Source: Aquificota bacterium
GTDB taxonomy: Bacteria > Aquificota > Aquificia > Aquificales > Aquificaceae
Direction: 5' to 3'
NCBI GenBank assembly: GCA_030549905.1
Contig: JAUQQK010000007.1
Coordinates: 2,612 to 66,611, forward strand
DNA: 64,000 nt
Positions 1 to 64,000 of the stretch are shown here, piece by piece (the first letter of the stretch is position 1; each line of letters begins with the position of its first letter). The notes below the pieces were generated by a model that worked only from the letters and a program-made list of their open reading frames with translations, had not been told where the DNA came from and made no database searches. The position numbers and the translations under genes were made by a program.

Positions 1-7
1 ATTCTGT

Positions 8-196
8 ATGGCAAAGGCAAAAAAGGAAAAGGTCAGGTTTATAAAGGACAGCAAAGGAAGGGTAAGGCATGCCTTAATGTCCGTAGAGGAATACAGGCAA
101 TTAGTGGAAGACCTGCATGACCTCAGGAAAGTCTTAGAGAGGAAAGAGGAAGCCCTTATAAGCCTTGAGGAAGTCAAGAAAGAGCTAAATGTATGA
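8..196 (+). CDS. Putative small type II antitoxin (Phd/YefM- or RelB-like), orphan
   Basis: This 62-aa ORF has a basic N-terminus and a helical acidic C-terminus (ALMSVEEYRQLVEDLHDLRKVLE). Its stop overlaps an ATG (ATGA at 193-196) that opens only a 13-codon ORF. Confidence 0.4.
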   Translation: MAKAKKEKVRFIKDSKGRVRHALMSVEEYRQLVEDLHDLRKVLERKEEALISLEEVKKELNV

Positions 197-321
197 GGTT
201 CTATTTAAAGCCTCATCCACTATATAAGGCATAAAAGCTTAAATGTTAGGAGGTGTTAGGGGTTAAAACTGATAAAACAACCCTTAAGTCAAAAATAATG
301 GGTAGGTGGTGGAGCATGGTT

Positions 322-361
322 TTAACTCCTTTCCTGCTTATAAGCCCTTATGTGGAGTTAA
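322..361. repeat. Inverted repeat TTAACTCC-N24-GGAGTTAA (copy 1)
   Basis: Arms at 322-329 and 354-361 were read directly. The same arms recur at 733-772 and 3280-3318. Confidence 0.8.
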
Positions 362-386
362 ACCCATACCCTACTCTACTACAGAA

Positions 387-592
387 TGAGCCAATGAGCT
401 GGTTTTTTCTAATGCTTGTATTTCAAGGCTTTGAATTAGCTCACTACCTTTTGAGCTGGATTGAGCTAATGAGCTGGCAGGCTGTCCGTTTAGCTCACTG
501 GGTGGCTCACTGGCTCATACTGGCTCAAACCCCCATGAGCCAATTCAAAAGCTTGATACTCAATAACTTCACAATTTTGGCTCACTGGCTCA
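387..592. repeat. Iteron-like cluster, a candidate replication origin of E1
   Basis: At least 12 copies of the heptamer TGAGC(C/T)(A/G), or its complement, occur in both orientations within about 200 bp. Examples are TGAGCCAATGAGCTGG, TGAGCTGGATTGAGCTAATGAGCTGG, and TGGCTCACTGGCTCA (twice). The only ORF here (253-693) has a repeat-driven LAHW-type composition. Confidence 0.6.
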
Positions 593-620
593 TTAAAGGT
601 TATGGGTTATGGAAGGGAGG

Positions 621-703
621 ATTACTGATTACTGAAAACCCCCATTTCAGTAATCCAAAGCCTTGTCTTTCAATGGTTTCCTGTTATTACTGAAATACTG
701 AAA
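621..703. repeat. ATTACTG(AAA) repeat cluster with an 11-bp hairpin
   Basis: Tandem ATTACTG units lie at 621-627 and 628-634. GATTACTGAAA (627-637) pairs with TTTCAGTAATC (645-655) across a 7-nt loop. Further copies lie at 686-695 and 696-703. Confidence 0.7.
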
Positions 704-732
704 TTAGGCTTATATAGGCTTGCCATATGGCA

Positions 733-772
733 TTAACTCCACTCATACCCCTAAGCCTTTAGGTGGAGTTAA
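733..772. repeat. Inverted repeat TTAACTCCAC-N20-GTGGAGTTAA (copy 2)
   Basis: Perfect 10-bp arms at 733-742 and 763-772. Confidence 0.8.
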
Positions 773-837
773 AACCACACAAAAAGCCAAGCCCCTTAAA
801 GAGCTTGGCAAGGGTTTTATTGCATAGCCCTATAGCT

Positions 838-1101
838 CTATGCCTTTCCTCCTTTGCCTTTAAGGAATAAAAATTCCAGCTCTTTGGCAAGATAAATAAG
901 CTCTTGCCTTGATAGGCTAAAGGCTACCCTCTGGCTCTGTTCTTTGTCCCCTTTTTTGCCATCAGACAGCACCAGCATTACCCCGCCGTCTTCCTCATTG
1001 ACCTGCACGGTCAATTTCTTGTAGGTTTCAGTCCGTTCATTGAAATGCAAAATGCTAACTGCTTCTTTCCATCCGTTGGTTTTTTGCTTTAAGTCCTTCA
1101 T
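838..1101 (-). CDS. Hypothetical protein (87 aa), E1 orphan
   Basis: The ORF overlaps the upstream ORF by 4 nt, which suggests translational coupling. I recognise no motif. Confidence 0.55.
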   Translation of the reverse strand: MKDLKQKTNGWKEAVSILHFNERTETYKKLTVQVNEEDGGVMLVLSDGKKGDKEQSQRVAFSLSRQELIYLAKELEFLFLKGKGGKA

Positions 1102-1928
1102 GCCACGCCCTCCGTAAGGTTTTGTTTTTCTTTGAGGATAGCCCAGCAGGCTTGAGCCATATGGTATATGAGCCTATCCACTAAATCCGCATTGCCATAA
1201 GCAGAAAATTGCAGGTCTTCAAACCTACCCTCAAGGATAAGGTCATCTGATGTGATGGGCTTTGTATGGAAGATAAAACCCTCAGGTAAATAGCACTTGT
1301 CTGGAAGGGCTTCATTACCCTCAAAGGCTCTAACAACATTAAAGAAGCTCTTATAAGCTGTCTGCAGGTCAGGGGTTAAGACCTTTACATAGCCAGCCCC
1401 GTTTTTCACAAAAACAGCCAGAGCCTTATCGTCTAACAGGAAAAGCCTGAGGTCTGAAAAGCCTTTGCCTTCTAAAGACTTAAGAAACTCCTTAAACCTG
1501 CTCAGGTCTTCTTTCTTCATGAAGCCCTCAATAAGCTCATCCACATAAACAGGCTCAGGCATGCTTACCTTAGCCCATGCCTTAACTATAAACCTTTCCT
1601 TTGCATATCTTTCATAATCCTTCCTGCTTGCCAAAAGCCCGCCGTCCGTTTCTCTGTGAAATCTTTCATACCCTTCCTTGTCTGTGAGGTAGATGGTAGA
1701 GTGCCAGAAGTAATAACCACCATCTACAAGCCACCGCCTAAACTCATCATTACACAAAGCCAAAAACCTAAGCCCCGTCCTTTGCCTTAGATAGTGTCCT
1801 ATCTTGTTTAAAAAGGCATGGAAAAAGCCCGCCCCGTCTTCAAAAACTGAGGGCATAAACCCTTCCTTAAACTTCTTCACCAGTTTGCTGTCCTTATAGA
1901 TTTCACAGCCACCAAAATATAGCCTCAT
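1098..1928 (-). CDS. Hypothetical protein (276 aa), E1 orphan; a candidate replication protein by position only
   Basis: This is the largest ORF of E1 apart from the integrase. It lies on the same strand and in the same operon as the flanking orphans, next to the iteron block. I recognise no catalytic motif. Confidence 0.6.
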   Translation of the reverse strand: MRLYFGGCEIYKDSKLVKKFKEGFMPSVFEDGAGFFHAFLNKIGHYLRQRTGLRFLALCNDEFRRWLVDGGYYFWHSTIYLTDKEGYERFHRETDGGLLASRKDYERYAKERFIVKAWAKVSMPEPVYVDELIEGFMKKEDLSRFKEFLKSLEGKGFSDLRLFLLDDKALAVFVKNGAGYVKVLTPDLQTAYKSFFNVVRAFEGNEALPDKCYLPEGFIFHTKPITSDDLILEGRFEDLQFSAYGNADLVDRLIYHMAQACWAILKEKQNLTEGVA

Positions 1929-1988
1929 CTTAATACCTCCTTCATGGTTTTTAAAAGGCAGGCATAAGCCCTGCCCTTGTTTGCCTTT

Positions 1989-2363
1989 TCATGCAACCGC
2001 CTCCTCAAGCTTTGGAAGGCTGTCCTCAAGCAAGCCAATAACAGCCCTGACAAGCTCCTTAATCCTGTCTTCCTTTGCTTGTAGCCTCTGGTATTCCTCA
2101 AACAAAACCCTAACCTTCTCATCTCTTATGGCTCTTGCCCCAGCCTCACCACCAAAATTTTTGATGTTGCCTAAAGACCTCCACGCCTTTTTACCATTGC
2201 CTAAGGACTTCCACACATACAGGTATCTGTTGCCATTGATTTCCTTAATGCTGTAGCCCTTGAGGCTCATCAGATATGCAAGGCTCTTTTTCCTTTCCTG
2301 CAGGGCATTAAGCTCATGCCTAAGCTCTTCCATCCACCTGTCTAAGGTCTGCAGTTCCTTCAT
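1989..2363 (-). CDS. Hypothetical coiled-coil protein (124 aa from ATG 2363), E1
   Basis: AGGAGG (complement of 2371-2376) lies 7 nt upstream of the ATG at 2363. The longer ORF starting at 2396 lacks an RBS. A C-terminal relic of a homolog (EEYQ.L.K...) occurs in E2 at about 35540-35662. Confidence 0.6.
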   Translation of the reverse strand: MKELQTLDRWMEELRHELNALQERKKSLAYLMSLKGYSIKEINGNRYLYVWKSLGNGKKAWRSLGNIKNFGGEAGARAIRDEKVRVLFEEYQRLQAKEDRIKELVRAVIGLLEDSLPKLEEAVA

Positions 2364-2403
2364 GGCTAAACCTCCTTTGAGGGTTTTCATAGACATAATT
2401 ATA

Positions 2404-2424
2404 TGACATTTTTTGAAAATGTCA
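2404..2424. promoter_or_regulatory. Perfect palindrome TGACATTTT-TTG-AAAATGTCA, a candidate operator
   Basis: The 9-bp arms were read directly. The site lies in the divergent intergenic region between the 1989-2363 gene and the RHH gene. Confidence 0.5.
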
Positions 2425-2451
2425 AGTAGGAAACGGCTATATTTTTACCTC

Positions 2452-2480
2452 TTGACTTTACGGCTTGTATATGCTATATT
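2452..2480 (+). promoter_or_regulatory. Sigma70-like promoter for the RHH gene (TTGACT-17-TATATT)
   Basis: The -35 box is at 2452-2457 and the -10 box at 2475-2480. The ATG at 2487 is only 6 nt after the -10 box, which implies a leaderless or near-leaderless mRNA. Confidence 0.45.
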
Positions 2481-2486
2481 CAAGTC

Positions 2487-2681
2487 ATGGGCAGGATAGC
2501 AGGAAGAAAAGGGTTAAGTGTTAAGCTCCAACTTTCCAAGCTAACCACCAAGCTACCCACTGAGCTATATGAATGGCTACACCAGAAAAGTGAGCAGGAA
2601 GGCAAGACTATAAGCCTCATCCTCACTGAAATACTTGAAAAGGCTAAGCAGGAAGAGGAAGCCCAGCAGGGTGGTAAGTGA
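2487..2681 (+). CDS. Ribbon-helix-helix (CopG/Arc-like) DNA-binding protein
   Basis: This 64-aa ORF has a beta strand and two helices in the RHH pattern (KLTTKLPTELYEWL...GKTISLILTEILEKA). A homolog occurs in E2 at 35726-35917. Confidence 0.65.
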   Translation: MGRIAGRKGLSVKLQLSKLTTKLPTELYEWLHQKSEQEGKTISLILTEILEKAKQEEEAQQGGK

Positions 2682-2923
2682 TGGAAGGGCTAAAGAAAAG
2701 GCTTGAGATTGAGCATGACAGATTTAAGGTCTTCCTGTCTATAGCCTCTCTTGTAATTGGTGGTGTTATAGGTCTATTGTTCAAGGAGAAGGATACAATT
2801 ACCAGCGTTCTTATAGTTTTGGGCATAATACTGGCATTGTTCAGTTTTGGTCTATCCGTTAGTTCTTTCCTGAAGGTTAATAGGCTATTAAAATCTTTGG
2901 AGGAGGTGAGCAAGGATGTTTGA
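2678..2923 (+). CDS. Small membrane protein (81 aa, 2 TM)
   Basis: The ORF has two hydrophobic helices and overlaps the RHH stop codon. It has the same architecture as the E2 ORF at 35926-36156. Confidence 0.55.
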   Translation: MMEGLKKRLEIEHDRFKVFLSIASLVIGGVIGLLFKEKDTITSVLIVLGIILALFSFGLSVSSFLKVNRLLKSLEEVSKDV

Positions 2924-3053
2924 GCTAATTGCAGTCATCATATTAGGCATTATTGTCATAGGTGCATTTGGCATAATGCTTTATGAAGAAATGAAGCCCC
3001 TGCCCTATGAGAAGGACAAGGACAAAAAGCCCCAGACTAATAAGCCGTCATGA
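2916..3053 (+). CDS. Tiny membrane protein (45 aa, 1 TM)
   Basis: The product is MFELIAVIILGIIVIGAFGIMLYEE... followed by a lysine-rich tail. A GGAGG-type RBS lies at 2901-2907 and the start overlaps the preceding ORF. Confidence 0.4.
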   Translation: MFELIAVIILGIIVIGAFGIMLYEEMKPLPYEKDKDKKPQTNKPS

Positions 3054-3065
3054 AAGGTTCTAAAC

Positions 3066-3164
3066 ATGGATAGCAAGGAAGAGGTTCAGGAGCTGATAGC
3101 CCACTACAGAAACCTGTTTAATCAACTCTGGAATGGCTTAATATGGAAAACTACGGAGGCTTGA
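3066..3164 (+). pseudogene. Deletion-truncated copy of the E2-type 76-aa membrane protein gene
   Basis: The first 25 codons (MDSKEEVQELIAHYRNLFNQLWNGL) are near-identical at DNA level to 35926-36000. About 156 bp present in E2 (36001-36156) are then missing. Confidence 0.6.
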
Positions 3165-3244
3165 TAATAGTTTCCATTTTGGCAGTTATATTTATTGCAG
3201 AACTCCTTTACATTGCATGGGATATGCATAAGGACAGGGTTTAA
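3143..3244 (+). CDS. Tiny membrane protein (33 aa, 1 TM)
   Basis: The product is MENYGGLIIVSILAVIFIAELLYIAWDMHKDRV. An identical peptide is encoded at 36159-36260. Confidence 0.45.
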   Translation: MENYGGLIIVSILAVIFIAELLYIAWDMHKDRV

Positions 3245-3279
3245 GCATGAGCCTAAGGGTTAAGGCTTTTTCTGTGGGT

Positions 3280-3318
3280 TTAACTCCATTCATGGCTCAG
3301 GACAGGCAAGGGAGTTAA
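3280..3318. repeat. Inverted repeat TTAACTCC-N23-GGAGTTAA (copy 3), directly upstream of the integrase ATG
   Basis: Arms lie at 3280-3287 and 3311-3318. The right arm doubles as the integrase RBS. Confidence 0.8.
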
Positions 3319-3321
3319 GGC

Positions 3322-4401
3322 ATGGCAGGTAAAAAGAAGGGTAAAGTAGCCTACGGTGATAACCTTTATGAAATTCATGGCTCATACTGGCTAATATTTA
3401 CCCATCATGGCAAGACCTACAGAGAAAGGATTGGAAGGGTCAAAGACATGCCCCTCACTATGGCAAGGAATATAGCAGTAAAGAGGAAGGCAGAGATAAT
3501 TGAAGGCACTTATTTGCCTAAGAAAGAGGAAAACCTGACCTTTGAGGAGCTTGCTAAGGAATATTTAAGCTGGTATAAATCCACACGCCCGCAGGCAAGG
3601 AAAAGAACCCTTTACGATGTGGAAAAGAGGATTGACAGGCTTGTGGGCTACTTTGGAGGTATGCCTGTCCATCAGATAAGCACCTTCACCGTTGAGCAGT
3701 ATAAACAGGACAGGCTAAGGGCAGGCATAAAACCAAACACCATAAACCGTGAGCTAAACATCTTAAGGGCTATCCTCAAAAAGGCTAAGGAGCTAACAGG
3801 CTACAGCCAAGAGCTTCCTAAAGTCCAGCTTTTTAAGGTAGATGACAGCAGGCTAAAGTTCTTAAAGCCAGAGGAAGCCCAGAGGCTAATATCCGCCTGC
3901 CCCTCATGGCTAAAGCCAGCAGTTAAGTTTGCCATCTACACAGGACTAAGAGCCAGTGAGCTTTTTAGCCTAAAATGGGAGGATGTGGATTTAGAGCATG
4001 GTTATATAACCTTTACCAATGCCAAAAACGGAGAGGTTTCAAGGCTACCCTTAAGCCCTCAAGCTCTGGAAGTCCTTAAGGAGTTAAAAGGCAACAACCC
4101 CCGCATAGGCTACATATTTGTCAATTCCAGAGGAAAGCCCTATAAATACGACGACAGGACATATTTGAAAGCCTTTAAAACCGCCTGCAAAAAGGCAGGC
4201 TTGCAGGATTTCAGATTTCATGACCTTAGACATACCTTTGCCTCATGGCTTGCATTGGAAGGCACTGACCTTTACACCATCCAGCACCTTACAAGGCATA
4301 AATCCACAGCTATGGTAAAGAGGTATGCCCACCTAAGCCCAGAGCATTTAAGGAAAGCTCTGGAAAAGCTTGGCAAGTTTATGGAAGAAGGCAAGGAGTA
4401 G
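3322..4401 (+). CDS. int: Tyrosine-type site-specific recombinase (phage integrase family)
   Basis: This 359-aa ORF has an N-terminal SAM-like domain and catalytic-domain motifs: TGLRASELFSLKWEDV (Arg), HDLRHTFAS (His-x-x-Arg), LTRHKS, and VKRYAHL (Tyr nucleophile). Confidence 0.9.
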   Translation: MAGKKKGKVAYGDNLYEIHGSYWLIFTHHGKTYRERIGRVKDMPLTMARNIAVKRKAEIIEGTYLPKKEENLTFEELAKEYLSWYKSTRPQARKRTLYDVEKRIDRLVGYFGGMPVHQISTFTVEQYKQDRLRAGIKPNTINRELNILRAILKKAKELTGYSQELPKVQLFKVDDSRLKFLKPEEAQRLISACPSWLKPAVKFAIYTGLRASELFSLKWEDVDLEHGYITFTNAKNGEVSRLPLSPQALEVLKELKGNNPRIGYIFVNSRGKPYKYDDRTYLKAFKTACKKAGLQDFRFHDLRHTFASWLALEGTDLYTIQHLTRHKSTAMVKRYAHLSPEHLRKALEKLGKFMEEGKE

Positions 4402-4490
4402 GTTTTAATCCAACTTTTAACCTATCTTTAACACCTAACCACCTACCCCATCAAAAGGCTTGAAATTCAAAGTTTTAAAAATTCAAAATG

Positions 4491-4540
4491 CCATCCTCAC
4501 AAGATGGAGGTCGGAGGTTCGAGTCCTCCATCGCCCACCA
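4491..4540 (+). other. 3' fragment of tRNA-Val(CAC) (anticodon stem to CCA), a putative attR of E1
   Basis: The fragment folds as CCATC/CTCACAA/GATGG (anticodon CAC), variable loop AGGTC, T-arm GGAGG-TTCGAGT-CCTCC, and acceptor 3' strand ATCGCCC-A-CCA. No D-arm and no GGGCGAT 5' strand occur upstream. Confidence 0.75.
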
Positions 4541-4573
4541 CTAAAAATCAACTAATTAAAAACTTTTAAAAAC

Positions 4574-4602
4574 TTGACAAAGTGAAAGAACATTCATAAT
4601 TT
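4574..4602 (+). promoter_or_regulatory. Sigma70-like promoter of the hydrogenase operon (TTGACA-17-TAATTT)
   Basis: The -35 box is at 4574-4579 and the -10 box at 4597-4602, 27 nt upstream of the hynS ATG. Confidence 0.4.
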
Positions 4603-4628
4603 AAGAAGGGTGAAAAGGGGGAAAATTT

Positions 4629-5669
4629 ATGCACAGCCTCTATGAAATATTCAAGCGGAATGGATACACAAGAAGGGATTTTTTAAGGTACGTGGCTCTT
4701 CTGGTTTCAGCTGTTGGTTTTCCACCATCCTTTTTACCTAACGCAGTAAAAGCGCTTGAATCGAAACCAAAGCCTGTGGTTATATGGTTAGAATTTCAAG
4801 ACTGTGCAGGCTGTAGTGAATCTTTTATAAGAAGCACAAGCCTTTTGCCTGCTGATGTTCTTCTTGACTACCTGTCTCTTGAATACCATGAAACCCTAAT
4901 GGCACCATCGGGTTTGCAGGCGGAGGAAGCTAAAAGAGAAGCAATTGAAAGGTATAAGGGAGAATACATACTAATAGTGGAGGGGTCTGTTTCACCAAAG
5001 TATAAGGGTGTCTACTGTACCATTGGTGGAAAATCTAACGAAGAAATTCTTAAAGAAGCCTCAAAACATGCAAGGCTAATAATAGCAGTAGGTAGCTGCG
5101 CCTGCTGGGGGGGTATACCCCATGCTGAACCAAACCCCACCGGTGCAATGCCTATCAGTGAAATCCTTAAGGATAAAAAAGTAGTCCATATACCCGGCTG
5201 TCCACCCATAGGTGATGTAATGGTAGCCACCATAGTTGGTTTCGTTATGACTGGAAGGGAGCCAGCCCTTGATAACCTTGGCAGACCAAAGACCTTTTAT
5301 GGGCAGACTATACATGACAGATGCTACAGAAGACCCTTTTACAATGCTGGGAAGTTTGCAAGCTCTTTTGAGGACGAGGGTGCTAAAAAAGGCTATTGCT
5401 TATACAAGCTTGGCTGTAAAGGTCCTATAACGAGGAACGCATGTGCAACCGTAAGATGGAATGGCGGTTTAAGCTTCCCGATTCAGTCGGGACATCCATG
5501 TTTTGGCTGTTCTGAGCCTGACTTCTGGGATAGGAGCTTCTTGTATTCACCTTTATCCGTTGTAGAAGGTGGTTTTGGATGGAAGAAGGTGCTGGCAGGC
5601 ATAGCAGTTGGCTCCGCCCTTGGACTTGGCTCTGCTTATATAAACAAAAAACTCAGGGGTGTAAAATGA
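4629..5669 (+). CDS. hynS: [NiFe] hydrogenase small subunit, Tat-exported
   Basis: A twin-arginine signal (YTRRDFLRY) is present, with the small-subunit Cys pattern (DCAGCSES, GSCACWGG, GCPP, C-terminal CxxC). The stop overlaps the next gene's start (ATGA). Confidence 0.9.
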   Translation: MHSLYEIFKRNGYTRRDFLRYVALLVSAVGFPPSFLPNAVKALESKPKPVVIWLEFQDCAGCSESFIRSTSLLPADVLLDYLSLEYHETLMAPSGLQAEEAKREAIERYKGEYILIVEGSVSPKYKGVYCTIGGKSNEEILKEASKHARLIIAVGSCACWGGIPHAEPNPTGAMPISEILKDKKVVHIPGCPPIGDVMVATIVGFVMTGREPALDNLGRPKTFYGQTIHDRCYRRPFYNAGKFASSFEDEGAKKGYCLYKLGCKGPITRNACATVRWNGGLSFPIQSGHPCFGCSEPDFWDRSFLYSPLSVVEGGFGWKKVLAGIAVGSALGLGSAYINKKLRGVK

Positions 5670-6337
5670 AGGATGTGGTATTTTACGATTTTGTTAGGGG
5701 TCCTCTTCTCAAATTTGCCCTTTTCGTATTTTTTGCTGGTATAAGCTACAGGTTCTTTAGAGTGGTATTTTTAGGCTTACCAGCTGACTACGCCAAACCC
5801 AAAGGAAACCCTTACCTTATGGCTGTAAAGAAGATAATAATAAAACCCACAATGGGATGGACCTTTAATGAGATATTTTCAAGAAGAGCCATAAACTTCA
5901 TAGGAGGCTTTCTTTTCCATCTTGGCTTCCTTGGTCTCACCTTCTTTGTGCCCGCCCATGCCCTTCTATGGAAAGAAATAATAGGTATAAGCCTTCCAGT
6001 AATGCCAAGCCTTATAGTAGATATACTGACTTATTCAGCTCTTGGCTCTTTGATAGCTCTGACCCTTCATAGAGCTTTAAACCCTGTCCTAAAGCTTCTA
6101 ACGGGAAAGGATGAGTATTTTGCCAACCTACTCGTAGCTCTAATCCTTTTTACAGGCCTTTTAGCAAACAAGTGGGCGGGCGGTGGCTTATACATATGGC
6201 TCCTGTCCATGCATATGCTACTGGCTGACCTTCTTATACTCTATATCCCTTTCAGCAGGCTTTCCCATTTTGTCTATTACTTCCTTTCTGTAGGCTTCAT
6301 GGGATGGAACGCAGGCAAGAGAGGAGTATCCTTCTGA
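5666..6337 (+). CDS. isp1: Isp1-type membrane b-cytochrome-like subunit (NarI/DsrM/HdrE-like)
   Basis: This 223-aa ORF starts at the ATG at 5666, has about five TM helices, and sits between the hydrogenase subunit genes as in Hyn/Isp operons. Confidence 0.75.
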   Translation: MKDVVFYDFVRGPLLKFALFVFFAGISYRFFRVVFLGLPADYAKPKGNPYLMAVKKIIIKPTMGWTFNEIFSRRAINFIGGFLFHLGFLGLTFFVPAHALLWKEIIGISLPVMPSLIVDILTYSALGSLIALTLHRALNPVLKLLTGKDEYFANLLVALILFTGLLANKWAGGGLYIWLLSMHMLLADLLILYIPFSRLSHFVYYFLSVGFMGWNAGKRGVSF

Positions 6338-6349
6338 GGAGGTCAAGGT

Positions 6350-7657
6350 ATGGTGGAGTTCAAAGAGCAGATAGGGCGGACAGAGATAGAGAAGTTTTAC
6401 GAATTCTGTAAAAAAGGCATCAACATGGAGGTGGCTTCTTACCTTGAAGCCTGTGTAAGGTGCGGAATATGTGCGGAGGCTTGTCTTTTCTACATGGGAG
6501 AAAACATATCTGGAAGGATCGACCCAACCTTAACACCTGCCTATAAGGCAGACCTTCTGAGGGATATATACAGGGAAAACTACACAATAATTGGTAGAAT
6601 AAAAAAGCTGTTAGGTTTGGGTGTAAAGATAAAGCCTGAGGATTTAAAAGAGCAAATAAAGCTTGCCTTTTATACCTGCACCATGTGCGATAGATGCACA
6701 AAAGCCTGCCCCATGGGAATAGATACCCCTAAGCTTGTAAGCATAGTAAGGGGTGCATTAACCTACGCAGGTCTGACGCCGAAAGACCTGGCGGACGCTA
6801 CAAACCTCTCTTTAGAGAAGGGGAGCCCTCTTGGTGTCGACACTCAAACCTTCCTTAAAAGGCTTGAGTTCATATCAGAAGAGTATGAAGTGGATATTCC
6901 TGTAGATAAAAAACCTGCTGAATATCTATATCTGCCTTCCTCCATAGAGCTTATGAAGTTCCCTTCCTCCGTAGCCTCTGCGGTAAAGGTGTTAAACAAA
7001 TCTGGAGTTAGCTGGAGTATGTCTACAAAAGCCCATGAGGCAACAAACTTTGGAATTTTTGCCCAGAGCAAGGAGGCCACTAAGGAGATGCTTTCAAGAG
7101 TTTTAGAAGGTGCGAAGGAGCTTGACGTTAAATATATAATAGCACCAGAATGCGGGCATGCATATCAATCCATGAGATTTATAGCACCAAACTTATTCCC
7201 AGAAGAATGGAACTTTGAAGTGCTTAACATAGTGGAGTTCATAGATAGAATGGTAGAAACGGGACGCCTCAGTATAAACAGAAAGGTCCTTATGGAGAAA
7301 AGCACCCTTCACGACTCCTGCCAGATAGGTAGAAGGGGAGGTGTTCTGAAGGAGCCAAGAAGAATACTTGGCATGCTTGCGGAAGATTTTAGAGATTCCG
7401 TGCTCATACCGGAGCATAACATATGCTGTGGGGGCGGTGGCGGTGTGCTTGTAATAAAAGATGCGGATTATTACAGACAGAAGGCGTTTTTGTCCAAGAT
7501 GACGCTCTTTGACAAGGTGGGAGCCAAAACGGTAGTCTGTTATTGTGCTAACTGCATGCTGGCTCTTAACACGGGAGCTAAAGAGCTAAACAGGGATTAC
7601 AGATTTGTAAGCATAGTGGAGCTTGTGGCAGAAGCTATAGAGGAGGGAGAGGAATGA
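6350..7657 (+). CDS. isp2: Isp2-type Fe-S protein (HdrD/DsrK-like)
   Basis: Two ferredoxin-type motifs (CVRCGICAEAC, CTMCDRCTKACP) and a CCG-domain motif (HNICCGGGGG) are present. Confidence 0.85.
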   Translation: MVEFKEQIGRTEIEKFYEFCKKGINMEVASYLEACVRCGICAEACLFYMGENISGRIDPTLTPAYKADLLRDIYRENYTIIGRIKKLLGLGVKIKPEDLKEQIKLAFYTCTMCDRCTKACPMGIDTPKLVSIVRGALTYAGLTPKDLADATNLSLEKGSPLGVDTQTFLKRLEFISEEYEVDIPVDKKPAEYLYLPSSIELMKFPSSVASAVKVLNKSGVSWSMSTKAHEATNFGIFAQSKEATKEMLSRVLEGAKELDVKYIIAPECGHAYQSMRFIAPNLFPEEWNFEVLNIVEFIDRMVETGRLSINRKVLMEKSTLHDSCQIGRRGGVLKEPRRILGMLAEDFRDSVLIPEHNICCGGGGGVLVIKDADYYRQKAFLSKMTLFDKVGAKTVVCYCANCMLALNTGAKELNRDYRFVSIVELVAEAIEEGEE

Positions 7658-9348
7658 AGAGGCTGGTGATTGACCCGATAACCAGGATTGAAGGGCATTT
7701 GAGGATTGAGTTGGAGCTTGAAGGAAATCGCGTAAAAAGAGCCTATTCTTCTGGGACAATGGTGAGAGGTATTGAGATAATACTACGGGGGAGGGACCCA
7801 AGGGAAGCCTGGGCTTTTGCTCAAAGGATATGCGGCGTATGCACTACAGTGCATGCCTTTGCCTCCATAAGGGCTGTGGAGGATGCCCTTGGCATAAGAA
7901 TTCCAAGAAACGCTTCTCTAATAAGGAAGCTCATGATAGGCACCCTTTTTGTACACGATCACGTGGTACACTTTTATCATCTTCATTCCCTTGACTGGGT
8001 GAACCCAGTGCATGCTCTCAAGGCGGACCCAGTAAAAACCTCTGAGCTTGCAAGAAATGTTTCCAACTACGAAAAGTCATCGCCTTCATACTTTAAGGAA
8101 ATCCAGGAGAAGATAAGACAGCAGGTAGAGAGAAGACAGCTTGGTATTTTTAGTAAGGGCTACTGGGACCATCCCGAATACAGATTACCGCCAGAGGCAA
8201 ACCTTCTGCTTCTTGCACATTACATAGAGGCTTTAAACTGGCAAACGCAGATAGTTCAGGTGCATACAATCTTTGGCGGTAAAAACCCACATCCCAACTT
8301 TGCAGTGGGTGGGATGCCCTGTAGTATAGACCTTCAGAGCGATACAGCCATAAACACGGAAAGGCTCAGCAGAGTTAAAAGTTTGATAGACAGCATGTTA
8401 GACTTCGTGGAAAAGGTTTATATACCCGACCTTATGCTTCTGGCAGGTTTTTACAAAAACTGGTTTGAAAGGGGTGAGGGCATTGGAAACTTCCTCGTGC
8501 TTGGAGAACCAGATGGGGACTCTCACAGGGAAGGCAAATTCTTCATACCGCCCACCTTTATAAGGAACAGGAATCTAAAAGCCTACGAAGATGTGGATTA
8601 CTCAAAGATAGAGGAATACGTAGCCCACAGCTGGTATAGTTATTCGGTTGGTGATGATAAGGGGCTCCATCCCTTTGAGGGAGAGACGCTTCTAAACTAT
8701 ACGGGACCTGAACCACCCTATGAACACTTAAATGTAGAAGGTAAATATAGCTGGCTGAAGTCCCCAAGGTATGAGGGTCTTTCAGCGGAGGTGGGACCTC
8801 TTGCAAGAGTGCTTGCCATGTATGCAAGGGGTGTGGATATGGTAAGGGAGTCTGTCAGCTCAAGCCTGTCAAAGCTGGGGCTCCCGCTGGAAGCCATGTT
8901 CTCCACCATGGGAAGAACCCTTGCAAGAGGACTGGAAACTCAGCTTTATGCAAGGGCTATGCAGGGCTGGTATAAAGAACTACTTGACAGGATAAAGGGT
9001 GGCGATACAAAAACCTTTGATGGAAGCAGGTGGGAGCCTTCCACATGGGAAAGGGAAGCAAAAGGGCTTGGTCTAATGGAAGCTCCTAGGGGCTCCCTTT
9101 CGCACTGGGTGCATATAAGGGAGGCTAAAATACATAACTATCAGTGTGTGGTGCCCACCACATGGAATGGCTCTCCAAGGGATGCAAAGGGGCAACCTTC
9201 TCCTTATGAAGCAAGCCTTGTGGGGCATGAGATTGCAAAATTGGAAGAACCCTTAGAGATAATAAGAACTATACACTCCTTTGACCCATGTCTTGCCTGT
9301 GCGGTGCATCTATATTACGGAGACTCAAGTGCCCTTGTGCTAATTTAA
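7654..9348 (+). CDS. hynL: [NiFe] hydrogenase large subunit
   Basis: The N-terminal RICGVCTTVH and C-terminal DPCLACAVH nickel-binding motifs are present, followed by a 12-aa C-terminal extension after the His. Confidence 0.95.
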   Translation: MKRLVIDPITRIEGHLRIELELEGNRVKRAYSSGTMVRGIEIILRGRDPREAWAFAQRICGVCTTVHAFASIRAVEDALGIRIPRNASLIRKLMIGTLFVHDHVVHFYHLHSLDWVNPVHALKADPVKTSELARNVSNYEKSSPSYFKEIQEKIRQQVERRQLGIFSKGYWDHPEYRLPPEANLLLLAHYIEALNWQTQIVQVHTIFGGKNPHPNFAVGGMPCSIDLQSDTAINTERLSRVKSLIDSMLDFVEKVYIPDLMLLAGFYKNWFERGEGIGNFLVLGEPDGDSHREGKFFIPPTFIRNRNLKAYEDVDYSKIEEYVAHSWYSYSVGDDKGLHPFEGETLLNYTGPEPPYEHLNVEGKYSWLKSPRYEGLSAEVGPLARVLAMYARGVDMVRESVSSSLSKLGLPLEAMFSTMGRTLARGLETQLYARAMQGWYKELLDRIKGGDTKTFDGSRWEPSTWEREAKGLGLMEAPRGSLSHWVHIREAKIHNYQCVVPTTWNGSPRDAKGQPSPYEASLVGHEIAKLEEPLEIIRTIHSFDPCLACAVHLYYGDSSALVLI

Positions 9349-9366
9349 GGCTTAAATTATTTAGAT

Positions 9367-10809
9367 ATGAGTCTGAAGGAAGCCCTAAAAAAGGCAGGGG
9401 ATTACATTTACCTACTGCCAGAGAATACCATACAGGGTCAAAGGGTTCCTGTTTACTTTTACCTCAGTGAGAGGCTCTATGAGCTTTTGGAAGAGGATGC
9501 CATAAGACAAGCTGCTAACGCTGCCACATTGCCCGGTGTAGAAAAAGCCATATATGTGATGCCAGATGTGCACGTGGGCTACGGTTTTCCTGTGGGTGGC
9601 ATTATGGCAACCGATATTGAAGAAGGCATCATAAGCCCCGGTTCCATAGGATACGACATAAACTGCGGTGTAAGGCTTATAGCCACAAACCTGATGGCGG
9701 AAAGTATAATGCCCGTTAGAAGGGAACTTATGCAGGAGATACTCAAAAGGGTGCCGGCGGGTGTAGGCTCCACGGGGAAACTAAAGCTTTCAAGGGCGGA
9801 ACTTTCTGAAGTAGCTACAAAGGGTGCCAGATGGGCTGTAGAAAAAGGTTTTGGCTTTGAGGAGGACCTTGAGCACATAGAAAGCGGAGGTGCCCTTCCC
9901 AATGCGGACCCATCAAAGGTTTCAGACTTTGCCTTCCAGAGGGGTTCTGAAGAGCTTGGCACGGTGGGCTCCGGGAACCATTTTGTAGAAGTGCAGTATG
10001 TAGATGAGATATATGATGAAGAAACCGCCAGAAAGCTTGGACTTGAGCTTGGGCAGGTTTGCATAATGGTGCATTCGGGCTCAAGGGGTTTCGGTCATCA
10101 GGTATGCGTAGATTATCTGAAAACCGCAAGGGAAGCCCTTAAAAAATACCACATAGAGATACCAGACATGCAGCTTGCCTGCATGCCCTTTAAATCGGAA
10201 GAGGGTCAGGGCTACTTTAAAGCCATGAACTCAGCCGCCAACTACGCCTTTGCCAACAGGCAAATACTTGGCTACCTTACCGCAGATACTCTAAGAAGTT
10301 TCCTTCACATATCCTGGGAGGAACTTGGCTACAGGCTCATATACGACCTTGCCCACAACATAGGAAAGGTGGAAGAGCATAAGGTAGATGGCAAAAGGAA
10401 GAAGCTCCTCGTGCATCGTAAGGGTGCTACAAGAGCCTTCCCACCCCACAACCCGGATGTGCCACCTGCTTACAAAGATATAGGTCAGCCCGTTATAATA
10501 CCGGGCGATGTGGGTAGGTATTCTTTCCTTTTGGTGGGACAAAGCAAAAGTATGGAGCTTAGCTTTGGGAGTGCCTGCCACGGTGCAGGAAGGCTCATGT
10601 CAAGGACTAAGGCAAAGGAGTTTGTAAAAAGGGAGGGGCTTGAGAAGGTGCTGAGCGGTCTTGTGGTGGTAGCGAGGGGTAAAGGAACGGTGGCGGAGGA
10701 GATACCTCAAGCCTATAAGGATGTTTCTGAGGTAGCCATGGTGGTGCATGCCCTTGGCATTGCCAGGCTGGTGGCAAGGTTTAAACCATTAGGCACATTA
10801 AAGGGATAG
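9367..10809 (+). CDS. rtcB: RNA-splicing ligase RtcB
   Basis: This 480-aa ORF carries RtcB signatures (GYDINCGVR, GSGNHF, HSGSRGFGH, HRKGAT). Confidence 0.9.
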   Translation: MSLKEALKKAGDYIYLLPENTIQGQRVPVYFYLSERLYELLEEDAIRQAANAATLPGVEKAIYVMPDVHVGYGFPVGGIMATDIEEGIISPGSIGYDINCGVRLIATNLMAESIMPVRRELMQEILKRVPAGVGSTGKLKLSRAELSEVATKGARWAVEKGFGFEEDLEHIESGGALPNADPSKVSDFAFQRGSEELGTVGSGNHFVEVQYVDEIYDEETARKLGLELGQVCIMVHSGSRGFGHQVCVDYLKTAREALKKYHIEIPDMQLACMPFKSEEGQGYFKAMNSAANYAFANRQILGYLTADTLRSFLHISWEELGYRLIYDLAHNIGKVEEHKVDGKRKKLLVHRKGATRAFPPHNPDVPPAYKDIGQPVIIPGDVGRYSFLLVGQSKSMELSFGSACHGAGRLMSRTKAKEFVKREGLEKVLSGLVVVARGKGTVAEEIPQAYKDVSEVAMVVHALGIARLVARFKPLGTLKG

Positions 10810-10838
10810 TGTTATAATAGTGAATTCTGGAGGCACGC

Positions 10839-12413
10839 ATGGGTGAATTTGAAAAGCTACTGGAAGAGAGCCTTGAGCTAAGAGAAATAAGGAGAGGGGA
10901 GGTGATAAAGGGGACTGTGGTGAAGGCGGATAACAGAAACCTATATGTGGATGTGGGATACAAGGTGGAGGCAATCCTGCCGAGGGAGGAACTGCCAGAG
11001 GCAAAGGTGGGCGATGAAATAAAGGCGGTGGTCGTAAAACTTACAAAGGGTGGAACACCCATACTTTCCTATAGAAGATATCTTGAGGATAAGCTTTTTG
11101 GATTTTTAAGGTACTGCTATGAGAAGGGTAAGTTCATAACGGGTACAGTGGTGAGCAGAGGAGATGAGGGATACATAGTGGATGTAAGCGGGCTTAAGGT
11201 ACTCCTTCCTTACAAGGAGTCCGCCAGGAACCTCAAAGAAGGTAAAAAGATAATCGCCAAGGTCATTGAGTTAAAAAAGGAAGGGCAAGAGCTCAAAGTG
11301 GTGCTGTCTCAAAAGGATTATCTTAAAGCACAGGAGGAAAAAAAGAAGGCAAGGCTCCTTTCAAAGCTGAAGGTGGGCGATGTGATAGAGGGTAGGGTAA
11401 TAAAGATAGACCCTGAAAAGGGTATAACCCTTCTTGTGGGTAATGTGCTGAGAGCTTTCCTGCCAAATGAAGAGCTTAGCTGGAGCAGGGATAAAAATCC
11501 CTACCATTATGCGGAGATAGATGAAAGGCTAAGAGTGAAGGTTAAAAAGATACCGAAGGATGGACAGTTCATATTTGTAAGCCTTAGGGATATGAAAGAA
11601 AACCCGTGGATTAAAGCGGAGCAGAGCATAAAGAAGGGTCAGACACTAAGCGGTAGAGTAGTGGAAGTAAAGGAAAACGGGCTTATTGTGGAGGTAATGG
11701 AAGGCGTTGAGGGGTATGTGCCAAAGGAGGAAATATCTTACGATGGCTCTACCCCCAGGAAGGGCGATAAGGTGTCCCTTCAGGTGCTTGAGTTTGATCC
11801 CAAGAGGAGAAGGCTCATACTTAGCATAAAAAGAACCCTGCCAAAACCATGGGAGGAGTTCCTCAAAGAGAACCCTGCAGGCAGTAAGGTAAAAGGCACC
11901 GTAGAAAGAATAGAAGGGGCAAGGGCTATAATAAGGCTTACAGATAAGGTTCTTGGTGTTATTCACAGGAGCGACCTTGACTGGGTCAAGCCCGGAAGGG
12001 TTGAGGACGTGCTTGAAGTGGGCCAAAGCTTAGAGTTTGCAGTGCTGGGGCTTGATGGGAAGTTTGTCAAACTTGGTCTAAAACAGCTCAAAGAAAATCC
12101 ATGGGAAAAAATTCTCAAAAGCTACAAGGTGGGCGATAAGGTCAAGCTAACTGTAAAGAGCTTGCATCCCTTTGGTGCCTTTTTACAGTTTCCAGAGGGT
12201 ATAGACGGGCTATTGCCCATGTCTGAAATACCAAGAGGGGTAAAACTGGAAGAAGGTCAGGAGGTGGAAGCTAAAATCATAGAGCTCTCCCAGGAAAAGA
12301 TAACGCTGAGCCTTAAGGAGGAAGAGGAAAAGAAGGAAGATATAATAACCACTGCAAGCTCTGACAAGGGCTTTACCTTGGGCGACATATTGAGAAAGAA
12401 GATGAAAATATGA
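10839..12413 (+). CDS. rpsA: 30S ribosomal protein S1
   Basis: This 524-aa ORF consists of repeated S1 OB-fold modules (G.V.KG.V..I...G..V.L). Confidence 0.9.
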   Translation: MGEFEKLLEESLELREIRRGEVIKGTVVKADNRNLYVDVGYKVEAILPREELPEAKVGDEIKAVVVKLTKGGTPILSYRRYLEDKLFGFLRYCYEKGKFITGTVVSRGDEGYIVDVSGLKVLLPYKESARNLKEGKKIIAKVIELKKEGQELKVVLSQKDYLKAQEEKKKARLLSKLKVGDVIEGRVIKIDPEKGITLLVGNVLRAFLPNEELSWSRDKNPYHYAEIDERLRVKVKKIPKDGQFIFVSLRDMKENPWIKAEQSIKKGQTLSGRVVEVKENGLIVEVMEGVEGYVPKEEISYDGSTPRKGDKVSLQVLEFDPKRRRLILSIKRTLPKPWEEFLKENPAGSKVKGTVERIEGARAIIRLTDKVLGVIHRSDLDWVKPGRVEDVLEVGQSLEFAVLGLDGKFVKLGLKQLKENPWEKILKSYKVGDKVKLTVKSLHPFGAFLQFPEGIDGLLPMSEIPRGVKLEEGQEVEAKIIELSQEKITLSLKEEEEKKEDIITTASSDKGFTLGDILRKKMKI

Positions 12414-12652
12414 AGAGAAAAGAGCTTATCAGTAGACTGAGAAAAGAACATTTCCCCCAATATTCAAAAAGAAAGGTTCAGAAAATGGTAAATTTTCTTA
12501 TAGAGCGGATGGCAGAGGCAGTAAGCTCAGAGGAAGGCTTGAAGGTATCAGGTTTTGGTAGCTTTAGAAGAAAGGGTAAGCGTATAGTGTTCAAGCCAAG
12601 TAAAAAGTTGCTACTTAGGTTGAAAGAAGAGGTAAAAAGGGCTAAAATGTAA
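12410..12652 (+). CDS. HU/IHF-family DNA-binding protein with a shortened beta-arm
   Basis: The 80-aa product has an HU-like N-terminal helix pair and the GFGSF motif. The rpsA-ihfB-like gene order matches E. coli. The arm segment is about 20 aa shorter than in canonical HU. The start overlaps the rpsA stop (ATGA). Confidence 0.65.
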   Translation: MKRKELISRLRKEHFPQYSKRKVQKMVNFLIERMAEAVSSEEGLKVSGFGSFRRKGKRIVFKPSKKLLLRLKEEVKRAKM

Positions 12653-12657
12653 TTTAA

Positions 12658-12730
12658 CGGGGTGTGGCGCAGGCGGAAGCGCGCTGGCATGGGGGGCCAG
12701 AGGTCACGGGTTCAAGTCCCGTCACCCCGA
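12658..12730 (+). tRNA. tRNA-Pro (anticodon GGG)
   Basis: The 73-nt sequence folds as a cloverleaf: CGGGGTG acceptor, GCGC D-stem, CTGGC/ATGGGGG/GCCAG anticodon arm, and ACGGG-TTCAAGT-CCCGT T-arm. CCA is not encoded. Confidence 0.9.
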
Positions 12731-12751
12731 TTTTAAAAAGGAGGTGGAAAG

Positions 12752-13390
12752 ATGGTAGTGGTAGTCCAGCCTGTGGAAAAGGACCTTGAACAGCTCGTTC
12801 TAAGGGTCTTTTTAAAAGCCATTGATGTGCTTGGAGGTCTATCCAAGCTTGCGGAATTTAGAACACTTACATGGCTTCCCTCCCTTGCAAGAGCAGCATA
12901 CTGTGTGGTGCTAAGGGAAGAATACTTTAAAACGGACAGGGAAATAGCGGAAAAGGTAGGGCTTACCGTTCAGACGGTTAGAAATATACTGAGGGCTGAA
13001 CCCTCCGAAGCCCTTGAAAAGATAAGAAGGCTTGAAGAGCTTGTATCTCAGGAGGCAAAGGAGCTAAAGGTCCATACGGCCGGTGGTGTGGCAAAGCTTG
13101 CCTACAAGCTGGTGAAAGAAGGGCATGAAGAGCCTAAAGTATTCCTTGAATACTGTGAGAGGGTAGCCTACGCTTTAGACATACCTTGGGCTTACATGGT
13201 GCTGAAAAGGCTAAAGGGCACAGACTTTCCTATAAACTCTTCAGAGGATATAGCCCGCAAGGTGGAAGGCGTCTACATTAAGGGAAGACCGGCTTCAGAT
13301 GTTTTGAAGGAGCTTGAATATCCCATAAGGAACCCGGCGGAGCTACTCCACAGGATAAAGGAAAACCTCAAGATGCACGGGCTTGAATAA
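12752..13390 (+). CDS. Hypothetical protein with a probable helix-turn-helix
   Basis: This 212-aa ORF has a good RBS (AGGAGG) and an HTH-like segment, DREIAEKVGLTVQTVRNILR. Confidence 0.55.
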   Translation: MVVVVQPVEKDLEQLVLRVFLKAIDVLGGLSKLAEFRTLTWLPSLARAAYCVVLREEYFKTDREIAEKVGLTVQTVRNILRAEPSEALEKIRRLEELVSQEAKELKVHTAGGVAKLAYKLVKEGHEEPKVFLEYCERVAYALDIPWAYMVLKRLKGTDFPINSSEDIARKVEGVYIKGRPASDVLKELEYPIRNPAELLHRIKENLKMHGLE

Positions 13391-13392
13391 GG

Positions 13393-14457
13393 CTACCCAC
13401 CCTTTAGAACCCTCTTTTCGTATATGAGGGCAATGGTAAAGAGGGAGGTAAATATGATAGGTCCTAGGAATATGCCCACAAAGCCGAAGGCAATTAGCCC
13501 TCCGAGTATGGAGAAGAAAAGGACTATATAAGGTATGTCTATGCCCATCTTCATGATTAGGGGTCTGGCTATATTGTCCGCCGTTGATATTAGAAGCAAT
13601 CCGTAAAAAAACAGGAAAATGCCCGCCTGATGACTCTTTTGAAAGAAGGTATAAAGAGCAACCGGAAACCACACAAAGCTGGCACCAAGGGGTGGCACAA
13701 AAGAGCTTAAAAAGGTGGCTATGCCAAGAAGTAGGGCATAGTCAATACCCACAAGGCTATAACCTATAAAACCCAAAAACCCTTGCAGTAGGGCAACACC
13801 CACCGAGCCATAAACGGTGGCAAGAACCGTCTTATATACGGTGAGAAAGACCTGCTCCACATCCTCTGAGTGCATGGGAAGGAAACGTTCAATGAACTTT
13901 GCAAACTTTGGTCCGTCCCTTAGTATAAAAAAGAAAGTAAGGAGGAATACGAAGGCTTTAAAGACAAAGGAGGCTACCGCAGGTACCAAGGAAGCTAAAA
14001 GATTTACACCCTTCTGAGCCATGTCTCTCAAACCGCTCAGAAGAAGGTTTTTGAAGCCTTCCGACTGGATATAATCCAGAAGGCTTTTTAGCTCCTCCTG
14101 CGTTAAAAACCTGCTTATATACCTGTTTTCATAGAGGTTTCTCAGCAAGGTTTCGTATGAGTTTTCCTGAAGCATGTTCAGCATAAAGTGAAGTAGCTCT
14201 ATGGACTGTCTTATGGCTATTGCCAGAACCATACTAAAGGGTATGACCACAAGAAGAAATACAAGAAGCGTGAGCAAAAGGGCGGAAGGCGTATTTCTTA
14301 TTTTCTTTGAAAGTTTCAGATGAAGGGGGTATGCCACTAAGGCAAATATAAGAGCCCAAAGTATAGGTTTTAAAAAGGGCAGAAGCATAATAAGGGCAAG
14401 GCATACAAAAAAGCCCGTAAGCCCAAGAAGAAAGTATAAAAAGATCCTTTCCCTCAC
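13393..14457 (-). CDS. AI-2E family transporter (PerM/UPF0118-like permease)
   Basis: This 354-aa ORF has about eight TM helices and the family's typical architecture and motifs. Confidence 0.7.
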   Translation of the reverse strand: MRERIFLYFLLGLTGFFVCLALIMLLPFLKPILWALIFALVAYPLHLKLSKKIRNTPSALLLTLLVFLLVVIPFSMVLAIAIRQSIELLHFMLNMLQENSYETLLRNLYENRYISRFLTQEELKSLLDYIQSEGFKNLLLSGLRDMAQKGVNLLASLVPAVASFVFKAFVFLLTFFFILRDGPKFAKFIERFLPMHSEDVEQVFLTVYKTVLATVYGSVGVALLQGFLGFIGYSLVGIDYALLLGIATFLSSFVPPLGASFVWFPVALYTFFQKSHQAGIFLFFYGLLLISTADNIARPLIMKMGIDIPYIVLFFSILGGLIAFGFVGIFLGPIIFTSLFTIALIYEKRVLKGG

Positions 14458-14475
14458 AGGCTTAAATTATATCCT

Positions 14476-14688
14476 ATGGAAAGGTGTCCAAAATGCGGTG
14501 CCTACCTTGAGATAATAGAGTGCTGTGGAGGTGGCATATTCAGGTGTGAGCCGTGTCAGGAGTATTACTTTTACGGAGAACTCATACAGTTTCAAAGGGG
14601 TTCTGGGGAGGGCGACGGAGAAGTTCAAGAGCCACTTCACGAGGAGGAAGACCTTCCACAACCACCGAATAGACAGCCCAGCTTATAG
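14476..14688 (+). CDS. Possible small zinc-ribbon protein
   Basis: The product contains CPKCG...CEPC (two CxxC pairs in the first 30 aa). The 3' 107 nt overlap the convergent gpsA gene, so the acidic, proline-rich tail may be an artefact. Confidence 0.3.
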   Translation: MERCPKCGAYLEIIECCGGGIFRCEPCQEYYFYGELIQFQRGSGEGDGEVQEPLHEEEDLPQPPNRQPSL

Positions 14689-15562
14689 GAGCATGAATTC
14701 CTTTATTCTTAGAGAGTTCATATACAGCTTTAACTGTATGCACACCCTCCACCGTCTGTCCAAGCCTTTGCAGTGCCTCCTCCACAGAAAAACCCTGACC
14801 GATAAGGTATCCAAAGCTCCTATTCCTTGACTGAGAAGAGCTGGCGGTCAAAAAGAGGTCCCCCATACCAGAAAGACCATAAAAGGTTTCCCTCTTTGCA
14901 CCAAGGAGCAGACCAACCCTTACCATCTCCGCAAGACCCCTCGTCATAAGGGAAGCCCTCGCATTTTCACCAAAGCCAAGTCCATCTGACATACCGCAGG
15001 CAATGGCTATAACGTTTTTTAAGGCACCTCCAAGTTCAACACCTATAAGGTCTGTGGAAAGATATACCCTGAAGTTCTCCGAGCTTATAAGGCTCCTTAT
15101 CCTTTCAAGCTCATCAAGGTTCTCTCCAGCCAGCACAAGGGCGGTAGGAAGCCCCTTGGATACTTCACTGGCAAAAGAGGGACCAGAAAGGCAAAAGACT
15201 TCAGCTTGAGGCTCCAGCTCTTTAACTATCTCTGAGACCCTCCTGTTTGTTCCCACCTCAAGCCCCTTTGAAGCGGAGATAAGCCTCTTACCCTTAAGAC
15301 TTTGCCCCTCCAGCACAGACCTTATTGCTTGGACTGGAAGGGCTATTACAAGGTAGTCGGAAAAGTCCAGAACTTCTCTGAGCTCGGTGGAAGCCCTTGC
15401 GCAGGGTATGGAGAGTCCCTCCATGTATGGATGTCTTCCAGAGTTTATAAGCTCTACCACCTTATGGCTTTTGTCAAAGACCATAAGCTCATGTCCCAGC
15501 CTGCAAAGATGAAGGCTTAATGCACAGCCCCATCTTCCTCCACCGAGGACGGAAAACCTCAT
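14582..15562 (-). CDS. gpsA: NAD(P)H-dependent glycerol-3-phosphate dehydrogenase
   Basis: This 326-aa ORF has an N-terminal GGGRWG Rossmann motif, and GpsA-like sequence runs throughout. Confidence 0.9.
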   Translation of the reverse strand: MRFSVLGGGRWGCALSLHLCRLGHELMVFDKSHKVVELINSGRHPYMEGLSIPCARASTELREVLDFSDYLVIALPVQAIRSVLEGQSLKGKRLISASKGLEVGTNRRVSEIVKELEPQAEVFCLSGPSFASEVSKGLPTALVLAGENLDELERIRSLISSENFRVYLSTDLIGVELGGALKNVIAIACGMSDGLGFGENARASLMTRGLAEMVRVGLLLGAKRETFYGLSGMGDLFLTASSSQSRNRSFGYLIGQGFSVEEALQRLGQTVEGVHTVKAVYELSKNKGIHAPISWAVYSVVVEGLPPREVALELLRRPPQNPFETV

Positions 15563-16547
15563 GAGCTTATTGTATCATTTTAGTATGCTTAAAATAGGCA
15601 TCACCATAGGAGACCCAGCAGGAGTAGGACCGGAGCTGATTATAAAGCTCTCAAGGCACTTTGACCCCAACAAGGCATATGTAATATACGGAGAGAAGAA
15701 GGTGATGGAAGCGGTGCAGAGAGAGCTTGGTCTTGAGATGGACATGAGGGATATATACACCCTTGATGAGGTGACGGAGCCTGGCATATACATAGCGGAC
15801 TTAAACATAAGCGAGACGGATAGACCCCTGCCTTCTATAACTTCTGGGAAGGTGGCGGTGGCATACCTTGGTAGGGCCGTGGTGGATGCGGTCTACAAAA
15901 ACATACACGGGCTTCTTACCATGCCCATAAACAAATTCTGGGCTATGCTTGCTGGCTTTTCCTACGAGGGTCAGACAGAATTTCTGGCTCAGGCTTGTAA
16001 TGTAAAAGAGTATGCCATGCTCATGTATTCAGAAAGGTTAAGGGTGGTGCCCTTTACAACCCACATTCCTTTGAAGGAGGTGCCTGCAAGGGTAAAGCAG
16101 GAAAGTATAGTAAAAAAGCTAAAGCTGATAATAAGAGAGTTCAAAAGGCTTTTTGATTATGAGCCAAGCGTGGGCGTGCTGGGTCTTAACCCCCATGCGG
16201 GAGACAGGGGTGCCATTGGAGAGGAAGATATGAAGGAAATACTTCCTGCGGTGGAGCTTTTAAAGTCTGAAGGCTACAAGGTGGAGGGACCACTTTCACC
16301 TGACAGTGCCTTTTTAAAGGATGGATACCATGTGTTTCTTGCCATGTATCACGACCAGGGACTCATACCCTTTAAGCTCTTAAGCTTTGAAGAGGGTGTG
16401 AATATGACACTGGGTCTTCCCTTTATAAGGACATCCCCAGACCATGGGGTAGCCTACGATATAGCCTGGAAGGGCATAGCCAGCGAAAGCTCAGCTCTGA
16501 ATGCCTTAAAGCTCTGTGAAAGTCTTGTGGAAAGACTATGTCAATAA
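15561..16547 (+). CDS. pdxA: 4-hydroxythreonine-4-phosphate dehydrogenase
   Basis: PdxA motifs are present (IGITIGDPAGVGPE, GLNPHAGD, YHDQGLIP, SPDHG). The start may be the internal ATG at 15585. Confidence 0.85.
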   Translation: MSLLYHFSMLKIGITIGDPAGVGPELIIKLSRHFDPNKAYVIYGEKKVMEAVQRELGLEMDMRDIYTLDEVTEPGIYIADLNISETDRPLPSITSGKVAVAYLGRAVVDAVYKNIHGLLTMPINKFWAMLAGFSYEGQTEFLAQACNVKEYAMLMYSERLRVVPFTTHIPLKEVPARVKQESIVKKLKLIIREFKRLFDYEPSVGVLGLNPHAGDRGAIGEEDMKEILPAVELLKSEGYKVEGPLSPDSAFLKDGYHVFLAMYHDQGLIPFKLLSFEEGVNMTLGLPFIRTSPDHGVAYDIAWKGIASESSALNALKLCESLVERLCQ

Positions 16548-17992
16548 GGAAAAGGGTTGCTGTAAGCCTGATAACCTCCCTCAGCATATCCCTGTTGCTT
16601 TCCCTTTCTCTTATATACTACCTGTCCTCCAAGCTGCTAACCAGCAGGGTGATGGAAGTATACAACCTTACATATGAAAACTACAAAAAACTACTTAAGT
16701 GGGAGGAAGAGGACCTCAGGTTCCTGTCAGAAGATGGGTTAGAGTATGGAGGGCACTACTGTGTGTTTCCAGAAGAGCAAAAAGCCTGCGAAGGAAGCCC
16801 GCACTATAGAATCTATGAGGGTGGCGTTTGCTACGGCATATACAGACAGCTTAAGAAGGGTTGCTACTTTGTGGGTGTGAGCCTTGAAGAAGCCCTAAAG
16901 TTTATTGCGGACCTTATGGGTGCGGAATACTTGATTTACTATGAGCGTAAGTATGTGGGAGAGCTTGTAAAAGATTTTGATAGTTTTATAAAGGGCAAGA
17001 TAGTTATGGAGGATATGGTAATAGACAGGTTTTCATCTCAGGAACTGCTGAAACTACCACTAAGAATAGAGGGATATACGGTTTATGGAAACCTATTTAA
17101 CAAAAGACTGCTCATGGAGGTACCCATTACTAACAACAAGGGACTTATATTCGGAAGGGCTCTTCTGGTAAAAGACATCTCTTACCTTTATGAAGAAACC
17201 TTCAAAGTTTTTCTCGCCCTCTCTCTCTATTCCCTCCTGGTCTTTACCCTTCTGGGCTACGTCCTCTTCCGCATATCCTCGGGGCTTGCAAAGAGAATTA
17301 TTCTTCTGAAGGATATAACGACAGGCATAGAAGGTAGGGATTTTTCAAGGGTAAGCCTCCTTGAAAATTCGGATAAAAATTTGAAGGATGAACTTGATGA
17401 ACTAAAACACAGCATATACAATATGGCTATCAGCCTCAAGTCCGCCTTTGAAGAGCTTGAGGAAAAGAACAAGGAGCTTGAAGAGCTCGCCTACTATGAT
17501 ACATTGACGGGTCTGCCCAACAGAAGGTTTTTCTATGAGCATGCAAACCTGCTCTTTGAGAACGCAAAAAGGTATAAAACACCCATAAGCCTGCTGGTGA
17601 TGGACATAGACCACTTTAAAAAGATAAATGACACATACGGGCATGATGCAGGAGACTTAGTGCTTAAAAATTTTGCGGATATAGTCAGGAAAAACATAAG
17701 GCAGTCAGACCTGCCAGCCAGGTTTGGGGGTGAGGAATTTGTCCTTCTACTGCCCAACACGACCCTATCACAGGCGAAGGCGGTGGCGGAGAGGATAAGG
17801 AAAGCCTTTGAAAACAGCGTGGTCATATACAGGGGGCAGGAGGTTAGAACCACATTAAGCGGTGGTCTGGCGGAGTTTAGAGAAGGTATGGAAAACATAG
17901 ACGAACTTATAAGGCTGGCGGACATGGCTCTCTACAGGGCAAAGGAGCTTGACAGGAACCGGATAGAAGCCTACGAGCCTAATAAAGACTGA
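16538..17992 (+). CDS. Membrane-anchored diguanylate cyclase (GGDEF domain)
   Basis: An N-terminal TM helix, periplasmic-type sensor region and second TM helix precede a coiled coil and a C-terminal GGDEF domain (RFGGEEF). Confidence 0.85.
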   Translation: MSIRKRVAVSLITSLSISLLLSLSLIYYLSSKLLTSRVMEVYNLTYENYKKLLKWEEEDLRFLSEDGLEYGGHYCVFPEEQKACEGSPHYRIYEGGVCYGIYRQLKKGCYFVGVSLEEALKFIADLMGAEYLIYYERKYVGELVKDFDSFIKGKIVMEDMVIDRFSSQELLKLPLRIEGYTVYGNLFNKRLLMEVPITNNKGLIFGRALLVKDISYLYEETFKVFLALSLYSLLVFTLLGYVLFRISSGLAKRIILLKDITTGIEGRDFSRVSLLENSDKNLKDELDELKHSIYNMAISLKSAFEELEEKNKELEELAYYDTLTGLPNRRFFYEHANLLFENAKRYKTPISLLVMDIDHFKKINDTYGHDAGDLVLKNFADIVRKNIRQSDLPARFGGEEFVLLLPNTTLSQAKAVAERIRKAFENSVVIYRGQEVRTTLSGGLAEFREGMENIDELIRLADMALYRAKELDRNRIEAYEPNKD

Positions 17993-19427
17993 CATCAAAG
18001 GCGGGGTTTGCTAAGGCTCTGAGCATGCCTGACTTTATAGCCCTTATGAGCCTTTCGTTCATTTTTCTTTCTCTAAACCTTATAAAGTGATGGAAGAGAA
18101 CACCGCTTGCTTCAAGACCAAGCCCCCTGTCTAAAAGCAGCTTTTCGGACCAGCTTCTTATGTTAGGGTTTAGAAACCTGTTCTTGGGATTTATCTGTCT
18201 TTTCTTCTCAAGCCCCACAAACTGATAACCACAGACTGCTCCCTCCTTTAGAAAGACCTTTACAAGCTTGCCCTCCCATTCAAAGCTAAAGGATTCCTCC
18301 GCATCCTCAAAGGTCCCTCCAGAGCCTGCGGTGGCAAGCCTCGTTTTCACCGCATTGTAATCCACAAGACCTGGGTTTTTAACCCTCAGACCTGCCATGT
18401 TAAAGCCTGCTATGGCTCCTGACTGCTGGGCTGGTGGAAAGAGGGCTATCCATCTGTGATTTCCCCAAGCATCTATGCCCGAGCATATATCTCCAGCTGC
18501 ATACACATCAGGGTCAGAAGTTTGCTGGTATTCATTTACTAGTATGCCACCCACAACCCTTCCTGTGGCTTCGTTTATATGAATCTTTATGTCTGTCTCC
18601 GCCACGAGGTTTGTCCTTGGTCTTACACCTGTAGATAGTATCACCATGTCAGTCCTTATAAACCTGCTTCTGTCCGTGCCGTTTGGTCTTATCTCCACCG
18701 CCTCCACCCATCCATCTTCTCCATGTATAGCCACCACCTGATGGTTAAGGTAAAAGTGTATGCCTGCTTCCTCTAAGGGCTTCATATAACGCTCCGCCAT
18801 ATACTTGTCAAGCATTCTTGGAAGGACCCTGTCAAAGAACTCCACCACATGCACCTCAAGCCCCATATGGTGCAGGGTCTCCGCATCTTCTATGCCAATA
18901 GGTCCAGCTCCCACTATCACCACACTTTTTACCCTGCCAGAAAGAACCCACTCCCTTATCTTTTTGGCATCGTAAAGGTTCTTGGCAGTGGTCACGCCAC
19001 CAAGCTCAACACCCTGAAGGGGTGGAACAAAAGCATAAGCACCAGCTGCAAGAAGACATTTATCATAAGGAATTTCATCGCCTCCCTTTATTATAACCAC
19101 CTTCCTTCTGTTATCTATACCCACCACTTCCCTTTTGGGTCTGAAATCAACCCTGTGTTCTTCATAGAAGTCAAAGCCGCCCTTATAAAAGAGAGCTTCT
19201 TCTGATATGTCGCCCCTTATCACATTTTCCATACAGTTGGGCGCATATGTGGGAAATTCCTCATCAGACAGCACTATAATGTCTGAGTCCTTATCCACTT
19301 TTCTGAAAGCTTCTATAGCACTTGCACTGGCTGGTCCATTGCCCACTATAACCACACGCATGGAGGAAAATAATATAGCAGAAAGCATATAGTTTTTATT
19401 ATGTTCTTCTTCAGGCTTGCCACTCAT
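17979..19427 (-). CDS. FAD-dependent pyridine nucleotide-disulfide oxidoreductase (Nox/CoADR/NSR-like)
   Basis: Two Rossmann motifs are present (VVIVGNGPAS, VVIVGAGPIG), with a single candidate redox Cys (YAPNCMEN). The likely true start is the ATG at 19361 (MRVVIVG). Confidence 0.75.
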   Translation of the reverse strand: MSGKPEEEHNKNYMLSAILFSSMRVVIVGNGPASASAIEAFRKVDKDSDIIVLSDEEFPTYAPNCMENVIRGDISEEALFYKGGFDFYEEHRVDFRPKREVVGIDNRRKVVIIKGGDEIPYDKCLLAAGAYAFVPPLQGVELGGVTTAKNLYDAKKIREWVLSGRVKSVVIVGAGPIGIEDAETLHHMGLEVHVVEFFDRVLPRMLDKYMAERYMKPLEEAGIHFYLNHQVVAIHGEDGWVEAVEIRPNGTDRSRFIRTDMVILSTGVRPRTNLVAETDIKIHINEATGRVVGGILVNEYQQTSDPDVYAAGDICSGIDAWGNHRWIALFPPAQQSGAIAGFNMAGLRVKNPGLVDYNAVKTRLATAGSGGTFEDAEESFSFEWEGKLVKVFLKEGAVCGYQFVGLEKKRQINPKNRFLNPNIRSWSEKLLLDRGLGLEASGVLFHHFIRFRERKMNERLIRAIKSGMLRALANPAFDVSLY

Positions 19428-19451
19428 GAAGAGGTAGGGTTTTACAACGGT

Positions 19452-19997
19452 GTGGTCTATGCTGTGCAGGATACCTTTCTGAAGGTCTTTTTTGAAAGGC
19501 TTGGAGACATTTTTCGCCTGACAGGTGGCACTGCCCTCTCAAGGTTTTATCTGAAACACAGGCTCTCTTAAGGCTTAGACCTCTTTACAGAAAGCACAGA
19601 CCTCTTTACGAAGGGGCACATAGACAGGCTATTAGCCATCGTAGGAGAAGACCTGAAAAGGTTTGAGCTTGACATGAGGGTGGAGGGCAGAGCTCCTTTC
19701 TACAGAAGGCTGTCTGTGGGACGTGAAAACTTAAGCTTCAGAATAGACCTTTCTGTAGATAAGTTCCTTTCTGACCCTGTCAGGACACAGGAGGGTTTTC
19801 TTATAGACAGCCTTGAAAATATAGCGGTCAACAAGCTGATAGCCTTTGAAGACAGGGCGGAGATAAAGGACCTTATGGACATGCTCTTTCTTGAAAGGGA
19901 GGGCTTTTCCCTTGACAGGCTGTTAGAGCTGGCAGATGAGAAGGGGGTGTCTGTTCCCCACGAGGAGCTTTTTACCATAAACCAGCATGGTCTCTGA
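19452..19997 (+). pseudogene. AbiEii/AbiGii-type nucleotidyltransferase toxin gene, disrupted
   Basis: One frame reads FRLTGGTALSRFYLKHRLS*GLDLFT. The family motif (GGTAL...R.S.D.D.F) is interrupted by TAA at 19569-19571. No proper N-terminus is present and there is no AbiEi partner gene. Confidence 0.6.
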
Positions 19998-20593
19998 AAC
20001 TGGTTGTATTTTTTACTGACAATTGAGGCAAGCGTGTTATATTCCTCCCCGTAGAGCTATTATATTATGCTGATGTTAATGTGAGCGAAGCGAAAAGCGC
20101 CGTAAGCTGTGCTTACTGGGTAAATAGCTCCCATTTACACAACATTGGCAAAGCCCTTGTCAGACAGGTGGAGGAGTTTTTTAAAAACCTGTCTGATGAG
20201 CGGAGCAGACGCCTTAGGAGTAAGGCCCGGGGCTTGCTCGCTCAGAACTCCTGTTTTGGAGTTTTGGGTGATAATCCCAAACCCGATGCGTGGGCAGATG
20301 TCTATAAATGAGATATCTGTCTATACAAAGAGATACTCTGACAGGCTTTGCCCTGCTTCTGAAGGATGTGAGCGGGCAGGAGCTGGAGGAGTTCTTTGAG
20401 AGGATTAAACAAAAACTTTTTGAAAACATTTAAAAAAGGTCTCTCAGATAGAGGCTTAAAGGCTTGTGAGGCTTCTCCTGTGGGACGCACCCCGGAGGAA
20501 AGGAAAGTAAGCCCCCTTAGCCTGTCCCTTTTGAAAAGAAGGGCAGAAAAGCTTTCCTTACCAAACAGGACAGCCCTTGAAAGGTATATAAGT

Positions 20594-22054
20594 TCATTTC
20601 TCGCTTAGCTTCATTATGTATTCAAGGCATGTCCTTACACCATAACCCGTGCCACCTTTAGAATAGTAAGCAAACTCCTCCCTCAGGTGTGCGGGACCTG
20701 CTATGTCTAAATGCACCCACTTTATGCCTTCACCCACAAACTCCTCAAGGAACATGGCGGCTGTTATGGCTCCTCCGTACCTTCCTCCCGAGTTCAGCAC
20801 ATCTCCTTCTCCCTTTTTTATCTTTTCTCTGAGCCTTCTATCATCCATGGGCAGCTTCCACATGCGCTCTCCCGTAAGCTTAGAAATTTCAAGAAGCTCA
20901 TCACCAAAGGCATCATCGTTTGTAAAAAGTCCTGCCGTGTATTCACCAAGGGCTACCATGCAGGCACCTGTGAGGGTTGCCATGTCTATTATCCTTGAAA
21001 CACCAAGGTTTGAGGCGTAAGAAAGAGCATCTGCCAGGGTCACCCTTCCCTCTGCATCCGTGTTGTCTATTTCAATGGTTTTGCCGTTCATAGCCCTAAT
21101 GATGTCGTCGGGTCGGTAGGCGGTTCCGCTGGGCATGTTCTCCGCAGCACCAAAAATACCATGCACCTCCACCCGAGGCTTCAGTTGAGCAAGGGCTTTC
21201 ATAATACCTATAACCGCGCAGGCACCGGATTTGTCCATTTTCATGGTCCTCATGTAATCGCCCGTCTTTATATTCAGTCCTCCGCTGTCAAAGGTAAGAC
21301 CCTTTCCCACTATGGCTATTTTTTCCTTCGGCTCTCCTTCAGGTTTATAGACCATATGCACAAACCTCGGAGGTGTGGCAGAACCCTTCCCTACACTCCA
21401 CAGGGCATACATGCCCATCTCCTGTATTTCCTTCTCATCATAAACCCTGCACTCAAGCCCGTGTTCCTGAGCCACCTTTTGAGCAAGCTCCGCAAGGCTT
21501 ATGGGGTTTATCACATTGCCCGGCTCATTTACAATATCTCTTGTAAAGTTCTGAGCTTCTGCAAAGACCCTCCCAACCCTTATGCCCTCCTCGTCTGCAC
21601 CGTGTATGTGTAGGCTTTCAAGCTCCGTGCTGTTCTCCTCTTCCTTCTTGGTCTTATACTTGTCAAAGCGGTAGCTTCCAAGGATAGCACCTTCGGTAAT
21701 AGCCTTGCTGAGCCTGTAGTTTAGCTTGCCCGCAAAGAGATAAAGAGACTTTACCCTGTCCTTGCGAGCCTTCTTTGCAAGCAAGGCGGAAGCTATCCTG
21801 TATGAATCCTCCCCTGTCCTGTCCTTCTTGCCAAGCCCCACCGCATAAAAGACCCTTACCACATCACCCACAAGCAAGCTCACCTTTGCAAGGCTTTCCT
21901 CTTTGCCCTTGAAGTTCTCCACCTCAAGAAGCCTTTTAACAGCTTCTTTCAGCTCACCAAGAAAGTCAAGGTTTGAAAGGTCATCTTCAAAAAGGAAAAG
22001 GGCTACAGGCTCATTGACTTCCTGCATGCTAAAGGTTGCGCTCCTGACCTCCAT
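20594..22054 (-). CDS. pepA: Leucyl aminopeptidase (M17)
   Basis: M17 signatures are present (VGKGLTFDSGG, NTDAEGRVTLAD). Confidence 0.9.
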   Translation of the reverse strand: MEVRSATFSMQEVNEPVALFLFEDDLSNLDFLGELKEAVKRLLEVENFKGKEESLAKVSLLVGDVVRVFYAVGLGKKDRTGEDSYRIASALLAKKARKDRVKSLYLFAGKLNYRLSKAITEGAILGSYRFDKYKTKKEEENSTELESLHIHGADEEGIRVGRVFAEAQNFTRDIVNEPGNVINPISLAELAQKVAQEHGLECRVYDEKEIQEMGMYALWSVGKGSATPPRFVHMVYKPEGEPKEKIAIVGKGLTFDSGGLNIKTGDYMRTMKMDKSGACAVIGIMKALAQLKPRVEVHGIFGAAENMPSGTAYRPDDIIRAMNGKTIEIDNTDAEGRVTLADALSYASNLGVSRIIDMATLTGACMVALGEYTAGLFTNDDAFGDELLEISKLTGERMWKLPMDDRRLREKIKKGEGDVLNSGGRYGGAITAAMFLEEFVGEGIKWVHLDIAGPAHLREEFAYYSKGGTGYGVRTCLEYIMKLSEK

Positions 22055-22065
22055 GAGAACCTCCT

Positions 22066-22641
22066 TTATTCCTCCTCCTGTCCCACGCCCTCCCTTTTGA
22101 GGGCCACCTTACCAGTCCTTGCCATCTCCTTTATTCCGAAGGGCTTTACCAGTTCTATAAAGGCATTAAGCTTGTCCTCCGTGCCCGTTATCTCCACCGT
22201 GTAGGTATCCGGAGACACATCCACAATCCTGCCCCTGAATATCTCTGTAAGCCTTAATACTTCATCTCTTGCCCTTGGCGTGGCGGTATGTACCTTTATG
22301 AGGGCAAGCTCCCTCTCCACATGTGGTGTGTCTGTCAGGTCCTTTACCTTAAGGGTGTCTATCAACTTTCTCAGCTGTTTTACCACCTGGTCTATTACCA
22401 CATCGTCGCCTATCACCTCAAGGGTCATACGGGATATGCCCTTCTCGTGGGTCTCACCCACCGAAAGACCCTCTATGTTGTAGCCCTTACCCGCTATAAG
22501 AGTGGCTATGCGAGCCAGCACACCCAGCTCGTTCCTCACGGTAAGGGTTATTATGTGCCGTCTTACCTCGCCCTTTTTAACTTCTCTAAAGAGGGGAGCC
22601 TTTACCGTGCTTAGCTGTGAAGCACCGATAGTATCAGCCAT
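22066..22641 (-). CDS. ilvH: Acetolactate synthase small (regulatory) subunit
   Basis: The ORF has an ACT domain (ITLTVRNELGVLARI) and lies directly downstream of ilvB. Confidence 0.9.
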   Translation of the reverse strand: MADTIGASQLSTVKAPLFREVKKGEVRRHIITLTVRNELGVLARIATLIAGKGYNIEGLSVGETHEKGISRMTLEVIGDDVVIDQVVKQLRKLIDTLKVKDLTDTPHVERELALIKVHTATPRARDEVLRLTEIFRGRIVDVSPDTYTVEITGTEDKLNAFIELVKPFGIKEMARTGKVALKREGVGQEEE

Positions 22642-22667
22642 TTTAGACCTCCGATAAAAGATTACCT

Positions 22668-24428
22668 TTATCCAACCAGATACATGGTCTCTGCTTCTAC
22701 CGCTTTCTTTCCATCTTCCAGTATCATATCCCTGTAGGATTTTCCTGCGGGCACCATGGGAAGCACGTTTTCCTCCCTGTCCACATGGAAGTCCAGTATA
22801 ACGGGTCTGTCATCTATCCTGAGGGCCTCTTCTATTATCTCTCTAACATCTGAAGGCTTTTCCGCCCTGAAACCTACAGCACCAAAGGCTTCCGCAAGCT
22901 TGACAAAGTCTGGCTGGACGGTAAGATCCACCTCCGAGTATCTCCTGTCATAGAAAAGCTCCTGCCACTGACGGACCATGCCAAGGTATCCGTTATTTAT
23001 TATAGCCACCTTTACGGGCACCCTGTACTGGACTGCGGTGGCAAGCTCCTGCATGGTCATCATAAAGGAACCATCTCCATCTATGACAAAAACCTCTCTT
23101 TCTGGACGCCCCAGCTTGGCACCTATGCCCGCCGGGAAGCCAAAGCCCATAGTACCAAGACCGCCAGAGTTTATAAACTGCCTTGGGAAGGAGTATTTGT
23201 AGAACATGGCTGACCACATCTGATGCTGTCCAACGCCGGTGGCTATTATAGCCCCACCCTTTGTAGCCTCATATATCTGCTCTATCACATACTGAGGTTT
23301 TATAACCTTGTCAGACCTTCTGTAGGTGAGGGGGTGTTTTCTTTTCCACTCTTCTACCTGTTCTATCCATCTGTGCCTTTCTTCAGGAAACAGTATCTTT
23401 GCTCCCTCTCTTCTTAGCTCTTCTAAGAGCTTTCTGAGCACAATCTTTACATCACCCACTATAGGTACATCTACCACTATGTTCTTTGAGATGGAGGCTG
23501 GGTCTATGTCTATGTGTATTATCTTTGCCTGAGGAGCAAACTCCTCTATCTTACCGGTGACCCTGTCGTCAAACCTTGCACCCACAGCAATAAGTAGGTC
23601 GCAGTTATATACGGCCATGTTAGCATAGTAAGTGCCATGCATTCCGAGCATGTGGAGGGCAAGGGGGTGGTTTTCTGGAAAGGCTCCTTTGCCCATGTTG
23701 GTGGTGGCAACGGGTATTTTCATAAGCTCCGCCAGCTCTACAAGCTCCTTCTGAGCCTCCGACTGAACCGCACCACCACCCACATAAAGCACAGGCCTTT
23801 TTGCCTCCATTATAAGCCTTATGGCTTTCCTTATCTGCTGCAGGTTGCCTTCCACGTGGGGCTTATAGCCGGGCAAGGACTCCTTTACCTCTTCAGGAGT
23901 AGGTATTCCCACGTCGCTGAGCTTCTGGGTTATATCCTTGGGAATGTCCACTAAGACGGGTCCGGGTCTTCCAGTCCTTGCTATGTAGAAGGCCTGACGA
24001 AGTATAAGTGGAAGGTCTTCTATCCTTTTTACAAGGAAGTTATGCTTGGTTATGGGTCTGGTTATACCCACAATATCCACCTCCTGAAAGGCATCGTTGC
24101 CTATGAGGTGTGTGGGTACCTGACCCGTTATGAAAACAACAGGCACCGAGTCCATGTAGGCGTCTGCTATGGCGGTCACTAAGTTTGTGGCACCTGGTCC
24201 AGAGGTGGACATGGCTACACCCACCTTACCAGTAGCCTTGGCATAGCCCTCCGCCATATGACCCGCACCCTGTTCATGCCTTGCCAGTATATGCCTTATG
24301 CCCCCAAGCCTGTACAGGGCATCGTAAACCTCCATTATGGCACCGCCCGGATGTCCAAAGACATACTCCACACCCTCTTCTTTAAGCACCTCTATCACAA
24401 TATCCGCGCCTTTGCGTAGCATTATCAT
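22668..24428 (-). CDS. ilvB: Acetolactate synthase large subunit
   Basis: This 586-aa ORF is a ThDP enzyme with the GDGSF(MM) motif and AHAS-like sequence throughout. Confidence 0.9.
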
Positions 24429-24566
24429 ACCTCCAGACCTTTGATAAGAGTATAAAATATAAGAAGATCGTTAAAAAAGTGTTAGGGTTCTTAAAAAGTA
24501 AGGAATATTTTGAATATGCTAATAAGCTTATATAAGAGGGGCTTATTCAGCCTTTAAGAGAACTTA

Positions 24567-24595
24567 TTGACTTGATTAACTTGTTGATATATAAT
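24567..24595 (+). promoter_or_regulatory. Near-consensus sigma70 promoter (TTGACT-17-TATAAT) for the first fccB-like gene
   Basis: The -35 box is at 24567-24572 and the -10 box at 24590-24595. GGAGG lies at 24616-24620, 6 nt before the ATG at 24627. Confidence 0.55.
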
Positions 24596-24626
24596 CCTAA
24601 TCAAATCCTTTGAAGGGAGGTTGAAA

Positions 24627-25946
24627 ATGCTTAGCAGAAGAGACCTTTTAAAATCCGCAGGAGTAGGGGCTTTAGCCTTGGGCGTTTCTTCACAGCCCGT
24701 TTTCGCCGCTGCCGAGAAGGTGGTGAAGATGGACGCCATGCTTCCACCGCCAAAGGGCAACAGGGTTGTAATATGCGGTGGTGGATGGGCTGGGCTGACA
24801 GTAGCCAAGTACCTCAAGAAGGAAAACCCAAACATAGAGGTTATCCTTATTGAGAAGAGGCCAAACTTCTTCTCCTGCCCCATATCCAATCAGTGGCTAG
24901 CAGACCTTGTGAGCTTGGATTTTCTTTCCCATGACTACAACCAGCCAGCTTCCAAGTATGGCTACAAGTTTATAAACGCAGTGGTCATAGGCATAGAAAG
25001 GGACAAAAAGAGGGTCTATACTCCCCACGGCTACATAGAATACAACTACCTGGTGCTTGCACCCGGCATAAAGTACAACTATAAGGCTTGGTTTGGAGAC
25101 AACAAGGACATGATAAACTACACCAGAGTGCATTATCCAGCGGCATTCATACCAGGTTCTGAACACTTGGCCTTGAAGAGAAAGGTTCATGAGTTTGAAG
25201 AGGGAGACTTTATAATCACCGTACCTCCGGGAGCCTACAGATGCCCACCAGCGCCTTATGAGAGGGCTTGCATGATAGCAGAAGTCTTTAAGAGAAACAA
25301 GGTAAAGGGAAGGGTAATCATACTTGACCCCAAGGATGACATAGCTCCAAAGGGTCCAGGCTTTAGGGCAGCTTATGAGCAGGTTTATCTTGGTATAGTG
25401 GAGTATGTGCCGAAGGCAAGCATAAAAGAGGTGGACCCTGTAAAGAAGATAATAAAGACCACTGCGGGAGACTTTAAGTTTGCCGATGCCAACCTTGTGC
25501 CACCACACCAGGCGGGAGAGCTTGTTTGGATGGCAGACCTTATAGCAAAGGACAAGGATGGTAAGCCTACCGGCTGGGCAGACCAAGACCCTCTAACCTT
25601 CCAAGCAAAATCCGACCCCAATGTCTTTTTGGTGGGAGATGTTATAGGTGGAGTGCCTTATCCAAAGAGCGGACATATGGGCAACTCGCAAGGTAAGATA
25701 GTGGCAAAGATAATTGCCTCAAGGATAGCTGGCAAAGAATACAAGCCCACTCTTCCAGACAACACTTGCTACTCCATGGTGAACGGATCGCCTCAGGAAG
25801 CTATAGTTATAAACGTGACCTACGATTACAACGAGAAGGAAAAGAAAATAACTCCAAAGCCAAAGGTGATAAACGAAAGATCCGAAGCCTTGGCAAAGGC
25901 TACCTATGAATGGGCAAGGTCTATGTATAAGGACATGTTTGCATAA
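24627..25946 (+). CDS. fccB: Flavocytochrome-c-sulfide-dehydrogenase-type flavoprotein (FccB/SoxF-like), Tat-exported, paralog 1
   Basis: The product has a Tat signal (SRRDLLK), an FAD Rossmann motif (VVICGGGWAG), FFSCPISN (the position of the covalent-FAD Cys in FCSD), and redox cysteines in YRCPPAPYERA and NTCYSMV. Confidence 0.8.
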   Translation: MLSRRDLLKSAGVGALALGVSSQPVFAAAEKVVKMDAMLPPPKGNRVVICGGGWAGLTVAKYLKKENPNIEVILIEKRPNFFSCPISNQWLADLVSLDFLSHDYNQPASKYGYKFINAVVIGIERDKKRVYTPHGYIEYNYLVLAPGIKYNYKAWFGDNKDMINYTRVHYPAAFIPGSEHLALKRKVHEFEEGDFIITVPPGAYRCPPAPYERACMIAEVFKRNKVKGRVIILDPKDDIAPKGPGFRAAYEQVYLGIVEYVPKASIKEVDPVKKIIKTTAGDFKFADANLVPPHQAGELVWMADLIAKDKDGKPTGWADQDPLTFQAKSDPNVFLVGDVIGGVPYPKSGHMGNSQGKIVAKIIASRIAGKEYKPTLPDNTCYSMVNGSPQEAIVINVTYDYNEKEKKITPKPKVINERSEALAKATYEWARSMYKDMFA

Positions 25947-25950
25947 TCTT

Positions 25951-25975
25951 AAGGGGGCTTTGCCCCCTATTTGCA
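25951..25975 (+). terminator. Rho-independent terminator after fccB paralog 1
   Basis: A GGGGGC-TTT-GCCCCC hairpin (25953-25967) is followed by TATTTG. Confidence 0.6.
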
Positions 25976-25978
25976 TCA

Positions 25979-25992
25979 CATGTTGCAACATG
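25979..25992. promoter_or_regulatory. Perfect 14-bp palindrome CATGTTGCAACATG
   Basis: The palindrome was read directly. It lies between the terminator and the Rieske gene. Confidence 0.4.
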
Positions 25993-26044
25993 AAACACGC
26001 TTGCTAATACTCAACTAAAGCATATAAGCCTTCCAGAACATGGC

Positions 26045-26057
26045 ATGCAATTTGCAT
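26045..26057. promoter_or_regulatory. Palindrome ATGCAA-T-TTGCAT overlapping a putative -10 region
   Basis: The palindrome was read directly, 25 nt upstream of the ATG at 26082. A TTTGCAT half-site also occurs at 25970-25976. Confidence 0.4.
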
Positions 26058-26081
26058 ATATACACAACGAGGTGAATAGGA

Positions 26082-26801
26082 ATGGATAGAAGAGACTTTA
26101 TAAAAACCTGCGGCACTGTAGCAGTAGCCTCTATGTTGGATGCCAGTATTTTCTCCAATTTGCTGGCAAGCCAACAGGATGGAATGCTAAAAACTTACAA
26201 AAAGGCCCTCCTTGTCAAAGAGGATGGATCTCCCATAAAGGAGGGAGACATAAAGCCCCATAACAATTACATATTCTTCTATCCCTTTGTTTCCACTCCT
26301 TGTTATCTTCTTAATCTGGACCAGGAGATAAAGCCTGTGGAGATAAAGCTAAAGGATGGGCTTGGCTACCTCTGGCCAGGGGGCGTGGGGTCAAAAAAGA
26401 GTATAGTAGCCTACTCTGCCATATGCGCCCACCAGTGGAGTTATCCTACAAAGGACTACTCTTTTATAAACTACTATCCACCAGACAAGCCATCTGAGAC
26501 CACAAAAAAGGCCGGTATAATCCAGTGTTGTGCCCACTTAGGTTTATACGACCCAAAGGAAGGTGCAAAGGTCTTAGATGGTCCCCCAGAGGTTCCTTTG
26601 GCCTCCATAGTGCTACAAGAAGAGAATGGCCAATTTTATGCCGTGGGAGTTCTTGGTGAGGACCAGTTTGACCAGTTCTTTGATAACTACAAGGCAGACC
26701 TAAGACAGCAGTATGGCTCTACTGCAAAAGCAAAGGAGCTTGTGGAAAAATGTATAGTTATGGAGGTGGATAAATATGTCAAATCAGTTATCAGGTGTTA
26801 G
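26082..26801 (+). CDS. Tat-exported Rieske-like [2Fe-2S] protein
   Basis: The product has a Tat signal (DRRDFIKTCG). CAH (ICAHQW) and CCAH (QCCAHLGLYD) are separated by 31 residues, which fits CxH...CxxH followed by an aromatic-Asp. Confidence 0.65.
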   Translation: MDRRDFIKTCGTVAVASMLDASIFSNLLASQQDGMLKTYKKALLVKEDGSPIKEGDIKPHNNYIFFYPFVSTPCYLLNLDQEIKPVEIKLKDGLGYLWPGGVGSKKSIVAYSAICAHQWSYPTKDYSFINYYPPDKPSETTKKAGIIQCCAHLGLYDPKEGAKVLDGPPEVPLASIVLQEENGQFYAVGVLGEDQFDQFFDNYKADLRQQYGSTAKAKELVEKCIVMEVDKYVKSVIRC

Positions 26802-28032
26802 TAGAAGGGAATTGATCGTAGGTGGTGCCCTTGTAGGTATTACTGCACCTCTTTTTGTATATTCAAAGGCACAAAATAGGCTTAAAGCTCAAGTGGTTAT
26901 AGTAGGTGGTGGCTATGGCGGTGTTACAGTAGCCAAGTATTTAAAGAAGGAAAATCCTAACCTTGATGTGGTCCTTATTGAAGAAAGGCCCTTCTTTATG
27001 TCCTGTCCCATGTCAAACCACTTTTTGGCTGGCCTTATGGAGCTTACGCCTCTGTGCTTTTCTTACAACGTGCTTGAGGTGAAGTATGGCATAAGGGTAA
27101 TAAACGATAAGGTGCTGGGAGTGGAGCTTGATAGAAAAGCGGTGAGAACTTCCGCAGGATATATAGGATACGACTATCTGGTTCTTTCCACGGGTATAGA
27201 CTATGACATTGAGGACAAGCCCTTCTATGCGGAGTCCATAGTTCATAACCCCCCTGCCTTCAAGCCCGGCTCTGAGCATATATACCTCAAAAGGCTCATA
27301 GAAGACTTTGAGGGTGGCGATATAGTGATTAGCGTGCCACCTCCTCCCTACAGATGCCCGCCAGCCCCCTATGAGCGTGCAGCTCTCATAGCCAGTATGA
27401 TAAAAAGAAACAAGCTAAAAGCTCATATATACTTTATCGATGCCAACGAGAGACCCATAATAAACGCAGAGGGCTTTTTATCCGCATACTACGACCTTTA
27501 CAAGGACGTGGCAGATTACATAACCTCCGCACAGGTAAGGGATATAGATGTGCATAAGAGAGTGGTAAGGACCTCCCACGGGGATTTTAAATATGACCTT
27601 GCCTGCATCATACCACCCATGAGGGCAAGCAGGCTTCTGGAAGAGGCGGGACTTTTGAAAAGGGGTCAGAAGTGGGTAGAGGTAAACCCCTTCACCTTTG
27701 AAACGTATGTAAGAAACGTTTTCGTTATAGGCGACTCCGCCCAGACATACTTACCAAAGAGCGGATACGCTGCACATTCGCAGGGCAAACTACTTGCAAA
27801 GCTTATAAACGCAAGGCTGAAGGGGAAAGAAGTTAAGGAGGAGTATGTGCAGATGATATGCTATGCCATGGTGAGCGATAAGGAAGCCATAATGACAGAA
27901 ACCGCCTTTAGATACGACACGGCAAGCAAAAGGTTCATACCCACCCACAGGGAGGACAATCAAAGAAAGGAAACCACCGCAAAAAGATACGAAGAGTGGG
28001 CAAAGGGTCTATGGAGGGACTTGTTTGGATAA
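26776..28032 (+). CDS. fccB: FccB/SoxF-like flavoprotein, Tat-exported, paralog 2
   Basis: The product has a Tat-like SRRELIV, VVIVGGGYGG, FMSCPMSN, YRCPPAPYERA and MICYAMV. The start overlaps the Rieske gene by 26 nt. Confidence 0.8.
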   Translation: MSNQLSGVSRRELIVGGALVGITAPLFVYSKAQNRLKAQVVIVGGGYGGVTVAKYLKKENPNLDVVLIEERPFFMSCPMSNHFLAGLMELTPLCFSYNVLEVKYGIRVINDKVLGVELDRKAVRTSAGYIGYDYLVLSTGIDYDIEDKPFYAESIVHNPPAFKPGSEHIYLKRLIEDFEGGDIVISVPPPPYRCPPAPYERAALIASMIKRNKLKAHIYFIDANERPIINAEGFLSAYYDLYKDVADYITSAQVRDIDVHKRVVRTSHGDFKYDLACIIPPMRASRLLEEAGLLKRGQKWVEVNPFTFETYVRNVFVIGDSAQTYLPKSGYAAHSQGKLLAKLINARLKGKEVKEEYVQMICYAMVSDKEAIMTETAFRYDTASKRFIPTHREDNQRKETTAKRYEEWAKGLWRDLFG

Positions 28033-28051
28033 GGGAGCTAACGAGCCCCTT

Positions 28052-28255
28052 TTAGAACTCTTTTAGCATGCCCTTTACTTTGTCTTCCCAGCTTGGATGG
28101 ACAAGGGTGGGCTTCCTTAGTCTTCTCTTTCTGTCCTTTGCCTTCTTTGTGTTGTAGTGGGCACCGCCTGCCCTCTGTCTCTTTATCTTACCCGTGGCTG
28201 TTATCTTAAACCTCTTTTTGGCTGACCTGTTTGTCTTCATCTTCACCTTTGCCAT
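28052..28255 (-). CDS. rpmI: 50S ribosomal protein L35
   Basis: The product begins MAKVKMKTNRSAKKRFKITATGKIKR..., which is typical of L35. The start is taken at the MAKVK methionine. Confidence 0.85.
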   Translation of the reverse strand: MAKVKMKTNRSAKKRFKITATGKIKRQRAGGAHYNTKKAKDRKRRLRKPTLVHPSWEDKVKGMLKEF

Positions 28256-28288
28256 CCTGAAACCTCCGGGCATACATTATAACATAGC

Positions 28289-28834
28289 TCAGCAGCCAAG
28301 AAGGTCTTTTAAGTCCTTTTCAAGCTCCCTATAAATGCCGAGCTTTATACGGTGAATGTTGCCTTCCCTGTCTAACAGGTATGAGGTGGGAAAGCCCACA
28401 AGCCTTAGTTCCTTTTCAACGCCTTCTGTAGGCTTTACTATCTTAAAGGAAAAGGCATGCTCCTTAAGGAAACCCTCAAGAGCCTTATCAGAGCTGTCCA
28501 TATTGACCGCCAGCACCTCAAAGCCTCTATCTTTACACCTTCTGTATTCCTTCTCAAAGAGGGGCATCTCCTCCCTGCAGGGTGGACACCAGGTTGCCCA
28601 GAAATTCACAAGCACCACCTTACCCCTGAGCTCAGAAAGCCTGAGTTCCTTTCCATCAAGGCTCTTAAAGGTGAGGTCTGGAAGCCTTTGCTGGGTTGGT
28701 GGCTTGTAGGAAGTCAAAAGTTCATCCTCCTCCTTATGCTTTAGACCGAAAAAGAGTAGCATAAAAAGGAGTATGCCAGCCAGTATGTAGGGTGTGTATT
28801 TTACCGCCTTCATGTTTATAAATTTATGCCTCAA
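28289..28834 (-). CDS. TlpA/ResA-like periplasmic thiol:disulfide oxidoreductase
   Basis: The ORF has an N-terminal TM anchor and the thioredoxin motif WATWCPPC. Confidence 0.8.
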   Translation of the reverse strand: MRHKFINMKAVKYTPYILAGILLFMLLFFGLKHKEEDELLTSYKPPTQQRLPDLTFKSLDGKELRLSELRGKVVLVNFWATWCPPCREEMPLFEKEYRRCKDRGFEVLAVNMDSSDKALEGFLKEHAFSFKIVKPTEGVEKELRLVGFPTSYLLDREGNIHRIKLGIYRELEKDLKDLLGC

Positions 28835-29961
28835 GTGGTGTATTCCGCATTTATTCTTATATAATCATAGCCAAGGTCTGAGCTATAATAGGTCCAGCCT
28901 TCTTTACCCTCCATAAGGTCTACCACTATCTCTATTTCCTGCGACTCTTCCATATATCTTTTGGCAAGCTCCACAGCTTTTGGATGCACTTTGCCATCAT
29001 ATACCAGATGGTTTCCTATATAGACCTTCAGCTTAAACTGGTCCACTGGAAAGGCTGTAGAGCCTACTGCCGCCACTATCCTTCCCCAATTTGGGTCTTT
29101 TCCAAATACCGCTGTCTTTACAAGGTTTGAAGTGGCTACAGCCTGGGCTATGAGCCTTGCCTTCAAGCTTATGGAAGCATTCTTTACATGCACCTTTATA
29201 ACCCTTGTAGCCCCTTCTCCGTCCTGAACTATACTCTTGGCGAGGGAAAGGCTTACCTCTTCAAGGGCTTCCCTCACGCTTTCAAGCTCTTCTTTGTGTG
29301 TGCCAAGGCTGATAAGACCAAAGCTGTCGTTGGTGCTCATGCAGGCATCCACGCTTATGGAGTTAAAAGTCCTCTCGTTTATTTCCCTGTGTAGTTTTTC
29401 AAGGACTTCCCTTGATAACTCCGCATTTGTGAAAACAAAGGCGAGCATGGTAGCCATGTGGGGGTGTATCATGCCCGCACCCTTGGCAAAGCCGAAGGCT
29501 TCCAGCTTGCCCTTCTTTACAAAGTCATACTTGGGGAACCTGTCGGTTGTTGATATAACATCGCTCGCTCTTTTTAGGTCTAATGGCTCAAGTACCTTAC
29601 AGGCTTCTTCTATGGCAGAAAGCACATCACCTATGGGCAGGGGCTTTCCTATTACACCGGTGGAAAAAACAAGCACCTCCTCTTCTTCTATGTCAAGGCA
29701 TTCGGACACTTTCTTTGCCATAAGCTCCGCATGCAGAAGACCTTCCCTTCCCACAGCGCAGTTGGCGTTCCCGCTGTTAATTACAAGGGCTCTTACCGTG
29801 CCTTTAAAAACCTTTTCCGAGTAGAGGACGCTGGCGGATTTAAAGTGGTTCTGAGTAAAGAGAAAAGAGGCGTTGCAGGATTGTGGCAAAACTACTACAA
29901 GAAGGTCGGGCTTTCCACCGCTTTTAAGCCCTGCCTTTCCCACTCCCATCAAAACATCCAT
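28831..29961 (-). CDS. argJ: Bifunctional glutamate N-acetyltransferase / amino-acid acetyltransferase
   Basis: The ORF shows ArgJ-like sequence, including the autoprocessing-site region (HMATMLAFVFT) and an ...INAEYTT C-terminus. Confidence 0.85.
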   Translation of the reverse strand: MDVLMGVGKAGLKSGGKPDLLVVVLPQSCNASFLFTQNHFKSASVLYSEKVFKGTVRALVINSGNANCAVGREGLLHAELMAKKVSECLDIEEEEVLVFSTGVIGKPLPIGDVLSAIEEACKVLEPLDLKRASDVISTTDRFPKYDFVKKGKLEAFGFAKGAGMIHPHMATMLAFVFTNAELSREVLEKLHREINERTFNSISVDACMSTNDSFGLISLGTHKEELESVREALEEVSLSLAKSIVQDGEGATRVIKVHVKNASISLKARLIAQAVATSNLVKTAVFGKDPNWGRIVAAVGSTAFPVDQFKLKVYIGNHLVYDGKVHPKAVELAKRYMEESQEIEIVVDLMEGKEGWTYYSSDLGYDYIRINAEYTT

Positions 29962-29973
29962 GAAAAAATTCTA

Positions 29974-31233
29974 TCACATACCGCCTAACCTTCTGAGCCT
30001 TTGCTGTGCATCTGACGCCCACTCAGCCCTGCCCTGAGAAAGCTCAAGGGCTGTCCTGTAATGCTCTATGGCTTTGCCTGCATTTCCAAGGGCTTCGTAG
30101 TCCCTTCCAAGGTAGTAGTGGGTGCTTGCGTGGTCCGGTATGAGACCCCCAGCCCGCTCAAGGTATTCAAGAGACCTTCTGTAGCTTCCAGAGAGGAACT
30201 CCACATAGCCCATCACATAGTTGGTTAAAAAGACCTGAGGCATCTGCTCATGAGCTGTTCTTGCCTCCTTCTTAGCCTCTTCAAGCCTCCCAGCTCTTGC
30301 CAGCAGGTATGCCAGGTAGCTTCTTGCCGTGTAATTTTCCGGATAGTATTCAAGGGCTTTTCTGAAATGCTCCATAGCTTTTCCTGCCTCCCTCTGGGCA
30401 AGGGCTTTTTTGCCCCTGTCAAACTCCTCAAAGGAGGGTCTTACCTTCTGTAGCCTACTTTTTATTCTATGAAAATCCTCCGTATCAGATATAAAAGAGC
30501 CAGAGGGTCTTAGCTTGGCTATATCCTGGCTTACCTCTTTAATCCTCGTTTCTGGGAGTGGGTGGGTGGAGAGCCATTCAGGAGGTCTCCCTCCACTTTC
30601 CATGGATTCAAAAAGCTCAAAGACCCTGATGATGCCCTGCGGGTCATAACCAATCTTGTAGGTATATTGCACCGCATAGTCATCCGCTTCCCTCTCCTGG
30701 TCTCTGCTGAACTTTAAACTTAAAAGCCCGGCACCCACCTGACCAAACTGCAGGAGTGTCTGACCGTAAGGTTTGTTTCCTACAAGCAAAGCACCAATGT
30801 TAAGAAGAAGGCTCAATCCAAACTGCTTTTCTAAGAACCTGGCATGATGCCTTGCGTTTATATGCCCAAGCTCATGGGCAAGCACGCCAGCCAGCTCGCT
30901 TTCAGAAGAGAGCTTCTCAAGAAGACCCCTTGTGATAAAGACAGGTCCGCCGGGAAGGGCAAAGGCGTTTACCTGAGAAGAATTCACCACATAAAACTCA
31001 TAGGGTAGTTTTCTTTCCGCCACCTTAGTAAGCCTTAAGCCCATTGACCTCACATACTCCTGCACCTGCCGGTCAGGGGAAAGCCCGTCAAACTCCTCAA
31101 TGGAATAGGGTACATAGGCTCTGCCTATCTGTATTTCCTTGTCCTCCGGGAGCAGGTTGAGTATGGGTCCGTTAGAAGCAGTCTGGGCACAGCCAATAAG
31201 CAGTAAAACAAGGAAAACCACTAACAGCCTCAT
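29974..31233 (-). CDS. M48 family metalloprotease with C-terminal TPR repeats (BepA-like lipoprotein)
   Basis: The product has a lipobox (LLIGCAQ), the HELGH zinc motif, and TPR-like repeats in the C-terminal third. Confidence 0.8.
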   Translation of the reverse strand: MRLLVVFLVLLLIGCAQTASNGPILNLLPEDKEIQIGRAYVPYSIEEFDGLSPDRQVQEYVRSMGLRLTKVAERKLPYEFYVVNSSQVNAFALPGGPVFITRGLLEKLSSESELAGVLAHELGHINARHHARFLEKQFGLSLLLNIGALLVGNKPYGQTLLQFGQVGAGLLSLKFSRDQEREADDYAVQYTYKIGYDPQGIIRVFELFESMESGGRPPEWLSTHPLPETRIKEVSQDIAKLRPSGSFISDTEDFHRIKSRLQKVRPSFEEFDRGKKALAQREAGKAMEHFRKALEYYPENYTARSYLAYLLARAGRLEEAKKEARTAHEQMPQVFLTNYVMGYVEFLSGSYRRSLEYLERAGGLIPDHASTHYYLGRDYEALGNAGKAIEHYRTALELSQGRAEWASDAQQRLRRLGGM

Positions 31234-31235
31234 GT

Positions 31236-32333
31236 CTATAAAAGTATAGCTTTTTTGAGCCTGAGCAGTACCTCGTTTATGAGGAGCATGCCCCTGCGGT
31301 TGAGAGCCAGCCTTCCTCCCTTTTCTTCAAAAAATTCATAAAGCTCAGGCTCAAGCCCCCTAAGGAGTTCTTTTGGCACACCCCTTGAGGTTCTAAGGGC
31401 TGTAAAAAGGTAATCATAAAGAAGCTCTTTACCTTCCAGAACCTCCTCATATTCAACAGGCTTTTTGCCCTCTAAAACTTTACGGGCATAAAGTCTTATA
31501 TTCCTTGTGTTTCCAAACCTCACCTTATTTATAAAGCTCCATGCGGACACGCCAAGACCTAAAAATTCTTCATGGCTCCAGTAAGCCAAGTTGTGCCTGC
31601 ACTGAAAACCCTCAAGGGCGAAGTTGGAAACCTCGTAGTGGTAAAAGCCCGCCCCTTCTAAAAGCTCGCAGGCAAGCTCATACATGTCTGCGATAGAGTC
31701 CTCAGAAGGAAGCTTCAGAAGACCCCTTTCATACAAATGCCCAAACTGCGTGTCTTCGTATGGGGTGAGGAGGTAAAGGGATAGATGCTTTATAGGCAGT
31801 TCTAAAGCCCTTTCCAGTTCTTCTTTCAGCTCCTCGGCGGTCTGCCCCTCATAGCCAAAAATGAGGTCTATGTTAATGTTTTCAAAGCCCGCCCTGTGGG
31901 CATTTTCCACAGTTTCAACAGCCCTTTTGACCGTGTGTTTCCTTCCTAAGGCTCTAAGTCCCTCCTCCCTCAGGCTCTGGACGCCTATGCTAACCCTGTT
32001 TATGCCTGTGTCTCTGAGCTTTGAAAAGTCCTCAAGGCTGTAGTCCTCAGGGTTTATTTCAAGGCTTGCCTCCTCCACATGGCTCAAATCTATCCTTTTT
32101 GAAAGCTCTTTGAAAAACCATGCATAAAGCTCGGGCTTTATCAAAGAAGGCGTGCCACCACCAAAGTACAGGCTTTCTGGCAAAATTTCAAAGTCTCTGT
32201 ATAGCTCAAGCTCTCTAAGGAGAAGCTCCAAGTATGCTCTGTGGTCCAATGGAGCCTCCACAAAGGAGACAAAGTCGCAGTAGGGACACTTTTGAGAGCA
32301 GAAAGGTATGTGAAGGTATAGGGCTTTAACCAT
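31236..32333 (-). CDS. hemW: Radical SAM heme chaperone / HemN-like protein
   Basis: The product contains CSQKCPYCDF (CxxxCxxC) near the N-terminus and has HemN-family length and sequence. Confidence 0.8.
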   Translation of the reverse strand: MVKALYLHIPFCSQKCPYCDFVSFVEAPLDHRAYLELLLRELELYRDFEILPESLYFGGGTPSLIKPELYAWFFKELSKRIDLSHVEEASLEINPEDYSLEDFSKLRDTGINRVSIGVQSLREEGLRALGRKHTVKRAVETVENAHRAGFENINIDLIFGYEGQTAEELKEELERALELPIKHLSLYLLTPYEDTQFGHLYERGLLKLPSEDSIADMYELACELLEGAGFYHYEVSNFALEGFQCRHNLAYWSHEEFLGLGVSAWSFINKVRFGNTRNIRLYARKVLEGKKPVEYEEVLEGKELLYDYLFTALRTSRGVPKELLRGLEPELYEFFEEKGGRLALNRRGMLLINEVLLRLKKAILL

Positions 32334-33435
32334 ACTCGAACCTTATTTGCCTGTGCCTTTGCTCTCTTATAATTGCCATGCTACACCCAAGCAGGAGGGA
32401 AAAGGTAAGCACCGCACTTCCGCCATAACTAACAAAGGGTAGAGGCACGCCCACCACGGGAGCAAGCCCCATAGTCATCAAAAGATTAACAAAGACCTGA
32501 AAGAGCCAGAGGCTCGCAAAGGCTCCAAGGAATAATTTTTCGGAGGATACGGGCATGTCTATGGCATACACCACAAGCCTGTAAAAGACAAGAAAAAGGG
32601 AGCTTATGAGCAGAAAGGAAAAGACAAAGCCCCATTCTTCCGCTATCACGGAGAAGATAAAGTCCGTATGCTTTTCAGGAAGGAAGAGAAGATGAGACTG
32701 GGTTCCCTGCAGGAATCCCTTGCCTGAAAACCCTCCCGAGCCTACCGCTATTAATGACTGTATGAGCTGGTAGCCAGAACCATGGTAGTCCCCATAAGGG
32801 TCAATAACAGCCAGCAGGCGTTCCTTCTGATAGTCTTTTAGAAGGTGCCACATGAGGGGGGAAAGAATAAGGAAGGATACGGCAGATAGAATAAAGTAAA
32901 TGAGCCTTGCCCCCTTTAAAAATAGCAGGGAAACAAAGATAAACAGGTATATGACAGTGGTGCCCAGGTCTGGCTGTTTGTAGGTGATAAGACAAGCCAT
33001 TAGAAGGGATACTACCAGTATAAGGGTTTCCTTGCTTAGAAGCCTCCTGCTGTGCTGCAGGCTGTATAGTATAAAGAGCAGAAGCGAAAACTTCATGAAC
33101 TCAGAGGGCTGAAGGCTCACAGGACCCAAATCCAGCCATCTTTTGGCACCATAAACAGTCTTTCCAAAGAAAGGCACCAAGAGCAAAAGGAAGAGGTTAA
33201 GAAGGTATATGGCTGGGGCAAGGTCGTATATGAGCCTGAAGTTTATCCTTGAAAGTAGAAAAGTTATAGACCAGCCGAGTAAAAGGTAGAGGAGCTGTTT
33301 GAAAAATAAGGGTGAGGGTTCTCCCCTGTAGGTGGCACTGTAAACGCCCACAAGGCCCATAAGGCTTATAAATGCGAGGGCAAGGAGCAGGTATGGGTCG
33401 TAATCGGAGAAAAACCTTTTAAGCCTGTGCCTCAT
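32326..33435 (-). CDS. FtsW/RodA/SpoVE family peptidoglycan glycosyltransferase
   Basis: This 369-aa ORF has about ten TM helices and SEDS motifs (QPSEFMKF, GGSA). Confidence 0.85.
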   Translation of the reverse strand: MRHRLKRFFSDYDPYLLLALAFISLMGLVGVYSATYRGEPSPLFFKQLLYLLLGWSITFLLSRINFRLIYDLAPAIYLLNLFLLLLVPFFGKTVYGAKRWLDLGPVSLQPSEFMKFSLLLFILYSLQHSRRLLSKETLILVVSLLMACLITYKQPDLGTTVIYLFIFVSLLFLKGARLIYFILSAVSFLILSPLMWHLLKDYQKERLLAVIDPYGDYHGSGYQLIQSLIAVGSGGFSGKGFLQGTQSHLLFLPEKHTDFIFSVIAEEWGFVFSFLLISSLFLVFYRLVVYAIDMPVSSEKLFLGAFASLWLFQVFVNLLMTMGLAPVVGVPLPFVSYGGSAVLTFSLLLGCSMAIIREQRHRQIRFEYG

Positions 33436-34147
33436 AGTATAGGAGCCTTCCGCAGGAGGGACAGGAAACCACTTCCCCCTTTATAACCTTTGAATAGAGG
33501 GCGGAGGGTAGCTTTGTGCCACAGCTGGGACAGGCACCGTATGCATCAAGGGGCAGTATAAAGGGCAGTCCATATTTCTTCTTTAGCCTCTCGTATTCTG
33601 CCAAAAGGCTGTCTTCTGTCTTACTTATGAGGTCTTCCAAGCTCTTCTTAAGCTCTCCAAGCCTGCCGCCCAGCCTTGATATGGAATACCTTATGTCTGA
33701 CAGCTCTTCCTCCAGCTCCTCCATTTTTTTCAATAACCTTTTCTCCTCATCGCTCTTTTCTAACCCCTCAAGCTCCTTCTTTAAATTCTCAAGACTTTCT
33801 GAGAGTTTTATAACACAGTCCTCATACCTTGCCTTTTCCCTCAAAAGTGCCTTATACTCTTCTGCTTTTTTAACAAGGTTCAGCCTTTCCTGAGACTTCC
33901 TTATGCCTTCTTCGCATTCCTCTATCTTCTCCCTGTGCTTTTTTATCTCAGCCCTTAGCCTTTCCCTCCTTTTTATAAGTTCCTCCCTTTTTTTCTTTAG
34001 CTCTTCCATGCCTGCCGTAAGCTCCTCCGCCTGTTTCTGTAGTCTTATTATGGATTTTTCCGTTTCTTTTATATCCAATTCAACCTTCTGTATTTCTAAC
34101 ATCTTCTGAAGCCTTTCAGAACTCACAAATATATAATAATAAGCCAT
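33419..34147 (-). CDS. Coiled-coil protein with a C-terminal C4 zinc ribbon (COG1579/DUF164-like)
   Basis: A long E/K-rich coiled coil is followed by CPSCG...CPSCG. Confidence 0.7.
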   Translation of the reverse strand: MAYYYIFVSSERLQKMLEIQKVELDIKETEKSIIRLQKQAEELTAGMEELKKKREELIKRRERLRAEIKKHREKIEECEEGIRKSQERLNLVKKAEEYKALLREKARYEDCVIKLSESLENLKKELEGLEKSDEEKRLLKKMEELEEELSDIRYSISRLGGRLGELKKSLEDLISKTEDSLLAEYERLKKKYGLPFILPLDAYGACPSCGTKLPSALYSKVIKGEVVSCPSCGRLLYYEAQA

Positions 34148-35441
34148 GTTAGACCTGATTGTTAAGAAGGCTCTCGTAGCGGAAAAGGGGAAAGTCCTTG
34201 ATATAGGTGTAAAGGATGGTCTTATAGTGCGTATGGAAGAGAACCTGCAAGAGCCTGCAAAGTATCTTATACATGCTCAGGGCAAGCTCCTTTTCCCTTC
34301 CTTTGCCAACATGCACACGCACATATCCATGAGCCTCTTAAGAGGACTTGGTGCTGACCTTCCCCTTATGGACTGGCTTCAGAAGGTCATATGGGTCTTG
34401 GAGGGTGAGTTTGTATCTCCTGAGTTTGTAAGGGACGGGGCATTAATAGGCATTGCGGAGGCTATAAGGTCTGGCACCACCCTTTTTATGGACATGTATT
34501 TCTTTGAGGAGGCTGTGGCGGAGGTAGCCCTTCAGGCGGGCATAAGGGCTGGACTTGGCTTTGGCATATTAGATTTTCCCACAAAAGTGGCAAAGACGCC
34601 AGAAGAATACCTGAGAAGGGCAAAAGAATTTGCAAGAGCCTTTAAAGGACAGGAGCTAATCTTTCCAGTTCTGTGTCCCCATGCGGTATATACCTGCTCA
34701 CCAGACACCTTAAAAAAAGCCCACCAGCTTGCACAGGAGGAAGACCTTTATATACACATACATGTGGCGGAGACAAAGAGCGAAGTGGAAGGTGCTTTAG
34801 AGAAGTTTGGCAAAAGACCTGTGGAACATCTATACAGCCTCGGGTTTCTGTCTGAAAGAACTCTTATGGCTCATGTGGTATGGACTACAGAAGAGGAGAG
34901 AGAGTTGATAAAATCCTCGGGAGCCAAGGTTTTACACTGTCCTGAAAGCAACTTAAAGCTTGCTTCTGGCATAGCCCCCATAAGCGACTATGTAAGGCGT
35001 GGCATACACGTATGCCTTGGCACGGACGGACCAGCCTCCAATGACAATCTTGATATGCTTGAAGAGCTTTCCACCATGATAAAGCTCCAGAAGGGTGCAA
35101 ACCTTGACGCCAAAGCTATGGATGCAAGGACAGCCCTAAAAATAGCCACAGAAAAGGGCTTTTCCGCAGTAGGCATAAAGGCAGGCAGGATAGAAATAGG
35201 CTACAGTGCGGATTTTATACTTCTTGACCCTCAAAAGCCACACCTCCAGCCCCTGTATGACCCCATAGCCCAATTTGTGTATTCCGCCAGGTCTTCGGAC
35301 GTTGATACGGTGGTATGCAATGGAAGAGTGCTGATGGAGAAGGGAGAGTTAAAGACCCTTGACGAGGAAGAAGTTTTGCATGTAGCAAAAAAGTGGAAAG
35401 AAAGGATAGAAGGCTTTCTGAGGGATAAAATAATACATTGA
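34146..35441 (+). CDS. mtaD: Amidohydrolase, 5-methylthioadenosine/S-adenosylhomocysteine deaminase-like
   Basis: This 431-aa ORF has metal-binding HTH near the N-terminus, HVAE and GTDG motifs. Confidence 0.75.
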   Translation: MLDLIVKKALVAEKGKVLDIGVKDGLIVRMEENLQEPAKYLIHAQGKLLFPSFANMHTHISMSLLRGLGADLPLMDWLQKVIWVLEGEFVSPEFVRDGALIGIAEAIRSGTTLFMDMYFFEEAVAEVALQAGIRAGLGFGILDFPTKVAKTPEEYLRRAKEFARAFKGQELIFPVLCPHAVYTCSPDTLKKAHQLAQEEDLYIHIHVAETKSEVEGALEKFGKRPVEHLYSLGFLSERTLMAHVVWTTEEERELIKSSGAKVLHCPESNLKLASGIAPISDYVRRGIHVCLGTDGPASNDNLDMLEELSTMIKLQKGANLDAKAMDARTALKIATEKGFSAVGIKAGRIEIGYSADFILLDPQKPHLQPLYDPIAQFVYSARSSDVDTVVCNGRVLMEKGELKTLDEEEVLHVAKKWKERIEGFLRDKIIH

Positions 35442-35514
35442 CGGGGTGTGGCTCAGGTGGCAGAGCGTCGGCTTCGGGAGCCGAAGGTCAGGGGTTCAAG
35501 TCCCCTCACCCCGA
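35442..35514 (+). tRNA. tRNA-Pro (anticodon CGG)
   Basis: The 73-nt sequence folds as a cloverleaf: CGGGGTG acceptor, TCGGC/TTCGGGA/GCCGA anticodon arm, and AGGGG-TTCAAGT-CCCCT T-arm. CCA is not encoded. Confidence 0.9.
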
Positions 35515-35725
35515 TTTCAGATGGAATGGAGTTAATGCCCTACCCCTTACCCGTTAGCTCATCAAACACATGACTTATGGCTATCCTGAGCCGTTCCTTT
35601 CTTTCTTCCTTTGTCAAAGCCTGGTATTCTTCTAAGCTCTTGTGAAGTAGCTTAAGGGTTTGCCTCACATATACTTCTATGCAGTTTGCCTTCTTAAACC
35701 GCTTGGTGATGTATATTTAACATGT

Positions 35726-35917
35726 ATGGCAAGAGAAAGGTCAGGGTTCAAAGCATTAAGCCCTCGGACACCCACAGAAGAAACTCATATAAGCCTATAC
35801 AAGGAATTGATGGAATGGCTAAAAGCCAAAGCCCACAAAGAAGCCAATAACCTGAGCTTTACTGAGATACTTGAAAGGGCTAAGCAGATAAAGGAAGCCA
35901 AGCAGGGTGGTAAGTGA
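35726..35917 (+). CDS. Ribbon-helix-helix protein (E2 copy)
   Basis: The 63-aa product aligns with the 2487-2681 product (..LY.EL.EWL......E...LS.TEILE.AKQ..EA.QGGK). Confidence 0.55.
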   Translation: MARERSGFKALSPRTPTEETHISLYKELMEWLKAKAHKEANNLSFTEILERAKQIKEAKQGGK

Positions 35918-35925
35918 GGAAAGCA

Positions 35926-36156
35926 ATGGACAGCAAGGAAGAGGTTAAGGAGCTAATAGCCCACTACAGAAACCTGTTTAATCAACTCTGGAATGGCTTA
36001 TTACTGTTGTCTGGTGGCTTGGCTGGGCTTGCCTTTAAATGGGATAGTCCAGTGGCTAAGGGTTTAATAATAGTAGGTGGTATTTTGTGGGTAGCCCTTT
36101 CCTTTCTAATGGTTTATGCCCACATACAGGCAAAAAGACTAATAAGGAGGCTATGA
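35926..36156 (+). CDS. Small membrane protein (76 aa, 2 TM), E2
   Basis: The product begins MDSKEEVKELIAHYRNLFNQLWNGL and continues with two TM helices. This is the full-length version of the E1 truncated copy. Confidence 0.5.
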   Translation: MDSKEEVKELIAHYRNLFNQLWNGLLLLSGGLAGLAFKWDSPVAKGLIIVGGILWVALSFLMVYAHIQAKRLIRRL

Positions 36157-36158
36157 AC

Positions 36159-36260
36159 ATGGAAAACTACGGAGGCTTGATAATAGTTTCCATTTTGGCA
36201 GTTATATTTATTGCAGAACTCCTTTACATTGCATGGGATATGCATAAGGACAGGGTTTAA
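36159..36260 (+). CDS. Tiny membrane protein (33 aa), E2 copy
   Basis: The peptide is identical to the 3143-3244 product. Confidence 0.45.
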   Translation: MENYGGLIIVSILAVIFIAELLYIAWDMHKDRV

Positions 36261-36484
36261 ACATGAGCCTGAGGGTTAAGGCTTTTCCTGTGGGTTTAAC
36301 TCCATTAATAGCTCAAAACAGGCAAAAGAGCTAATACGTGGCAGTCAATAAAAAGGATAAAGTAGCTCGCGTAGAGAAGTCCTTATGCACACCTCAGCCT
36401 CAAGCATATCAGGAATGCCTTCCAGTCCATTGAAGGGTGTATTCCTCTGGAAGTGTATAATACATTTATCAGGAGGTTAAAACC

Positions 36485-37459
36485 ATGAAAAGGTTTGCAG
36501 TGCTTGGTTTGTCTGGCATAGCCTTTGCACAGCCAGTCATTGAGCCGAACTTTGCGGACAGGCTCTTCCCGTATGTGGCATACAGAGAGGTCTGGACGGG
36601 CACGCCCGCAAGGGTAGAAAATGCAACAGTGCCAAACACCCTTGTGGTCTACGGAGCGGGGGAAGACCCGGAGGTGGTGGCAGTAGCTGGCAGGATTGCC
36701 TACTATCTGGGTCAGTGGACGGAAGACATAGGCTTTACTGCAGAGGATGTAAAGCAGTCCCGCATGCCAGAGCTTCTGATAAGCGATAGAAGGCTAAAGG
36801 ATATAGGCTGGCAGAACATTATAGTAGTGGGCACAAACAACGAAGTGGTGAGGGAACTGGGTCTTAAGTTTGAAAAGCCTACGATAAAGCTCGTGCAAAA
36901 GGACGGCAAAAACATACTTATTGTAGGCGGTGCCAGTAAGGAACAGGTGCTTCAGGCGGGCAGGTATTTAGCGGATGTGAGGCTAAACTTCAAGGCTGGC
37001 GCCTATAAGACCTTCTTCTCTTTTGTGGCTCTTAGAGGGTATATAGAAAAGGGTGAATTTGATGCGGCACTCAGGCTCATAAAGAGTCCATCAGGTATTT
37101 CCGCCTGCGGTAAAAATATGGCACTGGCTGGACCAATGGTAGCCCAGTGGAGCGACGACCTTAAGGCTGTTGTAAGGCAGAGGAATAACATACTCTACAA
37201 TGAGCTTCCCAAGGCTCTTGGTGTAAGGGACAAGGATAAAGCCGTTAGCCTCTGGAAGGAAGCCATGCAAACCTGCTATCAGTGCCATCAGGGCATAGGC
37301 GTGCCTCAGGTGAGGAAGTTTATACCCCTTGAAGGCATACATGCCAGACACCAGCAGATAGCGGAAAGCTTCGGTCTTGTAAAGGTGCTCGGAAACCAGA
37401 AGTCCTGCGTAGCCTGTCATGCGGGCAGTACGCAGATAAGAGGCTACTCCCAGAAGTAA
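36485..37459 (+). CDS. Secreted diheme c-type cytochrome with a large non-heme N-terminal domain
   Basis: The product has a signal peptide (AFA/QP) and two CxxCH motifs in the last 70 aa (CYQCH, CVACH). I recognise no family for the first ~200 aa. Confidence 0.65.
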   Translation: MKRFAVLGLSGIAFAQPVIEPNFADRLFPYVAYREVWTGTPARVENATVPNTLVVYGAGEDPEVVAVAGRIAYYLGQWTEDIGFTAEDVKQSRMPELLISDRRLKDIGWQNIIVVGTNNEVVRELGLKFEKPTIKLVQKDGKNILIVGGASKEQVLQAGRYLADVRLNFKAGAYKTFFSFVALRGYIEKGEFDAALRLIKSPSGISACGKNMALAGPMVAQWSDDLKAVVRQRNNILYNELPKALGVRDKDKAVSLWKEAMQTCYQCHQGIGVPQVRKFIPLEGIHARHQQIAESFGLVKVLGNQKSCVACHAGSTQIRGYSQK

Positions 37460-38071
37460 ATGAGATGGCTCTTAGTCCTTTTATACCCCCTCCTCCTTTC
37501 CCTTCTTTTTGTAAGGCTCTCCTTTACAGAAGCCTTTGTGGCGTTTTTATACCAGAGGGTGGAGCTTCCTCCAGACCCCATGCCATATGAACTCAGGCTT
37601 AGCATAGCCAAGCTGGGCTTAAGGTCCGTGCTGTCAGAGGAGGGCATGGAAGAATTTAAAAACTCTGGTCTTTTCAACAGCAGAGAAATAAAACATATGG
37701 AAGATGTAAAAAGGCTTCTCAGCTTTTTCTTCACACTTCTTTATGTGCTTTCCCCTCTCTGGCTCTTTTTCTTTTTCAGGCTAAAGAGTTTTAAGGAAAA
37801 GGGCTTTGTTCTCTTTTCCGGAGGGCTTCTTCTTGAGCTTTTTGCCCTCTTCGTGATAGTTGTTTCCCTTGTGGCTTACAACTGGCTCTTTGAAGCCTTC
37901 CACAACCTCTTTTTTGACCCTTATTCTTGGCGCTTCAGAGATGAGGACATGCTTTTGAGGGTTTATCCCATGGACTTTTGGTTCAAGGCTACCCTATACA
38001 CAGCGGGCAGTCTTTTCTTCTTCAACCTTCTGCTCCAGCTTCTTGGTCTTTATCTCTGGAGAAGAGGCTGA
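37460..38071 (+). CDS. TIGR01906/DUF1461-like integral membrane protein (Lit-like)
   Basis: The product has four TM helices and the motif FHNLFFDPYSWRF...D.L...YP.DFW. Confidence 0.6.
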   Translation: MRWLLVLLYPLLLSLLFVRLSFTEAFVAFLYQRVELPPDPMPYELRLSIAKLGLRSVLSEEGMEEFKNSGLFNSREIKHMEDVKRLLSFFFTLLYVLSPLWLFFFFRLKSFKEKGFVLFSGGLLLELFALFVIVVSLVAYNWLFEAFHNLFFDPYSWRFRDEDMLLRVYPMDFWFKATLYTAGSLFFFNLLLQLLGLYLWRRG

Positions 38072-40352
38072 GTTTTTCTAAGGCTGGTGCTGGCTTGCCA
38101 ATATAGTAGCCCTGAGCATAATCTACATTTAGCTCCGAAAGGAGCCTTAAAACCACTTCCTCCTCTACATACTCAGCTACTGTTTTTACACCCAGTGCCC
38201 TTGCCACATTCACCACATTCTCCACAAAAACCCTGTCTATGTTGGAGGTCTTAAGGCTCCTTATGAACTCACCCTCAATCTTTAAAAAGTCCACGGGCAG
38301 GTATTTAAGGTACAGGAAGGAAGAGTAGCCCGAACCAAAATCGTCTATGGCAAACTTAAAACCCTTTTCTCTCATGTTCTTCACAAAAGAAGAGACAGCT
38401 TCAATGTCCTGTATGGCTTCCCTCTCTGTAAGCTCAAAAACAAGCCTTGAGGGCTCCATGGCGTATGCGTCCACAAGAGAATTTACTTCCCTCACAAAGT
38501 CCTCTGTAAGGTTTTGAGGGGAAAGGTTAAAGAATAGGTAAAAATCCCTGTTTTTGCATTCCTTCACATGGTTGAAGACAATATTCATAAGTGTAAGGTC
38601 AAGCCTGCTTATGACACCCATCCTTTCCGCAAGATGTATGAACCTGAAGGCAGGCACAAGCTCCTCTCCAACCCTTAGCCTTGCAAGCACCTCAAAACCA
38701 ACAAGCCTCTGGCTTTCTACTTCCCTTATCTCCTGAAAGAAGGGCTCCACAAGACCCTTCTCAAGGCTTTCAATAAGGCTTTTTTCAAAACCAATTAGAT
38801 ATGTATGAAGGCTTTTATCCGCTTCTTCAACCGCTTTAACCTTCCCTTTCCCCTCCTTCTTTATGACATGCATAAGGCTCTCACCAAGGGATATAAGTTC
38901 ACCAGGGCTTTTTGCATCCACAGGATAGCAAACTACACCCACGCTTATGCTTATTGGTATGACTGTTTCCCCCACTAAGAATGGCTTGTTTTCAAGCTCC
39001 CACTTTAGCCTCCGAGCCACCTCCATAGCACTATTTTTCCTTGCCCTTGGCAGTATGACCGCAAACTCATCGCCTCCAAGCCTGCCCGCAATATCAAGCC
39101 TCCTTATCTTATTCCTTATCACCCCAGCCACATGCTTGAGCACCGCATCACCCGTTGCATATCCATAAGCATCATTTATCACCTTAAAGTTATCCACATC
39201 TACAAAAAGCAAGCATAGTGGCTCTCCAGTTCTTTCAGCCCTTTCTATTTCCTTTTCAAGAAGTTTTTCAATGCTCCTTCTGTTATATAGCATGGTGAGA
39301 GGGTCAAACTCCGATAGAAACCTTATACTTGCCTGAGCACTTTCAAGGTCTTCGATAACTTTCATGAGCTTGACCACATGGAAGAGCTGATTGCTTACCG
39401 TCTTCAAAAACAGAAGGTCTTCCTTGTCAAAACCACCCTCTTTTCTCAGCCCAATAATGCCAGACTGATAGGAGTTGCTTTCAAACTTGCAGAACATATA
39501 GTTTTTCCTGATGCCATAGAGCTCCTCGCTCTCTATCACCTCCCCTGCAAGCTGAAGAAGGTTATAGTCTGGAAAGTTTCTGATGAAGCCTCCAGAAAAG
39601 ATTATCCTGTCAGGCATTTCTGCGTTCTTGTTCCACATGTAAAAGACACTTCCGTCCATCTTTAAAACATAGTCCAGCCTTTCTAAGACCTGCTTTGAAA
39701 AGGTGTCAATGTTGTTGTATGCCTGCGTGGCATACTCGGAGGTCTCAAGTATAAGGTATAGCCTCTGTAGTTCTTTACTCTTTTCCTCAAGAAGCCTTCC
39801 AAGGTTTATGTAGCTAAGTATATGACCTAACATAATCCTTGTGGTGTTTATCACATGAAGCCTGATAAGGGGCGACTCTGTCTCCTCCGCCAGCTTTGAT
39901 ATCGCTATGTAGCCCTCATGGACTGCATAATAATAACCTCTATCAAAAAACTGACCGCCCAGCTCCCTCACACGCCTGTATAGGCTTCTCACATCAATAG
40001 GAGGAGGCTTTTCCTCCTCATAGCCATAGGCAACCGCCAGAAGCCTGCCCTCCCTGCCATCGTATAGGGAAAAGGTATTAAATATATACTCAAGTCCTTT
40101 ACCAAAGCGTATGTACAGCACGCCCTCCCTGTTTTCAGGCTTCATTCCCATCAAAGATGTAAGCAAAGCCCTTGTGGCGGACATTATCCTGTATGCCTCA
40201 TCCCTTACGCCTGCATAAAGCACCGCATAAAGGATAAAGCCGTATGATAAAAACCTGTAGAAGGAGGAAAGCACTATGAGAAAATCATAGAAATGCTTGT
40301 AGAGGGCTAAGCTCAGAGAAGAAAGCATGAGTAAGAAGAGGGCTGTAGCCAT
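38022..40352 (-). CDS. GGDEF-EAL dual-domain c-di-GMP signalling protein
   Basis: The product has a GGDEF motif (RLGGDEF) and EAL-domain motifs (EVLARL, DDFGSGYSS). The N-terminus is hydrophobic, and the reading frame stays open upstream of the annotated Met. Confidence 0.85.
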   Translation of the reverse strand: MATALFLLMLSSLSLALYKHFYDFLIVLSSFYRFLSYGFILYAVLYAGVRDEAYRIMSATRALLTSLMGMKPENREGVLYIRFGKGLEYIFNTFSLYDGREGRLLAVAYGYEEEKPPPIDVRSLYRRVRELGGQFFDRGYYYAVHEGYIAISKLAEETESPLIRLHVINTTRIMLGHILSYINLGRLLEEKSKELQRLYLILETSEYATQAYNNIDTFSKQVLERLDYVLKMDGSVFYMWNKNAEMPDRIIFSGGFIRNFPDYNLLQLAGEVIESEELYGIRKNYMFCKFESNSYQSGIIGLRKEGGFDKEDLLFLKTVSNQLFHVVKLMKVIEDLESAQASIRFLSEFDPLTMLYNRRSIEKLLEKEIERAERTGEPLCLLFVDVDNFKVINDAYGYATGDAVLKHVAGVIRNKIRRLDIAGRLGGDEFAVILPRARKNSAMEVARRLKWELENKPFLVGETVIPISISVGVVCYPVDAKSPGELISLGESLMHVIKKEGKGKVKAVEEADKSLHTYLIGFEKSLIESLEKGLVEPFFQEIREVESQRLVGFEVLARLRVGEELVPAFRFIHLAERMGVISRLDLTLMNIVFNHVKECKNRDFYLFFNLSPQNLTEDFVREVNSLVDAYAMEPSRLVFELTEREAIQDIEAVSSFVKNMREKGFKFAIDDFGSGYSSFLYLKYLPVDFLKIEGEFIRSLKTSNIDRVFVENVVNVARALGVKTVAEYVEEEVVLRLLSELNVDYAQGYYIGKPAPALEKLSLFSRDKDQEAGAEG

Positions 40353-40462
40353 GTAAAGGGAGGGCTTTTCTCCAAAGGGCTTTCTTTTATGAATGTAGAG
40401 GATAAGGAATAGGAGTACGGAAGCGTTTACAAGGTCGCAGAGGTCTCTATACCAAGGCTGTC

Positions 40463-40969
40463 CTACCCCTCTATGTAAAGGGGAGGTAGATGGGGATAGA
40501 AGAATACTATGAGGAAACTAAGAAGAAGGGAAAAGGCAAGGAGTATAAGGGCGAATAGGTCCCTTACTTTGGTACTGAGGAACAGCCTCTTATGAAACAT
40601 AGAAACAAAAAGTGCAAGAACCACGAGGCTTCTGGAAAGTATAAAAAGGTAAGCCACCTTATCCCTTGTATTCCTTGTTATGAAATCTGGAAAAAAGACA
40701 AAGGAAAGTATATGGAAGAGGTCCGGTATTAGAGCAGGTACCAGGAAGAGCCCAAAGCTATATAGCCTGTGGTTTACTATACGAGGACCCAGAGCCAGAA
40801 GGGTAATCGCAAGGAAGCAAAGAAGGGCAAAGGAGCTTATTCTTATAAAGGCTATCCAGAAGGCAAAATCCTGCCCGCTTAGAACAAGCTGGTCCCTAAA
40901 GAGATAAGACAGCAAAAGCCCCAAAACCCCTCCAACCACCAGTAAGAGGTTTATGTATCTGTGCATCAT
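40463..40969 (-). CDS. Polytopic membrane protein, possibly the detached N-terminal sensor module of the downstream GGDEF-EAL gene
   Basis: This 168-aa ORF has about five TM helices. It ends 110 nt before the GGDEF-EAL Met, and the downstream frame is open back into its 3' end. Confidence 0.5.
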   Translation of the reverse strand: MMHRYINLLLVVGGVLGLLLSYLFRDQLVLSGQDFAFWIAFIRISSFALLCFLAITLLALGPRIVNHRLYSFGLFLVPALIPDLFHILSFVFFPDFITRNTRDKVAYLFILSRSLVVLALFVSMFHKRLFLSTKVRDLFALILLAFSLLLSFLIVFFYPHLPPLYIEG

Positions 40970-41652
40970 ATAAAATTATAATCGTAAGAACCACTTGGAG
41001 CTTTAGAGTTTATGAGTTTTATTAAAAACTCCGCCACCTTTTCTGGTGGCTTTAGCGTGCTTGGATCCTCCTCTGGATAAGCCTGAGCTCTCATCTGCGT
41101 CCTTGTAGCCCCTGGGTTCAGGGCATAGACCCTTATACCCCTTGCCCTTAATTCCTCAGCAAGAAGAAGGCTAAAGCCCTCCACACCAAATTTTGAGACC
41201 GCGTAGGCACCCCAGAAGGGTGCGGGTCTTTTGCCAGCCCCAGAAGACATGTTCACTATAACAGAGCCCTCCTTCATGTAAGGCAAACAATATTTGGTCA
41301 TATAAAAAACACCGTTTATATTGACCCTTATTACCTCCTCCCACACCTCCTCAGGGTACTCTTCCACAGATACCCTAAGCCCCAGCAGGCTTGCATTGTT
41401 CACAAGAAGGTCTATGCCCCCAAGCCTGTCCACGCAGAAGGAGACAAATTCCTTTGCAGAGCTTCTGTCTTCCACATGGCAGGCTTTGAAGTAGAGACCT
41501 TCAGGCTTCCCAAGCTCTTCATATAGCCTTTTGAGGTCTTCTTCCTTCCTTGAGCAGGTGCATACCTGCCAGCCCTCCTGCAAAAGCCTCTCAACTATTG
41601 CCCTTCCTATGCCCCTGCTCCCACCTGTTATTATGGCTTTCTTCCCACCCAT
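40966..41652 (-). CDS. Short-chain dehydrogenase/reductase (SDR)
   Basis: The product has the TGGSRGIG cofactor motif, NNAS, and YxxxK (YAVSK). Confidence 0.85.
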   Translation of the reverse strand: MGGKKAIITGGSRGIGRAIVERLLQEGWQVCTCSRKEEDLKRLYEELGKPEGLYFKACHVEDRSSAKEFVSFCVDRLGGIDLLVNNASLLGLRVSVEEYPEEVWEEVIRVNINGVFYMTKYCLPYMKEGSVIVNMSSGAGKRPAPFWGAYAVSKFGVEGFSLLLAEELRARGIRVYALNPGATRTQMRAQAYPEEDPSTLKPPEKVAEFLIKLINSKAPSGSYDYNFI

Positions 41653-41697
41653 GTCTTATATTTTAAGGATATAATAAAGTCCTTAAGGAGGTCTGAA

Positions 41698-42372
41698 ATG
41701 CTTTTGAACCTTGAAGTAAGAACACAGCTCAAAGACATATTTTCAAAGGAGCTTAAAGAGCCCGTGAGCCTGAAGCTCTTTTCTCAGGCTATAGGCTGTG
41801 AAACCTGCCAGATAGCGGAAGACTTGCTAAAAGAGCTTGTGGAGGTGGAACCTGAAAAGATAAAGCTTGAGGTTTATTCTCCTGTTATAGACAGGGAAAT
41901 AAGCCAGAAGTATGGCATTGAACGTGTGCCTACCATAGTGATAGAGGGCGATAAGGACTACGGCATAAGGTATATGGGTCTTCCCGCAGGGCTTGAATTT
42001 ACAACGCTGGTGCAGGGTATAGTGCAGGTTTCAAAAAGACAGCCAAGGCTTTCTGAGAGAACTATTGAGATGCTCAAAAGCATAGACATACCCATGGAGA
42101 TAATGGTCTTTGTGACCACTTCCTGCGGATACTGTCCTTCTGCTGCCATAACCGCCATGAACTTTGCCTTAGCAAGCGACCATATAAGTGCTCTTATTGT
42201 GGATGCCAGCGAGAACATGGACCTGGCAGAGCTGTATCAGGTGGTTGGCGTGCCAAAGATAGTGATAAACAGGGGAGTGGCTGAGTTTGTGGGTGCCCAG
42301 CCTGAAAACAGCTTCCTCGGTTATGTGATATCCGCCTATGAGAAGCTGAGGAAAGAAAATGGACAGGCTTGA
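41698..42372 (+). CDS. Protein disulfide oxidoreductase (two thioredoxin-fold units, PDO type)
   Basis: Two CxxC sites are present (CETC, CGYC) in a ~225-aa protein, as in thermophile PDOs. Confidence 0.75.
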   Translation: MLLNLEVRTQLKDIFSKELKEPVSLKLFSQAIGCETCQIAEDLLKELVEVEPEKIKLEVYSPVIDREISQKYGIERVPTIVIEGDKDYGIRYMGLPAGLEFTTLVQGIVQVSKRQPRLSERTIEMLKSIDIPMEIMVFVTTSCGYCPSAAITAMNFALASDHISALIVDASENMDLAELYQVVGVPKIVINRGVAEFVGAQPENSFLGYVISAYEKLRKENGQA

Positions 42373-42682
42373 GTATTTTAAGAGCCTTTTAGAAAAAAGC
42401 CCTGATAATCCCATGGTGCATTACTCTTTGGCTATGGAATACTACAGGCTACAGGACTGGCAAAAGGCAATAGAGCATATGGAAAAATACCTTGAGCTAA
42501 AAGAAGATGAAGGTGCAGGCTACAGGCTTTTAGCAAAGTGTTACGAAGAGCTTGGAGAACTAGAAAAGGCTGTGCAGGCATTGGAAGAGGGCATTCAAAA
42601 AGCCCTGAAATATAACCATCCCAGCATGGCGGAGGAGTTCAAGAATTGGGCGGAGCATTTAAGGTCTATGCTATCCTTTTAG
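42359..42682 (+). CDS. Small TPR-like protein
   Basis: This 107-aa helical-repeat protein has TPR-like patterns (YSLAMEYYRLQDWQKAIEHMEKYLEL). Confidence 0.6.
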   Translation: MDRLEYFKSLLEKSPDNPMVHYSLAMEYYRLQDWQKAIEHMEKYLELKEDEGAGYRLLAKCYEELGELEKAVQALEEGIQKALKYNHPSMAEEFKNWAEHLRSMLSF

Positions 42683-43425
42683 GGCTTGTTTGTATTTCCT
42701 TTTCACAGGAGCTAAAAGCCTGCTACAGGGCTTATCTTTTCTTCCTGCCAGTGGCGGAGACCTGCATCACCTACAGGCAAGAAGGGAACACGCTTAGGTC
42801 TGAGAGCTTTGTAAGAACCATAAATGTGGGCAAGCTGGTAAAGAGGGTTTATAACAGAGGCTGGGCTGTTGCCCTACTGCCAGAGCTTAGACCCATAAAG
42901 TTTTACTACTATCAGGAGGAGGGTGAGTTCAAAAGGAAGCAGGAGTATGAGTTTAAGAACGGAAAGATATATGTAAGAGAGGTTAAGTATGTAAAGCTAA
43001 CAGAAGAGGTGGAGAAGGATGAGAAAAAGGTATACGAATACAGAGGCTTTGTAGACCCATACACCGCTGGCTTGCTTCTATACAGGGAAAGCTCAAAGGC
43101 TCAGGCTGGCACCATAAGGATGTTTTATGATGATAAGGAATATTGGCTTCCTTACAGCGTGGTGGGCAAAGAAACTGTAGAGGTTCAGGCGGGGCATTTT
43201 TACACAAGGCTTGTGCAGGTTCAGCCAAACATTGAGACAAAGGGTTTGCTAAAGCCGAAAGGCACGTGGTATATATGGATTGATGAGGAGACAAACCTTC
43301 CAGTAAAGATGGAACTAAAATTTGTTATAGGCTCTGCCACCGCAAAGCTTGAAAGAATTGAAGGAAATAAAAATCTTCTAAAAGAGGTTTTTCTATTAAA
43401 GGCGGGGGCGTATAGCCCCCAGTAA
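42646..43425 (+). CDS. DUF3108-like secreted beta-rich protein
   Basis: The product has a signal peptide and beta-strand-rich sequence resembling DUF3108. This is a weak call from memory. Confidence 0.45.
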   Translation: MGGAFKVYAILLGLVCISFSQELKACYRAYLFFLPVAETCITYRQEGNTLRSESFVRTINVGKLVKRVYNRGWAVALLPELRPIKFYYYQEEGEFKRKQEYEFKNGKIYVREVKYVKLTEEVEKDEKKVYEYRGFVDPYTAGLLLYRESSKAQAGTIRMFYDDKEYWLPYSVVGKETVEVQAGHFYTRLVQVQPNIETKGLLKPKGTWYIWIDEETNLPVKMELKFVIGSATAKLERIEGNKNLLKEVFLLKAGAYSPQ

Positions 43426-43428
43426 GTC

Positions 43429-43665
43429 TTACTTCTTCTGCTCCGCAGGAGCTCCTTCCTTCCTCTCTTCTTTCTTCTGTTCAGCAGCCTTCTTGTGAGC
43501 CTTCTTCTTCTTATGCTCTTTCTTCTGCTCCTGAGCAGCGGGCTTTTCTTCCTTCTTCTGCTCAGCAGGCTTTGCAGGCTCAGCAGGTTTTGCAGGTTGT
43601 GCTTGCTGTGCCATTACGGCACCGCTGAAGGCTACTGCGAGCAGCAGTGCTAAAAACTTCCTCAT
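43429..43665 (-). CDS. Secreted low-complexity K/E/A/P-rich protein
   Basis: A signal peptide (MRKFLALLLAVAFSGAVMA) is followed by PAKPAEPAKPAE and EQKKE-type repeats. Confidence 0.55.
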   Translation of the reverse strand: MRKFLALLLAVAFSGAVMAQQAQPAKPAEPAKPAEQKKEEKPAAQEQKKEHKKKKAHKKAAEQKKEERKEGAPAEQKK

Positions 43666-43736
43666 GGTTCTACCTCCTTTGTAGGGTTTTGATGTTAATT
43701 ATTCTACCTACTCTTCTATGAAAATTTGATGAAAAA

Positions 43737-44585
43737 TCACAGGCGTTGTTTTAGCAGTAAGAGGGCTAAATGATGAAAGATAAAAACAAGAACCACCGCA
43801 TAAGAAAACCTGTGGTAATGCTGAACTCTGAGGGTAAGTATATAGGCAAAGCCCATCAAAAATACAGGAAGAAATACATTCAACAAGGGGAGTAGAAACC
43901 ACAGGCTTGGAGGCTCCTTTTTTTGAAGCACAACCCCGCCAAGGTTAAGTCTGTATATTTTAAAGTCTGTAGAAAAAGTCCTGTTGTTTGCATAGGTCAG
44001 CAGGGAGCCCTCCTCAAAGACAAGCACACCTCCTTCCACCCTTGCCCTTTTGGCAAAAATCATGCCTTCTTCAAACTTAAAAAACACACCCTCTAAAACC
44101 CCTTCCCTTTTCCTTTCCACATACAGAGTAAAAGGGTCAAAGGTATAGAAGGTGCCAGAGGGTACAGAAGCCAGAAGGTGCGTGTAGTATTTAAGGGTAA
44201 GGTGCCTTCTTATGTATCCAACATCATCTTCTTTTACTAAGGTTAGGGCAAGGCTAATAGAAAGAAAAAGAGGTAGTGATATAAAAAGGGTTCTTGTATA
44301 GAGGTTTATAGGGTCTATACCAAAGGACTGCAACACATAAAACTTTTTACTTTCTTTTAACTCAAAAAGGTTCATGGCATAGGCAAGGTAAAAGGTGGAG
44401 GGAAAAAGATAAGAGACATGATAAAAGAGCCATAGGAAAAGGAAGGGCAAAGAATCACGAAGGGGAAGGCTGAAGAGTATCTGGTCAAGCTTCACTATCT
44501 GAATTATGAGAAGAAGAAAGGCAAAGAGAAGACTAAGTAGCAACGCCATAAGGAACACTCTCCAGAAAAGCCATCTGAACAGCAT
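43737..44585 (-). CDS. LptF/LptG (YjgP/YjgQ) family permease-like protein
   Basis: The N-terminal TM pattern and sequence are typical of the family. At 282 aa it is somewhat short. Confidence 0.55.
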   Translation of the reverse strand: MLFRWLFWRVFLMALLLSLLFAFLLLIIQIVKLDQILFSLPLRDSLPFLFLWLFYHVSYLFPSTFYLAYAMNLFELKESKKFYVLQSFGIDPINLYTRTLFISLPLFLSISLALTLVKEDDVGYIRRHLTLKYYTHLLASVPSGTFYTFDPFTLYVERKREGVLEGVFFKFEEGMIFAKRARVEGGVLVFEEGSLLTYANNRTFSTDFKIYRLNLGGVVLQKKEPPSLWFLLPLLNVFLPVFLMGFAYILTLRVQHYHRFSYAVVLVFIFHHLALLLLKQRL

Positions 44586-46219
44586 TACCGCCTTATCTTT
44601 TTCTCTAATCTATCCTTCTGCCCAGGCTCTCCCCTCTTGCCACTTTGCAGAAGTTCATAAGCTTTTTTGTAATAAACCTGAGCTTCTTCAGCCCTTCCTA
44701 ATTTCAACAGCACATCACCCATATGCTCATAAAGGACGGGGTCTTCCTTTTCCTTCTCAAGGGCTTTCTTCAAAAGCTCATAAGCCTTCTGGTATTCGCC
44801 CTTATGGTAGAAAACCCAAGCCATACTGTCTATGTAGGCGGGGTTCTCTGGTTCCTTTTCAACAGCCTTTTTTATAAGACTTTCTGCCTCCTCAAGCCTT
44901 GCCTTTTCATACCACAAAAGCAGGGAATAGCCAAGATGGTTGTATAGCTCCGTGTCTTCCGGGTTCAGCTCCAAGGCGGTTCTCAGGTCTTTTTCTGCGG
45001 ATATGTATTTGCCAAGCCTGTCGTAGATTATAGCCCTTAAAAAGTAAGCCCTGTAATCCTTTGGGTTCAACTCTATAGCCCTGTTTGCATAGTCAAGGGC
45101 TTTTTCATGCTGTTCCTTTTCGCTAAGAAGGTGAGCCATTAAGAGATTAAGCTGGTAATTGTTTGGCTCCATAGTAAGACCTTTTTTGAGCAGGCTTTCC
45201 GCCTTATCAAACTCCTTCTTGTCTATGTATATGCCTGCAAGCCTTTCAATAAGCTTAACATTATCACCGATTTTTTTCTGAAGGCTCAGATAAACCTCTA
45301 AAGCCTTGTCCTGCTTTTTGTTCATCTCAAGGGCAAGCCCATAAGTGTAAGCTATATCTGGATTTTCAGGGTTTTCACTGTATAGCCTTTCCAGAAGCCT
45401 CTCCGCTTCCTGCGTTTCACCCGCTCTTATAAGTAGAAGGCTTTGCTGGTATGTGTAGCCACCCTCCGGATAAAGCTCCGCAAGCCTCCTGTAAACTTCC
45501 TTTGCTTCTTCATACCTGTTGGTTATTGTATAAAGGTTGGCAAGCCTTTCAAGGGCTGTTCTGTTTGTAGGCTCTTGCTTGAGTATATCCTTGTATAAGC
45601 TTTCCGCTCTTGAAAATTCTCCCTTCTGTTCGTATATACTACCAAGGGTTATAAAACTGGCTTCAAAGGTGCCCTTCACCTTAAGGGATTTTTCCAGGTA
45701 TTCAATAGCCTCCGCCTGCTTTCCCTCAGAGAGGGCTATACGGGCAAGCATATAGTAGGGCAAGGGATTGTCCGGGCTGAGCCTTGCAAGGTTTTCCAGC
45801 ACATTCCTCGCCTTTTGAAGCTCCCCGTTTCTAAGATACTCCTCCGCAAGAAAGACCATGATTTCCTTAGAAGTAGGGTTTGCTAAATAACCTTCCTCCA
45901 AAGCCTTAAGAGCTTCTGCCCTTTCCCTACGTATGGAATATACGCTGTGCAGGGTAAGGTATGGCTCTGGATTGTTAGGGTATTTGGCTTTGAACTCTTT
46001 TGCCAGCTTTAGTGCCTGGTCCGTTTTTTTAAGAAGTAGCTTCAGCCTTATGGTATCCACATAAAGGGTTGGAGTGGGAGACCTTTCAAGAGCCCTCTGA
46101 CAGTATGTTTCCGCTTTAGCTTTACTATCCTCCTGATAATACCTGCACAGCATGTAGTCAAGGTAGACGTTATAGGCGTAGGAAAGGGACAGTGTCAGTA
46201 GTAAAAGCATGTATCTCAT
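44585..46219 (-). CDS. Tetratricopeptide repeat protein (secreted)
   Basis: This 544-aa ORF has a signal peptide and more than 10 TPR units. Confidence 0.8.
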   Translation of the reverse strand: MRYMLLLLTLSLSYAYNVYLDYMLCRYYQEDSKAKAETYCQRALERSPTPTLYVDTIRLKLLLKKTDQALKLAKEFKAKYPNNPEPYLTLHSVYSIRRERAEALKALEEGYLANPTSKEIMVFLAEEYLRNGELQKARNVLENLARLSPDNPLPYYMLARIALSEGKQAEAIEYLEKSLKVKGTFEASFITLGSIYEQKGEFSRAESLYKDILKQEPTNRTALERLANLYTITNRYEEAKEVYRRLAELYPEGGYTYQQSLLLIRAGETQEAERLLERLYSENPENPDIAYTYGLALEMNKKQDKALEVYLSLQKKIGDNVKLIERLAGIYIDKKEFDKAESLLKKGLTMEPNNYQLNLLMAHLLSEKEQHEKALDYANRAIELNPKDYRAYFLRAIIYDRLGKYISAEKDLRTALELNPEDTELYNHLGYSLLLWYEKARLEEAESLIKKAVEKEPENPAYIDSMAWVFYHKGEYQKAYELLKKALEKEKEDPVLYEHMGDVLLKLGRAEEAQVYYKKAYELLQSGKRGEPGQKDRLEKKIRR

Positions 46220-47094
46220 GGCTCACCCTTATAAACAAGAATAGACAGGTCAAGAGACCTGACAAGCTCCGCGCAGGTGCTTCCCACCAGCACCCTTTTT
46301 AACCCTGAAAGACCCCTGCTTCCCAATACCACAAGCTCTATGTCCTCCATGCCCTTGATAAAATCCCTTATGCCCTCTGCGGGCGATGAGCTTTGAAGTA
46401 TAAAGTATTTCACATTAAAGCCTTCCTTTGACAGGCTATCTGAAAGCTTTCTAAGATGTTTTTCCTTTTCCTCCTTATACTTCTGGCTTATAACATCCTT
46501 AATGCCTTCAACCACCGGTATTTCTATGGTTTCCTCCACATGAAGTATTAAAAGCTCACCAAGGAAGGGCTTGAGCAGTTTGACAGTGAAATCTAAAGCC
46601 CTCTGTGCATGCTCAGAAAAATCGTATCCAACAAGAACCTTGCTTAAATGCTCTGGCTCCTTACCCTTGAGTATAAAAAGGGGCTTTCTGGAATACTTTA
46701 AAACCTTCTCAGTGGTGGAGCCAACCAGAATTCTTTCAATCAAGCCCTTCTTATGACTTCCTAAAAGCACAAGGTCCGCAAGCGCCTCCCTATCCAGAAT
46801 TATCTCCCCTGCATCGCCCACTTCCACTATTAGCTCCACCTTAAGAGGTTCAAGAAACCTGGCAAGACCCTTTAGCCTCTGGTTTGCCTCCTCCTTCTTT
46901 CTTTCCTGAAGCTGTGAAAGAAGCTCAAGGTCAACAGTGCTCATTCCAAAGCTTTCCGGGTAGGGAATGTATAAGAGGGGCGGCACGCAGTGAAGCAGGA
47001 AAACATGAGCTGAGTGTGCCTCTGCAAGCTTTTTGACCACCCTCAGCAGGGGGTTCGTTATTTCTGTAAAATCCACAGGCACAAGAAACTTCAT
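46216..47094 (-). CDS. Tandem universal stress protein (two Usp domains)
   Basis: Two Usp-like halves each end in a G..G...G(S/T) motif (LLGSHKKG..., VLGSRGLSG...VGST). Confidence 0.8.
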   Translation of the reverse strand: MKFLVPVDFTEITNPLLRVVKKLAEAHSAHVFLLHCVPPLLYIPYPESFGMSTVDLELLSQLQERKKEEANQRLKGLARFLEPLKVELIVEVGDAGEIILDREALADLVLLGSHKKGLIERILVGSTTEKVLKYSRKPLFILKGKEPEHLSKVLVGYDFSEHAQRALDFTVKLLKPFLGELLILHVEETIEIPVVEGIKDVISQKYKEEKEKHLRKLSDSLSKEGFNVKYFILQSSSPAEGIRDFIKGMEDIELVVLGSRGLSGLKRVLVGSTCAELVRSLDLSILVYKGEP

Positions 47095-47621
47095 GGCAAA
47101 GCCCTCCCTTTAAAAACTTCTTCAAAGTCTATATCCGCCTTACAGCCTTCAAAAAGGAAAAGCCTGTCTTTTTTCTCCTCATAGCCTTTGCCCACCAGTT
47201 CAAAAATCTTTACACGTTTTTCATCAGGATATACAAGTACATAGTATCTGACACCTTCCCTCCGGTAAAGCTCAAACTTCAAACCTTCGTCTCTCTGACG
47301 GTATTCTGGAGATACTACCTCCACCACGAGAGCAGGAGCGCTCTCAAGTCTTTCGGGAATGTCTTCACAAAAAACTATAAGGTCAGGTCTAACCACCGTG
47401 TAAGGGTCTATATACCAGTCTAACTCCACCGCCACCGCACAATTCCTGCAATCTTTAAGCGCCACCTTCAGAAGGAAAACAAGGTCTGAGAGTAAAACCT
47501 GATTTATCGGTCTTGGGGAAGCCATAGCGTAAGGCACGCCTTCTATGAGCTCCCAGTCTCCCTCCCATGTTTTCCAATGCTCTACCGTATACCTTTCTGG
47601 ATACTTTTCAGCCAAGCCCAT
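47091..47621 (-). CDS. Uma2 (DUF820) family putative endonuclease, copy A
   Basis: The product has a PD-(D/E)xK-like core (RPDL.VF..., VEVVSPE) typical of Uma2. The start is taken at MGLAEKYP. Confidence 0.7.
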   Translation of the reverse strand: MGLAEKYPERYTVEHWKTWEGDWELIEGVPYAMASPRPINQVLLSDLVFLLKVALKDCRNCAVAVELDWYIDPYTVVRPDLIVFCEDIPERLESAPALVVEVVSPEYRQRDEGLKFELYRREGVRYYVLVYPDEKRVKIFELVGKGYEEKKDRLFLFEGCKADIDFEEVFKGRALP

Positions 47622-48132
47622 GAAAAACCTCTTCAAAGGGTATTTCTATCTCACAGCCTTCAAAGGCAAAGGCTCTATTCTTCTTTTCCCCGTAGCCTTT
47701 ATCCGTAAGTTCAAAAACTTTCACGCACCTCTCGTCAGGATACACAAGCACATAGTATTTTACGCCAAGCCACTGATAAAGCTCATACTTCAAGCCTTCA
47801 TCTCTTTCCCTTGATTCCGGTGATACTATCTCTACTATCATGACAGGTCTTTCTTCAAGCCTTTCGGGAATATTCCCACAAAAAACCAGAAGGTCAGGTC
47901 TCACCACCGTGTTAGGAGATATATACCAGTCAAGCTCCGCAAAGGCTTTACACTTTTCACAATCCTTCAAAGCGTCCGTTAAAAGAACACCAAGAACCAC
48001 AAGCAAATGCTGATTTATCGGTCTTGGGGAAGCCATGGCGTAAGGCACACCTTCTATAAGCTCCCAATCCCCTTCCCATGTTTTCCAATGCTCTACCGTA
48101 TACCTTTCTGGATACTTTTCAGCCAAGCCCAT
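47608..48132 (-). CDS. Uma2 (DUF820) family putative endonuclease, copy B
   Basis: This paralog of copy A is about 60 percent identical overall by eye. Its first ~42 codons are almost identical to copy A at DNA level. Confidence 0.7.
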   Translation of the reverse strand: MGLAEKYPERYTVEHWKTWEGDWELIEGVPYAMASPRPINQHLLVVLGVLLTDALKDCEKCKAFAELDWYISPNTVVRPDLLVFCGNIPERLEERPVMIVEIVSPESRERDEGLKYELYQWLGVKYYVLVYPDERCVKVFELTDKGYGEKKNRAFAFEGCEIEIPFEEVFHGLG

Positions 48133-48147
48133 GAAAGACCTCCATAC

Positions 48148-48954
48148 TTATAAAAGTAGCGGCTCAAAGCCCTCAAGGTTTAATTTAATCGTAGCCTCAA
48201 TAAAGTCAAAGCACAGCTCATTGCCTGCATACACATCGGTAGCCATGTTAAATCCTTTTGTGAGAGCCACCTTTGCCCCCGCTTCCTTAGCTATCAACGC
48301 TCCCGCCACCACATCCCAGGGGTTTAGCTCAAACTCTAAAAGTCCATCAAAGATGCCCTCTGCCAGAAGGCACAGGTCCACGGCGGCAGCACCGGGTCTT
48401 CTCATGGCACCCACCTTGTCAAAGACCTCCCTGAATATGTTCCAGTAGATGTTAAGGTCCCTCCTAGCTCTTGATGGATAGCCGTAAGAAACATAGCATC
48501 TTTTTAACTGCTCCTTTTGCTTTACTCTTATGGGCTTACCGTTTTTATAAGCTCCCATGCCAGCCAAAGCCCAGTAAAGGTGGTCAAAGGCAGGAAGGTA
48601 TACTGCACCCACAAGGGGTCTGCCTCTATGGAGAAGCCCCACGGAAGTGCCAAAGAGAGGAAAGCCCGCCACAAAGTTCTTAGTGCCGTCAAGGGGGTCA
48701 ATATACCATACATAATCTCCTTCTGGGCTTCCCCCGTCCTCTTCACCCACTACCCTGTGGTCTGGTAAGTATTTGAGTATATGTTCTCTTATTCTCTCTT
48801 CCGAGAGCTTGTCCGCAAGGCTGTATATGTCCTTTTCCCCCTTTTCCATTATAGGGTTGTCTTCCCTTCTGTAAAACTCCTTTAGCACCTGACCACCCAG
48901 AAGGGCTGAAGACTTGGCAACCCAGAGGAAAAGCTCTATGTTATGCATCATCAA
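48148..48954 (-). CDS. suhB: Inositol monophosphatase / FBPase family protein
   Basis: IMPase motifs are present (W.IDPLDGT, ...AAVDL). Confidence 0.8.
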   Translation of the reverse strand: MMMHNIELFLWVAKSSALLGGQVLKEFYRREDNPIMEKGEKDIYSLADKLSEERIREHILKYLPDHRVVGEEDGGSPEGDYVWYIDPLDGTKNFVAGFPLFGTSVGLLHRGRPLVGAVYLPAFDHLYWALAGMGAYKNGKPIRVKQKEQLKRCYVSYGYPSRARRDLNIYWNIFREVFDKVGAMRRPGAAAVDLCLLAEGIFDGLLEFELNPWDVVAGALIAKEAGAKVALTKGFNMATDVYAGNELCFDFIEATIKLNLEGFEPLLL

Positions 48955-50131
48955 GCACTTCTATACATGGCAGGCTGTTGCCTTCCAGAAGCTCAAGGAA
49001 GGCACCACCACCTGTGGATACAAAGTCTATTGCGTTGTAAACGCCAGCTCTGTGTATGGCATGGTCCGTGTCCCCACCACCTGCTATGGTAAGGGCGGAG
49101 GACTGGGCTAAAAGCTTGGCAGTTTCATAGGTGCCGTCTTTGAACCTGTCCAGCTCAAAGACACCCATGGGTCCGTTCCATACTATGGTCTGAGCATCCG
49201 ATATAACTTCTTTCAAAAGACCTACAGAAACGGGGCCTATATCAAGCCCCATCCAGCCATCAGGAATTTCCTGCCACGGCACCACCCTTGTGGGCGTATT
49301 GTCAGAAGGTTCCCTTCCTATCACAAAGTCTACAGGCAGGTATAGCCTTACATCCAGCTTCTTAGCCACCTCCATAATGTCCTTAGCGGTTTCTAAAAGC
49401 TCGTTTTCCACCAGAGAATTGCCCACCTTGTAGCCCATAGACTTTATGAAGGTAAAAGCCATGGCACCACCTATAAAAAGCTTATCCACCCTTTTTAACA
49501 GGTTTTTTATAATGCCCAGCTTGGAAGATACCTTTGCACCACCTATTATGGCAACCACCGGTCTTTGGGGGTTCACCATAGCCCTTTCAAAATAGCTTAT
49601 CTCCTTCTCTAGCAGAAAGCCCATGACTGCGGGCTTTAAAAGCTGTGGCACAAGATATACAGAGGCGTGTTTTCTGTGGCATGTGCCGAAGGCATCGCTT
49701 ACATACACTTCGCCAAGCCTTGCCAGAGCCTTTGCAAACTCTGGGTCTGCCTTACTCTCACCCTCATGAAACCTGAGGTTTTCCAAAAGGACCACATCTC
49801 CTTCTTGCATGGACAGGACCGCCCTTTCTACCTCCTCTCCCACACAGTCAGGAAGCAACCTAACTTCACGATTTATATACCTTGAGAGCCTTTTTGCCAC
49901 CGGTGCAAGGCTAAACCTCTCATCCCTTCCCTTTGGCCTTCCAAGGTGCGACATTAAAATTATCTTAGCCTTAGCATCAAGAAGATATTCAACGGTGGGA
50001 AGGCTCGCCTTTATCCTTGTATCGTCCTCAATGTTGCCAAGCTCGTCCATCGGCACGTTAAAATCCACCCTCACAAGTACCCTTTTACCCTTAAGTTCCA
50101 CATCCCTGAGGGTTTTCTTTCTGAAAGGCAT
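48941..50131 (-). CDS. pgk: Phosphoglycerate kinase
   Basis: The product contains RVDFNVP and GGGDT motifs. The start is at MPFRKK, with GAGGAGG 5 nt upstream. Confidence 0.95.
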   Translation of the reverse strand: MPFRKKTLRDVELKGKRVLVRVDFNVPMDELGNIEDDTRIKASLPTVEYLLDAKAKIILMSHLGRPKGRDERFSLAPVAKRLSRYINREVRLLPDCVGEEVERAVLSMQEGDVVLLENLRFHEGESKADPEFAKALARLGEVYVSDAFGTCHRKHASVYLVPQLLKPAVMGFLLEKEISYFERAMVNPQRPVVAIIGGAKVSSKLGIIKNLLKRVDKLFIGGAMAFTFIKSMGYKVGNSLVENELLETAKDIMEVAKKLDVRLYLPVDFVIGREPSDNTPTRVVPWQEIPDGWMGLDIGPVSVGLLKEVISDAQTIVWNGPMGVFELDRFKDGTYETAKLLAQSSALTIAGGGDTDHAIHRAGVYNAIDFVSTGGGAFLELLEGNSLPCIEVLDDA

Positions 50132-50141
50132 ATGAACCTCC

Positions 50142-50474
50142 TCAGAAGTCAAAGTCTATGTCTTCATCGTCAAACTCTGGATTACTTGTGGGTTCAAAGA
50201 TGCCCCTCAGGCTTAAAGCCAGCTTCTTTATGTTTTCAAGATAAAAAAGGAGCTCCTCATATACCTCCAAAAGAGCCTTATAGCGTTTTATTTCTTCGTA
50301 GGTTAGCTTACGGGTCCTCAAGACCTTTTTTACCGCCACACGAGAAAGAAAGGCTCTGGAGTATTTTTCCTGCCACTCCTTCCAGAACTCCTGAGAATTC
50401 ACAGGAGATTTGACCACAAAATACTCAAGATTTGAGAGCTCTTCCATAAGGTTTAGGTCAAGGCTGTTTTTCAC
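50142..50474 (-). CDS. Hypothetical helical protein with an acidic C-terminal tip
   Basis: This 110-aa ORF ends ...NPEFDDEDIDFDF. I recognise no family. Confidence 0.5.
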   Translation of the reverse strand: MKNSLDLNLMEELSNLEYFVVKSPVNSQEFWKEWQEKYSRAFLSRVAVKKVLRTRKLTYEEIKRYKALLEVYEELLFYLENIKKLALSLRGIFEPTSNPEFDDEDIDFDF

Positions 50475-50486
50475 CGTGTTCCTCCT

Positions 50487-51260
50487 TTAAAAATTATAAC
50501 CCAAGAGCTCCTTTAATTTTTTAACTGGGTCTTTGCTCTTCATAAGGCTTGTGCCTACAAGAAAGGCATCCACACCAAGGCTCTCAAGCCTTAAAACCTG
50601 CTCCCTGTTTTCTATTCCGCTTTCAGCCACCACGAACCTTGCACCCATCTCCTTTACAGAAGGGGCAAGCCTTTCAGAAAGGCTCAGGTCCACCTTAAGA
50701 GTGTCGAGGTCTCTGTTGTTTATACCTATAATGTAGGCGCCAGCCTTCGAAGCCCTCTCCGCTTCTTGCAGGCTAAAGACCTCCGCTATATGAGATAGAC
50801 CGAGCTCTTTGGAGTAATCAAGAAGGTCCTTAAGAAGAGGGTCGTCAAGTATCCTGACTATGAGAAGCACTATGTCCGCACCGTAAGCCTTTGCCTCTAA
50901 GACCTGAACAGGGTCTATTATAAAGTCTTTTCTTAGTATGGGCAGGCTTACGCTTTTTCTTACTTCCGCAAGGTCTTCCAAGGAGCCTTTGAAAAATTTT
51001 CTGTCTGTGAGCACGGATATAGCTACGGCACCAGCCTGCTCGTAAAGCCTTGCCTGCTCTCCAGCTTTTACCTCCCTTATATCTCCCTCAGAGGGTGAAG
51101 CCCTTTTAACCTCCGCTATAACCCTCGTCCTGCAGGAAGTAAGAGCTTTTTCAAAGGAATAATGAAAGAGCCTTTCCCTCGCCAGCTCCTCAAGACTTCT
51201 TATATATTGACTTTCTTTTATTATCTCTTCCCTTTTGCTTGCTACTATCCTCTCAAGCAA
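50487..51260 (-). CDS. trpC: Indole-3-glycerol phosphate synthase
   Basis: TrpC-like sequence is present (IAEVKRASPS, ISVLTD, RKDFI, NNRDL). Confidence 0.9.
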   Translation of the reverse strand: MLERIVASKREEIIKESQYIRSLEELARERLFHYSFEKALTSCRTRVIAEVKRASPSEGDIREVKAGEQARLYEQAGAVAISVLTDRKFFKGSLEDLAEVRKSVSLPILRKDFIIDPVQVLEAKAYGADIVLLIVRILDDPLLKDLLDYSKELGLSHIAEVFSLQEAERASKAGAYIIGINNRDLDTLKVDLSLSERLAPSVKEMGARFVVAESGIENREQVLRLESLGVDAFLVGTSLMKSKDPVKKLKELLGYNF

Positions 51261-51262
51261 GC

Positions 51263-51862
51263 CTATGGATACACCCTCCTGTATACCTTTCCTTCTTTAC
51301 TATAAATAGCCTCTACACCAAAGCCTTCTTTTAGAAGCTCCTCATAAATCTCCTTTGCCCTGTCAAAACCCCTTACAGCCAGCACCACACCACACCTTGG
51401 GTCTATTTCATCGGGTATGGGTATGAGCTTTGCCCTACCTTTGAGGTATTTTTCCGCCCTCGTGCCTTCGGATATGGCGGTGAAGGTTATAAAATGGTCT
51501 GGCTTTTTTACAAAGGGGTTTAGCTCCATTAATATATGCCTTACATGGAGCTTCACACCAAGGGCGTGGAACCTTATCCAATACCAGAGGGAAGGCTCCA
51601 CACTGCCAGAGCTTTTCCTTATCTCCGCTATGACCCTATCGCCTTCTTTTTTCAAGCTCAGAAGCTCATTGCCCGTCTGCAGACACCAGTTATATATATC
51701 CCTCTCAAAGCCCGGGTCTGTGGATATGACGGTTAGCTTCTGACCATCTTTTAGCTTTCTCACCTTCTCAGAGGTTATAACCACCGGAAGTGGGCACATA
51801 AGCCCCGTCAGGTCAAGTACTTCATCCTTGTCTTCTTCTACCGCCTTCATAACCTGCCTCAT
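51263..51862 (-). CDS. TusA/SirA-like sulfur carrier fused to a DUF3343-like domain
   Basis: The N-terminal part has LDLTGLMCPLPV (the TusA CPxP motif). The C-terminal part resembles DUF3343, with ...IPIPDEIDPRCG. Confidence 0.6.
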   Translation of the reverse strand: MRQVMKAVEEDKDEVLDLTGLMCPLPVVITSEKVRKLKDGQKLTVISTDPGFERDIYNWCLQTGNELLSLKKEGDRVIAEIRKSSGSVEPSLWYWIRFHALGVKLHVRHILMELNPFVKKPDHFITFTAISEGTRAEKYLKGRAKLIPIPDEIDPRCGVVLAVRGFDRAKEIYEELLKEGFGVEAIYSKEGKVYRRVYP

Positions 51863-52716
51863 ACTGCCATAACTTTATTAACCTTATTATAGGCTTTTTC
51901 CTCAAAGCCTTCCACATATATATTAATAAGCTTTCCAGCCTTTTCAAGGGTCCTTATAAGCTCTTCATCCCTAAGTTCAAGGGGGCTGTTAAACTGAAAG
52001 ACCACATACACATGACCCTTCTCCAGCTTAACAGGCACGTAAAGGCTGCTGTTTTTGCTGTCCGTAAAGCTATCGGTGGAGGAGAATTTGTAAGGTACCA
52101 GATGGATAGCCTTGAGGGAAAAGGCTTCTTTCAAGTTTTTCAGGTATTCCTCAACGCCGGGGCTGTTTAAAAGAACTTCTAAAAGCCTGCTATCCTTGTC
52201 TTTAAGGCTTAGCTCACGCTCAAGCCCGGAAATGCCTCTGCTCTGCTCCCTGTATGCCCTTCTTAGTTTCCTGACATACCTTCTTTCCTTGGCTATAGCC
52301 TCCACAAGGTCAGGGTGTATGGAGGCAACAAGCAAAGAAAGAAACAGGGGTATAAGTATAAAACCCTTATAGCCGTAGTAATAAAAGCCAAAGGCTGTTC
52401 CAGCCCAGAAAAACATAAGACCGTAGAATATTTTCCTGCTTGCATACAGGGCAATGGGTGGAAGCAGGGTAAAAAGGGCTTCCTTCTGACCTGACAGATA
52501 AGTCAAAAGGCTAAGGAAGAAGAGGTCTCCGTAATTCTTAAAGAGCCTGAACCTTCCCGGATACAGATATACATACATGCCCAGCAGGAGATAGACGACG
52601 GAAGGCACCACAACTACAGCCTTTTGAAGGGAAGGCTTATCTATTACAAGCAGGAGGTAAAAGAGAAAGGAAAGCACCCTAAACCCTAAAAATATAAGGT
52701 TTATATCCCTAAGCAC
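51859..52716 (-). CDS. Hypothetical membrane protein (about 5 TM plus a cytoplasmic domain)
   Basis: This 285-aa ORF has a hydrophobic N-terminal half, a coiled-coil linker, and a soluble C-terminal domain of unknown type. Confidence 0.55.
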   Translation of the reverse strand: MLRDINLIFLGFRVLSFLFYLLLVIDKPSLQKAVVVVPSVVYLLLGMYVYLYPGRFRLFKNYGDLFFLSLLTYLSGQKEALFTLLPPIALYASRKIFYGLMFFWAGTAFGFYYYGYKGFILIPLFLSLLVASIHPDLVEAIAKERRYVRKLRRAYREQSRGISGLERELSLKDKDSRLLEVLLNSPGVEEYLKNLKEAFSLKAIHLVPYKFSSTDSFTDSKNSSLYVPVKLEKGHVYVVFQFNSPLELRDEELIRTLEKAGKLINIYVEGFEEKAYNKVNKVMAV

Positions 52717-52725
52717 ACTAATATT

Positions 52726-52983
52726 TTATTCCACCTCCACCTTTTTAACCCTTTTCTTTACCTCGCCCTCTTCCACCCTTTTTTCAAGGAGACCCACCTT
52801 ATAGTCTATAAAGGTTTTGAGTATCTTCCAGAAGGACAGCTCCATCTGATAGATATTTTTAATAACCTCACGCCTTACCTCCCTGGGTGGCAGAAAAAGC
52901 TCAAAAACCTTAAATACTTCCTTCCTTAACTCCTCCACTTCCTGCTCAAGGCTTTCTTCTCTGAGGTCTTCCTTCCTTGCCAT
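52726..52983 (-). CDS. Hypothetical small coiled-coil protein
   Basis: This 85-aa ORF is E/K/V-rich. I recognise no family. Confidence 0.45.
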   Translation of the reverse strand: MARKEDLREESLEQEVEELRKEVFKVFELFLPPREVRREVIKNIYQMELSFWKILKTFIDYKVGLLEKRVEEGEVKKRVKKVEVE

Positions 52984-52998
52984 GCTCTTTAATATATG

Positions 52999-54623
<1,625 letters not shown>

Positions 54624-55670
54624 AGGTAGACCATTGCGAGGTTGAGGTTATAAACAGCCTTCCCCTTCAGCGGTTAAGGTTTATAAAGCAGTTGGGTGTA
54701 GCCTACCTTGTTTTCCCTTCCGCCCAGCATACAAGGTTCGAACATTCCTTAGGAACCATGGAGCTTGCAGGGAAAATCTGTCAAAAGCTTGGCATAAAGG
54801 ACAGTAAGCTTCTTCGCATCTTCAGGCTGGCTGGACTACTACACGACATAGGACACACACCCTTTTCACACACTACGGAGGTGTTTCTTGGAGATAGAAG
54901 CCATGAAAGCTTAGGAGAGCATGTGCTTTACGAGGAAGGAATAGCGGATATACTAAAAAAACACGGCTTTTCCGAGGAGGACATATGCCTTATTTCTTCC
55001 TTAGCCTTTAAAAAAGAATCTTCTCTACCTAAGGTAATAACTGGCGAGTTTGGAGCGGACAGGCTGGACTATCTTAGGCGTGATGCCTACTTTTGCGGGA
55101 CTTCCTACGGCTTTTTTGACTATGGCAGGCTCTTAGAGAACATACTTCTAATAGAGGGTATCAAGTGCGTGCACATAAGTGCCCTGAGGTCCTTAGAGAG
55201 CTTTGTGATAGGCAGGTATTTTATGTATTCACAGGTTTATTTTCACAAGGTGGTCAGAATACTAAACCTGCATCTGAAGGAGGTTTTAGAAGACCTTTTA
55301 AATAGAGGCTACATTGAGCCAGAGAATTTTCACAGAAAAACGGACGCTCACATAATTGACCTTATGCTCCACATGGCTCATGAGGAAAAAGTTAGAAGAG
55401 TGCTTTTTAGAGAACATTTCAGAGAAGTCTTCTCAACAGGGTCAAGGGAGGTCTTTGAATTTGTAAAGAATAAGCTTTTGGAAGTTTATGGAAAAGAGCT
55501 TCTTAGGTTTGACACGGCCCTTAAGCGGGTCCTGGACGAGGACATACCCTTATGGGACGAAAGAAACCTCCTTAGCTTTAAGGAAGTCTCACATATTGTG
55601 GCAAACCTGAAAGACATTGAAATATACCGCATTTACGCACACCCAGCCATAAGGGAGGAGGCAAAAAAAC

Positions 55671-57608
55671 TTGTTTATAAGCTTACCTAAGGAAGCAAGG
55701 GAAACTGCCATACTTTCCGTAAGAGCCACAAGCCTCATCGGTATTCTTTCCCTCTGGAACGTGGCTGAAATGCCCTACTTTATACCCTTTACCCTCATAT
55801 ACATGCTTGGCTTTCTTCTTGATATAAAGAAAACCTACCCTGTTAGAAGGTTCCTTCTAAACACGCTTGGCGTCCTCCTAACTATATATTTTCTGTCGGA
55901 ACTGAGCCTTGAAGAGCCTCTAAAGCCCTTTGCCCATGTGGTCCTGCTGCTTATGGCAATAAAGAGCCTTGAGGATAAAAAGCCTAGGGACTTATATCAA
56001 ATACTTTTGCTTAGCCTGTTTGCCCTATCCATATCCACCGTGTATAACCTGAGCCTGAGCTTTCTGTTTATATTCTTGCTCCATAGTGTTCTCGGCGTTA
56101 TAGCCCTGTTTTTTATAAACCTGTACAGAGAAGCGGACCATCTGGAGCTTACAAAAGAATTGAGTAAAAAATACCTGATTGTGGGTCTTATCTTTTCCCT
56201 TCTTGTGTTTCTTCTAACCTTGCCCTTTTTCTTCTTCCTGCCACGTACGCAGGCTCCCCTCTTTGACCTACTTTCAAGGGGTAGCGGTCTAAAGACTGGT
56301 CTTACTGACAGCGTGAGCCTTGGGAAGGTGGGAGAGATACAGGAAGACAATACGGTGGTGATGAGGGTCTATGGCCTTCCTGCAGGCATAAAGGAGCCCT
56401 ACTGGAGGGCTATGGTCTTTGGAACCTACATAAACCACATGTGGCTGAAGGTAAAGGAAGACAACCACATACTTCCACAGGGCAGGGGGGACATTACATA
56501 CACGGTGGTCCTGGAACCCACCTTTGAAAACATCATACCCGCATTAGATTACCCATACAGTGTGCTTGGTGTGGAAGGGCTGAGGGCGGAGGCATACATG
56601 ACCACCGGAAACGTGCTGAGGTTAAGCAAAGAGATAAACAGAACCGTAAGGCTCACTCTTAGCTCTTCAAGGCAGTTATACATGGAGGAAGACCCAGAAG
56701 AATACCTTCAGGTACCAAAGAATATAAGCCCGAGCCTTAAAATGCTTGCGGAAAAACTATCAAGTGGAGCAAAAGATGAAGAGGAAAAGCTCAGAAGGGT
56801 CATCTCTCATTTTTCTCAGGGCTACGCATACACGCTGAAGCTGGAAAGGTATGAGGGCGACCCAATAGATTATTTCCTCTTTGTGTCAAAGAAGGGAAAC
56901 TGTGAATACTACGCCACTGCCACCGCATTACTTTTAAGGCTTATGGGCGTGCCCGCAAGGGTGGTAGGAGGCTACAAGGGTGCCCTGTGGAACGCTTACG
57001 GAGGCTATCATATAGTGACCAATTCCATGGCTCATGTGTGGGTGGAAGCATACATAAAGGGCAGATGGGTCAGGGTGGATACAACACCTCCTTACCTTTC
57101 CCCTTCCCTTAAAAACATATCCTCCTTAGCTCTTGTGAGAGACGCTATACTGAGCTTCTGGCACTCCTATGTGGTGGGCTACAGCTCTGAAAAGCAGATA
57201 AGGCTATTTAAAAACATAAGCGGAGGTATTAAAAGAGAGTTTAGCATAGATAACCTTAAAAGAAGGCTGACACAACTAAGCCTCCTCATACTCTCCCTTA
57301 CAGGGCTTTACCTTATATATCTCCAGACAAAAAGGCTTGTAAAAAACCCGGAAAACCTCTTCATGAGGACAAGGGAAGTGCTTTTTAGAGAGGGTTTGAT
57401 AAAGGATAAAAGGGCTTTCCCGGAGGAGGTTATTGAAGCCTGCAAAGGAACAGCTTACTATGAATATGTGAAGTTCATAGCCCAGCTCTACCAGAAGTCT
57501 AAATATTCTCCCTACAGGCTATATCCGGACGAGCTGGAAGAAGGATACAGGGCTTTTAACAAACTCAAGGAGCTTCTTCGTAGCGACCGTCGCTACGCAC
57601 GCGGATGA
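55671..57608 (+). CDS. Transglutaminase-like membrane protein (DUF3488 plus transglutaminase core)
   Basis: About six N-terminal TM helices precede a Cys-His-Asp core region (GNCEYYA...HVWVEAY...VD) and a C-terminal TM helix. Confidence 0.75.
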
Positions 57609-57954
57609 CCGTATGCACGTTTCCACGTGGGTTGAAATCTCCTACTACCTCAAGGAACCTGGGCTTTAGAAGGTCATAGAGAGCCGTGTATATCTCGTTG
57701 GTAGCCTGCTCGTGGGAGATGTAGCGGTTTCTAAACTTGTTGAGCCAGAGCTTTAAAGACTTTAACTCCACTATGTATTTATCGGGTATATACCTTATCC
57801 TTATGGTGGCATAGTCCGGATAGCCGGAGCGTGGGCACAGGCATGAAAACTCTGGAAAGGTTATCTCTATAAGGTAGTCCCTTTCTGGGCTTGGGTTTTC
57901 CCAAGGCTCAAGCTCCGCCGCTTCTATCGCCAGCTCACCGTATCTCTTCTCCAT
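57565..57954 (-). CDS. queF: NADPH-dependent 7-cyano-7-deazaguanine reductase (unimodular)
   Basis: The product has the QueF motif E(F)[11 protein letters not shown] and the following EL.SLK..L..FR region. Confidence 0.9.
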
Positions 57955-57958
57955 AAAC

Positions 57959-59209
57959 TTAAAAATTTATGCCTTTGCAGTGTAAAAGCACATACACACC
58001 GTCAAACTCACGACCTGAGGTGAGCAAACTACAGCCAGCAAAATCCTTTGCATACTTTTCCTTTGTTATCACAAAGCCCTTAGCTCCTTCGGGTGAAGAA
58101 AGCTCTTTTATGCACCTTCCTGAGTAATACACAAGGGCTGAGTCTTCCGCCCTGTAGAAGTATGCAGGCTCCTTAATTGCCTTCAGGACCGGATAAGCCT
58201 TTGGCACAAACCTTGACTTTTCATAAAAATACAAAAGGGGTATAAGGCTAACGAACAGGGCTAAGGAGAGGCTCAGGGCTATCCTTACATACCTTTCGGA
58301 GGCAACCCTTGCCAGCATTATGGCTAAGGGTGGGTAAGCAAAGAGAATGTAATGGTGTAGCTTGTTCTTTGCAAGGCTGAAAAAGGCAAGGACAAACAAA
58401 AACCACAGAAGGAGAGGTATCATATCCCTTGAAAGACCTCTTAAAAGCCTCGGGTAGAGAGGTATGTATAGAAGGCTTACAGCGAGCACGAGGACAAGAT
58501 AGTAATAAAAGGGTGAAGGGTGTGTTAGCCTATGTCCCGTGTATCTCATTATGTTTTCATAGATGAAAAATCTGTAAAAGTATTCGTAGCCGTAGCTAAG
58601 CATCATGAGGAAATACCAGGAAAAGCCTAAAAGGACAAAAATCAAAAGCCCCTTTATGTTCAAAAACCTGAGGTCTCTCTTCCAGATTAAATATACCCCA
58701 ACAGCCAGAAGCACACCCACCGGACCTTTTGTGAGGAAAGCAAGGGCAAGGAAAAGCCAGCCTATAAGAAACCTCTCTCTTAAAAAGGCATATAGCCCGG
58801 CAAAGGTAAAGAAGGTATTTAAAAACTCCGGCACCACCGCACGGGCTTCTATCCAGAGATGCGGGAAGGTCATGAGTATAATAGAGCTTTTAAAGGCTAC
58901 CTCCTTTCCAAAAAGCTCTCTTGCAAGCCTGTAGGTAAGAAGAAGGACGCCAATAGCGGAAAGACCAGAGACAAGCCTTGCGGAAAACTCGTTAAGACCA
59001 AAGAGCTGTGAAAGCAGAGCCACGCTCCAGTATAGCAGGGGTGGTTTTTCAAACCTTGGCTTACAGTTATACTCAGGCTTTATCAAGTCCCCGCTCTGTA
59101 GCATATGTAGAACCGCAGACATGTTCCTGCCCTCATCAAGGGAGGTAAAGGAAAGAAGCCAATTACAGCATACAAAGAAAAGAAACGCAAGAAGCAAAAG
59201 CCTGAACAT
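57959..59209 (-). CDS. GT39/ArnT-like (PMT_2) membrane glycosyltransferase
   Basis: This 416-aa polytopic protein has an N-terminal loop with an ...EGRN... acidic motif and KPPLLYW, typical of ArnT-like GT-C enzymes. Confidence 0.7.
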
Positions 59210-59721
59210 CAGTTATATCTTAACAACCTCTTACACAGATAATAGGAAGAAACACCTATCAAGGCACCAGCAAGTACGTCCAAAGGAAAATGAACTCCAA
59301 GGTATATCCTGCCGTAGGCGATAAGAAGGGCATAGAGGAGAAGAGGAACCTTCAGATACCATTTGGCACCCTCTGAAAAGAAGCTAAAGAGTAAAAAAGC
59401 CATGGCAGTATCGCCAGAAGGAAAACTTTTATGATAAAGTGGCTCAAGCAAATACACATTCTGTAAAAGGCTTGCCGGTCTTGGTGCATGAAACAAAAAC
59501 TTAAGAAAATGCACAAGGAAGCTCTCTATTGCCACAGAGAAAAGGAAAAGCTTCCATCTATGTCTTTGAAAGAGTAATACAAATAAAAAAGCAGGACAAA
59601 GCACATAACCCTTTCCAAGAATATAAAAATAGCTAAAGAAAAAGTCAAGCATGGCATTCCTTGAATGGTTTATGAGGTAAAAAAGCTCTACATTGAAAGG
59701 GATTTCTTCAATGTTCATCAA
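59209..59721 (-). CDS. PAP2-family lipid phosphatase (LpxE/undecaprenyl-diphosphatase-like)
   Basis: The PAP2 motifs are present: ...PRP, SFPSGD, and GRIYLGVHFPLDV. Confidence 0.8.
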   Translation of the reverse strand: MMNIEEIPFNVELFYLINHSRNAMLDFFFSYFYILGKGYVLCPAFLFVLLFQRHRWKLFLFSVAIESFLVHFLKFLFHAPRPASLLQNVYLLEPLYHKSFPSGDTAMAFLLFSFFSEGAKWYLKVPLLLYALLIAYGRIYLGVHFPLDVLAGALIGVSSYYLCKRLLRYN

Positions 59722-60143
59722 GTATATGAATACACTATTCTGCCTCTTTGCACCTCCTGAGGCACGAGCACAACCCTCTGATCGCTCATAAAGGATACAA
59801 AGCCCTCTATAAGACCCGCAAAGAAGTAAATGACGGGAGAGTTTATAAGGTCTTCTCCCACTATGGCATCGGTAAATATGTCTTCTTCCACAACCACCTT
59901 ACCGTCTTCTTTTTTAATGGACTTTGCAAAGCCAAGGTCTTCAAGTATAATGCAGGCACGTCTGAGAGCCTCTTCCTTATCAAGGGTTTCAGGAAAGTGT
60001 CCTATAAGGCTTTCCAACAGTTTTGGTCCTGCCTGCTTTCCTGCATCTCTCATGACAGCCTTAGCACCCTTATCCCCTATAAGGCTTTTCACGCCTTCCG
60101 CCATATTTACTATGGCAAGCAGTAGTATATCCGCATCAATCAT
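59718..60143 (-). CDS. Hypothetical protein (possibly V4R-like)
   Basis: This 141-aa ORF bears only a weak resemblance to the family. It is co-oriented with and overlaps the PAP2 gene. Confidence 0.4.
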   Translation of the reverse strand: MIDADILLLAIVNMAEGVKSLIGDKGAKAVMRDAGKQAGPKLLESLIGHFPETLDKEEALRRACIILEDLGFAKSIKKEDGKVVVEEDIFTDAIVGEDLINSPVIYFFAGLIEGFVSFMSDQRVVLVPQEVQRGRIVYSYT

Positions 60144-60220
60144 AATTCACCCCCGTAGAATTATACAACTTTTCAACTTTGTAAGTTATCATTTTTACTT
60201 ATAAGAGATATAAGCTAAGC

Positions 60221-61585
60221 TTAACCCACCACCTCATACACCCTACCACGAAACCTTGCACCCAAAGATTTTGCGAGCTCCTCTGCCCTTTTCATATCCA
60301 CACCGTCATAATCCACTGCGGTTGCCACCACCTGAAAGCCCTCCTTTACCGCTGTCCTTATAAACTCCAGCACCTTTTCAAAGGCGTCTGGCTGGACGGG
60401 TCTGCATATGCGGTCGTAGGTTTCCTTATCTGGAGCGTTCAGGCTCACAGACCAAACATCCACAAGACCTTTAAGTTCTTTTAGTTTTTCCTTAGGGAGG
60501 AAGGTAAACATAAGACCGTTCGTATCAACCCTTACCTTACCACCCCTTTCCTTTACCCATCTGGCTATCTCTTTGAGGGCTGAAAACCTCAACGTTGGCT
60601 CACCGTATCCGCAAAAGACTATCTCTTCATACCTTGTTGGGTCCCCTATTTCTCTTATAACCTCTTCTACCGCTGGGTCCCTTGAGACCCATACCCAGTA
60701 GCCCTTCACCATGAAGTTCCTTTCTCTCTCCCTCTGACAGAAAGTGCAGTGCAGGTTGCACTTGTTTGTAAGGTTTATATAAAGCCTGTTGTTTATCACA
60801 TAGGTTATGGTTTCTTTTTTTCCGTTATTTCCTAAGTTAAAGAGTAGCTTGGCATTTTCTGAGGTCATACGTTCTGCGTCTTCAAAGGAGCAGTTAGGCA
60901 GGAGCTGGGCTATGACTTCAAGGGTGTATCTCATGTAGGGTGGCTTGTTGGGCTTTCCCCTCACGGGCTGTGGAGCCAGGAAGGGTGCGTCCGTTTCTGC
61001 CAGAAGGCGTGTGGTTGGCGTCCTTTTTACCACATCCCTCAAGGACTGGGCATTGGGGTAGGTGATAATGCCCGAGTAGGATATGTAAAAGCCAAGGTCC
61101 ACACAGGCTTTCATAAACTCATAAGAGCCTGTAAAGCAGTGCATTACGCCACCCACCTCATAGGCTCTTTCTTCCCTAAGTATTCTTAGGGTTTCTTCCT
61201 CCGCATTCCTTGAATGGACTACGATGGGAAGTCCCAGTTCCCTCGCCAGGTTGACCTGCTTTCTGAAAACCTCTTCCTGTTTCTTTCTATCCGAATAATC
61301 CTTATAAAAGTCAAGACCCATCTCACCTAACGCCTTAACCTTTGGATGGTTTTTGACAAGCTCTTTTAGCCATTCCAGGTCTTCATCCTTTACCTTATCC
61401 GCCTCATGCGGATGAAAGCCTACTGCACAATACACATTTGGGTTCTCCTCCGCAAGCTTTAGGGCATTCTTTATGGTTTTGATGTCATACCCTACCGTTA
61501 TCAAATACTCAAATTCCTTATCCTTCAGGGTTTCTTCCAAGTCTTCCTTCTTCAGAAGGTCCAGGTGGCAGTGCGTATCTATCAT
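60221..61585 (-). CDS. TatD-family metal-dependent hydrolase fused to a radical SAM domain
   Basis: The N-terminal part has IDTHCHL and other TatD His/Glu/Asp motifs. The C-terminal ~190 aa carry CNLHCTFC (CxxxCxxC). Confidence 0.75.
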   Translation of the reverse strand: MIDTHCHLDLLKKEDLEETLKDKEFEYLITVGYDIKTIKNALKLAEENPNVYCAVGFHPHEADKVKDEDLEWLKELVKNHPKVKALGEMGLDFYKDYSDRKKQEEVFRKQVNLARELGLPIVVHSRNAEEETLRILREERAYEVGGVMHCFTGSYEFMKACVDLGFYISYSGIITYPNAQSLRDVVKRTPTTRLLAETDAPFLAPQPVRGKPNKPPYMRYTLEVIAQLLPNCSFEDAERMTSENAKLLFNLGNNGKKETITYVINNRLYINLTNKCNLHCTFCQRERERNFMVKGYWVWVSRDPAVEEVIREIGDPTRYEEIVFCGYGEPTLRFSALKEIARWVKERGGKVRVDTNGLMFTFLPKEKLKELKGLVDVWSVSLNAPDKETYDRICRPVQPDAFEKVLEFIRTAVKEGFQVVATAVDYDGVDMKRAEELAKSLGARFRGRVYEVVG

Positions 61586-61713
61586 AAGTTAATAAATTAT
61601 AGCTGCCTTTTAAAGTCCTTCAAGCCCTTATTATTCCTGAGCAGATAAGCTGAATGTGCGTTTATATAACATAGGAGCTTTATGATATAATTAATGGGAT
61701 TTAGGAGGACGGT

Positions 61714-62265
61714 ATGAGGCTACCTGAAAAATTGGTGGAAAGGATAGCAGATAGAATCATAAAGGAGCTTTACGAAGAGGAAAAATTAATAGAACCGGAA
61801 GACCCATATACATTTAAGAAGAAAATTATTTCAATTTTTAAAGAAGCTGAGGAGGAAGAAAAACTTCTTGATGAAAAAACCAAGGAAATACTGAAAGAAA
61901 AACTTGAGCTTTTAGAAGAAACAAGCCTTGATTATAGAACCGCATACAAAACAGTTAGAGCTAAGCTGGCTGAGGAAATGAACATACACACAAACAGAAG
62001 GGAGAGGATGAATCAGATTGCACACAGGATAAAGGAGCTTATAATGGAAGACCAGACGGTGGAAATATACGAGGAGCCCCATATTATAAGAAATAAGCTG
62101 AGAGAAATACTTATGGAGGCTGTCAAAGAAGAGGAGGAGATAGACAGAGAGGTAAGAGAAAGGATTAAGTCCTATTCAAAGAGAATAGTAGAAGGAACGC
62201 CCGAGTGGAACCACCTTTACAAAAGAATATACGAAGATGCCCTCAAGAGGAGAGGGCTTCTTTAA
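61714..62265 (+). CDS. DUF507-like E/K-rich protein
   Basis: This 183-aa ORF has an N-terminus, MRLPEKLVERIADRIIKEL, typical of DUF507. The call is from memory. Confidence 0.5.
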   Translation: MRLPEKLVERIADRIIKELYEEEKLIEPEDPYTFKKKIISIFKEAEEEEKLLDEKTKEILKEKLELLEETSLDYRTAYKTVRAKLAEEMNIHTNRRERMNQIAHRIKELIMEDQTVEIYEEPHIIRNKLREILMEAVKEEEEIDREVRERIKSYSKRIVEGTPEWNHLYKRIYEDALKRRGLL

Positions 62266-62873
62266 GGCAAGTATGCTATGGGATTTTGTCTAATACCATA
62301 CTTTAATACCTCATAATGGAGATGTGGACCAAAAGCCCTTCCGGTGGTTCCCACATTGCCTATTATCTGCCCCTTAACCACCCTGTCAGAATAGCCCACC
62401 TTAATATCAGAGAGGTGTGAATACAGGGTAGCAAAGCCATAGCCATGGTATATTATCACCGTCTTGCCATATCCCCTTATCCAGCCCGCATATATGACCC
62501 TTCCATCAGAGGAGGCAACAACAGGAGTGCCGTATGGTGCGGATATATCCACGCCCGTGTGAAACTCCTTCCTCCTGCCCATCCTCCTCCAGCCATAGTC
62601 GGAGGTAATAACGCCAACAACTGGCCATAGGTCGGGCTTTACCGTCTCAACAGTTCTAACATTGAGCAGTTCCCTCATGGCCTCCGCCACTGACATTTCC
62701 GTTGCCACTATCTTACTAACCGTGTCTACATCAAAAACTTCAGTTTCCGCCTGCTCCGCCTTATCCTCTACCGGGGAGGTCTCTGAAGGACCACCCACGC
62801 CTAAGGGTGAGCTATCCAAGATGGGCCTGCAGAGAGCTCCCGCAAGCAGTAGGGCAAAAATGTACCTTTTCAT
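62262..62873 (-). CDS. M23 family metallopeptidase
   Basis: The product has a signal peptide plus HTGVD and HLHYEV zinc motifs. Confidence 0.85.
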   Translation of the reverse strand: MKRYIFALLLAGALCRPILDSSPLGVGGPSETSPVEDKAEQAETEVFDVDTVSKIVATEMSVAEAMRELLNVRTVETVKPDLWPVVGVITSDYGWRRMGRRKEFHTGVDISAPYGTPVVASSDGRVIYAGWIRGYGKTVIIYHGYGFATLYSHLSDIKVGYSDRVVKGQIIGNVGTTGRAFGPHLHYEVLKYGIRQNPIAYLP

Positions 62874-62915
62874 AACCCTACCTCCTTACAGGATTTGAAA
62901 AACTCTACCATAAGC

Positions 62916-62944
62916 TTGCAAGGGTTGTCAAGTGGGTTTATAAT
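62916..62944 (+). promoter_or_regulatory. Sigma70-like promoter (TTGCAA-17-TATAAT) for tRNA-Met
   Basis: The -35 box is at 62916-62921 and the -10 box at 62939-62944. The tRNA starts at 62957. Confidence 0.5.
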
Positions 62945-62956
62945 ATTAAAAGGTTT

Positions 62957-63028
62957 GGGTGCGTAGCTCAATGGCAGAGCGGGCGGCTCATAACCGCCCG
63001 GTTGGGGGTTCGAGTCCTCCCGCACCCA
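62957..63028 (+). tRNA. tRNA with anticodon CAT, elongator Met type (lysidine-modified Ile2 not excluded)
   Basis: The 72-nt sequence folds as a cloverleaf: GGGTGCG acceptor with a G1-C72 pair, GGCGG/CTCATAA/CCGCC anticodon arm, and TTCGAGT T-loop. It lacks the initiator hallmarks (C1xA72 and a GGG/CCC anticodon stem). Confidence 0.85.
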
Positions 63029-63029
63029 T

Positions 63030-63506
63030 TTACCTTATAAATCTTTCTAAAAGGTCTCCAAAAAAGACAAAAAACCCTATCCTTATAGCTCTGGCTATTG
63101 CGCTGGCCACAAAGAAGCTAACTATAGGCATATGGAAAAGCCCTGAGAGCCAGCATACCAGCTTATAGGGTTCTCCTATGAGCACCGCAAAAAAGCCATA
63201 CCTGTTAAAAAGAGCCTCCCCTTTCAGGTATAACCTCTCTCCGAAGAGCCTTTTTACGAAAACATCCCCTAAAAGGCGTGCAAGGTAATACGCCACCACA
63301 GCACCAAGCAGGTTTCCCACAAAAGCCACCATGCCCGCCGTGTATGGGCTTAGGTTAAAGAGGGGGGCGCTTACTATAAAGGGATAGGGTGGTATGGGTT
63401 GCACTATAGACTCGGTAAAGGATAGTATAAAAAGGGCTGTATAGCCATGCTCCTGAACAAAGCCCTCCGCCAAGGCTTTAAGACCTGGGAAAAACCCTTC
63501 AAGCAT
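63030..63506 (-). CDS. DedA/YqaA (VTT domain) family membrane protein
   Basis: This 158-aa ORF has four TM helices and family-like sequence. Confidence 0.6.
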   Translation of the reverse strand: MLEGFFPGLKALAEGFVQEHGYTALFILSFTESIVQPIPPYPFIVSAPLFNLSPYTAGMVAFVGNLLGAVVAYYLARLLGDVFVKRLFGERLYLKGEALFNRYGFFAVLIGEPYKLVCWLSGLFHMPIVSFFVASAIARAIRIGFFVFFGDLLERFIR

Positions 63507-64000
63507 TAGATAAGGACCTCCATGAAATCTCTTGCGGGTATAACCGGTATGCCATGTTTTTGAGATAGCTCATCAGCCACCCTTTCTGGATTGTGGTTAA
63601 GCAGGAATTCATAGCCAAAATGTGTAAGTATTACCTTCTTAGGTTTGAGGTTTGATATAAGCTTTTCCGCATCTTCTACCGTTAGGTGGTCTATGGGCTT
63701 TGTTTTTCTGTAAAGGGTTGTGTTTATCAGCATAAGCTCCACGCCCTTGGGGTATAGCTCAAGCATTCTGTCCTCGTATAGGGCGCAGGAAACATAAAGC
63801 ACACGGTCGTCAAAAAGCAGGGCATAAGTTTCAGCTTCATGATGGGTGTGTTTCATGACCGCCTTAATTCTTATGCCCTTATAGCTTAGTTCTTTGCCTT
63901 CTTCAAAAAAGCCCTCAAGTGCAAGCCTTTCCCTTATGAAGGGCAAAACTACCCTGTCCCTACCCTCAAAGGCACTTCTTGGTGCAAAAAGTCCTACATG
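63506..64000 (-). CDS. MBL-fold hydrolase-like protein, 5'-truncated by the window edge
   Basis: The frame stays open to position 64000. The C-terminal portion has a ...ILTHFG... pattern. Confidence 0.5.
   Translation of the reverse strand, partial: HVGLFAPRSAFEGRDRVVLPFIRERLALEGFFEEGKELSYKGIRIKAVMKHTHHEAETYALLFDDRVLYVSCALYEDRMLELYPKGVELMLINTTLYRKTKPIDHLTVEDAEKLISNLKPKKVILTHFGYEFLLNHNPERVADELSQKHGIPVIPARDFMEVLI

Follow-up and report, generated by a model that had tools for sequence, protein, structure and literature searches.

A probable plasmid-like integrative element (~12.5 kb) inserted at tRNA-Val(CAC) in a member of the Aquificaceae of Hydrogenobacter type

The window analyzed here, a 64,000-nucleotide stretch from a hot-spring Hydrogenobacter, carries in its leftmost 4.5 kb the integrase end of an element that we call E1. 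Most of the replication module lies outside the window, and the size of ~12.5 kb was measured in L001, a metagenome contig that is nearly identical to the window and continues past its left edge. At the left edge, a 62-aa protein (positions 8–196, plus strand) gives weak matches to Phd/YefM and RelB-like antitoxins (PhdYeFM_antitox, E = 6e-4; RelB-like, E = 1e-3), both under the Pfam gathering score. It is 100% identical to the product of L001 12146–12334, which is preceded there by genes for DUF2283 (E = 1e-16) and DUF4258 (E = 2e-4, under the curated threshold, as are the Phd and RHH assignments). The antitoxin of the preliminary description is present as a Phd/RelB-like ORF, but it closes a DUF4258-DUF2283-62aa operon of three genes, the other two of which are located to the left of the window.

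An origin-like, repeat-rich block follows at 300–790, as expected from the iterons reported previously. Between ~380 and 600, 13 TGAGC/GCTCA pentamers in both orientations occur within 250 nt, compared with ~0.9 expected from the window average, and they are bracketed by two copies of a hairpin-forming 54-nt repeat (316–369 and 727–780). Inverted repeats are found at 309–329/354–374 and 717–742/763–788, TGGCTCACTGGCTCAT is present in two copies 75 nt apart, and the motif CCTTGTCTTTCAA appears once on the plus strand (661–673), its background elsewhere in the window being ~1 per 12 kb. A second 74-nt block, 80% similar to this one, is located 3′ of rusA in L001. The repeats probably give rise incidentally to the 146-aa ORF at 253–693.

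Three genes are transcribed leftward on the minus strand. The first, p124 (1989–2363), encodes a coiled-coil protein with 50–51% identity to 125-aa proteins encoded by two related elements, L090 and L095, and the last, p87 (838–1101), shares 67–70% identity with 86-aa proteins of the same two elements. Neither p124 nor p87 has a match in Pfam, PHROGs, NCBIfam, PADLOC or PDB searches. Between them, p276 (1098–1928) is element-specific cargo: It is absent from the related elements, it has no homolog but itself among 5.8 billion clusters or, by full phmmer, among 1.84 billion representatives, and its single-sequence AlphaFold2 model (pLDDT 43) is unusable. Thus, the three-gene orphan operon described earlier exists, but p124 and p87 are orphans conserved in the family and only p276 is a true ORFan. 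A terminator-like hairpin on the minus strand (786–809), with a 10-bp stem containing six G-C pairs followed by the T-run TTTTTGTGTG, is located after p87.

A divergent promoter region (2398–2480) with promoters on both strands separates this operon from the rightward genes. The minus-strand promoter at 2425–2398 (TTGACA-16-TATAAT) matches at 12 of 12 positions and agrees with the p124 start at 2363. The plus-strand promoter (TTGACT-17-TATATT with a TG) ends 7 nt ahead of the ATG of a 64-aa RHH (CopG/Arc-like) regulator (2487–2681, plus strand). A candidate RHH operator is the 21-bp palindrome TGACATTTT-TTG-AAAATGTCA (2407–2427), which, as read from the sequence, overlaps the −35 element of the leftward promoter. 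The RHH regulator named in the preliminary description is found here with a weak RHH_5 match (E = 2e-3, under the cut-off) and a PHROGs match to an Arc-like repressor (E = 7e-3), and homologs with 45–61% identity are found at the equivalent position in L001, L090 and L095.

The tiny membrane ORFs noted earlier come next on the plus strand, and hydrophobic stretches are evident in their translations. The first cassette gene (2678–2923) encodes an 81-aa protein with two hydrophobic helices, 100% identical to p80 of the BREX-carrying island L166 and 74% identical to p80 of L001, for which there are only faint 8xMP/SLATT-like matches. This gene is followed by one for a 45-aa single-pass membrane protein (2916–3053; 100%, 82% and 51% identity to L166 p45, L001 p45 and L095 p36) and by two overlapping mini-ORFs (3066–3244) of 32 aa (3066–3164) and 33 aa (3143–3244, hydrophobic). 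The mini-ORFs correspond to p41/p35 of the relatives, with 59% identity to L001/L166 p41 and 40–45% to L090 p39 and L166 p35; positions 3139–3243 do not align to L001 at the DNA level.

A tyrosine integrase of 359 aa is encoded at 3322–4401 on the plus strand. The gene is complete, as had been claimed, and matches Pfam Phage_integrase (E = 1.4e-39), Int_N (E = 4e-8) and Phage_int_SAM_3 (E = 3e-5), as well as the PHROG 1 integrase (E = 9e-79). An arm-binding-like N-terminal domain and a SAM-like core-binding domain precede the catalytic domain, in which the residues R210, K235, H300, R303, H326 and Y335 are all present. Integrases of phages and plasmids in INPHARED and PLSDB are only ~30% identical to it.

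The next 88 positions (4402–4489, plus strand) form the P arm of attR, the element end beside the core. This segment includes repeat family D1 and the palindromic motif AAGGCTTGAAATTCAAAG and its homology with the P arm of the L166 island extends as far as the edge of the core. The attR core itself (4490–4537, plus strand), which starts 89 nt past the integrase gene, is a displaced 3′ fragment of tRNA-Val(CAC) spanning the anticodon stem to the discriminator base. The preliminary description of 4491–4540 is borne out: The CAC anticodon stem-loop is followed by the variable loop, the T-arm and the 3′ acceptor strand, then by the discriminator A and CCA, and no GGGCGAT is present upstream on reading the sequence. 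ARAGORN calls no tRNA at 4491–4540, and this 50-mer is single in the window even at three mismatches (zero expected by chance).

Extension to the left, using L001, places an intact tRNA-Val(CAC) 12,551 bp away, and the 3′ 48 nt of this gene (19889–19936) repeat the fragment at 48 of 48 positions. For the window, attL is inferred from L001, although over 840–3139 the two sequences share only ~92% identity. The proposed att duplication is therefore a real direct repeat, but it is 48 nt long (4490–4537) rather than 50. The left copy, together with sequence supplied by the element, yields a functional-looking tRNA gene, whose end in L001 reads ...CCCA-TTCC. Seven copies of CCTTGTCTTTCAA, all in the same orientation, are located in the P′ arm by attL (L001 19510–19880).

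An empty site is present in the same species, again as anticipated. At L087, the gene order is deacetylase, a 68-aa gene, intact tRNA-Val with encoded CCA and, directly downstream from the tRNA, hynS, whose product is 100% identical to that of the window and whose flank is identical too. The L087 tRNA also contains the 48-nt core unchanged, and the related Aquificaceae MAG L007 has an L087-like gene order without the element. Positions 4538–4628 (plus strand) are identical to what comes after the intact tRNA-Val in L087 and L088 and represent the original chromosomal flank, the pre-insertion CCA plus the region upstream of hynS. The preliminary description rightly contrasted the CCA encoded by the fragment with its absence from all three intact tRNA genes in the window. 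Because empty sites keep an intact tRNA-Val with CCA, the trinucleotide belongs to the original chromosomal gene and shows where that gene ended before E1 displaced its 3′ part.

Syntenic relatives of E1 (L090, L091 and L095; ~50–70% amino-acid identity) occupy other tRNA genes in Aquificaceae. The integrase of L166 is 98% identical to that of E1, yet this island resides in tRNA-Val(TAC), and both L166 and the decayed remnant L163 have the same integrase and arms. Comparison of E1 variants reveals modular mosaicism. The existence of diverged and mosaic versions indicates that E1 is mobile now or was recently. Could E1 nevertheless be an immobile remnant, a genomic island fixed past excision? 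Decay does occur among relatives: Only 950 bp remain of L163, where the integrase has an internal deletion, and the L090 integrase is frameshifted. Furthermore, the circular excised form envisaged earlier was not recovered, with no attP junction in JGI metagenome contigs or IMG/VR, so we infer rather than observe excision and episomal replication. However, the E1 integrase is full-length with every catalytic residue kept, attL and attR agree at 48 of 48 positions, one species has both occupied and empty sites, the Rep, HTH_17 and toxin–antitoxin-like genes are intact, and modular recombination distinguishes the variants. We consider a fixed remnant very unlikely.

Outside the window, the E1 gene set includes a 927-aa Toprim(DUF3854)-helicase Rep (DUF3854, E = 2e-22), a 60-aa HTH_17 (Xis/AlpA-like) protein (E = 1e-12), RusA (E = 3e-14), recognized DUF4258/DUF2283 pairs and the conserved orphan p343. 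The Toprim residues (TEGEKK, FDxD) and Walker A (GKS) of Rep are invariant across nine homologs, and an MTBMA_p00010_2nd domain is annotated on the L001 Rep gene product. Approximately half of the genes (p124, p87, p276, p343, p118, p111 and p191) have no recognizable function, and some of these might conceal a role in virions or of a satellite kind.

E1 might instead be a small integrated satellite of the P4-like or PICI-like kind, one that leaves the chromosome, copies itself with its own primase-helicase and relies on a Hydrogenobacter helper virus for packaging. Its 12.5-kb size and its integration into a tRNA gene by a tyrosine integrase would fit, and a small HTH_17/AlpA-type gene is directly upstream of the Toprim primase-helicase gene. 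RusA is a phage-typical resolvase, the Rep N-terminal domain resembles phage primases (31–36% identity), and capsid-redirecting functions could reside in the many orphan genes. In contrast, PHROGs and Pfam reveal no satellite hallmarks (small terminase, capsid-size or morphogenesis proteins, Sid/Psu/Delta, head-tail adaptors, cos/pac). IMG/VR contains no close relative, a helper virus is neither known nor visible, and structure searches with the conserved orphan p343 gave no match in PDB or BFVD. We therefore regard a satellite as unlikely.

The cassette of three to five very small hydrophobic proteins is kept beside the integrase, to which it is tightly linked, in every relative including L166. 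If these were virion proteins, E1 could be the provirus of a small pleomorphic or vesicle-like virus comparable to plasmaviruses or pleolipoviruses, and the genome of Acholeplasma phage L2 is likewise 12.5 kb. However, E1 contains no ATPase and no candidate spike, fusion or major capsid protein, and relatives are again missing from IMG/VR. Retention of the cassette in an island whose visible cargo is a BREX defense system is easier to reconcile with an accessory role linked to integration (exclusion, for instance) than with a function in virions. Such a provirus seems extremely improbable.

Searches of Pfam, PHROGs, NCBIfam and PADLOC identify no capsid, structural, packaging, terminase, relaxase or type IV secretion genes in E1. 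The element is most likely a site-specific integrative, plasmid-like mobile element of ~12.5 kb residing in tRNA-Val(CAC) of a Hydrogenobacter-type Aquificaceae chromosome. The integrase would recombine attP with the tRNA gene; the anticodon stem-loop would form the core, and the CCYTGYC-N3-4-MAA motif, repeated seven times in the P′ arm, would provide accessory or arm sites. Excision or activation may be the task of the HTH_17 protein. Once excised, the circle would replicate from the TGAGC-iteron block by using Rep, the DUF4258/DUF2283 pairs might stabilize the element and the RHH protein could control the divergent promoters.

The insertion mechanism of E1 is textbook, whereas its family is undescribed. 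The preliminary description recognized no family, which is fair because none that has been described matches, although other Aquificaceae metagenomes and MAGs do contain syntenic relatives. To our knowledge, almost no elements have been characterized from Aquificota, the host phylum. On sequence grounds, the E1 att site is of the common anticodon-centered class of tRNA att sites (Williams 2002). Both this class (class A) and the signature of a regenerated gene plus a displaced fragment are described for Islander (PMC4383910). Class A islands share with E1 a terminal tyrosine integrase, a 3′ tRNA fragment as a direct repeat, an identity block starting from the anticodon stem, a tRNA gene regenerated by the element, and occupied and empty sites. 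E1 differs in its integrase, only ~30% identical to any in INPHARED/PLSDB, and in cargo that is largely orphan genes.

Similar small integrative plasmids include the actinomycete pSAM2/pSE211-type elements and the archaeal pTN3, pT26-2 and pSSVi families. Small integrative plasmids are circular replicons of ~10–13 kb that, like E1, combine their own replication protein with a tRNA-targeting tyrosine integrase. They have integrated and free forms, whereas no free form of E1 was seen. E1 carries neither an FtsK/Tra-type transfer gene, unlike the actinomycete elements, nor an SSV-type self-splitting integrase, and is related to these plasmids only at the level of the integrase superfamily. Another example is pHS87b of Pseudomonas aeruginosa, an 11.2-kb site-specific integrative plasmid with a tRNA-Thr att site (PMC4739549).

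P4-like satellites and PICIs resemble E1 in size, tRNA integration, accessory genes with no assigned function and a small HTH_17/AlpA-type regulator whose gene precedes that of a primase-helicase. E1 differs from them in having no recognized packaging or capsid-remodeling genes, no cos site, no known helper and another Rep domain architecture. For Rep, a parallel in layout is found in the cyanobacterial CyRepA plasmids (pCC5.2, pSYSA, pAQ1), where an N-terminal DUF3854/Toprim-like domain is also followed by a helicase/NTPase domain and the DUF3854 Rep proteins are experimentally sufficient for plasmid replication (PMC10079941). However, E1 Rep has only partial matches with <60% identity to PLSDB plasmids, cyanobacterial ones included (best among the matches listed, ~29%), and carries MTBMA_p00010_2nd as well; the CyRepA plasmids are non-integrative. 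Finally, the islands L096 and L097 share with E1 a DUF3854 Rep (~35% identity) and a tyrosine integrase beside a tRNA gene (Leu-TAG and Ala-GGC). Their order is different, with DUF5659, Rep and HTH_3 followed by an integrase adjoining an intact tRNA, and they carry restriction-modification or helicase cargo (defense) and lack the E1 core orphans.

The left ~4.5 kb of the window is occupied by the mobile element E1, which the preliminary description read as an integrase-bearing insertion in a tRNA-Val(CAC) gene. The sequence at positions 4491–4540 (CCATC-CTCACAA-GATGG-AGGTC-GGAGG-TTCGAGT-CCTCC-ATCGCCC-A-CCA) comprises the anticodon arm (CAC), variable loop, T-arm, 3′ acceptor strand, discriminator base, and CCA of a tRNA-Val. 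A 5′ acceptor strand was not found upstream of it in the window, and ARAGORN calls no tRNA at this location, reporting only three tRNA genes, all elsewhere in the window. The 50-mer occurs once in the window even when up to three mismatches are allowed, where 0 copies are expected by chance, and the gap between the end of the integrase gene and the core of this element end (attR) is 89 nt. All three intact tRNA genes lack an encoded CCA (present in 0/3). Sequence reading, ARAGORN, and the uniqueness of the 50-mer therefore bear out, as originally written, both the tRNA-Val(CAC) fragment with CCA beside a complete integrase gene and the lack of CCA in the other three genes.

The opposite end of the element (attL) was read from a close variant that stands in for the window's own, because exact look-ups of two other proteins of the window, p87 and HynL, retrieved no record. 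An exact look-up of the 276-aa ORF identified L001, a 20.8-kb stretch (in reverse orientation) of a 247-kb metagenome contig (ENA ERZ1669373), whose chromosomal flank is 99.4% identical to that of the window. ARAGORN locates an intact tRNA-Val(CAC) gene at L001 19889–19960. The last 48 nt of this gene, GCCATCCTCACAAGATGGAGGTCGGAGGTTCGAGTCCTCCATCGCCCA, match the integrase-side fragment at 48/48 positions (L001 7338–7385, window 4490–4537), and the two copies are direct repeats spaced by 12,551 bp. Beyond the repeat, attL continues into element sequence (TTCC...) and attR into chromosomal sequence (CCAC...). The intact gene predicted to lie to the left and to repeat the fragment is thus present in L001. 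The attP junction constructed from these ends is ...TTCAAAATG + 48-nt core + TTCCAAACCC..., and the constructed attB junction is ...GGTAGAGCG + 48-nt core (which begins CCATCC...) + CCACTAAAAATC....

Unoccupied sites were also found. L087, a contig from JGI metagenome 3300038392, was retrieved by exact look-up of the HynS protein encoded in the window, and its own HynS is 100% identical. The gene order is a histone-deacetylase-like gene, a 68-aa ORF, an intact tRNA-Val(CAC) gene, and hynS. After its tRNA-Val comes CCA-CTAAAAATCAACTAATTAAAAACTTTTAAAAACTTGAC, in letter-for-letter agreement with the window from position 4538. This uninterrupted site indicates that the same species exists without E1. 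L007, a related Aquificaceae MAG whose HynS is 75% identical, has the same order, and an identical tRNA immediately precedes its hynS. Both contigs therefore supply the empty arrangement that had been anticipated, with tRNA-Val directly upstream of hynS. Because a tRNA-Val and direct repeat are present to the left in L001 and the segment is missing from L087 and L007, both sequence-based grounds for doubting an insertion are answered, and the insertion reading is favored.

The encoded CCA is the genuine end of the tRNA-Val gene as it stood before insertion. Its loss from the regenerated tRNA gene should be harmless, since the three other tRNA genes in the window also lack CCA. The tRNA-Val(CAC) of this species carries the encoded CCA (window 4538–4540), whereas the identical tRNA in L007 is followed by TTTT (9902–9905).

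E1 has three of the features by which Islander-type islands are recognized. One end carries a regenerated intact tRNA gene, and the opposite end carries a displaced, directly oriented piece of that gene; the integrase gene is inside the island near one end; and the target site is uninterrupted in related genomes (L087 and L007). Together, attL in L001 and the two empty sites support an integrase-bearing element inserted in tRNA-Val(CAC). They show that insertion occurred by recombination within the 48-nt identity, that the tRNA gene was regenerated by element sequence, and that occupancy is polymorphic within one species.

The 359-aa ORF at 3322–4401 on the plus strand encodes a tyrosine integrase, with a match to Pfam Phage_integrase (PF00589) above the cut-off (E = 1.4e-39) and to PHROG 1 "integrase" (E = 9e-79). 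The catalytic residues R210, K235, H300, R303, H326, and Y335 were located. The amino-terminal part matches Int_N (E = 4e-8) and the SAM-like Phage_int_SAM_3 (E = 3e-5), and Arm-DNA-bind_3 only at E = 0.046. In the orientation of the window, the attR core and an 88-nt P arm are rightmost in E1, with the integrase gene to their left. Farther left are a cassette of tiny hydrophobic ORFs (33, 32, 45, and 81 aa) and a 64-aa RHH protein that weakly resembles RHH_5 and Arc-like repressors. Several metagenome contigs, L003 and L089 among them, break near the RHH gene.

A divergent promoter region follows. The leftward promoter has the perfect consensus form TTGACA-16-TATAAT, and a 21-bp palindrome read from the sequence overlaps its −35 element. 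In the rightward promoter, 7 nt separate the end of the −10 element from the RHH ATG (window 2480–2487), which suggests that the RHH mRNA may be leaderless or nearly so. The leftward operon encodes the orphan proteins p124, p276, and p87 (named by length in amino acids) and has a terminator-like hairpin to its left. Next is an origin-like block with 13 TGAGC/GCTCA pentamers within 250 nt, compared with ∼0.9 expected, flanked by two 54-nt hairpin repeats. An ORF at 253–693 is considered to be a repeat artefact. The last and leftmost part inside the window is a 62-aa Phd/RelB-like ORF.

The remainder of the element lies to the left of the window and was read from L001. In this region are a DUF2283 (E = 1e-16) and DUF4258 (E = 2e-4) pair; p343, a conserved orphan with a carboxy-terminal zinc ribbon; and a 60-aa HTH_17 protein (E = 1e-12). 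The HTH_17 family includes Xis/AlpA-type excisionases. These are followed by Rep, a 927-aa protein with a DUF3854 domain (PF12965, E = 2.3e-22) whose gene call also carries the Pfam domain MTBMA_p00010_2nd, and then by orphans p118 and p111, RusA (E = 3e-14), a second DUF4258/DUF2283 pair, and orphan p191. Between p191 and attL, the leftmost end, is a P′ arm of ∼400 nt containing seven copies in the same orientation of CCYTGYC-N3-4-MAA, which are candidate arm sites; the background is ∼1 per 12 kb. The G+C content of E1 is 41%–44% except for one 1-kb segment at 48%, and that of the flanking chromosome is 44%–50%.

In nine homologs of Rep, residues E179, D237, D239, and G426-K427-S428 are invariant, corresponding to the Toprim motifs TEGEKK and FDxD and to Walker A. 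Rep therefore combines the DUF3854 domain, the acidic Toprim residues, and the P-loop NTPase/helicase by which a DUF3854 Rep replicon is recognized. The DUF3854 proteins CyRepA1 and CyRepA2 sustain plasmid replication in cyanobacteria (PMC10079941). On the basis of these sequence features, the iteron-like blocks and Rep of E1 constitute a candidate replicon.

The orphan proteins offer few clues. No homologs of p276 were found among 5.8 billion protein clusters or 1.84 billion representatives, and its single-sequence AlphaFold2 model is unusable (pLDDT 43). For p343, which has only three relatives, an AlphaFold2 model from a four-sequence alignment is of moderate quality (pLDDT 72) and gave no match below E = 0.02 when compared by Foldseek with PDB and BFVD; the sole hint is the carboxy-terminal zinc ribbon, with weak HNH-like PHROG matches. 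Profiles of p87, p124, and Rep gave only chance-level matches to PDB sequences.

Established classes of mobile elements were considered for E1 and rejected at the sequence level because their hallmark genes are missing. Searches with Pfam, PHROGs, NCBIfam, and PADLOC revealed no capsid, portal, terminase, tail, or lysis genes, and the virus-type yield from PHROGs and Pfam was limited to the integrase, the Arc-like repressor, weak primase and HNH-like matches, and RusA. A prophage of Caudoviricetes or another described virus is rejected on the absence of a major capsid, terminase, portal, or other virion genes. For a P4-like satellite or PICI, no E1 protein has a recognizable PHROGs or Pfam match to packaging or capsid-hijacking functions (small terminase, Sid/Psu/Delta, Cpm/Ppi, or a cos or pac site), although divergent analogs may be present. 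Likewise, an ICE or IME is rejected because Pfam and NCBIfam yielded neither a relaxase nor a coupling protein nor any type IV secretion family. Ten E1 proteins scanned with PADLOC gave no match to a known defense system.

Relatives of E1 are present in other genomes. Rep homologs at 49%–56% identity lie on contigs that share the E1 architecture: L095 from a JGI metagenome, and L090 and L091 from NCBI MAGs. Chromosomal proteins encoded on L091 group with sequences from Aquificaceae and Hydrogenobacter sp. One side of these relatives carries the integrase, tiny ORFs, a toxin–antitoxin-like pair, and RHH. A divergent operon of p125, p86, and further small genes is accompanied by an orphan of 335–356 aa on the opposite strand, and then by HTH_17 and Rep. 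Pairwise identities, computed against the L001 copy of E1, are 55%–61% for the integrase, 46%–69% for RHH, 51%–52% for p124, 69%–70% for p87, 42%–54% for p343, 51%–53% for HTH_17, 51%–52% for Rep, 44% for p111, and 33% for p191.

Downstream of the integrase gene in both L090 and L095 is a 3′ fragment resembling tRNA-Met(CAT), and its start likewise falls in the anticodon stem. L090 and L091 have identical Rep proteins but differing end tRNAs: a tRNA-Met(CAT)-like fragment at L090 3197–3240 beside a frameshifted integrase gene (257 + 125 aa), and an intact tRNA-Gly(CCC) at L091 7823–7896 adjoining a P′-arm-like region. These may represent different insertions or tandem arrays. On L095, another Aquificaceae contig, a Cas12f1-like TNB (TnpB-type) gene at 2017–2952 is near the insertion site of the related element. 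More distant Rep proteins (∼35% identity) belong to differently organized islands that adjoin tRNA-Leu or tRNA-Ala and carry restriction-modification cargo.

Close relatives were absent from PLSDB and INPHARED (partial matches only, at ≤36% identity) and from IMG/VR (≤40% identity, amino-terminal domain only), and no Rep relatives were found in GTDB species representatives. We found no description of E1-like elements in the literature on Aquificales and Hydrogenobacter. A single-cell study has reported abundant, uncharacterized mobile elements in a Hydrogenobacter population (PMC9039060).

Comparison of the two E1 copies reveals mosaicism. Between the window and L001, the integrase, p124, and p276 are 100% identical, whereas RHH is 61% identical and the 81-aa and 45-aa membrane proteins are 74%–82% identical. 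The latter two are 100% identical to those of L166, a BREX-carrying island at tRNA-Val(TAC). Window positions 2592–3139, spanning the end of RHH and the small membrane ORFs, are closer to L166 (95% DNA and 100% protein identity) than to L001. The fact that this segment is nearer to a Val(TAC) island than to a Val(CAC) element indicates that the E1 copy in the window is a recombinant. Positions 3139–3243 have no DNA similarity to L001, and p99, which follows p87 in L001, is absent from the window owing to a ∼290-bp deletion (window 828–840 versus L001 11088–11387).

L166 (JGI 3300038392 Ga0394092_10313, 8879–10094) shares its metagenome of origin with the empty site L087. It carries BrxC-PglZ-BrxL (BREX) and a PIN protein as cargo, together with the same small-ORF cassette as E1. 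Its integrase is identical to that of E1 at 353/359 positions (98%). The six substitutions are V124I, S212N, N259S, Q295E, D296G, and F297L, the last three of which immediately precede the catalytic H300-x-x-R303. The P arm of L166 is homologous to that of E1 up to the core boundary. The core differs: it is the 3′ part of tRNA-Val(TAC) and lies in a cluster of Val, Thr, and Tyr tRNAs. At L166 10020–10094, ARAGORN reports a whole tRNA-Val(TAC), but the 5′ half of this call is P-arm sequence homologous to that of E1. The call appears to reflect a displaced fragment rather than a true tRNA gene.

A decayed counterpart, L163 (NCBI GCA_037924685.1, JAXSNJ010000005.1, 9569–10612), is a ∼950-bp E1-like remnant at tRNA-Val(TAC) in a Hydrogenobacter-type MAG. 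The P′ arm, which is almost the same as in E1, is followed by a large deletion and then by the end of a tiny membrane ORF, the integrase gene, the P arm, and a diverged tRNA fragment. The integrase is internally deleted to 130 aa, and the identical sequence is recorded as the H. thermophilus hypothetical protein WP_340695431.1. L166 and L163 indicate that nearly identical integrase and arm modules operate, or operated, at two paralogous tRNA-Val genes. The anticodon stem-loops of tRNA-Val(CAC) and tRNA-Val(TAC) differ at 5/17 positions, and there is an apparent switch between the two targets with six amino acid differences in the integrase.

Two 74-nt iteron-like repeats in L001 (11758–11831 and 18079–18152) are 80% identical and 6321 nt apart. 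On the metagenome contig L002 (11999–12091), the iteron-like block after rusA is joined to the main iteron block, and the toxin–antitoxin/p343/HTH_17/Rep segment is then repeated. This junction points to a tandem duplication or to a 6.3-kb circular mini-replicon arising from recombination between the two blocks.

A circular form of E1 was not found in assembled public contigs. In exact-pattern scans, neither an attP-specific 60-mer nor a general P-arm-plus-core pattern matched JGI metagenome contigs, and a 56-nt P-arm-plus-core pattern had no match in IMG/VR. If the element operates as its parts suggest, then crossover would occur at or close to the anticodon loop, with the P′ arm repeats serving as accessory sites and the HTH_17 protein giving directionality. 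Rep and the iterons would drive episomal replication, the DUF4258/DUF2283 pairs might stabilize the element, and RHH could act as a switch at the divergent promoters. We give only slight credence to a broader scenario in which the E1 family is a hitherto unrecognized kind of self-replicating integrative element of hyperthermophilic bacteria, transferred through its conserved, integrase-adjacent cassette of tiny membrane proteins in a vesicle-borne or pleomorphic-virus-like manner rather than by conjugation or a tailed-phage helper, and in which the integrase also retargets between paralogous tRNA-Val genes by six or fewer amino acid changes.

Although Aquificota are key to primary production in hot springs, hardly any of their mobile elements have been characterized, and genetic tools for them are scarce. 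E1 offers a compact and apparently active toolkit from a thermophile, comprising a tyrosine integrase, a 48-nt att core, mapped arms, a candidate excisionase, and a candidate Rep-plus-iteron replicon. Integrative and shuttle vectors for Hydrogenobacter could be developed from these parts. The near-identical integrases at two tRNA-Val genes constitute a natural experiment on a shift in target specificity, and the locus illustrates modular exchange between elements, including a BREX-carrying relative, as well as rapid decay to 1-kb remnants.

What makes E1 of interest is its host phylum, its large share of orphan genes, the conserved micro-membrane-protein cassette, the modules it has exchanged with a BREX island, and the apparent switch of tRNA-Val target. 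The mechanism of integration is textbook and will not surprise a specialist. Because the identity block begins at the anticodon stem, E1 belongs to the anticodon-centered class of tRNA att sites, which is the commonest class in Islander (2083/3919 islands; PMC4383910). E1 is a new family of a well known kind, namely, tRNA-integrating tyrosine-integrase elements with a plasmid-type replication module, rather than a new kind of system.

Follow-up and report, generated by a model that had tools for sequence, protein, structure and literature searches.

Organisation of the locus

The DNA analysed here is a 64,000-nt stretch from an Aquificota bacterium (the 64-kb window). It carries three consecutive open reading frames (ORFs) with Tat signals, two of which, here called par1 and par2, encode flavoproteins of the FCSD (flavocytochrome c sulfide dehydrogenase) family, as judged from sequence, and flank a gene for a Rieske-type protein:

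24627..25946, + strand: par1, Tat-signal FCSD-family flavoprotein, 439 aa from ATG 24627
26082..26801, + strand: Rieske-type [2Fe-2S] protein, Tat-signal, 239 aa; predicted ligands C115, H117, C149 and H152, with C150 and a C-terminal C239
26776..28032, + strand: par2, Tat-signal FCSD-family flavoprotein, 418 aa

These coordinates, and the overlap of exactly 26 nt between the start of par2 and the 3' end of the Rieske gene, reproduced those of an earlier first-pass annotation. The ORF lister placed the start of par1 at TTG 24621; ATG 24627 lies 7 nt past a GGGAGG Shine-Dalgarno sequence, and par1 is likewise 439 aa long in L001, a 98% identical relative. RR motifs were found in all three proteins. 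The Tat profile TIGR01409 (cut-off 16.7 bits) scored 20.0 bits for par1 and a marginal 16.8 bits for the Rieske protein, while in par2, for which no TIGR01409 match was listed, a hydrophobic stretch comes after SRRELI. All three are predicted to be Tat-exported.

No CxxCH ORF was found in the locus or adjoining it. The single ORF with two CxxCH motifs in the window (36485-37459) lies 8.5 kb off amid housekeeping genes, and a tblastn search of the window with Sox and cytochrome queries gave no match; no sox gene was found within the 64 kb. The neighbours of the Rieske gene are flavoproteins and housekeeping genes. The host is described as a hot-spring bacterium.

Two flavoproteins of the FCSD family

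The FccB-type motifs reported by the first-pass annotation (FFSCPISN/FMSCPMSN, YRCPPAPYERA and TCYSMV/ICYAMV) were all found and aligned with FCSD structures, and the profile search that it had proposed placed both paralogs above the Pfam cut-offs. FCSD_central (PF21706, cut-off 27) scored 102 bits for par1 and 88.6 bits for par2, FCSD-flav_bind (PF09242, cut-off 26) scored 39.9 and 27.6 bits, and Pyr_redox_2 (PF07992) was over its cut-off in both. Both thus combine an N-terminal FAD Rossmann motif with the FCSD domains, the combination by which this flavoprotein family is recognised. When compared with the solved FCSD flavoproteins 5N1T, 3VRD and 1FCD, par1 gave E values of 1e-49 to 1e-53 and par2 of 1e-55 to 1e-57. 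In both paralogs, the Cys for covalent FAD, the redox Cys pair and the active-site Glu aligned with these structures, so that all the Allochromatium vinosum reference positions (C42, C161, C337 and E167) are matched; in par2 the FAD-Cys is C77 and the redox pair C194/C362, and par1 has aligned equivalents. The same residues are kept in all of the 22 downstream-type (par2-like) and 43 upstream-type (par1-like) relatives, with the sole exception of six upstream-type proteins in which Gly replaces the FAD-Cys.

A neighbour-joining tree with 100 bootstraps placed both paralogs outside the clade of cytochrome-linked proteins (three FccB, SoxF and others), which was monophyletic in 99/100 bootstraps, and in a sister group; this answers the question of placement that had been raised before. 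Within that group, par1 fell in an 'upstream of Rieske' clade and par2 in a 'downstream' clade (98/100 bootstraps), whereas a joint clade of Rieske-linked flavoproteins was recovered in only 68/100. Signature residues also separate the Rieske-linked from the classical proteins, the former having S where the latter have T in front of the FAD-Cys, E instead of Q at par2 position 167, and F instead of W as the last residue but one.

The 239-aa protein has a Rieske fold

In the 239-aa protein, ICAHQW and QCCAHLGLYD supply C115-x-H117 and C149-x-x-H152. The 31 residues between H117 and C149, previously regarded as an unusually long spacer, are a normal length among Rieske proteins of the SoxF/SoxL2 type. 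In the alignment each of the four ligands has its counterpart in Sulfolobus SoxF (1JM1, E 7e-7; C115-A-H117/C149-C-A-H152 versus CVH/CPCH), and C115, H117 and C149 are invariant in 61 homologues. The SoxL2 profile TIGR03171 scored 92 bits (cut-off 582). An AlphaFold2 model of the protein (pLDDT 89.6) returned Rieske proteins as all of its top 13 Foldseek matches (AioB, SoxF and Thermus Rieske, E 1e-8 to 2e-6), the best structural match being arsenite oxidase AioB with a target-normalised TM-score of 0.77-0.82. Of the checks bearing on the original 'Rieske-like' label, the Pfam search fell short, since PF00355 scored 15.3 bits where the cut-off is 20.3 (a precomputed PF00355 match exists for several close homologues), while the ligand alignment and the fold upheld it. 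Alignment and model together indicate that this is a true Rieske-fold protein.

Some homologues are automatically named arsenite oxidase small subunit. We rejected this name for the present protein, which scored about 35 bits (35.1) with TIGR02694 (arsenite_ox_S, cut-off 95.65) and has no molybdopterin large subunit gene adjoining; the low score and the flavoprotein neighbours make it wrong for this Rieske family.

The Cys that form the canonical Rieske disulfide, after box 1 and at the third position of box 2, are absent, the boxes reading CAHQWS and CCAH. Some AioB proteins also lack the canonical disulfide. Here, the covariation of C150, beside the ligand C149, with the C-terminal C239 suggests that these two residues form a disulfide instead. 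Conservation of the C-terminal Cys is at least 90%, and one could imagine a Rieske fold that no longer carries electrons and serves as an assembly or export chaperone, or as a sulfur carrier through this Cys. The Pfam score below cut-off would fit such a role, as would an orphan Burkholderiales branch in which the second His is lost or shifted. We consider it very improbable: neither the present protein nor any flavoprotein-linked member lacks one of the four canonical ligands, and the CxxH box, altered in the orphan Burkholderiales proteins, is kept exactly in those members; the model matches the folds of AioB and SoxF with confidence; and the covariation of the C-terminal Cys with C150 fits a structural disulfide better than a carrier.

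Conservation of the flavoprotein-Rieske pairing

A survey of gene neighbourhoods, as the first-pass annotation had advised, showed that the Rieske-flavoprotein pairing is kept across Aquificota and Campylobacterota. In every examined locus of these phyla with an intact upstream contig, an FCSD-like gene adjoins the Rieske gene, except in L051, which has a Rieske gene and a cytochrome gene but no flavoprotein. The Rieske/par2 overlap measures 26 nt in 21 of 23 loci, belonging to two families. The Campylobacterota order is flavoprotein, Rieske and, directly after, a small monohaem cytochrome c; the single upstream flavoprotein is the sole one adjoining the Rieske gene, and several of these proteins group with par1. 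The gap between par1 and the Rieske gene is just 9-56 nt in many Aquificaceae, and par2 is absent from some close relatives. The most widely conserved Rieske neighbour is therefore of the par1 type, so par1 is unlikely to be the stand-alone or alternative subunit that had been suggested. The earlier statement that no cytochrome c partner exists is true of the present locus but not of the Campylobacterota relatives, whose monohaem gene points to cytochrome c as the likely next acceptor; cytochrome c is probably not bypassed but reduced after the Rieske protein.

The pairing can also be read as mere co-location: the flavoproteins would be SoxF/DhsU-like sulfide:cytochrome c reductases that work independently as monomers, and the Rieske protein would be a separate diffusible periplasmic carrier or part of another pathway, with no FccAB-like complex. 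With its own Tat signal, each of the three proteins could indeed act separately, L051 does without a flavoprotein, and some flavoproteins in the clade of par1 and par2 have no Rieske neighbour. Moreover, recombinant DhsU1, whose syntenic cluster contains the same Rieske and par2-type genes, was active alone as a monomer and reduced horse-heart cytochrome c without a partner (PMC3504083). By synteny, however, DhsU1 is a classical-clade gene with its own upstream cytochrome gene and is neither par1- nor par2-type. The 26-nt translational overlap, the near-universal adjacency in two phyla and the retention of the canonical Rieske ligand set only beside a flavoprotein also speak against this reading, which we regard as unlikely.

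Several neighbourhoods bear on the substrate. In Hydrogenothermaceae the order is cytochrome c, classical FccB, Rieske and par2-type, which amounts to two adjacent modules, each with an acceptor gene followed by a flavoprotein gene, and the cluster runs straight into soxX and soxY. The Sulfurovum locus L039 has soxY and soxZ between the flavoprotein and the Rieske gene, and two members of the Rieske-linked flavoprotein clade without a Rieske neighbour are followed by sox genes, soxCD in Allomeiothermus silvanus and soxYZ in Paracoccus alcaliphilus. In Paracoccus and Chlorobaculum, SoxF has a stimulating effect on the Sox system. Such observations would suit an enzyme acting on sulfur bound to the Sox carrier, for example in the oxidation or mobilisation of SoxY-bound sulfane sulfur or the reactivation of SoxYZ, with the Rieske protein as electron outlet. 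We give this little credence, because the 64-kb window lacks a sox gene, most Aquificaceae and Sulfurimonas loci have none adjoining, and the full FCSD catalytic residue set is retained.

The gene arrangement was drawn in 2012 for a Sulfurihydrogenibium-like bacterium, without interpretation (PMC3504083), and the Rieske protein has relatives in at least 577 species-representative genomes, so the arrangement has not gone unseen. We found no characterised flavoprotein-Rieske enzyme.

Comparison with known systems

Among the closest counterparts of par1 and par2 is FccAB (A. vinosum 1FCD, Thermochromatium tepidum 3VRD and Thioalkalivibrio paradoxus 5N1T). By alignment they have in common the fold and domains, the Cys of the 8-alpha-S-cysteinyl FAD, the redox Cys pair and the active-site Glu; the flavoprotein of FccAB is Tat-exported, as par1 and par2 are predicted to be, and its acceptor gene lies directly 5' of the flavoprotein gene, as in Rieske-par2. 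The FccAB holoenzyme is marked by an adjoining mono- or dihaem cytochrome c gene (FccA or SoxE), which the classical relatives have; here there is no FccA gene, the Rieske gene occupies its position, and the paralogs lie outside the FccB/SoxF clade. SoxF of Paracoccus and DhsU1 of LSSB (PMC3504083) are likewise periplasmic FCSD-family flavoproteins that reduce cytochrome c with sulfide. They differ from par1 and par2 in belonging to the classical clade (DhsU1 by synteny) and in having an adjoining cytochrome gene, soxE or fccA-like.

On the Rieske side, Sulfolobus SoxF (1JM1) and SoxL2 (TIGR03171) are closest by sequence and have the same long inter-box loop of ~30 residues, but they belong, as subunits, to quinol-oxidising Rieske/cytochrome b complexes of the membrane, and the present locus has no cytochrome b gene. 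AioB, a Rieske subunit exported by the Tat pathway, reduces cytochrome c and is thereby the electron exit of a periplasmic enzyme (1G8J/1G8K, 4AAY, 8RTL). Its partner is a molybdopterin subunit with a [3Fe-4S] cluster instead of a flavoprotein, it is only 20-22% identical to our protein, and it lacks the latter's ~70 extra residues, which form a beta region at the N-terminus and, at the C-terminus, a helical tail with Cys as its last residue. Electron transfer from FAD to a Rieske-type cluster has a precedent in the BphA4-BphA3 pair, in which a flavoprotein of the same superfamily, with a two-dinucleotide-binding-domain architecture, exchanges single electrons directly with the cluster; BphA3 (2E4Q) ranked 50 among the Foldseek matches to the Rieske model. 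Such pairs belong to cytoplasmic, NADH-driven aromatic dioxygenase systems, in which a low-potential Rieske ferredoxin relays electrons from the flavin to an oxygenase, with neither the sulfur chemistry nor the export proposed here.

Proposed enzyme

The conserved pairing in two phyla leads us to propose that the locus probably encodes a variant enzyme, so far uncharacterised, whose flavin passes its electrons to a Rieske cluster and not to a haem subunit. We moderately favour a periplasmic FCSD-type flavoprotein enzyme with the Rieske [2Fe-2S] protein in place of the cytochrome subunit FccA; the association in a complex, the substrate and the way in which the electrons run are inferred. The replacement of FccA put forward in the first-pass annotation is therefore retained, being strengthened by the Rieske sequence and fold, the ligands, the conserved pairing and the clade position, while its details on par1, cytochrome and spacer are not.

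In the proposed mechanism, the three proteins would fold and take up their cofactors in the cytoplasm before Tat export. Sulfide would attack the redox-active Cys pair of either flavoprotein (C194/C362 in par2, the aligned pair in par1), and two electrons would pass to the FAD, probably bound covalently through par2 C77 or the aligned par1 Cys. The His-ligated Rieske cluster would then reoxidise the flavin in one-electron steps, and the Rieske protein would reduce soluble c-type cytochromes that feed a terminal oxidase; cofactor loading and the identity of the accepting cytochrome are, like the complex itself, suppositions. Because of its translational coupling to the Rieske gene, par2 would be the closest stoichiometric partner of the Rieske protein at this locus. 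par1 would probably be a second catalytic partner, regulated differently, since its type is the sole Rieske neighbour in other lineages.

The chances are roughly even that, in addition to SQR and flavocytochrome c, sulfide dehydrogenases have a third architecture, that of a 'flavo-Rieske' sulfide:cytochrome c oxidoreductase. Its FCSD-like flavoprotein would have as obligate one-electron outlet an AioB/SoxF-like Rieske protein, stabilised by a non-canonical C150-C239 disulfide. Such an enzyme would be widespread among Aquificota and Campylobacterota, which dominate sulfur oxidation at hot springs and vents, and would have gone unnoticed there or received the mistaken name 'arsenite oxidase small subunit'.

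Putative regulatory elements

Four candidate elements lie upstream of par1 and between par1 and the Rieske gene:

24567..24595, + strand: sigma-70-like promoter TTGACT-17-TATAAT, upstream of par1
25953..25967, + strand: GC hairpin GGGGGC-TTT-GCCCCC, directly 3' of the par1 stop
25972..25987, + strand: imperfect palindrome TGCATCACATGTTGCA
26041..26056, + strand: sigma-54-type promoter match TGGCAT-N5-TTGCA, 26 nt 5' of the Rieske ATG

Of the promoter and terminator previously assigned to par1, the promoter stands as a consensus match at 11/12 positions, a kind of match no commoner over the whole region than in shuffled sequence. The terminator is reduced to a hairpin with a weak T-tract, at which the terminator scan made no call; a hairpin with a changed stem sequence occurs at the same place in L001, L002, L004, L006, L007 and L008. 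The palindrome, a possible enhancer-binding-protein site, is kept in L001, L004, L006, L007 and L008 and is perfect in L007 (TGCAACATATGTTGCA). Two sigma-54-type matches were observed in the window against 0.22 expected, the other one inside a coding region, and the match upstream of the Rieske gene is kept in five relatives having a long par1-Rieske spacer. These elements suggest that par1, with a sigma-70-like promoter, and Rieske-par2, with a sigma-54-like promoter, are probably regulated differently.

Gene organization of the locus

ORF calling in the window placed three ORFs, all on the + strand, between 24621 and 28032:

24621 or 24627 to 25946, + strand: par1, the upstream flavoprotein (441 aa from TTG 24621, 439 aa from ATG 24627)
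26082-26801, + strand: Rieske protein, ORF of 239 aa
26776-28032, + strand: par2, the downstream flavoprotein (418 aa; it begins at an ATG within the Rieske ORF, whose 3' end it overlaps by 26 nt)

For par1 the ATG at 24627 is the more likely start, because it lies 7 nt after GGGAGG and the resulting 439 aa match the near-identical locus L001. The three ORFs and the 26-nt overlap are those described in the first-pass annotation, whose observations at this locus were confirmed in every detail. This includes the Tat signals proposed for all three proteins: twin-arginine motifs are present at the N-termini of par1 (SRRDLLK), the Rieske protein (DRRDFIK) and par2 (SRRELI), and the TIGR01409 Tat profile scored above its cut-off for par1 and passed marginally for the Rieske protein. 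The flanking genes are housekeeping: ilvB/ilvN-like genes and a leucyl aminopeptidase-like gene on the minus strand at the 5' side, and an L35-like gene, a TlpA-type thioredoxin gene and an argJ-like gene at the 3' side. The window shows ~98% protein identity with the MAG Candidatus Pampinifervens sinense (Aquificaceae).

Both flavoproteins belong to the FCSD family

par1 and par2, which are 39.8% identical to each other, exceed the Pfam cut-offs for FCSD_central, FCSD-flav_bind and Pyr_redox_2. Among solved structures they come closest to 5N1T, 3VRD and 1FCD, all flavin subunits of flavocytochrome c sulfide dehydrogenase (FCSD), with E values of 1e-49 to 1e-57, while solved sulfide:quinone reductases (SQR) match far more weakly (1e-9 to 1e-15); an SQR query searched by tblastn in the window gave nothing except a weak cross-match to par1. 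The hallmarks of FccB, the FCSD flavin subunit, had been noticed in both proteins, and the alignment bears them out: each has the covalent-FAD Cys, both redox-active cysteines and the PYER-motif Glu. The same four residues are kept in all 65 relatives collected at syntenic loci, except that the FAD-Cys is a Gly in six upstream-type proteins.

The 239-aa protein is a Rieske protein

The Pfam Rieske model gave the 239-aa protein only 15.3 bits, under its cut-off of 20.3, but it scored 92 bits with the NCBIfam SoxL2 model and 35 bits with that of the arsenite-oxidase small subunit. A phmmer search against PDB sequences returned Sulfolobus SoxF (1JM1, 7e-7), the Thermus Rieske protein and several AioB chains, and in the SoxF alignment CAH and CCAH of our protein fall on CVH and CPCH. 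The 31-residue spacer between these boxes, which had been described as unusually long, is not, since it matches the SoxF gap almost residue for residue. An AlphaFold2 model built with 61 homologues in the alignment reached a mean pLDDT of 89.6; when it was compared with the PDB using Foldseek, the top 13 matches were all Rieske proteins, with AioB first (target-normalised TM-score 0.77-0.82). The ligand residues C115, H117 and C149 are invariant across the family. Despite the sub-cut-off Pfam score, the 239-aa protein is a real Rieske protein, as had been proposed. That it keeps the Rieske fold in a non-redox role is highly improbable in our judgement.

The cysteines of the canonical loop-to-loop disulfide are absent. 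Instead, C150, which adjoins the ligand C149, and the last residue, C239, are each at least 90% conserved and covary: both are Cys in 62 sequences, 19 others pair Ser150 with Tyr as the last residue, and second-box variants reading CNSH or CKAH likewise lack the terminal Cys. This covariation suggests an alternative, non-canonical stabilising disulfide that would tether the C-terminus to the cluster loop.

Many metagenome homologues are auto-named 'arsenite oxidase small subunit' (e.g. P0045, P0076, P0090, P0092 and P0093), likely a systematic mis-annotation given the flavoprotein context and the sub-threshold TIGR02694 score. Arsenite oxidase itself was rejected, as a molybdopterin subunit is missing and TIGR02694 scores far under its cut-off.

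Conservation of the flavoprotein-Rieske pairing

When one genome per species was scanned by pattern, Rieske relatives turned up in at least 577 genomes; the best 80 loci were kept, and their ORFs were called and compared by BLAST with the three proteins of the window. In Aquificaceae a par1-type flavoprotein is followed by the Rieske gene and usually by a par2-type gene. In Hydrogenothermaceae the order is a ~100-aa cytochrome c, a flavoprotein, the Rieske protein, a par2-type protein and then soxX and soxY (identified by Pfam), and in Campylobacterota (Sulfurimonas, Sulfurovum, Sulfuricurvum and relatives) one flavoprotein is followed by the Rieske gene and a ~135-aa secreted CxxCH protein. 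The only Aquificota or Campylobacterota loci among these 80 with no adjacent flavoprotein were L011, L016 (contig end) and L051, a Sulfuricurvum locus with Rieske and cytochrome genes only, so the pairing noticed in the window is conserved in both phyla with these three exceptions. The Rieske/par2 overlap measures 26 nt in 21 of 23 loci from two families, which argues for translational coupling of the two genes.

Two insertions were seen between the flavoprotein and Rieske genes: soxY and soxZ in L039 (a Sulfurovum MAG, 7115-7948), and a two-domain multicopper oxidase gene in the Aquificaceae MAG loci L013 (6939-7952) and L014.

About 25 loci from Burkholderiales and other Proteobacteria (L037, L040, L041, L049, L052-L054, L056-L058, L061-L063, L065-L066, L068-L073, L075, L077 and L079) carry an orphan Rieske homologue between NUDIX-like and aat-like genes, the latter resembling Leu/Phe-tRNA-protein transferase. 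These homologues, and exactly these, have CC(S/A)(E/D)(H/K/R) instead of CxxH in the second box, with its His shifted or lost; the canonical ligands are thus retained where a flavoprotein gene is the neighbour. No flavoprotein-Rieske fusion was found among the best 150 of 846 matches in a library of 1.84 billion proteins, where the longer matches were gene-call artefacts carrying unrelated domains.

The first-pass annotation had also stated that the module lacks a cytochrome c partner. This stands for the window, as no CxxCH ORF was found at the locus, but not for the Campylobacterota relatives, which encode a putative cytochrome after the Rieske gene:

Directly 3' of the Rieske gene in L038, L039, L043, L045, L047, L048, L050, L059, L060, L064, L067, L074, L076, L078 and L080: Sec-signal protein of ~135 aa with a CxxCH motif

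The motif lies at the extreme C-terminus, the protein ending in ...QCTSCHIRIR(S/N)(Y/W). Its match to the Pfam cytochrome c' family is weak and sub-threshold, and it has no significant match among solved-structure sequences (PDB); its sequence suggests a cytochrome c with a single haem, similar to class II.

Phylogeny and the probable partner of the Rieske protein

We placed the flavoproteins in a neighbour-joining tree of 80 sequences (100 bootstraps). Its references were partial sequences of SoxF from Paracoccus denitrificans and of three FccB proteins with solved structures; two homologues from Paracoccus alcaliphilus and one from Allomeiothermus were added, with two SQR sequences as outgroups. 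A classical clade (99/100) unites FccB and SoxF with the Hydrogenothermaceae upstream gene and the cytochrome-linked protein of P. alcaliphilus, and both par1 and par2 fall outside it. The par2-type proteins form a clade of their own (98/100), while par1 lies in an Aquificaceae upstream group whose nearest neighbours are further upstream genes from Aquificota and Campylobacterota. All Rieske-linked flavoproteins, together with two Sox-linked outsiders, are sister to the classical clade (68/100). Rieske-linked and classical proteins differ in the residue preceding the FAD-Cys (S versus T), at par2 143 (Y versus F) and 167 (E versus Q), and in the penultimate residue (par1 440, par2 417), which is Phe in 98% of the Rieske-linked proteins and Trp in 7 of the 8 classical ones with data. 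These clade-specific residues are candidate determinants of partner choice.

The two outsiders are non-classical flavoproteins encoded without a Rieske gene: in L081 (Allomeiothermus silvanus plasmid pMESIL01, 1718-3013) the gene follows a rhodanese gene and precedes soxC and a cytochrome c gene, and in L082 (a Paracoccus alcaliphilus plasmid, 5824-7155) it stands between YeeE on one side and soxY and then soxZ on the other. Their context hints at a link between the non-classical clade and Sox-carrier chemistry. That the module itself acts on SoxYZ-bound sulfur is decidedly unlikely in our judgement. SoxX, SoxY, SoxZ and three cytochrome queries gave no tblastn match within the 64-kb window.

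par2 is missing, with unchanged flanks, in several Aquificaceae (L005, L008, L015 and L017), among them Ca. P. yunnanense, a sister species of the window organism. Since L005 and L008 have the same TlpA-like and argJ-like flanks as the window but nothing corresponding to 26776-28032, par2 is a variable accessory gene within the genus. These par2-less genomes show that par1-type proteins partner the Rieske protein independently of par2, as does the narrow gap between the par1 and Rieske genes (9-56 nt in many relatives), and par1 is unlikely to be the stand-alone subunit that had been suggested as a possibility. The converse is seen in L021 and in those Hydrogenothermaceae loci whose upstream gene is classical, where a par2-type protein suffices as partner. 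The Hydrogenothermaceae cytochrome-FccB-Rieske-par2 order reads as two side-by-side 'acceptor then flavoprotein' modules; of the genomic hints that the Rieske protein may be to par2 what FccA, the FCSD cytochrome subunit, is to FccB, it is the most direct.

Proposed electron path

We favour, with reasonable though not high confidence, a sulfide dehydrogenase in which electrons pass from flavoprotein to Rieske protein to cytochrome c. All three proteins would be exported folded via the Tat pathway; sulfide would reduce the Cys-Cys/FAD centre of par1 or par2, as in FCSD, and the flavin would pass single electrons to the Rieske cluster. The Rieske protein would then reduce c-type cytochromes, in Campylobacterota the product of the dedicated downstream gene and in the window organism ones encoded elsewhere. 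Direct FAD-to-Rieske electron transfer occurs in the BphA4-BphA3 pair, a precedent from the same flavoprotein superfamily; for the second step there is AioB, a Rieske protein that is likewise exported via Tat and hands its electrons to cytochrome c.

The only published depiction of the gene arrangement found in the full-text literature searched is that of Tamazawa et al. 2012 (PMC3504083), who drew cytochrome-dhsU1-Rieske-dhsU2-soxXYZAB for a Sulfurihydrogenibium-like bacterium. Recombinant DhsU1 was a monomeric sulfide:cytochrome c reductase; the Rieske gene was left uninterpreted and DhsU2 was not assayed (PMC3504083). The flavoproteins of the module might likewise be independent SoxF-like monomers, with the Rieske protein as a diffusible carrier, which we hold to be unlikely; unlike the window paralogs, DhsU1 is by synteny a classical-clade gene.

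No characterised flavoprotein-Rieske sulfide dehydrogenase was found in the full-text literature searched, and a Caldithrix paper proved to have no bearing on the question; paywalled Aquifex Rieske work, outside that scope, may mention the cluster. The module is thus a real and widespread variant, as yet uncharacterised, of a kind of enzyme already known, and does not stand for a new category of system. A review of Sulfurimonas describes the genomes of the genus as lacking FCC genes (PMC4584964). Among the loci examined, many Sulfurimonas metagenome-assembled genomes carry flavoprotein-Rieske-cytochrome operons. Sulfide oxidation by Aquificota and Campylobacterota powers primary production in hot springs and vents, and genome-based studies use SQR and FccAB as its marker genes; should the module prove to be a functional sulfide dehydrogenase, searches based on FccA overlook it. 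It would also be a third setting for Rieske proteins of the respiratory type, alongside Rieske/cytochrome b complexes and arsenite oxidase, and bear on how the ancient Rieske module was recruited. The cluster is present in the cultured thermophiles Thermocrinis albus, Hydrogenobacter and Sulfurihydrogenibium yellowstonense, so the proteins should be stable and easy to test.

Putative regulatory elements

A TTGACT-17-TATAAT sequence lies 5' of par1, and a GC hairpin, whose position is kept in relatives with a changed stem sequence, lies 3' of it. The 135-nt spacer between par1 and the Rieske gene holds two further elements:

From 25972, ~55 nt 5' of the sigma-54-type match: imperfect palindrome TGCATCACATGTTGCA, perfect in L007
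26041-26056: exact match to the sigma-54 -24/-12 pattern, TGGCATGCAATTTGCA, 26 nt before the Rieske ATG

The sigma-54 pattern occurs twice in the window against 0.22 expected, the other match being inside a coding region. Both spacer elements are kept in the long-spacer loci L001, L004, L006, L007 and L008 and missing in relatives whose par1 and Rieske genes abut, and for this reason Rieske-par2 may be under enhancer-dependent control separate from par1. The GAFTGA motif of sigma-54 activators was not found in the window.

Only one ORF in the window has two CxxCH motifs, 8.5 kb from the locus:

36485-37459, + strand: secreted protein of 324 aa with signal MKRFAVLGLSGIAFA and two CxxCH near the C-terminus

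The second sigma-54-like match of the window, at 36514, was considered as a link between this gene and the locus, and dismissed as probable chance because it lies inside signal-peptide codons, downstream of a good ribosome-binding site. The 324-aa protein has no significant Pfam family and is possibly a novel dihaem c-type cytochrome.
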